45,990 bases of DNA. Origin: a bacterium. GTDB taxonomy: Bacteria; Patescibacteriota; Minisyncoccia; UBA6257. A program made the position numbers and the translations under genes. Positions 1 to 45,990 of the stretch are shown one piece after another; the stretch's first letter is position 1; each line of letters starts with the position of its first letter. The notes below the pieces were generated by a model that saw nothing but the letters and a program-made list of their open reading frames with translations, ran no database searches and was not told the origin of the DNA. The stretch spans positions 1 to 45,990 of the forward strand of contig JAGGZF010000032.1 in assembly GCA_021162155.1 (NCBI GenBank), given 5' to 3'.

Positions 1-74
1 AGTTTGGTCTAAATTAGGTAAGATAATAGAAAGTATATTGGATTGTTGTAGGGAGTAATGATTTATTAAAAGTA

Positions 75-1124
75 ATGAGGACAGAAGAATTTGATTATTA
101 TCTTCCTCCGGAACAGATAGCGCAGGAACCGGTTGTTCCTCGAGACCATTCTAAACTTTTAGTAGTAGATAGAAAGAATCAGATTATAGAGCACAAAAAG
201 TTTTTTTATGAGATTGTAGATTATTTAAGTTCCAAAGATGTATTAGTATTCAATGATACTAAAGTAGTTCCTGCGCGTATTAGAGGAAAGAAAATTTCTA
301 CTGGAGGAAAAGTAGAACTTTTGCTTTTAAGACCAAAAGGTGCTTCTTTTATTGATTTTCAGCAGTGGCCTAAAAGATGGGTAGCCATAGGGAAACCAGA
401 ACTGAGGGAGGGAACAGAAATAGAGTTTGGACAAGGATTAAGATGTCGAGTTAAGGAAAGAAAAAATTATGAAAGAGTTATAGAATTTAATGAACAAGGA
501 GAAGAATTAAAAGAACACCTTCTTCAGATAGGAGAAGTGCCGCTCCCTCCTTATATAAAGAATCCTACAGATTTATCTTTTCGAAACTATCAGACAATAT
601 ATGCTAATAAAGAAGGTTCTGTAGCTGCCCCTACGGCAGGATTTCATTTTACTCCGGAACTTCTGAAGAGAATTAAAGAATTAGGAGTACAAATAGAATA
701 TATAACCCTACATATAGGATTAGGAACTTTTTTGCCGGTGAAGACAGAGAATATAGAGGATCATCAAATGCATTCAGAGTTTTTTATTATAGATAAAAAG
801 ACAGCAGAGAGTATTAATAAGGCGAAAAAAGAAGGGAAAAGAATCATTGCTGTAGGAACAACAGTAGTAAGAGCCTTGGAATCTAGCAGCACAGAAGATG
901 GTTATCTTTTACCTGGCCAAAACTGGACCACCCTCTTTATCTATCCGGGGTATAAATTTAAAATTGTGGATAGTTTAATTACTAATTTTCATCTCCCCCG
1001 GTCAACACTTCTAATGTTAGTTTGTGCTTTTGCAGGAAAAAAGTTAATTTTTAGGGCCTACCAGGAGGCACTTCGGAAGAAATATAGATTTTTTTCTTTC
1101 GGAGATGCTATGTTTATTAGATAG
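75..1124 (+). CDS. queA: S-adenosylmethionine:tRNA ribosyltransferase-isomerase
   Basis: 349-aa ORF with the FDYYLPPEQIAQEP N-terminus and the PLPPYI, GTTVVRALES and FSFGDAMFI motifs typical of QueA. It lies 20 nt upstream of tgt. Confidence 0.93.
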   Translation: MRTEEFDYYLPPEQIAQEPVVPRDHSKLLVVDRKNQIIEHKKFFYEIVDYLSSKDVLVFNDTKVVPARIRGKKISTGGKVELLLLRPKGASFIDFQQWPKRWVAIGKPELREGTEIEFGQGLRCRVKERKNYERVIEFNEQGEELKEHLLQIGEVPLPPYIKNPTDLSFRNYQTIYANKEGSVAAPTAGFHFTPELLKRIKELGVQIEYITLHIGLGTFLPVKTENIEDHQMHSEFFIIDKKTAESINKAKKEGKRIIAVGTTVVRALESSSTEDGYLLPGQNWTTLFIYPGYKFKIVDSLITNFHLPRSTLLMLVCAFAGKKLIFRAYQEALRKKYRFFSFGDAMFIR

Positions 1125-1144
1125 AGTGTGTTAAATTCTTTATT

Positions 1145-2293
1145 ATGTCATTTAAAATTCTCCACCGTTCTTCTAAAAGTAGAGCCAGAGTAGGAAAGAT
1201 AATTACTGAACACGGAGTTTTTACTACTCCTGTATTTATGCCGCCGGGTACCAAAGGCGCTGTTAAAGCAATAGCCCCTGATGATTTACAAAAAATAGAG
1301 GCAGAAATAATATTAGTGAATGCTCTTCATCTTTTCTTGAGACCCGGTAGTGCCACTATAAAGAAGTTAGGCGGGATACATAAATTTATGAATTGGAATA
1401 AACCAATTTTAAGTGATTCTGGGGGGTTTCAGGTGTGGAGTTTTAATCAGAAAGCTCCGGCTTTGGGCACAACTGTTTCCGAAGAAGGGGTCTGGTTTAG
1501 GTCTCCTCTTGATGGGACAAAGTTTTTCCTCTCTCCAGAAAAATCTATAGAGATTCAATATGAGATAGGAACAGATATAATAATGGCTTTTGATGAGTGT
1601 GCTCCTGATAATTCGGACAAAGAAGTTATTAGGAAATCTATGGAAAGGACTCATCGGTGGGCTCGGAGATCTTTACAAAGACACTTAGAACTCTATAATC
1701 ATAGTTCCCATAAACCTTTATTTTTCGGAATTGCTCAAGGTGGCCCGTTTGAAGATTTACGCCGGGAATCTATTAGCTTTATGTCCTCTTTAAAGATAGA
1801 TGGTATTGCTTTAGGAGGGGAGACCATAGGATATAATATTCCGGCTACTTTGAATTTACTGGATTCTGTAGTAGATGTATTACCTCCGGACAAGCCGCTT
1901 TACACTATGGGGCTGGGTGCTTCTCCTCGTGATATAATAGAAGTGATAAAAAGAGGAGTGGATATGTTTGATTGTGTCAATCCGGCGCGAGTAGCGCGTC
2001 ACGGAGAATTATATGAAGGGAAAGTGACTATCGTTAATAAAGAAATAAGATTTGAATCAGAGTTTAGGGATGGTTTATTGAAGATTGGTAATAGCCGTTT
2101 TGCAGAGGATGATAATCCTATAGATAGTGAGTGTGATTGTTATACCTGTCAGCATTTTTCCCGCGCTTATCTTCATTATCTATATTTAACAAAAGAGCCG
2201 CTTTATTTGAGATTAGCCACTATTCACAATTTGAGGTTTATAATGAGATTGGTGAATAAATTGAGGCAAGCAATAATAGAAGATAATATATAA
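1145..2293 (+). CDS. tgt: tRNA-guanine transglycosylase (queuine/preQ1 tRNA-ribosyltransferase)
   Basis: 382 aa with catalytic DSGGFQ, MGLGASP...VDMFDCVNPAR, and the zinc site CDCYTCQ...H. Confidence 0.95.
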   Translation: MSFKILHRSSKSRARVGKIITEHGVFTTPVFMPPGTKGAVKAIAPDDLQKIEAEIILVNALHLFLRPGSATIKKLGGIHKFMNWNKPILSDSGGFQVWSFNQKAPALGTTVSEEGVWFRSPLDGTKFFLSPEKSIEIQYEIGTDIIMAFDECAPDNSDKEVIRKSMERTHRWARRSLQRHLELYNHSSHKPLFFGIAQGGPFEDLRRESISFMSSLKIDGIALGGETIGYNIPATLNLLDSVVDVLPPDKPLYTMGLGASPRDIIEVIKRGVDMFDCVNPARVARHGELYEGKVTIVNKEIRFESEFRDGLLKIGNSRFAEDDNPIDSECDCYTCQHFSRAYLHYLYLTKEPLYLRLATIHNLRFIMRLVNKLRQAIIEDNI

Positions 2294-2294
2294 A

Positions 2295-2876
2295 ATGGAA
2301 AGAGGGATATTGGTTCTTCATACTTGTTGTGCCCCTTGTGCTTTGCCTATCATAGATTTTTTTCTCCATAAAACCTCTAAAAAGATAATATTGTATTGGG
2401 AGAATTCTAACATCTTTCCTTTTGAGGAATACCAGAAAAGATTACAGGAAGTACAGAAGATAGCAAAAATATATCATTTGCAACTATATCAGGGAGAATA
2501 TCGGCATCAGGAATGGTTAAGTTATATAAAAAACCATCTTAGCCATCCGCCGGCTTTCTATAAGGAAAACGGAGAAAGATGTCTGTATTGTTTCCGCTTT
2601 CGTTTGGAAAAGGCCGTGAATTTCTGTGTAAAAAACCAATACAAAGAATGGACTACAACTTTAAGTGTAAATAGATGGAAAAATACTAATTTTATTAATT
2701 CTTTAGGGAGAGAATTGTCTGTTAAATATAAATTACATTATTTCAACATTCCCTTGGAAGCCAAAAGTGCTTATCAGAGAGGAGTAAAGTTGTCTCATCA
2801 ATATCAAATCTACCGTCAAAAATATTGCGGTTGTGAATTTTCTCTTCCTAATAGAGCTAAAATATCAAATAAATGA
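2295..2876 (+). CDS. queH: Epoxyqueuosine reductase, QueH (DUF208) type
   Basis: 193 aa with LHTCCAPC near the N-terminus plus CLYC and YCGCEF cysteine motifs. It starts 1 nt after the tgt stop. Confidence 0.8.
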   Translation: MERGILVLHTCCAPCALPIIDFFLHKTSKKIILYWENSNIFPFEEYQKRLQEVQKIAKIYHLQLYQGEYRHQEWLSYIKNHLSHPPAFYKENGERCLYCFRFRLEKAVNFCVKNQYKEWTTTLSVNRWKNTNFINSLGRELSVKYKLHYFNIPLEAKSAYQRGVKLSHQYQIYRQKYCGCEFSLPNRAKISNK

Positions 2877-3025
2877 AAAATTGGGCTAGAAAATTTAATC
2901 CTCGAGGGGCTGGTTATCGCACGCCTGCTATTTTTAGATTAAGAAAGATACTAAAGAATCAGAAGATAAAAACTCTCTTTTATCAGAGACATTTATTTCA
3001 CTGGAGAAAAAGAAAAGATAAATAA
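2873..3025 (+). CDS. Candidate small, highly basic protein (50 aa), family unknown
   Basis: This ORF is not in the supplied track. Its ATG overlaps the queH stop as ATGA (2873-2876), and the ORF fills almost the whole 156-nt gap before the next gene. The product is MKNWARKFNPRGAGYRTPAIFRLRKILKNQKIKTLFYQRHLFHWRKRKDK, with 17 of 50 residues K/R. I recognise no family. Confidence 0.3.
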   Translation: MKNWARKFNPRGAGYRTPAIFRLRKILKNQKIKTLFYQRHLFHWRKRKDK

Positions 3026-3032
3026 ACTTATT

Positions 3033-3650
3033 ATGATTTATTATTCTTACGGAGACCGGGCGATACCAGAGATTGCTTTAACATTTGATGATGGCCCCAA
3101 TCCTCCTTTTACTTATTATCTATTAGATATCTTGGATGATTTAGGAATTAGGGCTAATTTCTTCCTTTTGGGTTATTTGGCTCAGAAATATCCTCAGGCA
3201 GTTATAGAGATAAGAGATAGAGGTCACTTAATAGGAGCGCATGGCTATATTCATCACAGGAAGGAAAGACCAGATTTTGTTCTAGGTGCGAGAATTCTTC
3301 AGGATATTACAGGGAAAAGACCTAAATTTTATCGTCCTCCTTATGGAAATCTAAAGTTATGTCAGGGCTCTCCAGTTTTTTCTCAAAAAGATAATAAGAT
3401 TATTCTGTGGGATGTAGATCCTCAAGATTGGAAATTTCTTAGTGTTGACATTTTATACCAAAAGATAAAAAAGGCAGTTCGTAACGGATCCATCATAGAT
3501 TTACATGATGGCAGTCAGCATTATGAAGAGAGAGGAGTGAGGCCATTTTATATGTTAGAAGTATTGCCCCGAATAATACAGGAACTTCATTCTCAAGGGT
3601 TTATCTTTAAAAGATTAGATGAAATGAAGTTAGTACCCTTAAAATTTTAA
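3033..3650 (+). CDS. Polysaccharide deacetylase (NodB/CE4 family)
   Basis: 205 aa with the NodB motifs TFDDGP, HGYIHH, RPPYG, DVDPQDW and IIDLHD. Confidence 0.85.
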   Translation: MIYYSYGDRAIPEIALTFDDGPNPPFTYYLLDILDDLGIRANFFLLGYLAQKYPQAVIEIRDRGHLIGAHGYIHHRKERPDFVLGARILQDITGKRPKFYRPPYGNLKLCQGSPVFSQKDNKIILWDVDPQDWKFLSVDILYQKIKKAVRNGSIIDLHDGSQHYEERGVRPFYMLEVLPRIIQELHSQGFIFKRLDEMKLVPLKF

Positions 3651-4027
3651 AAATTGATTTTTATTCCGCGATTAATTACTTCAAAGTGAATTTTTTTAAT
3701 CTGAAAAGATTTTTTTATTATTCTTATAGCTTTTTTTTCATCGAAATCGCGACAGGAAAACAAATCAAGGGCAAAATAATTATTTTCTGGCCAAGTATGA
3801 ATTGATAAGTGTGATTCCTGAACAATAGAAAAAGCGGTTAAACCTGAAGCAGTATTTTTAGGGGCATCATCCTTTTTAGGAAATTTATAAACTACTGTTG
3901 GCAGTACTGCTGTCATTTTAACCGCCCGAATTATTTTATCAAACACCCCCTTGATAAAGTTTTCATTATCTAGGCCTTTTGGATTATTGGTAATAACCTC
4001 TACCAAAAGGTGTTTGCCGTATTGCAT
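3647..4027 (-). CDS. speH: S-adenosylmethionine decarboxylase proenzyme (small class 1 type)
   Basis: 126 aa with the ESHLSIHTWPE self-processing (pyruvoyl-forming Ser) motif. It overlaps the convergent deacetylase gene by 4 nt. Confidence 0.85.
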   Translation of the reverse strand: MQYGKHLLVEVITNNPKGLDNENFIKGVFDKIIRAVKMTAVLPTVVYKFPKKDDAPKNTASGLTAFSIVQESHLSIHTWPENNYFALDLFSCRDFDEKKAIRIIKKSFQIKKIHFEVINRGIKINF

Positions 4028-4113
4028 TTTTTATTTTTTAATTTTTAAAAATTTTAAAGCATAAAACTTTCTTAATGTTTATTATAGGACTATTTTAATA
4101 AATGTCAATATTT

Positions 4114-4122
4114 TGATATAAT
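4114..4122 (+). promoter_or_regulatory. Extended -10 promoter element TGATATAAT
   Basis: TGnTATAAT match ending 8 nt before the amrS ATG (4131). This implies a leaderless or near-leaderless transcript. No SD is present. Confidence 0.4.
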
Positions 4123-4130
4123 AAAAGCAA

Positions 4131-5138
4131 ATGAAGAAAGCTCTTTTATATAAAAAACTGAAAGATAATAAGGTAACATGTTTGGCTTGCAATAACTATT
4201 GTGAGATAGCTTTAAATAACTATGGAATTTGTGGGGTAAGAAAAAACATAGATGGAGAGTTATATTTATTAGTTTACGGTAAGGCAGTTGCTGTTAATAT
4301 TGATCCTATAGAGAAAAAGCCCTTATTTCACTTTTTACCCGGTTCTGCTGCCTTCTCTTTAGGCACTATAGGTTGCAACTTTAAATGTAAATTCTGTCAG
4401 AACTGGGATATTTCCCAGAGAGTTATTGAAGAAGATTATGGAGAGAATTGGCTCCCAGAGAGGATTGTTAAATTTTGTAAAGAAAAAGATATTCCAATTA
4501 TCGCCTATACTTATAACGAGCCCACCATCTGGACAGAGTATGCTTTAGATACAATGAAATTAGCACATCAGGAAGGGATAAGAAATGTGTGGGTTTCTAA
4601 TGGATTTATGAGTAACGAAACCTTGGACGCTATTATTCCTTATCTTGATGCCATTAATGTAGACCTGAAAAGTTTCTCTCCTGGTTTCTACCGTGATATT
4701 GCTTCTGGTGCTATTGAGCCGGTTAAGAAAAATATCCGCAAGATTTGGGAAAAGGGAGTTTGGGAAGAGGTAACCACTTTAGTTATTCCGGGAAAAAATG
4801 ATTCTGATAAGGAATTAGAAAAGATTGCTGAATTTTTAGTAAAGATATCTCCGGATTTACCTTGGCATATTTCTGCTTTTTATCCTGCTTATAAAATGTT
4901 AGATGTTCCTCCTACTCCTCAGGAAACTTTAATTAAGGCATATCATATAGGGAAGAAAGCGGGATTAAAGTATGTTTATACCGGAAATATTCCTAATTCT
5001 CGTTATGAGAGCACTTATTGTCCTAAATGTGGTAAGAAAATTATAGAGAGGTGGGGTATTGGCTTAATAGAGAACAAAATTAAAAAGGGTCACTGTCCCT
5101 ATTGTGGTGCAGAAATTGCCGGAAGGTGGGAAAAATAA
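4131..5138 (+). CDS. amrS: AmmeMemoRadiSam system radical SAM enzyme
   Basis: 335 aa with the radical-SAM cluster motif CNFKCKFCQNW and a C-terminal CPKCG...CPYCG zinc ribbon. MEMO1-family and AMMECR1-family genes follow immediately. Confidence 0.85.
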   Translation: MKKALLYKKLKDNKVTCLACNNYCEIALNNYGICGVRKNIDGELYLLVYGKAVAVNIDPIEKKPLFHFLPGSAAFSLGTIGCNFKCKFCQNWDISQRVIEEDYGENWLPERIVKFCKEKDIPIIAYTYNEPTIWTEYALDTMKLAHQEGIRNVWVSNGFMSNETLDAIIPYLDAINVDLKSFSPGFYRDIASGAIEPVKKNIRKIWEKGVWEEVTTLVIPGKNDSDKELEKIAEFLVKISPDLPWHISAFYPAYKMLDVPPTPQETLIKAYHIGKKAGLKYVYTGNIPNSRYESTYCPKCGKKIIERWGIGLIENKIKKGHCPYCGAEIAGRWEK

Positions 5139-5161
5139 ATGCGACAAAAATTATTAAATAT

Positions 5162-5953
5162 ATGTATATTAGATCTCCCATAGCCGCTGGAACTTTTTAT
5201 CCTGATAATCCTCAAGAATTGAAACAGATGGTGGAGTTGTTTATTCGTCAATCGTCTGTTAGAAAATTAGAAGATTTACCCAAAGGATTAATAGTGCCTC
5301 ATGCTGGATATGTTTATTCTGGAATAGTAGCAGCTTCTGCTTATAAAGTTATTCAAGATAAAGAATTCTCTACTGTTATATTATTAGGGCCTAGTCATCA
5401 TTTTGTTTTTCCTGACTTTGTTTTTTCTCCCCCGGGATATTGGGATACACCTTTGGGTAGAGTGAAAACATTATCTTTAAGTGATTTTCCTTCTGTGGTT
5501 TATCCAGAATTGTTCCAACAATCAGCAAGAATTCATCAGCCAGAACATTGCTTAGAAGTTCAATTACCATTTTTGCAGGTAATAAAGAAGGAATTTAAAA
5601 TTTTTCCTTTATTGGTAGGAGATATTGATATAGAGAAAGGAAGCAGGGCTTTATTCTCTTTATTACGCAGTCCCGATAGTTTATTAATAGTAAGTTCTGA
5701 TTTAAGTCATTATCTCAGCTTTGAGGATGCGCGCAGGGTAGATAAGGTGACATTAGACGCTATTTTAGCGAGAGACAGGCAGAGATTTGAACAATTTGGA
5801 GAGGCCTGTGGTAAAACCGCTATATCTTTGCTTTTGGAAATAGCAGTGCAGAATAATTGGCGTCCTGTACTTCTGCGGGCGATGAATTCAGGAGAAACAG
5901 CCGGAGGAAAAGAACAAGTAGTGGGTTATGCTAGCGTAGTGTTTATAAAATAA
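5162..5953 (+). CDS. amrB: AmmeMemoRadiSam system protein B (MEMO1 family)
   Basis: Motifs FYPDNPQEL, VPHAGYVYSG, LGPSHH and SSDLSHY. The track ORF starts at TTG 5102, inside amrS. ATG 5162 (MYIRSPIAAGTFYP) is the more plausible start. Confidence 0.85.
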   Translation: MYIRSPIAAGTFYPDNPQELKQMVELFIRQSSVRKLEDLPKGLIVPHAGYVYSGIVAASAYKVIQDKEFSTVILLGPSHHFVFPDFVFSPPGYWDTPLGRVKTLSLSDFPSVVYPELFQQSARIHQPEHCLEVQLPFLQVIKKEFKIFPLLVGDIDIEKGSRALFSLLRSPDSLLIVSSDLSHYLSFEDARRVDKVTLDAILARDRQRFEQFGEACGKTAISLLLEIAVQNNWRPVLLRAMNSGETAGGKEQVVGYASVVFIK

Positions 5954-5985
5954 ATATATATAAATATTAACAATAAAAATTTGAT

Positions 5986-6582
5986 ATGCTCAATCCTTCA
6001 GAGAAAAAATTTCTTTTATCTTTAGCCAGAAGAACTTTAGAAAAATATCTTAAAGAAAAGACAATATTGGAGGTGGATGGAGAATCCTTACCTTCTTGTA
6101 TTTTTCAGGAAAAAAGAGGGGTGTTTGTAACTTTGACCAAGAGTGGTCAATTAAGGGGTTGTATAGGGAATATAGAACCCGGGAAACCTTTGTATCAAGG
6201 AATAATAGAGAATACTTTAGCAGCGGCTCTATTTGACCCTCGTTTTACCCCTGTTAAGTTGCAGGAATTACCAGAGATTAAAATAGAGATATCTATTTTA
6301 TCGAATTTAAAGCCGGTGCCTAAATTTTCCAGTTATCAAGAGTTGCTGGATTATTTGCGTCAGAAAAAGCCCGGGGTCTTAATTAAAAAAGATGCTCATC
6401 AGGCAACATTTTTACCTCAAGTTTGGGAAGAACTCCAAGAGCCGCAAGAATTTTTGAGTCACCTATGTGTAAAGGCAGGATTGCCTCCTCAGTGTATTAG
6501 AGAATCGGGGTTAGAAATTTATGAGTATCAGGTAGAGCATTTTCAAGAGGAAGATAGAAAAGATAAAAAACCTATTGAGTAA
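5986..6582 (+). CDS. amrA: AmmeMemoRadiSam system protein A (AMMECR1 domain)
   Basis: 198 aa with GVFVTL...GQLRGCIG, FDPRF and ATFLPQVW. Confidence 0.88.
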   Translation: MLNPSEKKFLLSLARRTLEKYLKEKTILEVDGESLPSCIFQEKRGVFVTLTKSGQLRGCIGNIEPGKPLYQGIIENTLAAALFDPRFTPVKLQELPEIKIEISILSNLKPVPKFSSYQELLDYLRQKKPGVLIKKDAHQATFLPQVWEELQEPQEFLSHLCVKAGLPPQCIRESGLEIYEYQVEHFQEEDRKDKKPIE

Positions 6583-7555
6583 ATATTTGAGGGAAAATTA
6601 GTTTTCTTAATTTTTCCGGATTTATGCCGGGGCACTCTGTAGGAGGATTTCTTAAATCCAATTCTTTATGGCCTTTTATAATTTTAGTGCTCCATTCTCT
6701 TCCTGATAAATCCGGTTTTCTGAGATAAAAGAGATGATTATTAAGATTCCATTTATATTCTTGGACAAGATATTGTATGAGTTTTATTAAAGATTCTGTC
6801 ATTTTAGGGGTAAGTTTATCGTGCCCGGGACGAAAATCTCCCATTAACGCTATTGCAACTGTACCCCGATTGTGATAGTAAGTATGAGCCCCTATGGAGT
6901 ATTTTCCTCCTAAAGTCCCTTCAAAAATTCTCCCTTGGCTATCTATAAGATAATGATATCCTATATCTCTCCATCTTCTGCGCACTGCATGAAGTAAATA
7001 AATGCGTTGAATTTCTTTTTTGCTTTCTTCTAAAGTTTTGGTATATTTGCCTGCTGTGTGGTGAATAACTATTTCTTCTACCGGCAGATAGTGATAATTT
7101 ACTCCGTTATTTTTTCTTTTAGTTTGTAAGAATAGATCATCATACTGCTGAAAATAATTCTTATAGTTTATCATTAACTCTCTTGCTTTTAGATATTCCG
7201 CAGGTGTAAAACTGTCTTCAGGGTCGTATTCTTGAGAAGAACAATAATGTTTTTGACAATAAGAAGTGATAAAATCAGGATTACTATAAGAATTATTGGC
7301 GCCCCATTCCTCTCTGCTAATAATTTTAATTTTATCGTTTCCTAATAACCTTTCTCCATAGGTTTTATAGAAATCCTCTAAGTTAATATGAGGAGGAATT
7401 TCTATATTAAGAGGATTTTGTGTGGCAGCAATATTTGCTGTCTCTAAAGAAGGAGCTGGATTAATAATAGAAACTTTGCCCCAAAGGAAAATAAACAATG
7501 TTATGATGGTTAGTAAAGAGAGAAAGAATATTACTGATGGATAATGTTTATTCAT
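6572..7555 (-). CDS. N-acetylmuramoyl-L-alanine amidase (Amidase_2/PGRP type), membrane anchored
   Basis: Motifs IVIHHTAG, IGYHYLID..GRIFEG and GAHT, plus an N-terminal hydrophobic anchor. ATG at 7555 makes an ATGA overlap with the fmt stop. The track start at 7579 lies inside fmt. Confidence 0.8.
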   Translation of the reverse strand: MNKHYPSVIFFLSLLTIITLFIFLWGKVSIINPAPSLETANIAATQNPLNIEIPPHINLEDFYKTYGERLLGNDKIKIISREEWGANNSYSNPDFITSYCQKHYCSSQEYDPEDSFTPAEYLKARELMINYKNYFQQYDDLFLQTKRKNNGVNYHYLPVEEIVIHHTAGKYTKTLEESKKEIQRIYLLHAVRRRWRDIGYHYLIDSQGRIFEGTLGGKYSIGAHTYYHNRGTVAIALMGDFRPGHDKLTPKMTESLIKLIQYLVQEYKWNLNNHLFYLRKPDLSGREWSTKIIKGHKELDLRNPPTECPGINPEKLRKLIFPQIFTQ

Positions 7556-8490
7556 TGTAAAACTTGGTTTAATATCCACGAATTACCTTTTATAAAGTCG
7601 CTGCTGGACATAGTTTTCTTTCCAGCAGGTTTAAGTTGGCTAATCACATAATACCCCTTTCCGCATTTTACTGCCAGATTAGAATTTACTATAAAAGTTT
7701 CTCCCGGTTTTTTAGCAGCAGTTTGGGGGTTATCGGGGAAGTTTTGTCCTTGGATTATTTTAATTATTCTCTCTGAAGCGATTGTATAAGTTCCCGGATT
7801 AGGATTTAGCGCTCTTACCTTTCTATCTATGTAATCTGCGTCTTGATTCCAGTTTATTCTTTCATCTGAACGGGTAATTTTATAACAATAAGTAGCCAGA
7901 GATTCATTTTGAGGAACTGGCCTGATTTCCTTTCGTAGCCATTGAGGAAGGGTTTCTATAATTAAATTAATTGCCAATTGGGCTAAACATTGACTTAATT
8001 GAGGATAAGTATAGCGTTTATTATTAATATTTATTTTTTTAACAGCGACAATTGGGCCATGATCTATTTTTTCATCTAAAAGAAATAAGGTGACTCCGGC
8101 TTGGGTGTCTCCGGCTAATATAGTGGATTGGATAGGAGTGGCTCCTCTCCATCGGGGTAATAGAGATGGATGGAGATTTAAAAATCCTTGAGGAAAGAAA
8201 TGTATCAATTGAGAGGGGATAATCTTTCCATAGCCCGTCAATAGTGCTATTTCAGGTTTATATTTTTCTAATTTTTCTAAAAAAGTTTCTTCCAAGAGAC
8301 GAGAGGGGCACAAAACAGGTATTTTATTTTTTAAGGCAGTTTGGTGTACTGGAGTAGGGGTGATAATTTTTTTTCTTCCTTGGGGTCGAGGGGGAGTAGT
8401 AATAACACAAACAGGTTTTAACCGGTTTTGTAGTAAGCCCTGTAATACTGTTTTAGCGAAATTGGAAGAACCCCAAAAGGAAAAACGCAT
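7552..8490 (-). CDS. fmt: Methionyl-tRNA formyltransferase
   Basis: 312 aa with HPSLLPRWRGATPIQ and a C-terminal tRNA-binding domain. It sits in the classical priA-def-fmt order. Confidence 0.92.
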   Translation of the reverse strand: MRFSFWGSSNFAKTVLQGLLQNRLKPVCVITTPPRPQGRKKIITPTPVHQTALKNKIPVLCPSRLLEETFLEKLEKYKPEIALLTGYGKIIPSQLIHFFPQGFLNLHPSLLPRWRGATPIQSTILAGDTQAGVTLFLLDEKIDHGPIVAVKKININNKRYTYPQLSQCLAQLAINLIIETLPQWLRKEIRPVPQNESLATYCYKITRSDERINWNQDADYIDRKVRALNPNPGTYTIASERIIKIIQGQNFPDNPQTAAKKPGETFIVNSNLAVKCGKGYYVISQLKPAGKKTMSSSDFIKGNSWILNQVLQ

Positions 8491-8532
8491 ATTATTCTGT
8501 TGTTTTATTTTTGTTTGTTTTTTTGTTTTTAT

Positions 8533-9003
8533 TTATAAGACGTTTAATTTTCCTGATTCTTTATGGACCTCTTTTGCTTTATCAATAAATAAGATACCGT
8601 TGAGATGATCTACTTCATGCTGGATTACTCTTGCTAATAAGCCAAAGGCTTTAAGTTTAATTTTTTTTCCCTGTTCTGAAATTGCCCGAAGGGTGATTTT
8701 TTCTGGTCTTTCTACTTCTCCCCAGTAACCGGGCAAACTTAAACATCCCTCTATTAGAGAAGAAGTCTCTGGAGAGAATTTAATAATTTGCGGATTAATA
8801 AAAGCACGAAATTTGTCATTAACATAGGTGACTATTACTCTTTTGGGAATCCCTAATTGGATAGCGGCTAAGCCAATGCCGTTGTTTTCTATCATAATTT
8901 TTTTCATTTCCTGAATTAAAAGATGTATTTCTTGGTCTATTTGAGTAACCTCCTTGCTTTTTTGTCTCAGAATTTTGTTATTTTCACCTGTAATTAAGTT
9001 CAT
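8533..9003 (-). CDS. def: Peptide deformylase
   Basis: 156 aa with the three PDF motifs GIGLAAIQ, EGCLS and QHEVDHL. Confidence 0.95.
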   Translation of the reverse strand: MNLITGENNKILRQKSKEVTQIDQEIHLLIQEMKKIMIENNGIGLAAIQLGIPKRVIVTYVNDKFRAFINPQIIKFSPETSSLIEGCLSLPGYWGEVERPEKITLRAISEQGKKIKLKAFGLLARVIQHEVDHLNGILFIDKAKEVHKESGKLNVL

Positions 9004-9033
9004 AGTAGTTGTTCGAATATTATTATATATTTT

Positions 9034-10176
9034 TTACAATGTGTCTTTAGGGTTCACATCTATTATCCACTTTTGAGGAATAGTTAATAATATTTTATTT
9101 CTTATAGATAGTTCTTCGGGAGAAAGAGCGGGGAGAAGGTTTTTTAAGCCGAAATAAAGCAATTCTTTTTTAATGATTGGTTGGCGTTGAGGTATAAATT
9201 TAATCAGAGCATTCCATTTATAGTAACCTTTTTCTTTGGCTATGAAGGAAGGACTAGGTCCTAGAATTATAAATTTTTTTTGTTGTTTTGGGGGAAGTTT
9301 TCTTTGAATGGCAGCAGAGATTTTATTTTTGAAATTTTTAACTATTTTTTCTCCCCGAAGGAAGTCCTTGCTGCGGAATTCTAATTTAATTAATTGAGCA
9401 TAAGGTGGCCAGAGATGTTCACGGCGCCACTTTAGTTCTTCTTGAAAAAATTTATCCGGGGTATTATTAGAAAGATGAAGGAAAATTTTATGTTGAGGAA
9501 GGAAAGTTTGGATAATTAATAATTTTTTGGTGATTTTTTTAATCCGCAGCAGGTAATGGAAAACTCTTTCTTCACTTTGGTAATCAGGGAAAAATAGTAA
9601 TGGATCTAAAGAAGGAATTACTGCTATATCCGCTTTTTTCAGTTGAGGCCTTAATAATGCTTCAGTTCCTATCAGAACCTGAATCTGTTTTTTATTAAAT
9701 TTTTCTAAAAGCAACAGTTCTTTTTTATCTTCCATTTCTCCCTCTATTATTTCTATTGTTATTTTATTGTTTTTATTTACGTTAGGAGAAGTAAGATGAA
9801 GAATAGTTTTTAGTTCTTCTTTTATTCTTTCTGTTCCTATCCCTAAAGGCAGTAATCGGTGTCCTCCACAGGCAGGACAAATAAGAGGCGCCTCCTTTTT
9901 ATAATTGCAGTGGTGACAGAGAAGATAGTTTCCTGAGGGAGATTTATGAAAAGTTAGAGGGATATCACAATTAGGACATTTAAACACATAACCACAATCT
10001 TGGCAAATAATCGAGGTGGCCATTCCTTTCCTGTTAATAAAGAATACTATCTGCTGTTTATTTTGTAATGCTTTTAATATAAGAGAACGAGATGTATCTC
10101 CTAATACTCGGAATTTCTTAGTTGAATGACGCTCTTGTTGTAGATTAATAATTTTGATAGTAGGTGATGATGGCAT
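9034..10176 (-). CDS. priA: Primosomal protein N' (PriA), C-terminal fragment, out of frame with the upstream fragment
   Basis: 380 aa with four CxxC zinc motifs (CQDC, CPNC, CHHC, CPAC), GTERIKEEL and VLIGTEALL (helicase lobe 2). The motif VI arginines are absent. It overlaps the N-terminal fragment at 10145-10176 in another frame. Confidence 0.75.
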   Translation of the reverse strand: MPSSPTIKIINLQQERHSTKKFRVLGDTSRSLILKALQNKQQIVFFINRKGMATSIICQDCGYVFKCPNCDIPLTFHKSPSGNYLLCHHCNYKKEAPLICPACGGHRLLPLGIGTERIKEELKTILHLTSPNVNKNNKITIEIIEGEMEDKKELLLLEKFNKKQIQVLIGTEALLRPQLKKADIAVIPSLDPLLFFPDYQSEERVFHYLLRIKKITKKLLIIQTFLPQHKIFLHLSNNTPDKFFQEELKWRREHLWPPYAQLIKLEFRSKDFLRGEKIVKNFKNKISAAIQRKLPPKQQKKFIILGPSPSFIAKEKGYYKWNALIKFIPQRQPIIKKELLYFGLKNLLPALSPEELSIRNKILLTIPQKWIIDVNPKDTL

Positions 10177-10960
10177 AATGTAAAGATGCGACTTTTTGCG
10201 CTAATATCGTGGCTTCATAATATGGTCTCTGCTGCCAAGATTTATAAGCGGGATTAGCGGGGTCTAAGATTATAATCTGTGATAAATTACTCCAAGGAAG
10301 GAAGAGAGCAGAGCGAAGGCCAATTATTATAAGGGGTTTATTGGTATATAATTGATTCCACAGATGGGCTATTTTTAGAGACGAGGAATTGTGATGTAGT
10401 TCTTCAAGGTAAGAGGGATATTTTCTCTTTAATATTTCAGTATAATATTGTTGATGGAAGAAGGTAGGGACGAGAAAAAGTACCTGCTTTTTCTTTTTTA
10501 ATGATTTGTTTATCGCAGTTTCTGTGGCTTTCCAACTGAATACTCCCTGTATCCTGACTTTATTTTGTTTTAATTTGTCATTTAGATTGGAGTTAGCGGG
10601 CAGACGAAGATGCTTGATTAAACTCGGTAGATTAGCAGGTAGGATAGTTTTTAGTGCCAGTGACAAGGAGACAAAGTAATAATGCGATAGGAAATTAGCG
10701 AGAGAGAAGTGAAAAGGAGATATTATTGGCTGGGAAGAGATAATTTTTTTGACAGGTTTGAGTTGAAAAGAGGTTTTCTTGATTTCTGCTTTTTTTAAAG
10801 ATAGAGGAACTGATGTGGTAACTATTCCCGATGTTATTCTTTTTTTTAAAGGTATTTGAACTACAGCCCCTGTAGGTAAATTTTCGGTAGTAAAATAGGA
10901 GAGTTGCTGGGGTTCAGTTAACGGAAGATAGGTTAAAGGAATGACTTTAATAACAAACAT
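10145..10960 (-). CDS. priA: Primosomal protein N' (PriA), N-terminal fragment with degenerate Walker A/B
   Basis: 271 aa with PriA-like order: an N-terminal DNA-binding region, then ...LFLVPTFF...IIGLRSALFLPW...IIILD.... The Walker A position reads GVFSWKAT and the DEEH position reads DPAN. Confidence 0.7.
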   Translation of the reverse strand: MFVIKVIPLTYLPLTEPQQLSYFTTENLPTGAVVQIPLKKRITSGIVTTSVPLSLKKAEIKKTSFQLKPVKKIISSQPIISPFHFSLANFLSHYYFVSLSLALKTILPANLPSLIKHLRLPANSNLNDKLKQNKVRIQGVFSWKATETAINKSLKKKKQVLFLVPTFFHQQYYTEILKRKYPSYLEELHHNSSSLKIAHLWNQLYTNKPLIIIGLRSALFLPWSNLSQIIILDPANPAYKSWQQRPYYEATILAQKVASLHYAIITYYQNY

Positions 10961-10962
10961 AA

Positions 10963-11529
10963 TTAAGCAAGAAAGGAAAATTGGGCTACTTGTTTATATT
11001 CTGCTCCAGAAGGCCTGAGATGGCTTTCCATAAGAGATAATTCCCGGGCGGTAAATTGTAATTTAAGGTGTTTCTCTATGTAAGAAGGGGGAGGAAGTTG
11101 TTGATAGGAAATTCCTTTACGAATACGTGCCAAAGTGATGTGAGGTTTTAAAGGACGATTTTCTTGATGAAAAGAGATATGATATCTCTTTAATTGTTGC
11201 TCCATCTTATTTCTTAATTCTGAAAGAATAGGAGAGTGTTCTCCTTCTAACCACACTAACCTTGGCCGGGAAGAGGAGGGACCGTAAGTAATTTTATTGA
11301 AAGATACTGAGAACGGGCTTAAAGGAGAAGTTAGTTGTTTTCCTATTACCTGTAAAGAAAGAATTTCTCTGTCTTTCACGCTTCCGATAAAAAGTACAGT
11401 TAAGTGAAGAGCGTCTGGTTTTACCTTCCTGAAGAATTCTGGGGATAAATACTTTTTTTGGTATTCTTCTAATTTTTCTTTTATTTCTGAGGGAAGACAG
11501 ATAGCCCAAAAAACTCTATGAGAAGCCAT
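10963..11529 (-). CDS. thpR: RNA 2',3'-cyclic phosphodiesterase (2H phosphoesterase, LigT/ThpR)
   Basis: 188 aa with the two H-x-T-x motifs (HLTV, HITL). Confidence 0.85.
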   Translation of the reverse strand: MASHRVFWAICLPSEIKEKLEEYQKKYLSPEFFRKVKPDALHLTVLFIGSVKDREILSLQVIGKQLTSPLSPFSVSFNKITYGPSSSRPRLVWLEGEHSPILSELRNKMEQQLKRYHISFHQENRPLKPHITLARIRKGISYQQLPPPSYIEKHLKLQFTARELSLMESHLRPSGAEYKQVAQFSFLA

Positions 11530-11622
11530 TATATTTTCTGCTAATTTTTTTCTGTTTTATTTATTTTCTTTATTTTATCTCATTTTCTCTTTTTAATCCA
11601 CAAAGAAAGGAAAGCACGAAGT

Positions 11623-11652
11623 TTGACAGAAAAAACGATTATAATATATAAT
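11623..11652 (+). promoter_or_regulatory. Sigma-70-type promoter TTGACA-N18-TATAAT
   Basis: TTGACA at 11623-11628 and TATAAT at 11647-11652. The element ends 18 nt upstream of the ctpA-like ATG, in a divergent intergenic region. Confidence 0.5.
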
Positions 11653-11670
11653 GTTTAAAAGATATTATTA

Positions 11671-12906
11671 ATGGGACAAAAAATAAAAAAGGCCTTATTA
11701 GTACTACTGATCGTCCTTCTTAATGGAGGGATTTTTCTTTCTGGTTTTTATAATGGAGTAAAATGGGGATGGCAGGCTAATCTTCCTTCTCCTTTTGAGA
11801 AAATAATACACAGAGAGAAACCGCCAGATTTGCCTCCGGGAGATATGAGTATCTTTTGGGATACTTGGAAAGTGATTTTAGACAAGTATGTGGACCGCCA
11901 GCACTTAGATAGCCAGACACTAATAGAGGGGGCTACTAAAGGTTTAGTAAGGTCCCTCCAAGATCCTTATTCTGAATTTTTGGACTCTCAACAGGCACAA
12001 GATTTATCTCAAGAGTTATCAGGAGAGTTTTCTGGAGTAGGAATGGAAATAGAAAAAAAAGGAAACTTTTTAATAGTAGTTACTCCCTTGCCGGGCACTC
12101 CGGCTGCTAAAGCAGGACTGCGACCTAATGATAAAATACTGGAGATAGATGGCCAACCTACTTCAGACCTTTCTACTCTAGAAGCCGCTAAATTAATAAG
12201 AGGACCAGAGGGCACAGAGGTTCAACTTCTTATATATAGAAATTCTTTAGATAAACCAAAGTTGATAACTCTAAAAAGAGAAAAGATAGTTATTCCTTCT
12301 GTGCGCTGCCAGATGCTGGATGATAAAATCGGCTATTTGAGGATTTATAATTTCAATCAGCCGCTTTTAGAAGAATTTTATCAGAAGTCGTTAAAATTAT
12401 TGGCTCAGAAGCCGCAGAAATTGATACTGGACTTAAGAAATAACCCCGGGGGATATTTAGAATATGTAGTAAATGTCAGTGGCTGGTTTTTGAACAAAGG
12501 AGATATAGTTCTTAGAGAAAAAACAGCTAATAATGAAGAGAAGATTTATAGAGCTCAAGGCCCGGGGTTATTTAAGGATATCCCTACTGTTATTTTAGTT
12601 AATCAGGGCACAGCATCTGCTGCTGAGATTTTAGCCGGAGCATTAAGGGACAACAGAGGTCTTAAGCTTATAGGGGAAAAAACATTTGGGAAAGGATCTG
12701 TACAGGAATTAGTGCATTTAAAAGATGGTAATGTATTAAAAATTACTATAGCACGCTGGTTTACGCCCCAGAATGTGCTTATAGAAAAAAATGGATTAGA
12801 GCCGGATATTAAAGTTAAAAATGAAGATGATATAAGTGGTTATGGTGAATTGAACATAGAGAAAGACAAACAGTTATTAAGAGCGATGCAGGAATTAAAT
12901 AACTGA
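11671..12906 (+). CDS. Carboxy-terminal processing protease (S41 family) with PDZ domain
   Basis: 411 aa with an N-terminal TM segment, a PDZ (GMEIEKKGNFLIVVTPLPGTPAAKAGL), the catalytic region GTASAAEI, and FGKGSVQ. Confidence 0.88.
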   Translation: MGQKIKKALLVLLIVLLNGGIFLSGFYNGVKWGWQANLPSPFEKIIHREKPPDLPPGDMSIFWDTWKVILDKYVDRQHLDSQTLIEGATKGLVRSLQDPYSEFLDSQQAQDLSQELSGEFSGVGMEIEKKGNFLIVVTPLPGTPAAKAGLRPNDKILEIDGQPTSDLSTLEAAKLIRGPEGTEVQLLIYRNSLDKPKLITLKREKIVIPSVRCQMLDDKIGYLRIYNFNQPLLEEFYQKSLKLLAQKPQKLILDLRNNPGGYLEYVVNVSGWFLNKGDIVLREKTANNEEKIYRAQGPGLFKDIPTVILVNQGTASAAEILAGALRDNRGLKLIGEKTFGKGSVQELVHLKDGNVLKITIARWFTPQNVLIEKNGLEPDIKVKNEDDISGYGELNIEKDKQLLRAMQELNN

Positions 12907-12916
12907 TAACAAAATT

Positions 12917-14176
12917 ATGCGCTTGGGTGATGTAGAGATTCAAGTGGTTCTTGATTCTCGAAAACAGGAAACCTTAGCCGCCGTTATGCGTAGTGGCGGG
13001 GAGCAGGTTTCTTCTAGTGTTCCCCAAGGAAAGTCAAAAGGCGAAAGGGAGGCGTATAGTGTATCTCCCAGAGAGGCACTGGAGCATTTTTCTTCCATCA
13101 AAACTGCTCTCCTAAAAAAAGAATTTAATTGTTTAGAAGAATTTGATAATTTTCTTCTTCACTTAGACGGGACAAAAGATAAACATAATTTAGGAGGTAA
13201 TTTACTACTGGTTCTATCTCAAACTTTTGCTCGCCTGTTGGCTAAATTAAAGAGAAAAGAATTGTGGCAGTTGTTACGGGAAGAGATGATAAGAATTGCC
13301 CCTGATTTGCGGAGGAGATTTTATTGGAGGAAGTTTTTTAAAAAAGAAGCACCTCTTTTTTTATTTAATCTTATCAATGGAGGAGAGCATGCGGTTTATG
13401 GGCCAAAATTTCAGGAGTATTTAATAGTGCCTGTGTTAAATAATCCTTGCGATTCTTTGGCATTAGGAAAATTCTTTTTTTCCAAATTAAAACAATATTT
13501 TTGGGATGAATATAAAAAGCAGGATTTTGGTGATGAAGGAGGACTGTTAATTCCAGAAAGTTTTTACGAAAAACCCTTAGAAATATATTCTGTTATTAGA
13601 GAAAAACTTCATTTAAAAAACAAAGTTAGATTTGCTTTAGATGTAGCGGCTTCTACTTTTTATGACAAACAGAGAAAAGTTTATTATTTGTTTCCCTCTA
13701 AAGTAATTTCTGCCAAAGAGTTACTGGAGGTCTATCGGGAGATTATCGCACGCTATAATTTAATTTCTTTAGAAGACCCCTTTGAGGAAAATGCTTGGGA
13801 AGATTTTAGTAAAATTACTTCCTTCTGCAGGAGAAAAACTGTTATAATAGGAGATGATTTAATAGTGACTAATCCTACTCTATTACAGAGAGCGGTAGCA
13901 GAAAAAGCAATTACCGGAGTCATTGTTAAACCCACTCAAATAGGAACTGTTACCGAGACGTTAAAAACTATAATTCTGGCTCAACGAAAAAGAATTAAAA
14001 TTATAGTTAGTCACCGGAGCGGTGAAACAACAGATAATTTTATCGCCGATTTGGCTTGGGCAGCTGGTGCTTGGGGACTGAAAGCAGGTGCTCCTCAACC
14101 AGAGGAAAGAATGGTAAAATACAATAGGATAATAGAGATATATAAAAAGCAAGCAGAGTTTAAGATTCTATTATAG
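12917..14176 (+). CDS. eno: Enolase (divergent)
   Basis: 419 aa with VLDSR, NGGEHA, GDEGG, DVAAS, LEDPF, IGDDL, KPTQIGT, SHRSGETTD and KYNRIIEI in canonical order. The metal-II loop is non-canonical. Confidence 0.8.
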   Translation: MRLGDVEIQVVLDSRKQETLAAVMRSGGEQVSSSVPQGKSKGEREAYSVSPREALEHFSSIKTALLKKEFNCLEEFDNFLLHLDGTKDKHNLGGNLLLVLSQTFARLLAKLKRKELWQLLREEMIRIAPDLRRRFYWRKFFKKEAPLFLFNLINGGEHAVYGPKFQEYLIVPVLNNPCDSLALGKFFFSKLKQYFWDEYKKQDFGDEGGLLIPESFYEKPLEIYSVIREKLHLKNKVRFALDVAASTFYDKQRKVYYLFPSKVISAKELLEVYREIIARYNLISLEDPFEENAWEDFSKITSFCRRKTVIIGDDLIVTNPTLLQRAVAEKAITGVIVKPTQIGTVTETLKTIILAQRKRIKIIVSHRSGETTDNFIADLAWAAGAWGLKAGAPQPEERMVKYNRIIEIYKKQAEFKILL

Positions 14177-14195
14177 ATAAAGGTAAAAATATACA

Positions 14196-15209
14196 ATGAA
14201 GAAAGTAGCGCTTTTGGAAATTAGTGATTGGGAGAAGGAAGCATTGCAAAAATTTCCAGAATTTTTGGCAATAGCCGATCTTTACTCAGAAAGTTTGTCT
14301 TCAGAAAATATAGAGAAATTTCAAGATTACGCAATTATCTCTCCTTTTATTAATTCCCGCTTTACTCCTGAAGTAATAACAAAATTACCTCATTTACGTT
14401 ATATAACAACTCGGTCTACCGGTTTTGACCATATAGATGTAGATTATTGCCGAGAGAAGAAAATTTTGGTTAGCAATGTTCCTGCTTATGGAAGCCATAC
14501 GGTTGCAGAATATACTTTTGCTCTTCTTCTGTGCTTAGTGAGAAAAATTTATGATGCTTATCATAGGGTTAGGGAAGAGGGAAATTTTAGTTTGGAGAAT
14601 TTAAGGGGCAGAGAATTGTTCGGGAAAACTTTAGGAGTGATAGGTACTGGTAGAATAGGAACTAATGTCGTCAAGATTGCCAAAGGATTTCAAATGAAAA
14701 TCTTGGCTTACGATAGATATCCTGACAAGGAAAAGGAAAAACAGCTGGGCTTTACTTATGTATCTTTAGAGCAGTTATTACAGGAGTCAGATATTATAAC
14801 TCTTCATGTGCCCTATAATTCTTCTACTCACCATCTATTAAATAGTAATAATATTCCTTTAATTAAAAAAGGTGCTTTCGTTATTAACACTGCTCGGGGG
14901 GGTATAATAGAAACAGAAGCACTTTATCAAGCGCTTAAATCGGGGCAAATAGCGGGAGCAGCCTTAGATGTTTTAGAAGAAGAAAAGGAAATAAAAGAGG
15001 AACAAGAATTATTGTTGAAGGACAGATTGAATGAGACAGAGAAACTTAAAAATGTAGTTTTGAATCATATATTAGTTGATTTGGATAATGTGCTTGTTAC
15101 TCCCCATAATGCTTTTAACACAGAGGAAGCATTACATAACATTATTGTTACTACCATAGATAATATAAATTCTTTCCTTCAAGGAAAACCTCAAAATTTG
15201 GTTTCTTAA
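14196..15209 (+). CDS. D-isomer-specific 2-hydroxyacid dehydrogenase (D-lactate dehydrogenase-like)
   Basis: 337 aa with the NAD fold GVIGTGRIGTNV. Candidate catalytic residues are R in NTARGG, E in LDVLEEE and H in TPHNAF. Confidence 0.8.
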   Translation: MKKVALLEISDWEKEALQKFPEFLAIADLYSESLSSENIEKFQDYAIISPFINSRFTPEVITKLPHLRYITTRSTGFDHIDVDYCREKKILVSNVPAYGSHTVAEYTFALLLCLVRKIYDAYHRVREEGNFSLENLRGRELFGKTLGVIGTGRIGTNVVKIAKGFQMKILAYDRYPDKEKEKQLGFTYVSLEQLLQESDIITLHVPYNSSTHHLLNSNNIPLIKKGAFVINTARGGIIETEALYQALKSGQIAGAALDVLEEEKEIKEEQELLLKDRLNETEKLKNVVLNHILVDLDNVLVTPHNAFNTEEALHNIIVTTIDNINSFLQGKPQNLVS

Positions 15210-15258
15210 TGGTTTCAAGTTTGCGTCCAAACCTTAAAATATTAATTATTTCACTACT

Positions 15259-15627
15259 ATGCTGAAAGATAATTGTGTCTTTTGTAAAATTATCAGGGGA
15301 GAAATTCCTTCTCAAAAATACTACGAAGATGAGAAATTTTTGGCATTTTATGATATTAATCCTATATCCAAAGGACATTTAGTAGTGATTTCCAAAAATC
15401 ATTATGATAATGTAGGCGAGATGCCTGATGAAGAATGGAAGGAATTAATGAGTTTAGCAAGGAGATTAGCTGAACAAGAAAAAGAAGAACTTGGCGCTGA
15501 TGGCTATCATCTTCTAATAAATCAAGGAGAAGCAGCACAATCAGTGGTTGTTCATAGGCCCCATATCCATATCATTCCTCGTAGATTTGGAGACGGTTTA
15601 AAGATAGATCCTAGAGGACAAATTTAA
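15259..15627 (+). CDS. HIT-family nucleotide hydrolase/transferase
   Basis: 122 aa with an N-terminal CVFCKI and a histidine-triad region HRPHIHIIPR. The first His is displaced by one residue relative to HxHxH. Confidence 0.8.
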   Translation: MLKDNCVFCKIIRGEIPSQKYYEDEKFLAFYDINPISKGHLVVISKNHYDNVGEMPDEEWKELMSLARRLAEQEKEELGADGYHLLINQGEAAQSVVVHRPHIHIIPRRFGDGLKIDPRGQI

Positions 15628-15631
15628 TATT

Positions 15632-18600
15632 ATGTGCGGAATTATTGCTTACAAAGGAAAAGGGGACGCAGTTGAAATTGTGATGAATGGCTTAAAACAT
15701 CTGGAGTATAGAGGATATGATTCTGCTGGTCTTTGTGTAATTTCTTCTAATAAGATGCTGCTGATTAAAAAGGTGGGGAAAGTGGAGAACTTATTGCAAG
15801 AAATCAAAAGAAGACAAGTACAAGGTGAAACAATAGAAGGAAAAGTTGGAATTGGTCATTGCCTTCATCCAAATACTTTAGTCCAACTTTCTGATGGTAG
15901 AATTGTATATATTAAGGATGTTATTGATGGAGAAAAAATTGTTAATTTGAATACAGAGAATCTTGTATTGGAGGATGGAGAAGTAAAAGTTTCTCAACAT
16001 AAATCCCCTCCTTATCTCTATTATGTGCGAACGCCACTTTCTGATTTTATTAGTACCTCGAATCATAAAAATTTAGTCTGGGAAAAAGATAAAATAGTAG
16101 AAAAATTAACCAAAGATTTAAAAAAGAAAGATCTCTTAATTTTTCCTAAACGAATTAAAACATCAGAGACAAAGCCCCTTCGGTTTAAACCGATCTTTTA
16201 TAAAAGATATTATACTCTTACTTCTTACGGAGCTTCGTTCCTTAAGAGCCAAATTAGTGCTGTTGGATTAAATAAAGTATCCAGCAAAGTTGCTGTTTCT
16301 CCTGCTTATTTAGGTCATATTGTAGCCAATGATAGGAACTTTAGAGAAGACAAATTGGAATTATTATATAATTTTTTTGGTAAAAGTTTTGAGGAAGCGC
16401 TTTACGATGCTAAATATCCTCATCTAAAACCGGTAAATACAGTTCACGGGAAATTCATAAAGTTGCCAGAGTTTAGTAACTCCCGACTAATGCAAATTCT
16501 GGGTTATTTTATAGGTGATGGTTATGCAGGGAAAAGATCATTGAGATTTAAAGATATAGATGTAAGCAATTTAGAAGTATATAAAGGGTTGATAGAAAAG
16601 GAATTTGGTGTAAAGGGTCGTATTGCTTCTCAAAGAGATACAAAAGCTATGCTTTTAGAATTCAATAGTACTTATTTATGTAATTGGCTAAAAGTAAATG
16701 TTATTCAAAATAAGCATAATTTTCTCTCCACTATTGGGCAATTACCAGATAGTCAATTAGCAGCGTTTATAAGGGGTCTGTTTGATGCTGAAGGGTGTGT
16801 GAATTTAGTTTCTAAGCAGTTATCTCTAAGAATGATTGATGAATTTTTAATTCGCTCTTTGCAATTATGGCTTCTGCGATTTGGGATTATTTCTTCAATT
16901 ATGATAGAGCCACCTAATTCTAAACACAATAAACTTAATAGGACTTTTAGACTGACTACTAGCAATAAGGAATCAATAGAGTTATTTAAAAAACATATAT
17001 CATTTAGTGGTGAGAAGAAAAGAGAAAAACTTACTGGCTTACTTAAATTACTTGGTGATAAACATTTTAGCTTCAAGATTCATCCATTTTCTCAACAAAT
17101 AATTCTAACTCGGGTAAAAGATGTTCAGCGGATACCCTCAGATACAAAATTTGTTTATGATTTAGAGGTAAAAGGAAACCATAACTTTTTAGCCAATGCT
17201 ATTTTTACTCACAATAGTCGCTGGGCTACGCATGGAGCAGTGACAGAAATAAACGCTCATCCTCATTTTTCTTGTGATAAAAATATTTATGTAGTTCATA
17301 ATGGTATTATTGAGAATTACGAATCCCTAAAGAAAGAATTAGAGAAGAAAGGACACCACTTTGTTTCTCAAACAGATACTGAAGTAATTCCTCATTTAAT
17401 AGAAGAATACCGGAAGAGATATTCTTTTCTTTCGGCTTGCCAGAAGGCATTTAAGCGTCTGAAAGGACTCTTTGCCTGTGTGGTTTTAGAAAGAAAGAGC
17501 GGAGAAATAATAGGGGCGAGAAATGGTTCTCCTTTAGTAATGGGATTGGATAAGAAGGGATTTTATTTGGCTTCTGATGTCCCTGCCTTTTTAGATAGGA
17601 CTAATAAAGTAATTTTTATTAATGACGGAGAGATGGTGTATTTGAAAAATGACGGAACTTATCAATTATATAATTTTATAGAGAATAAAAAAATTACCAG
17701 AAAAATTAATACAATTCACTGGACTAAAGAATCAGCGGAGAAAGGAAAATATCCTCATTTTATGCTAAAGGAGATAATGGAGGTTCCAGAAGTGATACAA
17801 AAAGCGCTTTATCAGAAGGAAAAAGATTTAAGGTCTGCTGCGAATTTAATAAAGAAGAGTTCTAAAATTATTTTTGTGGGGTGTGGAACTGCTGGTCATG
17901 CCGGTTTAGTAGGGAAGTATTGGTTTTCCTCTTTACTTAAAAAGGATTGTGATTTTATTACTGCTAGTGAACTTAGTTATTTTGAAGGAACTTTGCGTAA
18001 GAATACTCTGTTAATAGCAATTTCTCAGTCAGGAGAAACTGCTGATGTGTTAGAAGCAGTTAAAAGAGCCAAAAGTAGGGGAGTGAAAGTTTTATCTCTG
18101 GTAAATGTTATGGGCTCTACTCTGACTAGGATTAGTGATAAAGTTTTAATGGTTCATGCGGGCCCGGAAAAATGTGTTCTAGCCACTAAAAGTTATATAG
18201 CCCAATTAACTGTTCTTCTCTTGTTGGTTTCTCTACTGATGGGACAAAAGCAAAAAATTGTTCGCCAATTAAAACAACTTAGTCACTTTCTGGCTGTTTT
18301 TCTAAAAGAAAAGCCATCTTCTCTAAAAAGATTAGCGCATTTGCTACAGAAAAGTGAGCATCTCTATATTATAGGAAGAGGGCTGAATTATCCCACTGCT
18401 TTAGAAACTGCTTTAAAAATTAAAGAAGGAACTTACATTCATGCGGAGGCGTTTGCTGGCGGAGAATTGAAGCACGGAGTTATTGCTTTAATAGAAAAGA
18501 ATACTCCCTGTTTAATTCATTTTGCTAAGGATGGAGAGGAAACTAATACTTTAATTAATGCTATGGAACTGAAAAGCAGAGGAGGATATTTAATAGGTTT

Positions 18601-18778
18601 TGGACCCCGAGAGATGAAAGAACTGAATAAGTTTATAGAAATAAAAGCAGTTAATCCTTTATTTTCTCCTTTGGCTAATATAGTTCCTGTCCAATTATTG
18701 GCTTATTATTTGGCAGTGAAAAGAGGTATTAATCCTGATAGACCTCGTAATTTAGCCAAGAGCGTTACTGTGAAATAA
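15632..18778 (+). CDS. glmS: Glutamine--fructose-6-phosphate aminotransferase, intein-containing precursor
   Basis: 1048 aa. It has the Ntn MCGI start, RGYDSAG, GIGH|...|SRWATHG..NAHPH, two SIS domains (SQSGETAD) and a C-terminal NLAKSVTV. Removing residues 77-528 leaves 596 aa, which is normal GlmS length. Confidence 0.93.
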   Translation: MCGIIAYKGKGDAVEIVMNGLKHLEYRGYDSAGLCVISSNKMLLIKKVGKVENLLQEIKRRQVQGETIEGKVGIGHCLHPNTLVQLSDGRIVYIKDVIDGEKIVNLNTENLVLEDGEVKVSQHKSPPYLYYVRTPLSDFISTSNHKNLVWEKDKIVEKLTKDLKKKDLLIFPKRIKTSETKPLRFKPIFYKRYYTLTSYGASFLKSQISAVGLNKVSSKVAVSPAYLGHIVANDRNFREDKLELLYNFFGKSFEEALYDAKYPHLKPVNTVHGKFIKLPEFSNSRLMQILGYFIGDGYAGKRSLRFKDIDVSNLEVYKGLIEKEFGVKGRIASQRDTKAMLLEFNSTYLCNWLKVNVIQNKHNFLSTIGQLPDSQLAAFIRGLFDAEGCVNLVSKQLSLRMIDEFLIRSLQLWLLRFGIISSIMIEPPNSKHNKLNRTFRLTTSNKESIELFKKHISFSGEKKREKLTGLLKLLGDKHFSFKIHPFSQQIILTRVKDVQRIPSDTKFVYDLEVKGNHNFLANAIFTHNSRWATHGAVTEINAHPHFSCDKNIYVVHNGIIENYESLKKELEKKGHHFVSQTDTEVIPHLIEEYRKRYSFLSACQKAFKRLKGLFACVVLERKSGEIIGARNGSPLVMGLDKKGFYLASDVPAFLDRTNKVIFINDGEMVYLKNDGTYQLYNFIENKKITRKINTIHWTKESAEKGKYPHFMLKEIMEVPEVIQKALYQKEKDLRSAANLIKKSSKIIFVGCGTAGHAGLVGKYWFSSLLKKDCDFITASELSYFEGTLRKNTLLIAISQSGETADVLEAVKRAKSRGVKVLSLVNVMGSTLTRISDKVLMVHAGPEKCVLATKSYIAQLTVLLLLVSLLMGQKQKIVRQLKQLSHFLAVFLKEKPSSLKRLAHLLQKSEHLYIIGRGLNYPTALETALKIKEGTYIHAEAFAGGELKHGVIALIEKNTPCLIHFAKDGEETNTLINAMELKSRGGYLIGFGPREMKELNKFIEIKAVNPLFSPLANIVPVQLLAYYLAVKRGINPDRPRNLAKSVTVK
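15860..17215 (+). mobile_element. Class 1 intein with LAGLIDADG homing-endonuclease domain, inserted in glmS
   Basis: 452 aa. Block A is CLHPNTLVQLSDG and block B is TSNH. The LAGLIDADG motifs are LGYFIGDGYAG and FIRGLFDAEGCV. Blocks F/G are VYDLEVKGNHNFLANAIFTHN, followed by a +1 Ser. The insert lies in frame between GIGH and SRWATHG. Confidence 0.88.
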
Positions 18779-19339
18779 TTATTGTTTATCTCTGCTTACA
18801 TATTCTCCTGTTTCGGTATTAACTATAATATTTTCTCCTTCCTTAATAAAAATAGGGACATTCAGTTTTAGGCCTGTTTCTAAGGTGACTACTTTAGTAG
18901 CACCACTCACAGTATTTCCTTTTATAGAGGGAGGGGCAGAAATAACTTTAAGCGAAACTTTAATAGGGATTTTTATTCCTATTAGTTCTTCCTGAAGAAA
19001 CATTAGATCTACTTCGGATTTTTCTTTAAGGAAAGGGAGTTGGGAGGAAACCTTTTCTTTAGGAATAGTTATTCTATTGTTATTCTCATCTAAAAATACA
19101 GCATTCTTTCTGTCACTGTAGAGAAAAGTAGCCTTTTGATATTCTATTTCAACTTCTTCAAATCTTTCTCCCGAGCGAAATGTTTTATCTATTACTTTAC
19201 CGGTTTTGATGTTTTTGAGTGTAGTGCGCATTACTGCCATTCCTTTACCCGGCTTGTAGAATTGATAATTTATTATCTGATAAGGTTCGTTATTTACCTT
19301 TATTATAATTCCCTTTTTAAATTCTGATGTAGAAATCAT
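18779..19339 (-). CDS. efp: Elongation factor P
   Basis: 186 aa with the KPGKGMAVMRT loop and typical EF-P length and architecture. Its stop abuts the glmS stop with 0 nt between them. Confidence 0.93.
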   Translation of the reverse strand: MISTSEFKKGIIIKVNNEPYQIINYQFYKPGKGMAVMRTTLKNIKTGKVIDKTFRSGERFEEVEIEYQKATFLYSDRKNAVFLDENNNRITIPKEKVSSQLPFLKEKSEVDLMFLQEELIGIKIPIKVSLKVISAPPSIKGNTVSGATKVVTLETGLKLNVPIFIKEGENIIVNTETGEYVSRDKQ

Positions 19340-19481
19340 TTTTATTTGAAATAGTTATTTTATTTTTTATTTATTTTTTTGTATTATAATATATTTTATT
19401 TTTTAAGACAAGATCTGGAATTTGAAAGAAGAAATATTTTTTGTTATACTAAAATAAATTTAATGAAAATATACTAAAACG

Positions 19482-19964
19482 ATGACAGGCGCTATCTTAA
19501 ACTTAATTCTTGCCGCTTTATTAGGAACTCTGATAGGATTAGAGAGAGAATGGGCCAGAAAAGAGCCGGGTATCAGGACTTTTACTTTTATTTCTCTGGG
19601 TGCAGCGCTCTTTATTTTGGGCTCTAAATTGATAACAGAGCAATATTTAGGGGTCTTAAATTCAGACCCCACCAGAACATTGGGACAAATAGTATTAGGA
19701 ATAGGATTTCTGGGTGCTGGAGTGATAGTATTTAAACCCAAAGAAGACAGGGTGAGAGGGCTAACTACTGCAGCTATGGTTTGGGTTACTGCTGGTATAG
19801 GAGCAGTAACCGGTTTGGGGTTTTATAGTTTAGCAGTTGTGGCTACCATTTTAGTTATTTTGGTAAATTTGTTGCTTATTCCTATAGAGGAGAAGATAGA
19901 CCGTATATTAGATAAAGCCAGAAAGAGAACTAAAATAGAAGGATTAAAAGAAGACGAAGAATAA
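19482..19964 (+). CDS. MgtC/SapB-family membrane protein
   Basis: 160 aa with IGLEREWARKEPGIRTFTFISLGAALF and four hydrophobic segments. Confidence 0.75.
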   Translation: MTGAILNLILAALLGTLIGLEREWARKEPGIRTFTFISLGAALFILGSKLITEQYLGVLNSDPTRTLGQIVLGIGFLGAGVIVFKPKEDRVRGLTTAAMVWVTAGIGAVTGLGFYSLAVVATILVILVNLLLIPIEEKIDRILDKARKRTKIEGLKEDEE

Positions 19965-19976
19965 GAATTTACAGAG

Positions 19977-20049
19977 GCCTCCGTAGCTCAATTGGTAGAG
20001 CAACAGCCTTTTAAGCTGGGGGTTGCGCGTTCGAGTCGCGCCGGAGGCA
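19977..20049 (+). tRNA. tRNA-Lys (anticodon UUU)
   Basis: Hand-folded cloverleaf. The acceptor stem is GCCTCCG/CGGAGGC, the D arm is GCTC-AATTGGTA-GAGC, and the anticodon arm is ACAGC-CTTTTAA-GCTGG (anticodon TTT). The T arm is GCGCG-TTCGAGT-CGCGC and the discriminator is A. No CCA is encoded. Confidence 0.9.
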
Positions 20050-20075
20050 CTACTTCACTATTTTTCTGATAGGAG

Positions 20076-20086
20076 TGTGGTATAAT
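20076..20086 (+). promoter_or_regulatory. Extended -10 promoter element TGTGGTATAAT
   Basis: Lies 35 nt upstream of the secD ATG. The same 11-mer recurs upstream of gltX at 44145-44155. Confidence 0.45.
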
Positions 20087-20121
20087 ATTAGAAATATTGG
20101 GTATTTTCTAAAAAATAAAAA

Positions 20122-21372
20122 ATGAAAAAGAATGTTATTCTCTTAGCTTTAGTTTTGGGGGGAGCTGTCTTAATGTTCCTTTTTATATATCCTCGTTTTT
20201 CTCAAAAGGATTTTAGTTATGGCTTGGATATTTATGGAGGGACAGTTTTAATTTATGAAGCAGATTTACATAATATATCTCCAGCGGAGTATTCTTCTGC
20301 TATGAATGGCCTTAAAGATGTAATTGAGAGACGGGTGAATTACAGCGGAATTAAAGAACCGCGAATTTCAGTAGAGAAAATAGGGGAGCACTGGCGTCTA
20401 AGAGTGGAGTTGGCAGGAATAAAAGATGTGGATAAGGCGATTAAAATGATCGGTCAGACCCCTTATTTAGAATTTCGAGAATTAAAGAATAATCCCGAGG
20501 GTACTGATAAAGACAAAGAAGAAAAATTGGAGTTCCAACCGACTATTTTAACAGGAAAATATTTAAAGAGAGCCGAATTAGGATTTGATCCCACTACCTC
20601 TTTGCCGGTGGTAAATCTTCAATTTAATTCAAAAGGTACTAAAATTTTTGCTGAACTTACTAAAAAAAATCTTAATAAACCATTGGCTATTTACTTAGAT
20701 GGACAGCCAATCTCTATTCCTGTAGTTAGAGAAGTTATTACTTCAGGGAGAGCGCAAATCTCCGGAAAATTTACTGTGGCAGAGGCAAGGACTTTAGTCC
20801 AAAGATTAAATCAAGGGGCTTTACCGGTTCCTATTCATTTAATCTCACAGCAAACCATAAGTCCTATTTTGGGCAGTCAATCTTTACTCAAAATTAAGAA
20901 AGCTGGTCTTTGGGGTTTTGTGGGTATCATTATCTTTATGATTATAGTGTATGGTTATGAGGGATTTCTGGCCTCTTTATCTTTAATAATCTATTTGTTA
21001 ATATCCTTAACTATTTTCAAAGCGCTTCCGGTGACTTTAACTCTTGCCGGGATTACTGGTTTTATTTTATCAATAGGAATGGCAGTAGATGCCAATATTT
21101 TGATATTTGAATATAGTAAAGAAAGATATCAGCAAGGTATCTCTAGAAAAGCAGCGCTTAGAGAAGGGTTTAAAAATGCCTGGCCGGCTATTAGGGATTC
21201 TAATATTTCTACTATTATTTCTGCCATTATTCTCTACTATTTTACTTCTTCTTTAGTACGTGGTTTCGCTTTGACTCTGGCTATAGGTACTGCTGTTAGT
21301 ATTATTACTGCTATTTACATTACCCGGCTGTTCATAGAAACCTTGTTGCCGGGAAGAAAAAGTAATCCTTAA
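20122..21372 (+). CDS. secD: Protein translocase subunit SecD
   Basis: 416 aa with an N-terminal TM, a periplasmic domain (LDIYGGT) and a C-terminal six-TM block with the MAVDANILIFE motif. secF follows. Confidence 0.9.
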   Translation: MKKNVILLALVLGGAVLMFLFIYPRFSQKDFSYGLDIYGGTVLIYEADLHNISPAEYSSAMNGLKDVIERRVNYSGIKEPRISVEKIGEHWRLRVELAGIKDVDKAIKMIGQTPYLEFRELKNNPEGTDKDKEEKLEFQPTILTGKYLKRAELGFDPTTSLPVVNLQFNSKGTKIFAELTKKNLNKPLAIYLDGQPISIPVVREVITSGRAQISGKFTVAEARTLVQRLNQGALPVPIHLISQQTISPILGSQSLLKIKKAGLWGFVGIIIFMIIVYGYEGFLASLSLIIYLLISLTIFKALPVTLTLAGITGFILSIGMAVDANILIFEYSKERYQQGISRKAALREGFKNAWPAIRDSNISTIISAIILYYFTSSLVRGFALTLAIGTAVSIITAIYITRLFIETLLPGRKSNP

Positions 21373-21386
21373 AGTAATGGAATAAA

Positions 21387-22274
21387 ATGATTGATTTTAT
21401 AAAAAACAGAAAAATATTTTATATAATTTCAGGGATTCTGATAATATCATCTATCTTTGTTATTTCTTTTTGGGGATTAAAATGGGGAGTAGATTTTAAG
21501 GGCGGTTCGTTATGGGAGATAAGTGTTCCTAATTCTTTAACTGTTAAGGATAAGATTGCTGATTACCTTCAAGGGTCATCTGTGGGCCAAACTACTGTTC
21601 AAGTGACAGGGGAGGGAAATTTGATTTTTAGATTCTCCTCTATAAGTGAAGAAAAACACCAGCAATTGCTTCAAGACCTGAAAAGACAATTTCCTGATTT
21701 AGAAGAAAAAAGATTTGAAAGTATAGGTCCTGTGATAGGCAAGGAGTTAACACGAAAGATGATATGGGCATTTCTGTTGGTAGTTTTAGGAATTCTTCTG
21801 TACTTAAGTTATTCTTTCTCTCAATCTTTTCATAACATCCCCTCCTATAAATATAGTCTTTTAGCTATATTATGTTTGGTCCATGATACATTGATAGTGG
21901 TAGCGGTTTTTGCTGTGTTAGGAAGATTTTTAAACTGGGAAGTGAATTCTGATTTTATCGTAGCAATTTTAACTGTCTTAGGATATTCTGTGCACGACAC
22001 AATAGTTGTCTATAATAAAGTAAGAGAAAACTTGCGTCTTTTCTCTAAGGAACCCTTAGATGTTATAATAAATAAGAGCATTAGGCAGACCCTAATAAGA
22101 TCAATTAATACCTCTCTGACCACTATTTTCCCTTTAGTAGCGTTATTTTTAATGGGTCCTCATAGCATAAAAGCGTTAGTATTAGCAATGGTGGTAGGGG
22201 TAATAGCTGGCACTTATTCTTCATTAGCTTTAGCCACTTCTTTGTTGTATGATTGGAACCGGAGAAGCAGATAA
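21387..22274 (+). CDS. secF: Protein translocase subunit SecF
   Basis: 295 aa with GVDFKGGS, GYSVHDTIVVYNKVREN and six TM segments. Confidence 0.9.
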   Translation: MIDFIKNRKIFYIISGILIISSIFVISFWGLKWGVDFKGGSLWEISVPNSLTVKDKIADYLQGSSVGQTTVQVTGEGNLIFRFSSISEEKHQQLLQDLKRQFPDLEEKRFESIGPVIGKELTRKMIWAFLLVVLGILLYLSYSFSQSFHNIPSYKYSLLAILCLVHDTLIVVAVFAVLGRFLNWEVNSDFIVAILTVLGYSVHDTIVVYNKVRENLRLFSKEPLDVIINKSIRQTLIRSINTSLTTIFPLVALFLMGPHSIKALVLAMVVGVIAGTYSSLALATSLLYDWNRRSR

Positions 22275-22277
22275 TAT

Positions 22278-22306
22278 TTGACTATTAGAAGAAAATTTGC
22301 TTTAAT
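22278..22306 (+). promoter_or_regulatory. Sigma-70-type promoter TTGACT-N17-TTTAAT
   Basis: TTGACT at 22278-22283 and TTTAAT at 22301-22306. It lies in the 64-nt gap after secF, about 32 nt upstream of the HTH-protein ATG. Confidence 0.4.
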
Positions 22307-22338
22307 ATTAATAATAGTCAAATCAGAGCAATATAAAT

Positions 22339-23430
22339 ATGAAAAAAACACCTAAAGAATTAGCATTAGAGGTTATCTCTATACTCAATAAAAGAAATCA
22401 AAATATAATAAAAAAACGTTTTGGGCTGATAGATGGAACTAATAGAACATTAGAGAGCATAGGTAGGGATTATGGGGTAACTAGAGAACGCATTCGTCAG
22501 ATTGTAGAGGCCTCATTGGAAAACCTTAAAAAATCTTCTCAAATTTCTCTGCTGCGGGATTTTTGGAGAACTGCGGCAAAAGTTTTGCAAAAAACTAATG
22601 GAGTAGAAACAGAAAAAGGTTTTTTGGAAAAATTAGTTTCTATATTAGGGGTTAGTCCCAGCCAGATAGCAGCGATAAAATTTTTATTGTGTCTTTCTCC
22701 TGAGATAAAATTGGAACCAGAAACGAAACAACATAAAAGTTTTTGGCGAAGGAAATCATTATCTCCTGCGCATATAGCGAATATTGTTTCTAAGATAGAA
22801 GAATATTTTCAGAAGCAGAAAAGAGTTTTCCGGCCGGAGGAAATGATGAAGTGGGCAAAACAAAATATTAGCCCCAAAATAACTTTAGCAGAATTAGAGG
22901 TTTATCTGCTTCTCTCTCCTAAAATTGGGCGAAATATTTTTGGGGAGTATGGATTATTGCAATGGCCAGAAATTACTCCTCGAGGAGCCAAAGACAGGGC
23001 CTATATGATGTTGAAACATTATCGTAAGCCACTACATTTTTCTAAAATAGCAGAACGTATTAATGAGTTGCAAGATACAAAAGCAGTGGTTCCTACTCAT
23101 CACTCTTGGCTTAAGAAAATTCAAGTTCAGACAGTTCATAATGAATTAATTAAAGATCCCCGTTTTGTTCTTATAGGTAGAGGAATATATGCTCTAAGAG
23201 ATTGGGGTTATCAGCCGGGCACTGTGGCAGATGTTATTAAGGATGTATTAAAGCATGCTGGCAGGCCTCTTACCGCCAAGGCCATAATACGGCAAGTAAA
23301 GAAAAAACGGCTTGCCAGAGATACTACTATTATACTCAATCTTAATAACAAGAAATTATTTAAGAAGCTTCCCGGCCATCGTTATACTTTAGCGCATTCG
23401 GCATCCAAACCTAAGGTTTTGGAGATTTAA
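22339..23430 (+). CDS. DNA-binding protein with a sigma-70 region-4-like HTH and two HARE-HTH-like modules
   Basis: 363 aa. The N-terminal [26 protein letters not shown] is very similar to RpoD region 4.2. Two later segments look HARE-HTH-like (RNAP delta N-terminal type): PLHFSKIAERI...DPRFVLIGRGIYALRDWGY and RPLTAKAIIRQV...KLPGHRYTLA. Confidence 0.6.
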   Translation: MKKTPKELALEVISILNKRNQNIIKKRFGLIDGTNRTLESIGRDYGVTRERIRQIVEASLENLKKSSQISLLRDFWRTAAKVLQKTNGVETEKGFLEKLVSILGVSPSQIAAIKFLLCLSPEIKLEPETKQHKSFWRRKSLSPAHIANIVSKIEEYFQKQKRVFRPEEMMKWAKQNISPKITLAELEVYLLLSPKIGRNIFGEYGLLQWPEITPRGAKDRAYMMLKHYRKPLHFSKIAERINELQDTKAVVPTHHSWLKKIQVQTVHNELIKDPRFVLIGRGIYALRDWGYQPGTVADVIKDVLKHAGRPLTAKAIIRQVKKKRLARDTTIILNLNNKKLFKKLPGHRYTLAHSASKPKVLEI

Positions 23431-24686
23431 TGAGGGATTTTTTTAATGTTTTTTCTGCAGTTTATTATCTCCAGCGGATATTATATCTTTTCTGGATTAT
23501 TTTAGAGACAATTATAAGAGAGTTGTGGTGGTTAATAGTTCTTTTTATTGCTGGGACTATTTTTTTAAATTTACAGCGAAAATATAAAAAAGAGGAAAAG
23601 AAAAAGAAAGAAGAAATAAAAGATTGGGTTACTTTGGAAATAGTAGTGAATCCCTATATTACAAGCGGCGCTAAAGCTATGGAACAGGTGTTTAGTGGAA
23701 TTTATTCTTTACCCAAAGGATATGTAAGTTTGGAATTAGTGGGCATTGAAAAAGAGATAAGGTTCTTTGTGAGGGTTCCTCGAGACTATAAAGGATTGGT
23801 GCTTTCTCAGTTTTATGCTCAGTATCCAGATTTGGAAATCAAAGAGGTCCAGGATTATTTTCTGAAATATCCTCCATCTCTGCCCGATAAAAACTGGGAT
23901 ATTTGGGGCACTGAAATGAAACTTATACAATCTGACGTCTATCCTATTAAAACCTATTCTTCTTTTGAAGAAACAAAAGAGGAAAAAAGTGTAGATACTT
24001 TATCTAGTTTAATAGAAGGGATTTCTCAATTAAGGAAAGAAGAATTGCTATTGATTCAAATTATTATACAACCCTTAACTGGTGATAAAGCAAAGGAATG
24101 GTTGGAGAAAGGGGAAAAAGAAATAAATAAACTCTCCGGGAAAAAAGAACCCCCAAAGATTACTTGGACGGACTGGGTGATAGCTTTTTTCAAAAATTTA
24201 TTAATAGGTGTAGCAGTTCCTCCTGTATGGCCCGGAGAGAGCAAAACAGAAGCATCTGCTCCATCAGTGCCCTTGACCAAACGAGAGGTAGTTCAGAAAA
24301 TAAGCAAGAAAATAGAACAATTACCCTTTTTAACCGGAATCCGTCTCTTTTATCTTGCCCCTAAAGATTGTTTTAATGAGATAGCTATAGGGACCTGTTA
24401 TGCTTTCTTAAATCAATTTACTATTAGCCACTTAAATGGGTTCAAGGTTAATAAGGATAGTTCTACCAAAGAAGAAGGAAAGATATTTGTTAAACGAAGG
24501 TTGTTTATAAAGAAACTTAACTTTTATAAGTCCGTTATTAACAGAAAAAAAACTAAAGAGTTATTTGTATTAGTTCCTGAAGAATTAGCGTCTGTTTACC
24601 ATTTTCCTTCTTCTAAAGTCAAATCTCCCTCTCTAACAAAGACACTTTTCAGAAAAAGTGAGCCGCCTCCTAATCTTCCTACTTAA
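23430..24686 (+). CDS. Membrane protein of unknown function (two N-terminal TM helices plus a ~330-aa domain)
   Basis: 418 aa. Hydrophobic segments ILYLFWIILETII and LWWLIVLFIAGTIFL are followed by a KKEEKKKKEE linker. I see no recognisable catalytic motif. The start overlaps the upstream stop (TAATG). Confidence 0.5.
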   Translation: MRDFFNVFSAVYYLQRILYLFWIILETIIRELWWLIVLFIAGTIFLNLQRKYKKEEKKKKEEIKDWVTLEIVVNPYITSGAKAMEQVFSGIYSLPKGYVSLELVGIEKEIRFFVRVPRDYKGLVLSQFYAQYPDLEIKEVQDYFLKYPPSLPDKNWDIWGTEMKLIQSDVYPIKTYSSFEETKEEKSVDTLSSLIEGISQLRKEELLLIQIIIQPLTGDKAKEWLEKGEKEINKLSGKKEPPKITWTDWVIAFFKNLLIGVAVPPVWPGESKTEASAPSVPLTKREVVQKISKKIEQLPFLTGIRLFYLAPKDCFNEIAIGTCYAFLNQFTISHLNGFKVNKDSSTKEEGKIFVKRRLFIKKLNFYKSVINRKKTKELFVLVPEELASVYHFPSSKVKSPSLTKTLFRKSEPPPNLPT

Positions 24687-24711
24687 GCTTATTTAAATTT
24701 AAACTTTAATT

Positions 24712-26346
24712 ATGTCTGAAATAACCTATATAGGAGTAACTAATTTTCGGGATAATTTTCAGCGATTCGGGATAAAAACTGATGACCGAAGAAGACATCT
24801 TTATATTATAGGAAAAACTGGAGTAGGTAAGACCACTATGTTGGAAAATATGATTATTCAAGATATATCCAACAGGCATGGTTTAGGCGTAATAGATCCT
24901 CACGGAGAACTAATTCAGAGAATACTACATTTCATTCCTAAAGACAGAATAAAGGATGTAATATACTTTAACCCCAGCGATATAGAGTGGCCTATTGCTT
25001 TTAATGTTATAGAAGAAGTGCCCCGAGAATGGAGACATCTAGTTGCTGCTGGTTTAATGGGGGTTTTTAAGAAAATTTGGCCGGATGTATGGTCTGCCCG
25101 AATGGAATATATTCTGAATAATGCTCTACTGGCTCTCTTAGAGTATCCGGGATCTACTTTACTGGGAATAAATCGCTTGCTTTCCGATGCTGATTATCGG
25201 AAAGCAGTTATAGAGAAGATTACTGATCCTACTATAAAAGCATTTTGGCAGAGGGAATTTGCTAAATATCATGAGCGTTATGCCACTGAAGCTGTTGCTC
25301 CTATTCAGAATAAGATAGGGCAGTTTATATCTAATCCTCTAATCAGAAATATAGTGGGACAAAAGGAGACCAAAATAGATTTTAGGGAAATTATGGATGA
25401 GGGAAAAATATTTTTGGGAAATTTATCTAAAGGGTCAATAGGAGAAGAAAATTCTGCTCTTTTGGGAGGATTATTAATAACAAAACTTCAATTAGCGGCT
25501 ATGTCTAGGGTGGATATAAGAGAAGAAGAGAGAAGGGATTTTTATCTCTATGTAGATGAGTTTCAAAATTTCTCTACTGAATCCTTTGCCAACATTTTTG
25601 CCGAAGCCAGAAAATATCGTCTAAATCTTACTTTAGCTCATCAGTATATAGCCCAATTAAATGAGAAAGTAAGAGATGCTATTTTCGGAAATGTGGGGAG
25701 CTTGGTTTCTTTTCGGGTTGGACCGGAAGATGCCGAGTTTTTAGAGAAGTATTTTGTTCCAGAATTCTCTAAAGAGGACTTAATGAATCTGCCTAATTTT
25801 CATTTTTATATAAAGTTGATGATAGATGGTAATCTTTCAAAAGGATTTTCAGGAATGAATATTCCTCCCAGCGCTCTTCCTTCTGTCTCTTATATTCAGG
25901 ATATTATTCAGTATTCCCGCCAGCATTATGCTACTCCAGTGAGGGAAGTAGAACAAGAAATAGCACATTGGCATTATTTAGATTTCTCTTTCTCTGCTCC
26001 CAGAAAAAAGGAAAAAAAGAAAGGTTTTTCAGAAGGATGGGAGGCCGTCTGTAGTCGTTGCGGGAAAAAAATTATTGTTCCTTTCAGGCCTGACCCTCGG
26101 AGGCCTGTTTATTGTGAAGAGTGCCTTAAGATAGTAAGAGCAGAACAGGCTGGGAAAAAAGCTAATCCCAGAAAATCTTCTCTTTCGTCTCTAAAAGAGG
26201 TATCTCCGGGTGGGATTATAGAAAGGGTTAGTCAACGTGGAGTTTCTTCTTCAGAAAGGAATAGTCCCAAAGTGATACCCCGGGAGGATACTCTAAGGAA
26301 AACGCTAAAGACAATTATTAGGTCTCAGCAAAAGAAAGGCAATTGA
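24712..26346 (+). CDS. VirD4/TraD-like (FtsK-HerA superfamily) P-loop NTPase with C-terminal CxxC-x17-CxxC zinc ribbon
   Basis: 544 aa. Walker A is GKTGVGKTT (24811-24834) and Walker B is FYLYVDEFQNF. RKYRLNLTLAHQ is also present. There is no TM segment. The C-terminal zinc ribbon is CSRCGKKIIVPFRPDPRRPVYCEEC (26050-26124), followed by a basic, Ser-rich tail. Confidence 0.6.
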   Translation: MSEITYIGVTNFRDNFQRFGIKTDDRRRHLYIIGKTGVGKTTMLENMIIQDISNRHGLGVIDPHGELIQRILHFIPKDRIKDVIYFNPSDIEWPIAFNVIEEVPREWRHLVAAGLMGVFKKIWPDVWSARMEYILNNALLALLEYPGSTLLGINRLLSDADYRKAVIEKITDPTIKAFWQREFAKYHERYATEAVAPIQNKIGQFISNPLIRNIVGQKETKIDFREIMDEGKIFLGNLSKGSIGEENSALLGGLLITKLQLAAMSRVDIREEERRDFYLYVDEFQNFSTESFANIFAEARKYRLNLTLAHQYIAQLNEKVRDAIFGNVGSLVSFRVGPEDAEFLEKYFVPEFSKEDLMNLPNFHFYIKLMIDGNLSKGFSGMNIPPSALPSVSYIQDIIQYSRQHYATPVREVEQEIAHWHYLDFSFSAPRKKEKKKGFSEGWEAVCSRCGKKIIVPFRPDPRRPVYCEECLKIVRAEQAGKKANPRKSSLSSLKEVSPGGIIERVSQRGVSSSERNSPKVIPREDTLRKTLKTIIRSQQKKGN

Positions 26347-26442
26347 TGCTGTTTAGATACGATTTCGTCAGGAAAAAGTGATTTTCTGATATTGTAGAAA
26401 ATAATTTTCTCTATTATACTAACATATTAGAAAACTAAATTA

Positions 26443-26820
26443 ATGAAATCATTTTTTAGAAAGAGACAAGAAAGTTTTTCTTTTGCTATTCAGGGATTAA
26501 AGATAGCACTTCGACAACCTAATTTTAAGATAATGATTTGTATCGCTGTTATAGTAATGGGATTGGCTGGTTTTTGGGGAATTTCTCGAGAAGAGTGGTT
26601 AATATTACTCCTAATTATAGGCATAGTACTCAGTTTAGAGGTGCTTAATACGACAGTAGAGACATTGTTAGATTTGGTTCAACCACAATTTTCTCCCAAA
26701 GTAAAAGTTGTAAAGGATTTAGTAGCAGGAGCGGTGCTGATAAGTATTTTGGTATCTGTGACTACTGGGATAATTATCTTTTTGCCTAAATTTTTAAATA
26801 TTTTAAAAACAAAAAATTAA
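26443..26820 (+). CDS. dgkA: Diacylglycerol/undecaprenol kinase (prokaryotic DAGK family)
   Basis: 125 aa with three TM segments and the EVLNTTVETLLDLV motif. Confidence 0.8.
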   Translation: MKSFFRKRQESFSFAIQGLKIALRQPNFKIMICIAVIVMGLAGFWGISREEWLILLLIIGIVLSLEVLNTTVETLLDLVQPQFSPKVKVVKDLVAGAVLISILVSVTTGIIIFLPKFLNILKTKN

Positions 26821-26823
26821 TAA

Positions 26824-27384
26824 ATGAGGAAAGATTCTCAAATTCGGCAGTTAAAGAGGGAAATTGAGAGATTAAAGCGCTTGGTTTATCTTGATCATTT
26901 AACTAATCTTTATAATCGCAGAGGGTTTTTAGAAATCAGCAACAATTATTTTCAATCTGCAGTGAATAAAAGAAAGAAGCGGAGACAGAATGAGATTTCT
27001 AAACTGGCTATTATTTTTTTAGATGTTGATGATTTTAAGAAGATAAATGATAAGCATGGTCACAGAAGGGGTGATAAGGCACTGAAGGTGTTAGCCCGAA
27101 TTTTGAGAGAAAATTTAAGGAAGTTAGATATTATAGGTCGCTGGGGAGGAGAAGAGTTTGTTGTATTATTAGTTAATGTATCCAAAGAAAATGCCAAAAG
27201 GATTGTCGAAAAACTACTGCGGAAAATAGCAAAAGATAAAACACTGGGATTTCGATTGACAGTAAGCGCGGGTTTAGCGTTTCCCCATCAGGGAGAAACA
27301 TTATCTCAGGTTGTCCATAGAGCAGATAAGCTAATGTACCAAGCCAAAAAACAAGGGAAGAATATGGTAATAATAAGTAAATAA
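26824..27384 (+). CDS. GGDEF-domain diguanylate cyclase (no sensor domain)
   Basis: 186 aa with a short N-terminal coiled-coil-like helix, DHLTNLYNRRGF, FLDVDDFKKINDKHGH, the active-site RWGGEEF, and ADKLMYQAKKQGKN. Confidence 0.85.
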   Translation: MRKDSQIRQLKREIERLKRLVYLDHLTNLYNRRGFLEISNNYFQSAVNKRKKRRQNEISKLAIIFLDVDDFKKINDKHGHRRGDKALKVLARILRENLRKLDIIGRWGGEEFVVLLVNVSKENAKRIVEKLLRKIAKDKTLGFRLTVSAGLAFPHQGETLSQVVHRADKLMYQAKKQGKNMVIISK

Positions 27385-27398
27385 GATTTAATTAATAT

Positions 27399-29237
27399 AT
27401 GCTTTCTCCTTTAGAAGAAATTAAAAATAAATTGGATATAGTAGAAGTAATAGGGCAATATGTAAAATTAGAGAAGGCCGGTTCCAACTATAAAGCCCTG
27501 TGTCCCTTCCATAAAGAGAAAACTCCCTCTTTTTTTGTCTCTCCTTCGCGTCAGATATGGCATTGCTTCGGCTGTGGCGCTGGTGGAGATATCTTCACTT
27601 TTATAATGAAGATAGAGAATGTAGATTTTCCAGAAGCAGTAAGGATATTAGCAGAGAAAGCAGGGATTAAACTTACCTATGAAAGTCCGGAAATTCGTTC
27701 CCAAAAGCAAAAGTTAATAGAGATACACCAAAAGGCAACTTCATTTTTTCACCAGAACCTTCTTCGTAACTCCGAAGCCCTTGATTATTTACATAAGCGC
27801 GGTTTAACGAAAGATGTTATAGAAGAATTTGAATTAGGATATGCTCCTGATGAGTGGCGCGCTACAGTGAATTTTTTAGTGAGAAATAATTTTACACCAG
27901 AAGAAATTTTGGCTAGTGGATTGGCTATTTCTAAGAAAGATATCCCTGCTACCGGAAACAAACTTCGAAAAATAAAATACGAAATACGAGACATCTACGA
28001 TAGATTTAGAGCAAGAATTATATTTCCTATAAGAAATAACAGAGGGAAAATAGTTGCTTTTACCGGAAGAATTTTTCAGGGCTCATCACCTCTAAAGACC
28101 ATAAGGGACATAGAACGGGTAGGTAAATATATTAACTCTCCTCAAACTTTGATATTTGATAAAAGTAAAATATTATTTGGTTATTATAAATCTCGCCTTC
28201 AGTTATCTAAAACTCCTCCTATAGTGGTTGAAGGGCCTATGGATTTTCTGGCTGGTTGGCAAGCGGGTTTAAGATCCATAGTTGCTACTTGCGGAACAGC
28301 GCTTACTCCTTATCATATCTCTATTCTAAAACGATTTAATCAGGAGATTATTTTAGGATTTGATATGGACGAGGCAGGATTAAGGGCTGCCGAGAGGGCT
28401 ATAAATTTGGCTCTATCCAAAGGATTACAAGTAAAAATTTTAATGCTTCCCGAGGGAAAAGATTTAGCAGATTATCTTCTCTCTCCTGAATCGCGGTCCG
28501 ACATAAAAGAGTTAGTTAGTAAGGCAAAACCGATAATGGAATTTTATTGGGAAAGGGCGATCAAATTGGGAGATAGTGATTCTTTAGAAGGAAAGAAGAA
28601 AATTAGTGCTTATTTCCTGCCTAAAATTAAAAAATTACCTAATGCCTTGGACAGGGCTTTTTGGTCGGAGAAACTAAGCCATTATCTAAAAATAGAAACA
28701 TCTATAATCGAAGATGAACTAAATAAGATAGAGGTAAATTCTAAGAAAGTAGTAACAGATGCTAATGAAGGTCTGATAGAAACGAATATACCAACTCAAT
28801 CCAGAGAGATTGTTCTCCAGGAAAGAATTTTGGCTATTTGTTCTCATAATTTAGAATTTGTTGACCAGTTAGAGAAATATAAGGAGTATTTTTCTTCCGA
28901 ATATCAGCAAATTATTCAAATATTACAAGGTATTAAAGATATTTCCGAGTTGAGTTATAAATCATTACAAAAAAGTGGATTAGCGGAAGAAATAAGAAAA
29001 AAGATTAATTTAATAGTTTTAAGGGGTGATTATGAATTAGATTTATTAGATAAATATGAAGTAGATTGGAGAAAAGAATTAGAGAGTAATTTACAAGAAT
29101 TAAAAAGGATAGCGATAAAGAAACAATTGAATATCTTAAGTGATAAAATAAAGAAGGCAGAGGAGGAGAAACAAAAGGATAAATTAAAGCAATTATTAAA
29201 AGAGTTTAATAATTTGTCCAAAAAGTTAATTTCCTAA
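27399..29237 (+). CDS. dnaG: DNA primase
   Basis: 612 aa with the zinc finger CPFHKEKTPSF...HCFGCGAGGD and TOPRIM motifs EGPMDFL and DMDEAG. rpoD lies immediately downstream. Confidence 0.93.
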   Translation: MLSPLEEIKNKLDIVEVIGQYVKLEKAGSNYKALCPFHKEKTPSFFVSPSRQIWHCFGCGAGGDIFTFIMKIENVDFPEAVRILAEKAGIKLTYESPEIRSQKQKLIEIHQKATSFFHQNLLRNSEALDYLHKRGLTKDVIEEFELGYAPDEWRATVNFLVRNNFTPEEILASGLAISKKDIPATGNKLRKIKYEIRDIYDRFRARIIFPIRNNRGKIVAFTGRIFQGSSPLKTIRDIERVGKYINSPQTLIFDKSKILFGYYKSRLQLSKTPPIVVEGPMDFLAGWQAGLRSIVATCGTALTPYHISILKRFNQEIILGFDMDEAGLRAAERAINLALSKGLQVKILMLPEGKDLADYLLSPESRSDIKELVSKAKPIMEFYWERAIKLGDSDSLEGKKKISAYFLPKIKKLPNALDRAFWSEKLSHYLKIETSIIEDELNKIEVNSKKVVTDANEGLIETNIPTQSREIVLQERILAICSHNLEFVDQLEKYKEYFSSEYQQIIQILQGIKDISELSYKSLQKSGLAEEIRKKINLIVLRGDYELDLLDKYEVDWRKELESNLQELKRIAIKKQLNILSDKIKKAEEEKQKDKLKQLLKEFNNLSKKLIS

Positions 29238-29240
29238 AAT

Positions 29241-30668
29241 ATGTCTCAAACAAAAAATACAAGAACAAAAAATACAAGAAGAACTAAAAAGCTTAAGAAG
29301 AAAAAGAGCTCTCGACGTACAGTTTCTTCTAATCAGAGTAGAAAAAAGAACAAAAAGAAAAACCGGAAAAACAGAGTTCTTAGAATCAAGAAGAAGCAGA
29401 AAGTGAAATCTTATAAAGCCACAAAGAAAAATACAAGGAAACAAACTCGAAAGAAAAGAACAGCTCCGAAGAAGGTAAAGAAGGCAAGGAAGGTAAAGAA
29501 AGTAAAGAAAACAAGGAAAGCAACTTCCAAGAGCAAAGCAAGAAAGATTGCAGCGAAACCCAAAATTAGCCGGAAAGAAAAAGAAATTGCTAATAATATT
29601 CAAGAGTTGATAAAGAGGGGTCGCTCTCGTGGTTTTATTACTCAAGATGAGATATTAAAATTCTTCCCTACTATTGAGAGAGACCTCTCTCTATTGGAGC
29701 GTCTCTACGATAAATTGGCAGAAGAGAATATTGAAGTAGTAGAAAGAGGGGATTTACTTCTACCCCAGAAAGAAGTTACAGAAAAGGAATTACAAGAAGC
29801 AGTCAAGATAGATAAAAGACTAAATTTAGCAGATAATGTTCAAACTTATTTACGGGAAATAGGGAGGATACCCCTACTTACACCAGAACAAGAAAAGGAA
29901 TTAGCTAAAAGGATAGATCAAGGAGATGAACAGGCTCGTCAAAAAATGATAGAGGCAAATTTGCGTTTAGTGGTTTCTATTGCTAAAAGGTATATAGGCA
30001 GAAGCAGGAACTTGTCTTTTCTGGATTTAATACAGGAAGGAAATATAGGATTATCAAAAGCAGTAGATAAGTTTAATTATAAAAAAGGATTTAAATTTTC
30101 TACTTATGCTACTTGGTGGATTCGTCAGGCAATTACTAGAGCGTTAGCTGACCAAGGCAGAACCATCAGAATTCCAGTACATATGGTAGAAACCATAACC
30201 AAATACCTGAAGGTAAAAAGGAGCCTTTCTCAGGCGCTGGGCAGAGAGCCTACTCCGGATGAGATAGCTTTAGAAATGAATAAACCAGTAAAAGATATAT
30301 TATATTTGATGAAAATTTCCAGAGACACTTCTTCCTTAAATCAGCCGGTAGGAGATGAGGATAGCGGAAGCGAAGTAGGTGATTTTGTGGCTGATACTAA
30401 AACTATTACTCCTGAAAAATATGCTACCAGAAAAATACTTAAAGAGTTACTAGAGAAAGTGCTATCTACTCTTACTGAGAGAGAAAAAAGAATAATAGAG
30501 ATGCGTTTTGGATTGAAAGATGGAATTAGTCACACTTTGGAGGAAGTAGGTAGAGAGTTTAATGTTACCAGAGAGAGAATTAGACAGATAGAGGCAAAAA
30601 CTTTGGAGAGATTAAAAGAATTACCCGAAGCTAAAAAATTAAAAGAATTTCTGAAGTCCATAGAATAA
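29241..30668 (+). CDS. rpoD: Primary-like RNA polymerase sigma-70 factor with polybasic N-terminal extension
   Basis: 475 aa with [57 protein letters not shown] and [20 protein letters not shown]. Of residues 1-115, 58 are K/R. Confidence 0.9.
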
Positions 30669-30675
30669 TCTAATA

Positions 30676-31953
30676 ATGTTTTTATCTGCTGTTAAAAGGA
30701 ATCCCTTATTAAGAAAAACATTAGCCAAGGTTTCTGCTTGGTTCTATGGCAATCCGCAAGATTGTATCACTTCTATAGGTATAACCGGGACTAATGGCAA
30801 AACAACTGTTTCCTATTTAGTCAGGAGTATTTTACGAGAAGCAGGGTTTCTCACCGGACTTATAGGTACTACCGGATACTGGATAGATGACCAGACAAAA
30901 ATTTCTCCTCCTGTAACAGGTAAAACCCCGGTTACTACCCCTGACCCTTGGGTTCTTTATAGTTTATTGAGAGAGATGAAGTGTAAAGGAGTAAAATTTT
31001 GTGTAATGGAGGTAAGTTCTTTTGGGTTAAAATTCTGGAGAGTATATGGTATTCCATTTAAAGTTGCTGTATTGACTAATATAACTCCCTGCCATCACTT
31101 ACAGATTCACGGAGGATTTACTCAATATATTCGGGATAAGCAAAAGTTATTTACTATGTTAAACAACCAATCAGTTGCTGTTTTGCCCAGAGAAAGTTCT
31201 TATTTCTCTGATTTTTCTCAAAGCACTAAAGCGCGAGTTATAAGTTATGGTCTGGGCCCCAGAGCAGATATTTCTGGTAAGATAGTTGAAGAAAATATCT
31301 CTTCCTTAAGTACTACAATTAAAACTCCTAAGGGCGAAATTTTTATTAAACTACCCTTTCCAGGAGAGTTTAATCTAAAAAATAGTTTAGCTGCGGTAGG
31401 GGCAGGAGTAGCATTGAATATAAATTTATCTGTTATTAAGAGAGGGTTAGAAAATAGTCATCTACCTCCGGGTCATTGGGAGATCATTATCGATAAACCC
31501 TTTACAGTAGTAGTGGATAAAGCAAATACTCCTCAAGCGTTTCACAGTTTAATTAACTTAGTACAAAAACTAAAGGTGAATAAAAAGATAGTAGTTTATG
31601 GCAACTTCAGTGAATTTCCTTATAATATTCGACAAGAATTGGCTAGATTAACAACTGATTTTTTTGATTTAACTATTGTAACAATAGATGACTCCATAGA
31701 CGTTGCTCCCCAAAGAGGAATAAATGATTTTTTAGAGTACGTACATCGGAAGAAAATAAATCCCGATAAGTATCTGGCGATACCTGAAAGAAGGTTAGCT
31801 ATACAAAGGGCTGTGCAAGAAGCATCTGCTGGTGATATAATATTAATATTAGGCAGAGGTAGCGAGGAAACAATGTTATTAGGAAAGAGGGTGGTAAAAT
31901 TTAATGATATTACGGTAACTAAAAATATTCTTCGAGAACAAGGTTATTTATAG
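30676..31953 (+). CDS. Mur ligase family protein (MurE-like, lacking the N-terminal domain)
   Basis: 425 aa. The ATP-binding GITGTNGKTT lies at residue ~36 (about 100 in typical MurE). Also present are EVSSFGL, VVVDKANTP (canonical VDYAHTP) and GRGSEE (canonical GKGHE). There is no DNPR motif. Confidence 0.6.
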   Translation: MFLSAVKRNPLLRKTLAKVSAWFYGNPQDCITSIGITGTNGKTTVSYLVRSILREAGFLTGLIGTTGYWIDDQTKISPPVTGKTPVTTPDPWVLYSLLREMKCKGVKFCVMEVSSFGLKFWRVYGIPFKVAVLTNITPCHHLQIHGGFTQYIRDKQKLFTMLNNQSVAVLPRESSYFSDFSQSTKARVISYGLGPRADISGKIVEENISSLSTTIKTPKGEIFIKLPFPGEFNLKNSLAAVGAGVALNINLSVIKRGLENSHLPPGHWEIIIDKPFTVVVDKANTPQAFHSLINLVQKLKVNKKIVVYGNFSEFPYNIRQELARLTTDFFDLTIVTIDDSIDVAPQRGINDFLEYVHRKKINPDKYLAIPERRLAIQRAVQEASAGDIILILGRGSEETMLLGKRVVKFNDITVTKNILREQGYL

Positions 31954-31982
31954 TAAAAATTATATTATTTTATTCTTTTGTC

Positions 31983-33785
31983 ATGCTTTCTTCTGAAGAA
32001 CTAAGAAAAGAATTTTTAGACTTTTTTTCTCAAAAAGGTCATCGGATAGTCCCTTCTTCTTCTCTTATTCCTTACGATGATCCCTCTGTTCTTTTTACTA
32101 CTGCCGGAATGCAGCAATTTAAACCATACTATAGTTCTAAACTGGATCCTCTTAAGGATAAGCATTTTTCTTTATCAGAACCATTAGGAACCAGAAACGT
32201 AGCATCTTGCCAGAAGTGTTTCAGAACTACTGATATTGATTCTGTAGGAGATGCTAGTCATCTTACTTTCTTTGAAATGCTGGGCAATTTTTCTTTCGGC
32301 GGGTATTTTAAGAAAGAAGCCATAAAATATGCCTGGGAGTTTATTTCTACTATTTTACATATTCCTAAAGAGAGGATTTATGTGACCGTTTTTCAGGGAG
32401 ATGACGAAATTCCTTTTGACGATGTTTCTTATAAAGCATGGTTGCAATTAGGGTTATCCCCAAAGAAGATTCTTCGAGGAAACAGAAAAGATAATTTTTG
32501 GGGACCAACAGGACAAGAGGGCCCCTGTGGTCCTACTACAGAAATTTATGTAGATGGAATAGAAATTTGGAACTTAGTTTTTAATGAATACTATCAGAGT
32601 CCTGATAAGAAACTTACTCCTTTGCAAATAAAGGGAGTGGATACAGGTATGGGGTTAGAGAGATTAACGTTAGTGATGGAGTTTCCGAAAGATAAAGAGA
32701 AAACCATATTTGATACAGATCTCTTCAGAAATGCGTTAGAAATTCTCCGAAAACATTCTTCTAATAAAGTTCCTTCTGAAAAGAATTTGAGAATTATAGC
32801 AGACCATTTAAGAGCGACGATATTTCTGATAAGCGAAGGAGTTCGTCCTTCAAATACAGACAGAGGATATATAGTAAGGAGATTAATAAGAAGGATAGCA
32901 AGGTGTATCAAGGCGGAATCTCTTTCTGGAGAGTGGATGACAGAAGTGATAGATTTCTTTATCAATAAGTATAAAAAGGCATATCCTTCTTTGAAAAGCC
33001 AAGAACAGATTGAAAGGATAATTCAAGAGGAAATAGATAAGTTTCAGAAATCTTTAGAAAAGGGATTGAAAATATGGCAGAAGCTTCTTCGAGAATTAAA
33101 AAATAATCAGCAAAAGATAGTTCCCGGAGATAAGGCCTTTTTCCTGTATGAAACTTATGGCTTTCCCTTAGAATTTATTAAAGAGTTGGCACGGGAGGAA
33201 AATTTGCAGATAGATGAAGTTGGTTTTCGGAAACTTTATCAACAGCATCAGCAAGTATCACGCGCCGGTGCTTCTCAAAAATTTGGGGGTCATGGGGTAA
33301 ATACTATAGAGGATGAAGAAAAAAGAAGAAAAATTATAAAATTACATACTGCTACTCATTTATTACTTCAGGCATTACGGCAAATTTTGGGAGATACTAT
33401 AGAGCAAAGAGGTTCTGATATTAATGCAGAGCGCCTTCGCCTCGATTTTCCTTTTGCCAGAAAATTAAGCAGAGAGGAATTACAGAAGGTTGAGGATTTA
33501 GTTAACCGTAAGATACAAGAAGGATTATCTGTCATTCATTATGAAATGCCTTTGAATGAAGCCCTTAAATCGGGTGCTATAGCCACCTTTACAGAGAGAT
33601 ATCCAGATGTAGTCACTGTCTATGAAATTAAAAATTCTCGTACTGGAGAAGTGTTTTCTAAGGAGATTTGTGCTGGTCCTCACGTGCAGAATACTAAAGA
33701 AATAGGAGTATTTAAAATCCTGAAAGAGGAATCAGTGGGCAGGGGATTGAGGAGAATTAGGGCTACGATAGAAGATGATTTGTGA
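31983..33785 (+). CDS. alaS: Alanine--tRNA ligase (short form, no C-Ala domain)
   Basis: 600 aa with FTTAGMQQFKP, FFEMLGNFSFGGYF and GMGLERL. The editing-site motifs are HTATHLL and CAGPHV. The ORF ends right after RRIRATIE. Confidence 0.9.
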   Translation: MLSSEELRKEFLDFFSQKGHRIVPSSSLIPYDDPSVLFTTAGMQQFKPYYSSKLDPLKDKHFSLSEPLGTRNVASCQKCFRTTDIDSVGDASHLTFFEMLGNFSFGGYFKKEAIKYAWEFISTILHIPKERIYVTVFQGDDEIPFDDVSYKAWLQLGLSPKKILRGNRKDNFWGPTGQEGPCGPTTEIYVDGIEIWNLVFNEYYQSPDKKLTPLQIKGVDTGMGLERLTLVMEFPKDKEKTIFDTDLFRNALEILRKHSSNKVPSEKNLRIIADHLRATIFLISEGVRPSNTDRGYIVRRLIRRIARCIKAESLSGEWMTEVIDFFINKYKKAYPSLKSQEQIERIIQEEIDKFQKSLEKGLKIWQKLLRELKNNQQKIVPGDKAFFLYETYGFPLEFIKELAREENLQIDEVGFRKLYQQHQQVSRAGASQKFGGHGVNTIEDEEKRRKIIKLHTATHLLLQALRQILGDTIEQRGSDINAERLRLDFPFARKLSREELQKVEDLVNRKIQEGLSVIHYEMPLNEALKSGAIATFTERYPDVVTVYEIKNSRTGEVFSKEICAGPHVQNTKEIGVFKILKEESVGRGLRRIRATIEDDL

Positions 33786-33834
33786 AATTTCAGAAAGTAA
33801 TTTTATATTTAAAGTTGTTTTTTGTATTTATCCT

Positions 33835-33843
33835 TGATATAAT
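33835..33843 (+). promoter_or_regulatory. Extended -10 promoter element TGATATAAT
   Basis: TGnTATAAT match ending 13 nt before the ATG at 33857. It sits in the 71-nt gap after alaS. Confidence 0.4.
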
Positions 33844-33856
33844 GAGATAACAAACT

Positions 33857-35257
33857 ATGCCCAAGAAAAAGAAAAGAAAAATAATAGATATATATCCTCC
33901 TTCTTCAATAAAAAAGAAAGCTTCTCAGGAAGTTTTTATTAAGAAGGTATCTGGAGAGAAGCAAGAAAAGGCAAAACAAGAAAGACAGCAGGGTACTTAT
34001 CCGGCGGGACAAGTTAGGGAGGAAGGATTTTCGTCAGAATGGTATTCCCGTTTTCCTCCCCGAGCAACAGAAGAAGAGAAAAAAGAGAGAAAGAAAATAT
34101 TTTCTGTGAGAAATTTAATGGGTTTAGGAGCTGTTTTACTAATAATAGGATTTTATTATTTAGGATTCATAGTGTTGGCGAAGGCAGAGATAGATATAAA
34201 AACTATAAAATCAGAAATTCCTTTTTCCGGTAATATCTTAATAGATAGCAATGTAGCGAAAATAGATTACCAAAAGGGCGTTATTCCGGGAACAAAATTT
34301 ATATTTCAGAAAAAAGTAGAGAAAACTATAAAGAGCACCGGGAGAGGTAAAGATGAAAGAAAAGCCAAAGGCACCGTCACTTTATATAATGCTTATTCTA
34401 CCTCTCCTCAAATTTTAGTAGCGACAACTCGTTTAGCAACTCCTGATAATAAGATTTATCGGTTAGATTCCCGAATAGTAATACCCGGAGCTAGGATAGA
34501 GGCAGGTAAAATAGTCCCGTCTAAAATAGATGTGGCAGTAACAGCAGATAAACCGGGACCTGAATATAATATAGGCCCTTGTGAATTACCAGATTGTAAA
34601 TTTACTATAGTGGGATTTAAAGGGACTTCTAAATATAAGAAATTTTATGGAACATCCAGTAAACCTATGACAGGAGGAGCATCTGCTTCTATGCCTATGA
34701 TTGTGGCAGACGATGTGAAAAATGGTGAAGAGGAGGTATTAAAAGAGATGGCAGATGAGATAAACGAGGAAATCAAAAAACGGATTCCGCCCGATATAAC
34801 TATTTTAGAAGAAGCAAAAAGCGGTCTTAAATTAACTAAATTATCCAAAGATGCTGAGGTAGGAGATTTTAGAGAGTCGTTTTCTATTACTGGGCAGGGT
34901 GAAGTAATAATTATAGGTTTTAAGAAGGAAGATTTAATTAATTATATTCAGGAGAACATAAAGAAGGATATAAGTGATAATCAGGAGTTTTATCAAGACC
35001 CAGATATTCAAATAAAAGTAATACAAACAGATTTCGCTAAAGGATATCTTAAAGCCCGGATAGAGAGCAAGCAGAAAATAAGAAGTAAATTGTCACCCGA
35101 AGCCATAAAAGACAAGATAAAGGGGTGTTCTATAAAAGAACTCAAGGAGGCATTACAGGAATTTGAGGGTATTGAACAAATGAATTGTCGTTTAAGTCCT
35201 TTTTGGATAAAGAGAGTGCCCCGGGATAGTCGTAAAATTAAGGTATCTATTGACTAA
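33857..35257 (+). CDS. Membrane-anchored protein of unknown function (polybasic N-terminus, single TM, large C-terminal domain)
   Basis: 466 aa. The order is MPKKKKRKIIDIYPP..., a K/E-rich stretch, a TM segment (LMGLGAVLLIIGFYYLGFIVLA) and then a ~370-aa domain. I recognise no motif with confidence. Confidence 0.45.
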   Translation: MPKKKKRKIIDIYPPSSIKKKASQEVFIKKVSGEKQEKAKQERQQGTYPAGQVREEGFSSEWYSRFPPRATEEEKKERKKIFSVRNLMGLGAVLLIIGFYYLGFIVLAKAEIDIKTIKSEIPFSGNILIDSNVAKIDYQKGVIPGTKFIFQKKVEKTIKSTGRGKDERKAKGTVTLYNAYSTSPQILVATTRLATPDNKIYRLDSRIVIPGARIEAGKIVPSKIDVAVTADKPGPEYNIGPCELPDCKFTIVGFKGTSKYKKFYGTSSKPMTGGASASMPMIVADDVKNGEEEVLKEMADEINEEIKKRIPPDITILEEAKSGLKLTKLSKDAEVGDFRESFSITGQGEVIIIGFKKEDLINYIQENIKKDISDNQEFYQDPDIQIKVIQTDFAKGYLKARIESKQKIRSKLSPEAIKDKIKGCSIKELKEALQEFEGIEQMNCRLSPFWIKRVPRDSRKIKVSID

Positions 35258-35302
35258 TTAATGCTTTTTTGATAGACTATCTTATCTAGGTCGATTTTAT
35301 TT

Positions 35303-35530
35303 ATGCCTAATAAAATAAAGGAATCCAAGAGAAAAGAAGAAGGGCTTGTTATAGAGACGTTGCGGAATGCTCTCTTCCGAGTACAACTAAAGAAAGACAA
35401 TAGAGAAATATTGGCATATTTAGCCGGCAAATTGCGTCTTTATAGAATTAAAATTTTACCCGGAGATAGAGTTCTAGTAGAACTTTCTTCTTATGACCCT
35501 AATAAGGGGCGTATTGTTTATCGCTTATGA
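35303..35530 (+). CDS. infA: Translation initiation factor IF-1
   Basis: 75 aa with an S1-like fold sequence: [17 protein letters not shown]...[21 protein letters not shown]. Confidence 0.95.
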
Positions 35531-35640
35531 AAGTTAGAGCTTCTGTAAAGAAAATTTGTAAGAATTGTAAGATAGTGAGACGGAAAAAGCGTCTCTATGT
35601 AATATGTAAAAACCCTAAACATAAACAAAGACAGGGATAG
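35527..35640 (+). CDS. rpmJ: 50S ribosomal protein L36
   Basis: This ORF is not in the supplied track (37 aa). The product is [37 protein letters not shown]. Its ATG overlaps the infA TGA (ATGA), and it holds the canonical position between infA and rpsM. Confidence 0.92.
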
Positions 35641-35696
35641 TTAGTTTTTGTTTTTATTATAAATTATCTGTTATAAATTAGTTATCACTTAATTTT

Positions 35697-36089
35697 ATGG
35701 TTCGTTTTTGGGGAAGAGACCTGCCAGACCAAAAAAGAATAGAAATAGCCCTTACTAAAATTTATGGGATAGGTCGGTCATTATCCAGACAACTTTTACA
35801 AGAGGCAAATATTAACTTAGATAAGAAGGCAAAAGAATTAACTAATGCTGAACTTAATAAACTAAAGGAGTTAATAGAGAAGAAAAAGTTAAAACTGGAA
35901 GGTGATTTACGGAGAGAGATTAAAACTAATATTAAGCGACTAATACAGATATCTTGTTATCGAGGTATTAGACATATGAAACATCTGCCAGTAAGAGGAC
36001 AAAGGACAAAAACTAATTCTCGTACTGTCAGAGGAAATGTAAGAAGAACTGTGGGTTCCGGAAGAAAAAAGGCTCCGGCTCCCAAGTAA
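35697..36089 (+). CDS. rpsM: 30S ribosomal protein S13
   Basis: 130 aa with IALTKIYGIGRS and GIRHMKHLPVRGQRTKTN. Confidence 0.95.
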   Translation: MVRFWGRDLPDQKRIEIALTKIYGIGRSLSRQLLQEANINLDKKAKELTNAELNKLKELIEKKKLKLEGDLRREIKTNIKRLIQISCYRGIRHMKHLPVRGQRTKTNSRTVRGNVRRTVGSGRKKAPAPK

Positions 36090-36122
36090 GAGTAGATTAT
36101 TATTTAATACTATTTAGTATTT

Positions 36123-36566
36123 ATGGGTAAGAAAAGAATAGTAACAAAAACAGGAACAGAGCGACTTTCTATATCAGAAAAGGCGCGGTTATTAGCGCAG
36201 AAATTGGCCAAAAAGAAGGGAGTTAATCAGGTGAAAATTTATATTCGCGCTTCATATAACAATACTATTTTAACTTTGACTGACCTGAAAGGAAATGTCT
36301 TGGCTTGGGTAACTGCTGGTTCTTTAGGATTCAAGGGTCCTAAAAAAGCCACTCCTTACGCTGCCTCTAAAGTAGCAGAGGTGTTAATGGAAGCAATTAA
36401 GAAAATGGGAGTTTCTTCAGCAGAAGTATATCTGGAAGGCATAGGAGCAGGAAGGCAGTCGGCTCTTTATAGTTTAGCCGCTCAGGGTTTGAATATAGTT
36501 CTGATAAAAGATATAACTCCTATTCCTCATAATGGTCCTAAACCACCTAATGTGAGGAGGGTATAA
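36123..36566 (+). CDS. rpsK: 30S ribosomal protein S11
   Basis: 147 aa with IYIRASYNNTILTLTD, GFKGPKKATPYAA and ITPIPHNGPKPPNVRR. Confidence 0.95.
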   Translation: MGKKRIVTKTGTERLSISEKARLLAQKLAKKKGVNQVKIYIRASYNNTILTLTDLKGNVLAWVTAGSLGFKGPKKATPYAASKVAEVLMEAIKKMGVSSAEVYLEGIGAGRQSALYSLAAQGLNIVLIKDITPIPHNGPKPPNVRRV

Positions 36567-36580
36567 TAATTGTTTTTATT

Positions 36581-37183
36581 ATGTGGGATGCTCGCTGTAA
36601 AAAATGTCGTTATTTTGGAGAAAAGTTGTTTCTTAAAGGAGAGAAATGTTTTACTCCTAAATGTCCTCTGGTGAGGAAAGGTGCTAAAGTATCTAGGGGC
36701 CGCTATAGTGGATACAAAAAGCAGTTGATAGAGAAGCAGAAAGTTAAGTTAATCTATGGGATACGAGAGAGACAGTTAAAAAGATATTTTGAAGAAGCAC
36801 TAAGGAAAGAAGTTGCTACTCCGCAAGCCTTGGGTCAGATTTTAGAATTAAGAATGGACAATGTTGTTTTTAGGTTAGGATTTGCTCCTTCTCGGTCTGT
36901 TGCTAGGCAATTGATATCTCATGGTCACTTTCTGTTGAATGGAAAACCTCATAATATATCGTCTACTATTCTAAAAGTAGGGGATATTGTTAGTATCAAA
37001 CCTAATAGTTTAAAAAAGAAGATATTCCAAGACCTAACAGAAAGGATTAAAAAAATTAATGTCCCTAAATATCTTCATTTAGATTTGAAGAATATAGAGG
37101 GGAAAGTAGTTTCTGTGCCAGATATGGAAGAGATGAGAATGCCATTTGATTTAAGGCTTGTGGTGGAATTTTATAGCCGTTGA
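36581..37183 (+). CDS. rpsD: 30S ribosomal protein S4
   Basis: 200 aa with an N-terminal Cys cluster CKKCR...CFTPKC, YGIRERQLKRYF, and the S4 RNA-binding domain RMDNVVFRLGFAPSR..ARQLISHGH. Confidence 0.95.
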   Translation: MWDARCKKCRYFGEKLFLKGEKCFTPKCPLVRKGAKVSRGRYSGYKKQLIEKQKVKLIYGIRERQLKRYFEEALRKEVATPQALGQILELRMDNVVFRLGFAPSRSVARQLISHGHFLLNGKPHNISSTILKVGDIVSIKPNSLKKKIFQDLTERIKKINVPKYLHLDLKNIEGKVVSVPDMEEMRMPFDLRLVVEFYSR

Positions 37184-37204
37184 ACTATATCTTGTTAATA
37201 AAAA

Positions 37205-37282
37205 GTTTTAATAAAATAGAGTTTTAATAAAACAAGTTTAATAAAATAAAGTTTTAATAAAATAAAGTTTTAATAAAATAAA
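37205..37282 (+). repeat. Five tandem copies of a 15-16 bp unit (consensus GTTTTAATAAAATAAA)
   Basis: The units are at 37205-37220, 37221-37235, 37236-37250, 37251-37266 and 37267-37282. A partial copy (GTTAATAAAAA) lies just upstream. The array fills the rpsD-rpoA spacer and ends 8 nt before the rpoA ATG. Confidence 0.85.
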
Positions 37283-37290
37283 TAATCTCT

Positions 37291-38217
37291 ATGTTCCAAC
37301 TATTTTCTAATTTTAGAATAGTAAAACAAGATAGGACTTATGGAGAATTTGAGATAGAGGGATTATACCCGGGCTACGGAATAACTATAGGGAATGCTTT
37401 AAGAAGAGTACTGCTTTCCTCTATAGAAGGAGCAGCGGTGACCTCTTTTCGTATTTCTAATGTACCTCATGAATTTTCTACTATTCCCTATGTATTAGAG
37501 ACAGGGATAGATATAATGCTGAATTTGAAACAATTAAAAGTAAAGTTATTCAGCGATGAGCCACAAATTCTCCGTTTAGAAGCGAAGGGCGAAAAAGAGG
37601 TCCAAGCCAAAGATTTTTACCCCAACCCAATGGTGGAGATATTGAATCCTGATCTTCATATTGCTACTTTGACTAATAAAAAGGCCTCTTTGGGTTTACA
37701 GGTAACGATAGAGAAAGGGTTAGGATATGTGATGGCCGAAGAAAGAAGAAAGGAGAAACTACCTATAGGCACTATTGCAGTAGATGCACTGTTTAGTCCT
37801 GTAATAAAAGTTAATTTTTGGGTGGAGAATATGAGAGTGGGGGAGAGAACTGATTATAATCGTTTGTTTATAACTATAGAAACAGATGGCTCTATTTTGC
37901 CCCAAGAAGCATTAGTAAAGGCAGCGCTTATTTTAGAAGACCATTTTTCCCTTCTTAAAGAAAAAGCAAGCTTAGAAAGCGGAGATAATGTTTCTTCCTC
38001 AAAAAAGAGTTATTCTGTGGAACCAAAAGAGATATCTATAGAAGAGCTAAATTTAAGTAATCGCACTAAAAATATATTATTAAATAATGGAATTAAAACT
38101 TTAGCTGGATTATTGCGTTATCGAGAAGAGCATTTACAAAAAATAGAGGGATTGGGTAAGAAATCCTTGGAAGAAATTAAAAAAGTATTACAAAATTTAC
38201 AATACACTCTTAAGTAG
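37291..38217 (+). CDS. rpoA: DNA-directed RNA polymerase subunit alpha
   Basis: 308 aa with GYGITIGNALRRVLLSS. The C-terminal domain has LNLSNRTKNILLNNGIKTLAGLL and IEGLGKKSLEEIK. Confidence 0.95.
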   Translation: MFQLFSNFRIVKQDRTYGEFEIEGLYPGYGITIGNALRRVLLSSIEGAAVTSFRISNVPHEFSTIPYVLETGIDIMLNLKQLKVKLFSDEPQILRLEAKGEKEVQAKDFYPNPMVEILNPDLHIATLTNKKASLGLQVTIEKGLGYVMAEERRKEKLPIGTIAVDALFSPVIKVNFWVENMRVGERTDYNRLFITIETDGSILPQEALVKAALILEDHFSLLKEKASLESGDNVSSSKKSYSVEPKEISIEELNLSNRTKNILLNNGIKTLAGLLRYREEHLQKIEGLGKKSLEEIKKVLQNLQYTLK

Positions 38218-38225
38218 AAAAGTGT

Positions 38226-38579
38226 ATGAAGCACCTTAAAGAAGGCAGAAAATTACATCGAAAAAGGGATCAAAGAAAGGCACTAAAGAGGTCTTTAGTT
38301 ACTAATTTAATACAAAAAGGGAGAATAAAAACAACTAAAGCCAAAGCCAAAGAAGCGCAAAAATTGATAGAACGTCTTATAACTGTAGCCAAAAAACAAG
38401 ATTTTAATGCTTTAAGGAGAATTCGCCAGCACCTCTCTGCCAAAGTAGCACAGAAACTTTTTTATGAGATAGCCCCTCGCTATCTTAAAAGGAAAGGAGG
38501 TTATACTCGCATCATTCATACCTCTCTTCATAGAAAGAATGATGGATCTGATTTAGTTATATTAGAATTTGTAGAATAA
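38226..38579 (+). CDS. rplQ: 50S ribosomal protein L17
   Basis: 117 aa: MKHLKEGRKLHRKRDQRKAL...IKTTKAKAKE...GGYTRI. Confidence 0.93.
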   Translation: MKHLKEGRKLHRKRDQRKALKRSLVTNLIQKGRIKTTKAKAKEAQKLIERLITVAKKQDFNALRRIRQHLSAKVAQKLFYEIAPRYLKRKGGYTRIIHTSLHRKNDGSDLVILEFVE

Positions 38580-38603
38580 GAATTAATCTTTCTTAACACT
38601 TTT

Positions 38604-38969
38604 ATGAAACAGAAAAGAAAAACGGATAAAGTTCAAATAATAGATGCTACTGGCAAATCATTGGGGAGATTATCTTCCCAGATAGCACTTATTTTAGAAG
38701 GCAAAGATAAAGCAAATTTTGCTCCCCATAAACCCGGGGATACTACGGTAATAGTGAAAAATCTATCAAAAGTAAAATTTACCGGAAAGAAATACAAAAA
38801 CAAACTTTACAGGTGGCATACAGGATATTTAGGGCACTTAAAAGAGTTGACTTTAGAACAAATGTGGAAGAAAAGTCCGGAGAGAGTATTGCGTTTAGCA
38901 GTTAGGGGAATGCTTCCCAAAAATAAACTTCGGGACCGTCGCCTGAAGAGATTAAAAATTAAGCTTTAG
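38604..38969 (+). CDS. rplM: 50S ribosomal protein L13
   Basis: 121 aa with IIDATGKSLGRLSSQIA, WHTGYLGHLK and AVRGMLPKNKL. Confidence 0.93.
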   Translation: MKQKRKTDKVQIIDATGKSLGRLSSQIALILEGKDKANFAPHKPGDTTVIVKNLSKVKFTGKKYKNKLYRWHTGYLGHLKELTLEQMWKKSPERVLRLAVRGMLPKNKLRDRRLKRLKIKL

Positions 38970-39475
38970 TGAGTAATATTAGTTTTATGAGAACTAAAGT
39001 TAAAAAAGAGAAAAAAAGTACAAATAGAACACGGACTACGACCGAGAAGAAGGCAAAGAAAGAAAGTTTAGAGAAAAAGCGTTATATAGAAGCGGTAGGA
39101 CGAAGAAAGGAGGCAGTGGCAAGAGTAAGGTTTATAAAAAGCCAACCCGGAATTATAATAAATGAAAAACCTCTCACGCAATATTTTCCTTTAATGTCTT
39201 ATCAAAATAAAGTTTTATCTCCTTTTTCTTTATCTGAGGACCTTGCTAAAGTACCTCAGAAATTCCTTTTGAGTATTAAAGTAAAGGGAGGAGGATTAAC
39301 AGGACAAGCAGAAGCAATAAGATTGGGCATTAGCAGATGCTTAGTGAAAATAAATGAATCTTGGAAACCTTTATTGAGGAAAGCAGGTTATTTAACCAGA
39401 GATGCCCGGGTAGTAGAAAGAAAGAAATATGGCAGAAAGAAGGCGCGGAAGCGACCTCAGTGGTCTAAACGATAA
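38969..39475 (+). CDS. rpsI: 30S ribosomal protein S9 (with ~35-aa basic N-terminal extension)
   Basis: 168 aa with GRRKEAVARV, GGGLTGQAEAIRLGISR, and the C-terminus KKARKRPQWSKR. The track start is GTG 38969, which overlaps the rplM stop. ATG 38987 is an alternative start. Confidence 0.9.
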   Translation: MSNISFMRTKVKKEKKSTNRTRTTTEKKAKKESLEKKRYIEAVGRRKEAVARVRFIKSQPGIIINEKPLTQYFPLMSYQNKVLSPFSLSEDLAKVPQKFLLSIKVKGGGLTGQAEAIRLGISRCLVKINESWKPLLRKAGYLTRDARVVERKKYGRKKARKRPQWSKR

Positions 39476-39571
39476 TAGTTTATAGATTGTTGTGTCGGAA
39501 AATTTGACTACAAAATTAGCCAAATCATTTAATTATTTTGTATCTTAACAATTAAAAAGGAGGTGATTAAG

Positions 39572-40345
39572 TTGAAAGACACAAAAGAAAGAAATTTCCT
39601 GGTAGAAAACAATTTAAGATTAATTTATGTCTTTTTAGGGGGATTATCAATGAGCTACTTGAAAATGTTGGGTGTGGAAGAAGAGGATTTAAAAGGTGAA
39701 CTATTCTTGACTTTACTAAAAGTAGCAGAAAACTGGAACCCTAAGAAGGGTAAACTCAGTACTTATGCCTTTACAGCTTTCAGAGCTGCTCTTGCCAGAA
39801 TTATAGGTGAGAGTCGCTTAATTCATTACGACTGGGAACCAAAAGAACTTTTCGTAAAACTTCAGAAGAGTCAGCAAAAATTAGAGCGGGAATTAGGACA
39901 TAAACCAACTATTGCAGAATTAGCTAAAGAGATGAATCTTACTCCGAGAATGATAGAAAAAATACTCGAAATGCGAAGAAAAGTAGCATCTTTAGATGAT
40001 GATATATCTACAGATATAACCCTTTTAGATACATTATCTCCTTCTCTTGTAAGTTTAGAGGAAGAAGTAGTCCAGCGAGAATATGAAAAATGGAGAGTTA
40101 AAGTTATCCAAGAAGGTTTAAATCACCTGAGCGCCAGGGAAAAATTTGTAATAACAAGATATTATGGATTAGATGGCGCTGAACCATCAACTCTACAAGA
40201 AGTAGGTCACCTTTTAGCCCAAAGAGAAAATAAAAAGAAGGATTTCTCCCGAGAGAGAATAAGACAAATTAGAAATAAGGGATTAATGAAATTAAAAAGA
40301 TATATTCAAGGAAAATATGTCTTTCTTTGTAAGCCCCATTTTTAG
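39572..40345 (+). CDS. Alternative sigma-70-family RNA polymerase sigma factor
   Basis: About 257 aa. Region 2 is LSTYAFTAFRAALARII. Region 4 is LQEVGHLL...SRERIRQIRNKGLMKLK. GGAGG at 39559-39563 sits 8 nt upstream of TTG 39572. The track start, GTG 39563, would overlap that SD. Confidence 0.75.
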   Translation: MKDTKERNFLVENNLRLIYVFLGGLSMSYLKMLGVEEEDLKGELFLTLLKVAENWNPKKGKLSTYAFTAFRAALARIIGESRLIHYDWEPKELFVKLQKSQQKLERELGHKPTIAELAKEMNLTPRMIEKILEMRRKVASLDDDISTDITLLDTLSPSLVSLEEEVVQREYEKWRVKVIQEGLNHLSAREKFVITRYYGLDGAEPSTLQEVGHLLAQRENKKKDFSRERIRQIRNKGLMKLKRYIQGKYVFLCKPHF

Positions 40346-40378
40346 CAATAATATATTAAAAATGGGGCTTATTTTTTA
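40331..40378 (+). terminator. Rho-independent terminator between convergent genes
   Basis: A perfect 14-bp stem pairs AAGCCCCATTTTTA (40331-40344) with TAAAAATGGGGCTT (40357-40370) around a 12-nt loop. A T6 run follows at 40372-40377. The stem overlaps the sigma-factor stop codon. Confidence 0.65.
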
Positions 40379-41737
40379 CCAACTTACTGATTGTATCCCT
40401 TCATTATCTAAATAGAAAATTCTTCGGAGCGAGTTATCTACTTGGAATTGTTTATCTTTTATATTCTGTGTTACTAAGAACGCTTTTTTCTGGTTGCGGT
40501 CATAAATATAGAGGGTTTGGCCCTGACAAAATAATAGATATTCTTGGTTATAGAACCACTGAGGCATTTTGTCTGAGTGAAGCGCTAACCCCTCTTTTTT
40601 AGAAGTGAGGACATCATAAATAAAAGAATTATTACCCTTTTTTCTAACAAGAAGAGAGGTGTTTTCTGGAGAGAGTTGAAAATCAGTTACCTCTCTTGCT
40701 ATTAATTGGGGCACATCTTTTTTAGTGATTAAGTAAAGATTTTGAGAGGAATCCAGAACAAGAAGATAATTTGAATTATTTAGAACGAAAGGATGTATAA
40801 GGGCGGGATTTTTACGGTCGATATGGAAAACGAAAAGAGATTCTTGCTGTATGTTTTTGGTGTTAAAGTTATAACTGAATAGTATTCCCTGATTGGAGAA
40901 ATAATATAATTTTGAACCAGAGGGGGTTAGGAATAAAACTTTTTGGTCTACGAGTTGCTCTAAATTATCTTCTAAAAATTCATAATTATATATTGCTTGT
41001 TCGGTTTGGATAATTAAACTGTCTTCTTGATGGGGAGAGAAAAATACTTTATGTATTGTAAATTTTTTTGTTTCTGTTAGTTTTTCTTTAAATAACTTCT
41101 GGAGATAATGTTGTAGTTCTATAGTAGATTTAGAGATGCTGCCAAGGTCTTCGAAATGAATAGAGCCAAGATAAAGATAATATTTTTGTCCTACTTGATA
41201 TATTATCCTTTTGTCTTCTTTATCTAAGATAATTGGGGGCGAATTAGTAGTATTTACCTCTTTACTTTGTTTTGTAGACCTGTCAAATTCGAATATATGA
41301 TATTTAGTTTTTGAAGCAGCAACTTCTTTGGTTATGTAAATAATTTGATTATTGTCTGGCGATAATTGAAAATCAATAATTTGCTTGTTTTTAATTAAAG
41401 TATGAGGTGACCATTTGACAGGAAGAAGATGGAAAGAGATTTTAGTAAGAGCATTCCTCTTTACAGATACTTTCTTATCTTGGGAATAAAAACCGGGGCA
41501 GGTGGCAGTGATAATATAATCTTTAGGAATAAGTTTGATTTTCTTAACTCCTCGTCTAAGAGAATAAATTTTATTGTCTATATTTAATATTGCCGAGGGA
41601 GGATAGACTCTAATTTCTACGGTTCCTTTATTAAATAGGGCAAGATTAGGAGCGGTATTAGAAGAAGTAGAGATAAAATAAAATAAACCTATGCAGGTAA
41701 TAATTGAAATAATATATATAGAGAAACGAATATTCAT
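40376..41737 (-). CDS. PEGA-domain protein with TolB-like beta-propeller repeats, membrane anchored
   Basis: 453 aa. An N-terminal TM segment is followed by a PEGA-like segment (VEIRVYPPSAILNIDNKIY...ITATCPGFYSQDKKVSV). Recurring DFQLSP(D/E)N-type propeller-blade motifs follow. Confidence 0.5.
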   Translation of the reverse strand: MNIRFSIYIISIITCIGLFYFISTSSNTAPNLALFNKGTVEIRVYPPSAILNIDNKIYSLRRGVKKIKLIPKDYIITATCPGFYSQDKKVSVKRNALTKISFHLLPVKWSPHTLIKNKQIIDFQLSPDNNQIIYITKEVAASKTKYHIFEFDRSTKQSKEVNTTNSPPIILDKEDKRIIYQVGQKYYLYLGSIHFEDLGSISKSTIELQHYLQKLFKEKLTETKKFTIHKVFFSPHQEDSLIIQTEQAIYNYEFLEDNLEQLVDQKVLFLTPSGSKLYYFSNQGILFSYNFNTKNIQQESLFVFHIDRKNPALIHPFVLNNSNYLLVLDSSQNLYLITKKDVPQLIAREVTDFQLSPENTSLLVRKKGNNSFIYDVLTSKKEGLALHSDKMPQWFYNQEYLLFCQGQTLYIYDRNQKKAFLVTQNIKDKQFQVDNSLRRIFYLDNEGIQSVSW

Positions 41738-41808
41738 ATTCCTAATCTACTTTATTATAACTCATTGTCTTAAATAAGAAAATATTGTACAATGATAATA
41801 GTAATGGT

Positions 41809-42921
41809 ATGTCTTTGTATAATTTTCATTCATCTCAGTGGGGCCACTCTTTATTAATTGTATCCAGTATCTTATTAGTGACGGGGATGATTAGTTTAAT
41901 TAGCGCTTCTGCTGTAATAGGGATACAGAAACATAATGATGTCTTTTATTTTGTAAAGAAGCAGTTATTAGGGATATTATTGGGCGCATTGTTGGGATAT
42001 ATTGTTCTTAAAATGCCCGTTCGTTTTTGGCAAAAAACATCCTCCTTTCTTTTAATAATTAATATTATTCTAATAATTTTGTGTTTTGTGCCCTCCTTAC
42101 AAGCTCCCGGCGCGGCTGCCCGGCGCTGGATAAAACTTGGTCCTTTTACTGTCCAACCATCTGAGTTTTTGAAAATAACCTATAGTGCTTTTGTGGCATC
42201 TTTATTAGCGAAATTCTCTCTTGAAGAGAGAAGGAAAGTGTGGGGAATCCCTTTTATAATTTTTATTTTTTCTCTGGCAGTCATATCGGGCATTATTCTC
42301 AAGCAGCCATCCACTGGCACGCTATTTACTTTAGTAACTGCCAGTATAGCAATGTATTTAGCGGCAGGTATGACTCCTGTTCAATTATTGTCTTTGGCGT
42401 TGATAGTTGCCATAGGGGGATTTTATGTAGTTCAAAAAACTCCTTATCGATTAGAAAGAATTATATATTTTATGTCTCCAGAAAAAGACCCTTTAGGTAA
42501 AGGATATCATATACTTCAATCTCTTCTTGGTATAGGCTCTGGCGGATTATGGGGAGTTGGTTGGGGGAGATCTGTTCAAAAATTCAATTATTTGCCAGAG
42601 AGTCATACCGATGCTATTTTTGCTATAATAGCAGAGGAGTTTGGTTTTATAGGTTCAGTTTTTATTTTGTTCTTATTCTTAATGCTGTTTTCTCTGGGTC
42701 TTAAAATAGCCCGCTCTGCCAGAACAAAGTTCGAAACATTTTTCGCTATAGGTTTAATATGTAATATCTGTATTCAAGCTCTAATTAATATAGGGGTTAT
42801 GACCGGAGTTTTTCCTTTTACTGGGGTGCCTCTACCCTTTATTAGTTATGGTGGTTCTGCAATGATTACAACTTTAGTTAGCGTAGCTTTACTTTACAAG
42901 ATAGCACTAAAGAGGGGATAA
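41809..42921 (+). CDS. ftsW: SEDS-family peptidoglycan glycosyltransferase (FtsW/RodA)
   Basis: Motifs PSEFLKI, GLWGVGWG, LPESHTDAIFAIIAEEFGFIG and PLPFISYGGSA. The track ORF begins at TTG 41785. ATG 41809 is preferred here but the start is uncertain. murG follows. Confidence 0.85.
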   Translation: MSLYNFHSSQWGHSLLIVSSILLVTGMISLISASAVIGIQKHNDVFYFVKKQLLGILLGALLGYIVLKMPVRFWQKTSSFLLIINIILIILCFVPSLQAPGAAARRWIKLGPFTVQPSEFLKITYSAFVASLLAKFSLEERRKVWGIPFIIFIFSLAVISGIILKQPSTGTLFTLVTASIAMYLAAGMTPVQLLSLALIVAIGGFYVVQKTPYRLERIIYFMSPEKDPLGKGYHILQSLLGIGSGGLWGVGWGRSVQKFNYLPESHTDAIFAIIAEEFGFIGSVFILFLFLMLFSLGLKIARSARTKFETFFAIGLICNICIQALINIGVMTGVFPFTGVPLPFISYGGSAMITTLVSVALLYKIALKRG

Positions 42922-42928
42922 TAATCTT

Positions 42929-44119
42929 ATGTCTTATCAAATACCTTCTCAGACAATTCGCATAGTTCTTACTGGTGGCGGTTCGGGCGGTCATACTTTT
43001 CCTTTAATAGCAGTAGCAAGAGAATTAAGGAAGATGTCTCAAAAGAAAGGACAGAGTTTAGAATTATTTTATATAGGTCCAGATGATTTTGCGGCCGACT
43101 TCGTGCGCCAGGAAGGAATTGCAGTGAAAACTATTTTAGGAGGTAAGTTCCGGAGGGATTGGAGCCCGGGAAATCTATTAAAAAATATAGTAGATATATT
43201 CAAAATTATAGGAGGTTTGGTGCAGACATATTATTATTTATTAGTATTAATGCCTGATGCTATATTTTCCAAAGGTGGCTATGGTTCTTTCCCGGTCGTT
43301 TTTTGGGGAATAGTTTTTGCCATCCCTATATTTATTCATGAAAGTGATGCAGTGCCCGGCTTAATGAACAAGATGAGTGCTAAATTTAGCAGAACTATTT
43401 TTGTAAGTTTTCCTGATACCCAACGATATTTTCCCCGGCACAAGACGATAGTGACCGGCAATCCGATCAGAATTGATTTAGTTGCAGAGAGAATAGATCC
43501 TTCGAGGGCTAAAGAATTGCTGAAGTTGGATAACAAAAGACCGCTTGTTTTGGTTCTTGGTGGTTCACAGGGCGCTCAGCATATTAACGATATTATTCTG
43601 GATATACTGCCAGAAGTAATAGACCGGGTACAAATAGTTCATCAGACCGGAAATAAAAATTATCAACAGGTCCAGAGAGAGGCAGAGATAGTATTCCGAG
43701 AGATTATAAAATCAGAAGAGAATAAGCAATTTTACCATCCTTATCCTTTTTTGATAGAGACAGATAAACCTGTACCACATTCTTTAAAATTTCTCTATGC
43801 TGCAGCGGACTTGATTATAGCCAGGGCTGGCAGCGGTTTAATTTTTGAGATAGCAGCAGTAGGTAAGCCGTCTATAATAATTCCTCTGCCTTGGGCTAGT
43901 CAGGGGCATCAGCTCAAAAATGCTTATGCTTATGAAAAATCAGGCGCCTGTGTGGTGGTAGAAGAGAAGAATCTGCGCACTAATATATTTTCTGATTTAA
44001 TCCTGCGATTGCTTCAAGATAAGAAGAAATTAGCACAAATGTCCAAAGCTGCCCTTTCTTTTGCTAAACCACAGGCCGCTGAAGTAATAGCCCAATATCT
44101 CTGGAGTAGGGGATTATAA
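42929..44119 (+). CDS. murG: UDP-N-acetylglucosamine--N-acetylmuramyl-(pentapeptide) pyrophosphoryl-undecaprenol GlcNAc transferase
   Basis: 396 aa with GGGSGGHTFPLIAVA, LGGSQGA, ARAGSGLIFEIAA and GHQLKNA. Confidence 0.9.
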   Translation: MSYQIPSQTIRIVLTGGGSGGHTFPLIAVARELRKMSQKKGQSLELFYIGPDDFAADFVRQEGIAVKTILGGKFRRDWSPGNLLKNIVDIFKIIGGLVQTYYYLLVLMPDAIFSKGGYGSFPVVFWGIVFAIPIFIHESDAVPGLMNKMSAKFSRTIFVSFPDTQRYFPRHKTIVTGNPIRIDLVAERIDPSRAKELLKLDNKRPLVLVLGGSQGAQHINDIILDILPEVIDRVQIVHQTGNKNYQQVQREAEIVFREIIKSEENKQFYHPYPFLIETDKPVPHSLKFLYAAADLIIARAGSGLIFEIAAVGKPSIIIPLPWASQGHQLKNAYAYEKSGACVVVEEKNLRTNIFSDLILRLLQDKKKLAQMSKAALSFAKPQAAEVIAQYLWSRGL

Positions 44120-44144
44120 AATAAATATAAAATAAATGGGTTTT

Positions 44145-44155
44145 TGTGGTATAAT
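44145..44155 (+). promoter_or_regulatory. Extended -10 promoter element TGTGGTATAAT
   Basis: Identical 11-mer to 20076-20086. It lies 50 nt upstream of the gltX ATG. Confidence 0.45.
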
Positions 44156-44205
44156 TAATTTAGTGCTTAGTTTAGCTATGGGTTTAGCTATCTATCTTTA
44201 AGCAT

Positions 44206-45705
44206 ATGGACGACCCCAAAACTTCTCAATCGTTATTTGGTCCCCGGGCGAGAATAGCACCTAGTCCTACCGGGTATCTACATATAGGAACTGCCAGAAC
44301 TGCCCTATTCAATTTTCTTTTTGCCAGAAAACATGGAGGGCAGTTTATTTTAAGGATAGAGGACACCGATCCTAAAAGGTCTAAAAAAGAATATGAGGAA
44401 AATATTTATGAGGGTCTTAAGTGGCTAGGGATTATGTGGGATGAAGGACCGGATATAGGAGGTGATTATGGTCCTTATCGGCAAAGTGAGAGAGTGGATA
44501 TATACGAAAAATATCTGAGGCAATTATTAGATGAGAATAAGGCCTATTATTGCTTTTGCACTCCTGAGGAATTGGAAGCCCAGAGAAGAGATATGATTTC
44601 GCGAGGACTGCCTCCTAAATATTCAGGGAAATGTCGCCATTTACCTCCGGAAACAGTTAAGCAGTATTTAGCCCAAGGCAAGCACTCGGTTATTAGGTTC
44701 AAAATGCCCCCCAAAGAAGTGAAATTCCACGATTTAATTAGGGGCGAGATTAAAGTAGACCTGAATCTTATAGGAGATATAGTAATAGCGAGGAATTTGA
44801 GGGAGCCGCTGTATAATTTTAGTGTAGTAATAGACGATTATCTTATGAAAATAACGCATATAATCCGCGGAGAAGACCATATTTCCAATACCCCTAAGCA
44901 GATAGCCATACAGGAGGCTTTAGGCCTTCCTAGGCCCATTTACGCGCATTTACCAATGATTTTAGGACCGGATAGGTCTAAGTTAAGTAAAAGACACGGG
45001 GCTATGCCGGTGACAGAATATAGGAAAATGGGTTATTTGCCTGAGGCTATTGTCAATTTTATAGCCCTTTTGGGCTGGCATCCTGCTTCTGATAGAGAGA
45101 TATTTAATATGGAGGAATTGATAAAAGAATTTAGTTTAAAAAGGGTTCAAAAGAGTGGGGCAGTATTCAATGTAAATAAACTTAATTGGTTTAACAGTCA
45201 ATATCTCCGTCATTTATCCCTAGATAAATTGACTAAGATAGTTAGAGAATATCTCCAAAAATATTCAGATAAGGCAGAGTTATTAAAAGAATATTCAGAT
45301 GAATATTTGAGGAAAGTTATAGAGATAGAATTAACCAGAATAAATAAATTAAGCGACTTAATTGTTCTTTCTGACTTCTTTTTCGAAAAAAACTTGCGTT
45401 ATTCTCCAGATCTGTTGGTTTGGAGAGATATGACTTTAGCAGAAGTGAAGCAATCCCTGCAGGACAGTGCTAAAGTTTTACAGCAGATTAACCAAAAAGA
45501 TTTTTTGAGGAGTAATATTCAGGTCAAACTATTTGAATTTATAGAGAAATCACCTCAGTATAGAGGAGATAAAGGGAGGTTGTTGTGGCCGCTGAGAGTA
45601 GCGCTTTCCGGCAAAAAGGCATCTCCTTCTCCTTTTGAGATAGCAGAGATTTTGGGAAAGAAAGAAACATTAAGAAGAATAGAAGTGGCTCTTAAAAAAA
45701 TCTAA
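44206..45705 (+). CDS. gltX: Glutamate--tRNA ligase
   Basis: 499 aa with class I motifs HIGTARTALFNF (HIGH) and KLSKRHG (KMSKS), plus RIEDTD. Confidence 0.93.
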   Translation: MDDPKTSQSLFGPRARIAPSPTGYLHIGTARTALFNFLFARKHGGQFILRIEDTDPKRSKKEYEENIYEGLKWLGIMWDEGPDIGGDYGPYRQSERVDIYEKYLRQLLDENKAYYCFCTPEELEAQRRDMISRGLPPKYSGKCRHLPPETVKQYLAQGKHSVIRFKMPPKEVKFHDLIRGEIKVDLNLIGDIVIARNLREPLYNFSVVIDDYLMKITHIIRGEDHISNTPKQIAIQEALGLPRPIYAHLPMILGPDRSKLSKRHGAMPVTEYRKMGYLPEAIVNFIALLGWHPASDREIFNMEELIKEFSLKRVQKSGAVFNVNKLNWFNSQYLRHLSLDKLTKIVREYLQKYSDKAELLKEYSDEYLRKVIEIELTRINKLSDLIVLSDFFFEKNLRYSPDLLVWRDMTLAEVKQSLQDSAKVLQQINQKDFLRSNIQVKLFEFIEKSPQYRGDKGRLLWPLRVALSGKKASPSPFEIAEILGKKETLRRIEVALKKI

Positions 45706-45727
45706 TTGTTTATAATGATTAAATATT

Positions 45728-45922
45728 ATGGATTGGAGCCAATTTACAACTCAATTTGGCCAATTTCTTTATCAGGCCTTAACCGATTTAGATAAATTGG
45801 TAAATAAGGTATTTACCTACGGAATTTTAGGGCATCTCTGGGCTATCTTGAAAGCCAGTATCAGGATTTTAATTGCTGTTTTAGAATTTATTATTAAAAT
45901 ACTGAAACTCTGTGTGAAGTAG
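45728..45922 (+). CDS. Small hypothetical protein with hydrophobic C-terminus
   Basis: 64-aa ORF co-oriented 22 nt after gltX. The C-terminal segment ILGHLWAILKASIRILIAVLEFIIKIL could be a TM or amphipathic helix. I recognise no family. Confidence 0.3.
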   Translation: MDWSQFTTQFGQFLYQALTDLDKLVNKVFTYGILGHLWAILKASIRILIAVLEFIIKILKLCVK

Positions 45923-45990
45923 GATAAATAAATTTTTAATTTACTTACTCCAATTTATAAATAGAGTAGTTAATTTTGAAATATTATAAG

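Follow-up and report, generated by a model that had tools for sequence, protein, structure and literature searches.

The closest described systems are the type IV coupling proteins (T4CPs) of the VirD4/TrwB/TraD type, such as R388 TrwB, H. pylori Cag-beta and Legionella DotL, in which a TM domain is joined to a nucleotide-binding domain (NBD) with an inserted all-alpha domain. A further comparison is offered by proteins in which a TM segment, a DUF8128 domain and an ATPase are fused, namely a Patescibacterial paralogue of ~850 aa, T4CPs of Embleya/Streptomyces and Bacillus plasmids, and phage G gp156 / SPO1 gp27.4 (PHROG 5156), the phage versions having no TM helix. VirB4 ATPases (R388 TrwK) have their overall architecture in common with the products of the locus described below, an N-terminal membrane-associated domain followed by a C-terminal RecA-like ATPase. 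In Patescibacteria, orphan T4CP homologues have previously been reported: 5,713 homologues occur in 2,918 of 3,035 genomes, with only 148 near virB4, and ~80% of Patescibacteria hold a T4SS elsewhere in the genome, usually without its own T4CP (PMC12102498).

The locus analysed here consists of three genes, A, B and C, located downstream of secD and secF (Table 1); on a near-identical contig, this secDF pair matches SecD_1st, SecDF_P1_head and SecD_SecF_C in Pfam. The ORFs, motifs and junctions are as given in the preliminary description: the stop of A overlaps the start of B (TAATG), and 25 nt separate B from C. Annotation of the window, meaning the whole 46-kb stretch of DNA, covers most of its larger ORFs, two being without a Pfam match, and all annotated genes are core genes; as had been stated, they include no relaxase, VirB4, pilin or integrase. 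The term "stand-alone" applied to the module holds locally, but not genome-wide, given the T4SS present elsewhere in most Patescibacteria (PMC12102498).

Table 1. Positions of the genes, domains and control elements of the A-B-C locus.
Feature	Nucleotides	Residues	Strand	Remarks
secD	20122-21372		+	conserved upstream neighbour of A-B-C
secF	21387-22274		+	conserved upstream neighbour of A-B-C
Intergenic control region	22276-22323		.	between secF and gene A
Inverted-repeat arm ATTTGACTATTA	22276-22287			perfect, 12 nt; the repeat as a whole spans both hexamers
TTGACT	22278-22283			first hexamer, read from sequence
TTTAAT	22301-22306			second hexamer; spacer 17 nt
Inverted-repeat arm TAATAGTCAAAT	22312-22323			perfect, 12 nt
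Gene A	22339-23430		+	363 aa
A, sigma-70 region 4	22354-22566	about 6-76	+	Pfam/NCBIfam
A, middle region		77-215	+	no domain assigned
A, HARE-HTH 1	22984-23205	216-289	+	E 8e-7
A, HARE-HTH 2	23218-23343	about 294-335	+	E 5e-5
Gene B	23430-24686		+	418 aa; DUF8128 (PF26449)
B, TM helix	23520-23573	about 31-48	+	single robust helix
B, Lys/Glu linker KKEEKKKKEE			+	between TM helix and cytoplasmic domain
B, cytoplasmic alpha/beta domain		64-390	+	~350 aa
B, conserved C-terminal tail			+	EELAxxYHFP...EPPxNLP
Gene C	24712-26346		+	544 aa; TM-less T4CP-like ATPase
C, NBD and all-alpha domain	24778-26016	23-435	+	
C, zinc ribbon CxxC-x17-CxxC	26041-26127	444-472	+	zf_Tbcl_2 / TIGR04272
C, basic Ser-rich tail		473-544	+	amphipathic helix at end
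Genuine RpoD	29241-30668			encoded in same window

Like the VirD4/TrwB/TraD proteins, gene C has Walker A and B motifs and an NBD into which an all-alpha domain is inserted; its matches exceed the Pfam thresholds of TrwB_AAD_bind (residues 23-335, E 2e-11), T4SS-DNA_transf and TraG-D_C, with a further match to DUF87. The motifs GKTGVGKTT, YLYVDEFQNF and RKYRLNLTLAHQ are found; Walker A, Walker B and RKYR...HQ are intact and invariant among 30 homologues, in which ~130 columns are invariant. Its AF2 model (pLDDT 83) matches TrwB best in Foldseek (E 4e-12, TM 0.62-0.66), with Cag-beta, DotL and HerA next. Profile and structure matches agree on a TrwB/VirD4 fold and not a non-translocase family, in keeping with the earlier assignment as a TM-less NTPase of the FtsK/HerA-VirD4/TraD type. 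In contrast to classical T4CPs, no hydrophobic segment is present in gene C or in any of 120 homologues, the N-terminal part is encoded separately, by gene B, whose ~350-aa DUF8128 domain those proteins do not have, and the zinc ribbon and basic Ser-rich tail, both present as described, are additional; they would fit RNA equally as well as DNA. Gene C further differs in having no relaxase, oriT, channel or mating-pair-formation (MPF) genes nearby and in being a vertically inherited core-genome gene.

Homologues of gene B carry PF26449 (DUF8128), a family for which a literature search found no papers, and no known unrelated function is attached to it. The two N-terminal TM helices proposed for gene B are only partly confirmed: the helix at about residues 31-48 stands, whereas segment 7-25 is borderline hydrophobic and not conserved in the family. 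The charged linker is present. Using Foldseek, the seven best PDB matches of the AF2 model (pLDDT 86) are TrwK/VirB4 (E 2.5e-5 to 8e-4), and phage G Gp156 and the VirB4-like Gp155 (E 1e-7 for the latter) are matched as well; among the homologues sampled, only VirB4-type matches are seen, not TrwB, HerA or FtsK. The cytoplasmic domain is thus predicted to adopt a fold like that of the VirB4 N-terminal domain, a likeness at the level of the fold only and with low TM scores (about 0.37); sequence-profile comparison of gene B with VirB4 gives no similarity. For gene C, both sequence and fold place T4CPs nearer than the C-terminal domain of VirB4.

The main new result is that B and C each correspond to one half of a single ~850-aa TM-DUF8128-ATPase protein. 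Such proteins can be aligned with B+C over their whole length and have its two domains in unchanged order; the break falls exactly at the inter-domain linker, with no residues lost at the junction. Over the 824 positions of PHROG 5156, gene B matches 75-209 and gene C 408-821 (E 3e-66 for gene C); by hhalign, the B family matches residues 29-321 of phage G gp156 (prob 98.6, E 5e-16) and residues 104-393 of the Embleya plasmid T4CP (prob 90.8, E 1e-6). In one Patescibacterium a fused B'-C' ORF lies 5 kb away from the A-B-C module, and its 120 top matches listed are nearly all about 840-860 aa and nearly all carry PF26449 together with a domain of T4CP type (PF10412 or PF02534, for instance). 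A single strong TM helix stands at the N-terminus of 116/120 fused paralogues, while none of 120 gene C homologues has any; conversely, of the split homologues listed, 117/120 carry the PF23477 zinc ribbon, against none of 120 fused ones.

The fused protein is a sister paralogue of the split pair in the same lineage. Between gene C and the fused version of Patescibacteria, identity amounts to 43-45%, and a quick NJ tree, which carries no bootstrap support, joins the split C clade with that of the fused Patescibacterial proteins as sister groups. The more distant fused relatives are SPO1/G-type phage proteins and the coupling proteins encoded by conjugative plasmids of monoderms (Actinobacteria, Bacillus), with VirB4-like, PrgI/VirB3, NlpC/P60 and replication-relaxation genes as neighbours; the split copy, unlike these, does not adjoin replication-relaxation or VirB4-like genes. 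It alone has gained the C-terminal zinc ribbon with basic tail, and it is almost always preceded by gene A, with secDF as a further difference. The earlier proposal that gene B supplies a membrane anchor in trans finds strong support in the existence of fused proteins collinear with B+C; gene B is, however, more than an anchor, as it provides the N-terminal half that the coupling protein would otherwise lack.

The sigma-70 region-4 HTH and the two HARE-HTH modules reported in gene A are both recovered by profile searches. Sigma70_r4 matches residues 13-65 (E 3e-11), alignment of the family profile with SigA/RpoD region 4 reaches E 2e-20, and PDB sequence matches are to sigma region 4 without exception; within the TRERxRQ recognition helix, T48, R49, E50, R51, R53 and Q54 are invariant among 28 homologues. 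Regions 2 and 3 are absent, and as gene A does not have regions 1-3 of group 1 sigma factors it cannot be a sigma factor. The HARE-HTH resembles the N-terminal domain of the RNAP delta subunit (TIGR04567, E 2e-7), but gene A scores below the delta cut-off and has no acidic tail. Gene A could be nothing more than the operon regulator. The TTGACT-N17-TTTAAT sequence described as the operon's own element is present upstream, although missing from the scanner list because its second hexamer does not have A at position 2. Promoter-like sites in this AT-rich region number 16 against 16.2 expected from shuffles; with site frequency at chance level, its function as the promoter of A-B-C is plausible and putative. 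The surrounding inverted repeat is kept in 2 of 70 loci of relatives, i.e., it is not conserved, while TTGAC/GTCAA is ~3-fold enriched within 200 nt upstream of gene A homologues.

A-B-C is syntenic in 61/69 species-level loci, and gene B is carried by at least 588 GTDB species. The secDF genes, initially named as neighbours, are not incidental: in 45 of 66 species loci, secF and gene A are co-oriented and directly adjacent, with secF upstream (median gap ~88 nt). This conserved linkage is not accounted for by a DNA-handling role. The other flanks in relatives are housekeeping genes, and no T4SS or ICE genes flank the module here or in the relatives' loci examined; together with the synteny, this supports the view of a chromosomally fixed unit and not a mobile-element T4SS. 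Gene C is 50-73% identical across classes, and its median identity across species is 58%, versus 32-35% for genes A and B.

Alternatively, the Patescibacterial T4SS, encoded in another part of the genome and mostly close to oriC, may use the module in trans as its substrate receptor (coupling protein), with A as an adaptor or translocated substrate; this reading is possible but doubtful. Homologous fused T4CPs occur within genuine conjugation clusters, T4CP genes are commonly unlinked from MPF genes, and the VirB4/VirB3/VirB6/TrsD clusters of ~80% of Patescibacteria almost never have a local T4CP (148/5,713; PMC12102498); in conjugative loci, moreover, a transferred protein is typically encoded beside the T4CP, a position occupied in the present module by gene A. 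However, more genomes have T4CP homologues (96%) than have VirB4 (80%), the module adjoins virB4 in no locus examined, and its actual linkage is to secDF. The t4cp homologue of Ca. Southlakia epibionticum is non-essential whereas the T4SS genes are essential, although redundancy between two paralogues could mask a need for t4cp. Least credible is the idea that the module has no function of its own and is what remains of a conjugative element or prophage that integrated and is decaying: although plasmids and Bacillus phages carry its nearest relatives from outside Patescibacteria, the identity of gene C, its invariant columns, its intact catalytic motifs, the number of species and the conserved synteny among core genes effectively refute it, and the module shows no anomaly in base composition and no integrase, repeats or relaxase around it.

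Two further proposals appear improbable, to a similar degree. In one, the module would stand in functionally for ComFA as the cytoplasmic motor of a DNA-uptake system that includes ComEC and type IV pili, and A would handle the incoming DNA. The basis for this is solely analogy: the CPR core com genes listed are ComEC, DprA and ComFC, without ComFA (PMC10633639), C resembles ComFA as a membrane-tethered translocase with a zinc-binding module, and com genes are non-essential in co-culture, in parallel to t4cp; yet linkage to com genes is seen in no locus examined, no T4CP-type hexamer is known to act through ComEC, and the -35-type specificity of gene A has no obvious role in uptake. In the other, the module would couple transcription or RNA to the membrane and Sec, A binding RNAP or promoters through sigma region 4 and the delta-like HARE-HTH while a B-C ring tethers or remodels near SecDF. 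[quoted passage not shown]

The explanation we consider probable is that Patescibacteria inherit A-B-C vertically as an operon, usually arranged secD-secF-A-B-C, which encodes a fissioned T4CP paralogue and a dedicated DNA-binding partner. The cytoplasmic domain of gene B would pack onto C, as does the N-terminal domain in the fused proteins and VirB4, its conserved C-terminal tail leading into the first beta-strands of C, and a C hexamer would thereby be tethered at the membrane's inner face. By hydrolysing ATP, C would thread a substrate, either nucleic acid or nucleoprotein, through its pore, and the zinc ribbon and tail would add nucleic-acid or partner contacts. Gene A may fill the position of the relaxase or accessory protein adjacent in conjugative systems, its -35-type recognition helix and two winged helices selecting or delivering DNA, and it probably also autoregulates the operon. 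On this view, A-B-C encodes a relaxase-less, vertically inherited coupling-protein paralogue of ultra-small (CPR/Patescibacteria) bacteria.

Comparison with proteins that carry both halves in one chain shows that genes B and C, as judged from their sequences, together represent a fissioned DUF8128-type type IV coupling protein (T4CP) that is chromosomally fixed, held under strong purifying selection and predicted to be catalytically intact. The decisive result is the existence of such fused proteins, which serve as a Rosetta stone for B and C. In the phrog_5156 family (824 positions), to which phage G gp156 (825 aa) and SPO1 gp27.4 (906 aa), among others, belong, B matches positions 75-209 (E 4e-10) and C matches positions 408-821 (E 3e-66), and the B-family profile aligns with residues 29-321 of gp156 (prob 98.6, E 5e-16), the EELAxxxHxP motif included. 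In the fused family DUF8128 lies directly N-terminal to the T4CP-like ATPase and ends in EELAxxxHxP...PPxxxP, and B and C present the same arrangement in trans; the fused proteins are single polypeptides, whereas B and C are two ORFs 25 nt apart, a split that recurs in 67 of 74 related loci.

Patescibacteria also hold a fused paralogue. In the comparison contigs L079/L093, an 856-aa ORF with DUF8128 N-terminal to the ATPase lies 5 kb away from the secD-secF-A-B-C of the same genome. The best 120 matches to this ORF are nearly all ~840-860 aa long and carry PF26449 together with a T4CP-type domain (PF10412 or PF02534, for example), many also having PF12696; a single strong N-terminal TM helix is present in 116 of these 120, and the zinc ribbon in none. 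A concatenate of B and C aligns end to end with the fused proteins, the C-terminal EPPPNLPT of B corresponding to AAPINIP and the N-terminal SEITYIGVTNFRD of C to TEGIVIGKNIFRG in the fused form, and this alignment places the fission point exactly at the predicted inter-domain linker. The sequence identity of C is 43-45% with the fused Patescibacterial paralogue and 24-31% with the forms from plasmids and phages; in a quick neighbour-joining tree, drawn without support values, the split and fused Patescibacterial clades are sisters, outside which lie the plasmid/phage T4CPs, then TrsK/TrwB, and then VirB4. The published count of 5,713 T4CP homologues in 2,918 Patescibacterial genomes (PMC12102498) fits two paralogues per genome. 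In both genomes examined for its surroundings, the fused paralogue is preceded by a conserved ~160-aa protein with no Pfam match (contigs L093, 9498-9995, and L094, 9510-9992; common C-terminal motif ...IPGxNKFFLEQxAKIKADKI), which may be its partner, and by corA on the opposite strand.

The plasmid-borne fused homologues sit in recognisable conjugation loci. On an Embleya plasmid the gene order is PrgI/VirB3, XF1762, VirB4-like ATPase, an 812-aa T4CP with a DUF8128-like N-terminal half (prob 90.8, E 1e-6), replication-relaxation protein and NlpC/P60, and in Bacillus subtilis a plasmid-encoded 913-aa protein precedes a replication-relaxation protein and TcpD/TcpE-type transfer genes. In phages, a Replic_Relax protein comes next after SPO1 gp27.4 (locus L091, gp27.9-gp27.3), and a VirB4-like ATPase precedes gp156 in phage G (locus L092, gp155-gp156). 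From these plasmid and phage neighbours, the ancestral context of the DUF8128-T4CP family is taken to be the transfer or processing of DNA together with a nicking enzyme, a context which both Patescibacterial copies lack. Relaxases are rare in Patescibacteria, with 109 in 3,035 genomes (PMC12102498). The DUF8128-T4CP protein of SPO1-like and G-like Bacillus phages is TM-less, and in SPO1 its gene adjoins genes for the relaxase-like Replic_Relax protein and an actin-like partition protein; lytic Bacillus phages thus encode a conjugation-type DNA-processing pair. A separate observation concerns a Sulfitobacter mediterraneus plasmid (NZ_CP081110.1; locus L095, 5983-7170), which encodes a 395-aa C-like ATPase, 42% identical to the window C and nearer to it than any plasmid or phage T4CP; it is devoid of N-domain and zinc ribbon, has transposase and recombinase genes as neighbours, and may be a fragment horizontally transferred from a Patescibacterium.

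Gene C had been read in the preliminary description as a TM-less, coupling-protein-like ATPase with a terminal zinc ribbon, and profile-HMM searches bore this out. Pfam thresholds were passed for TrwB_AAD_bind (43.8 bits vs a cut-off of 20.5), T4SS-DNA_transf, TraG-D_C and DUF87, the CxxC-x17-CxxC ribbon was matched by zf_Tbcl_2 / TIGR04272 at residues 444-472, and no hydrophobic segment was found in C or in any of 120 homologues. The motifs GKTGVGKT and YLYVDEFQ, invariant in 30 C homologues, are the Walker A and B of an FtsK/HerA-clade P-loop nucleotide-binding domain (NBD). The AF2 model (pLDDT 83) has the soluble part of TrwB as its closest fold (Foldseek E 4e-12, TM-score 0.62-0.66, about 410-435 aligned columns), followed by Cag-beta, DotL and HerA, and contains an all-alpha insertion in the NBD, a helical block at ~residues 105-229 between Walker A and Walker B; these fold matches point to a T4CP-fold motor, all-alpha domain included. 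T4CPs carry an N-terminal TM domain in the same polypeptide, whereas C has none and the TM helix lies on the separate protein B; they are also encoded with relaxase and/or mating-pair-formation (VirB4) genes, unlike C within the contexts annotated. Several other identities were considered and rejected. As for a VirB4-type C-terminal ATPase, C is matched by T4CP models and not by AAA_10 / P-loop_TraG, and NCBIfam VirB4-like matches are weak (E 1e-3 to 4e-3). The FtsK/SpoIIIE family PF01580 covers the P-loop alone (E 0.05, 13.5 bits vs a cut-off of 24). PADLOC assigned A-B-C to no defined anti-phage system, returning domain-level matches of A to MzaA via sigma region 4 and of C to mad8 and HerA, and none for B.

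Of the two TM helices proposed for B, one is robust (~residues 31-48) and is followed by the Lys/Glu linker; the first is marginally hydrophobic and is not conserved in the family. The AF2 model of B (pLDDT 86) shows a long N-terminal helix and then alpha/beta domains, and its seven best PDB matches are all R388 TrwK/VirB4 (E 2.5e-5 to 8e-4, TM-score ~0.37). No TrwB, HerA or FtsK chains are among its matches, which suggests that what B resembles is the N-terminal domain specific to VirB4. Among viral models, B matched phage G Gp156 (E 1e-17) and, separately, the VirB4-like Gp155 (E 1e-7). An hhalign comparison of the B family with single sequences of TrwK/VirB4 and of pSK41 TrsD and TrsE gave nothing significant, the B profile had 0 matches to PDB sequences, and a Pfam scan of 35 B homologues, using a copy without PF26449, found no match, the VirB4 N-terminal domain CagE_TrbE_VirB included. 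As all sequence-level searches were negative, the link to VirB4 is one of fold, and the models suggest kinship with its N-terminal domain at that level only.

The domains proposed for A were recovered by profile search, namely Sigma70_r4 (E 3e-11) and two HARE-HTH modules (residues 216-289 and ~294-335); the middle region, residues 77-215, had no match in domain searches. PDB matches of the A-family profile are to sigma region 4 only (E down to 2e-20). In 28 homologues that are elsewhere ~35% identical, residues T48, R49, E50, R51, R53 and Q54 are invariant, and these form the TRERxRQ helix, the part of sigma-70 region 4.2 that touches the -35 element in group 1 sigma factors. Only region 4 is matched in A (residues 6-76) and regions 1-3 are absent, so A is not a sigma-70 family sigma factor; all NCBIfam sigma models scored far under their cut-offs. 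The RNAP delta subunit was likewise rejected (TIGR04567, 31.3 bits vs a cut-off of 42): delta has one N-terminal HARE-HTH and an acidic C-terminal tail, whereas A has two HARE-HTH modules at its C-terminus, which is basic.

The three co-oriented ORFs lie exactly where they had first been placed, and the TAATG overlap of the A stop with the B start and the 25-nt spacing of B and C are likewise confirmed.

Coordinates of the three module genes in the window
Feature	Position	Basis
gene A	22339-23430	ORF call
gene B	23430-24686	ORF call
gene C	24712-26346	ORF call

A promoter of their own had also been proposed for the three genes. The TTGACT-N17-TTTAAT element is indeed present at 22278-22306, but shuffled versions of this AT-rich sequence contain promoter-like sites just as often, and the promoter is therefore a plausible reading only; promoter and terminator scans gave counts not above chance. 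The putative promoter is flanked on both sides by a 12-nt perfect inverted repeat, ATTTGACTATTA / TAATAGTCAAAT (22276-22323), with a -35-like TTGAC on both arms, which could be a candidate operator for A in this lineage. As a conserved operator the repeat is ruled out, being kept in 2 of 70 loci. Within 200 nt upstream of A homologues, TTGAC/GTCAA is ~3x enriched.

The Patescibacteria, which have tiny genomes and an existence on other cells, account for a large part of bacterial diversity. B homologues belong to Patescibacteria/CPR, with source names including Paceibacterota, Minisyncoccia and Parcubacteria, and have PF26449 (DUF8128) as a precomputed Pfam domain. In GTDB sampled at one genome per species, a single scan for a conserved motif placed B relatives in at least 588 species, across lineages spanning Paceibacteria and ABY1-type groups (Kuenen-, Magasanik-, Kerfeld-, Buchanan-, Doudna-, Morani-, Nealson-, Wolfe- and Yanofsky-bacteria among those named), and an exhaustive profile search gave 4,042 B cluster representatives at 50% identity. 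The C family numbers at least 8,000 candidates; its members are TM-less and 490-610 aa long, and 117 of the 120 homologues listed have the zinc ribbon. Synteny was scored in 80 species-level loci, with loci that had room for the neighbour as denominators. A lies directly upstream of B in 68/74 and C directly downstream in 67/74, and the full A-B-C order is found in 61/69. Relative to the window proteins, C is 50-73% identical (median 58%), A ~35% and B ~32%, and ~130 columns are invariant among 30 C homologues, including Walker A, Walker B and an RKYR...HQ block. The secDF genes, mentioned earlier as neighbours, are part of the arrangement: in 45 of 66 loci secF immediately precedes A in the same orientation (median gap ~88 nt), making secD-secF-A-B-C the conserved block. 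Genes downstream of the module differ among loci, and the annotated flanks other than secDF are all housekeeping genes. Several MAGs with the Patescibacterial module (L033, L049, L052, L056, L085) bear the labels Gammaproteobacteria, Binatia or Pacearchaeota, probably through mislabelling or faulty binning.

Apart from A-B-C, the window is made up of core chromosome (queA, tgt, priA, def, fmt, enolase, glmS, efp, tRNA-Lys, secDF, dgkA, dnaG, rpoD, alaS, ribosomal proteins, rpoA, ftsW, murG, gltX). The view that no relaxase, VirB4, pilin or integrase accompanies the module stands for the annotated ORFs of the 46-kb window, and no relaxase or VirB4 gene occurs within 8-10 kb of it in five annotated related contexts. 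GC content is flat throughout, and a mobile-element origin was rejected on flat composition, core-gene flanks and the lack of a tRNA-flanked island enclosing the module. The tRNA-Lys sits upstream of secD at a strain-level breakpoint: near-identical strains show ~99% nucleotide identity from position 20111 on and total divergence just upstream of secD (19977-20111; counterpart L001, 1-6690), where the window has glmS, efp and mgtC and the other strains a cohesin/Big-domain surface-protein cluster. The pattern resembles that of a variable island or strain-level breakpoint next to the tRNA. Elsewhere, GlmS (15632-18778, 1048 aa, GATase + SIS) includes an intein that bears a LAGLIDADG homing-endonuclease domain, by Pfam on the identical protein, and at E <= 0.001 Pfam matches neither of the two large ORFs at 33857-35257 and 40376-41737 (- strand; 466 and 453 aa).

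In the proposed mechanism, the cytoplasmic domain of B would complete a C hexamer and anchor it at the membrane, and C would move a nucleic-acid or nucleoprotein substrate, with its zinc ribbon, basic tail and terminal helix likely adding nucleic-acid or partner contacts. A would act as the DNA-recognition partner in place of a relaxase or accessory protein, and may also autoregulate the operon. The B-C motor might serve a type IV secretion system (T4SS) encoded elsewhere, which is attractive because such clusters almost never encode a T4CP; however, T4CPs occur in 96% of Patescibacterial genomes and VirB4 in 80%, and t4cp was dispensable in Tn-seq (PMC12102498). The main text of the Cell 2023 Tn-seq paper makes no mention of VirD4 or T4CP. 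A motor acting in DNA uptake might fill a place left by ComFA, which is missing from the listed CPR core com genes (PMC10633639), and the secDF linkage might be the sign of another, membrane- or secretion-related role.

As a long shot, the split T4CP and A could be a device by which epibiotic Patescibacteria carry out relaxase-independent transfer, or the secDF linkage could reflect a new coupling of a T4CP motor to Sec. In such a transfer device, A would be a pilot protein or effector passed by the B-C motor to the T4SS, and after entry into the host it could bind the RNAP flap or -35 promoter elements, or bring DNA along.

Orphan T4CP homologues of Patescibacteria are already published and DUF8128 is in Pfam. 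T4CP-like genes unlinked from T4SS are kept in ~96% of Patescibacterial genomes, and the only published comment on them is possible exaptation (PMC12102498). The T4SS papers surveyed do not mention the fission that separates B+C from the fused form, gene A as a partner, the block with secDF, the VirB4-N-terminal-like DUF8128 fold or the plasmid/phage kinship, and full-text searches found no literature on DUF8128 or on HARE-HTH in Patescibacteria. The orphan genes now have a defined anatomy: they comprise a fused and a split paralogue, each with a DUF8128 domain predicted to have a VirB4-N-terminal-like fold, and the split copy is locked in a secDF-A-B-C block with a promoter-element-type DNA-binding protein. 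DUF8128 itself is now tied to the T4CPs encoded on plasmids of Actinobacteria and Bacillus, and to SPO1/G-type phage proteins. Paralogue redundancy may account for the apparent dispensability of t4cp, and a vague observation on orphan T4CPs becomes a set of hypotheses testable in genetically manipulable Saccharibacteria.
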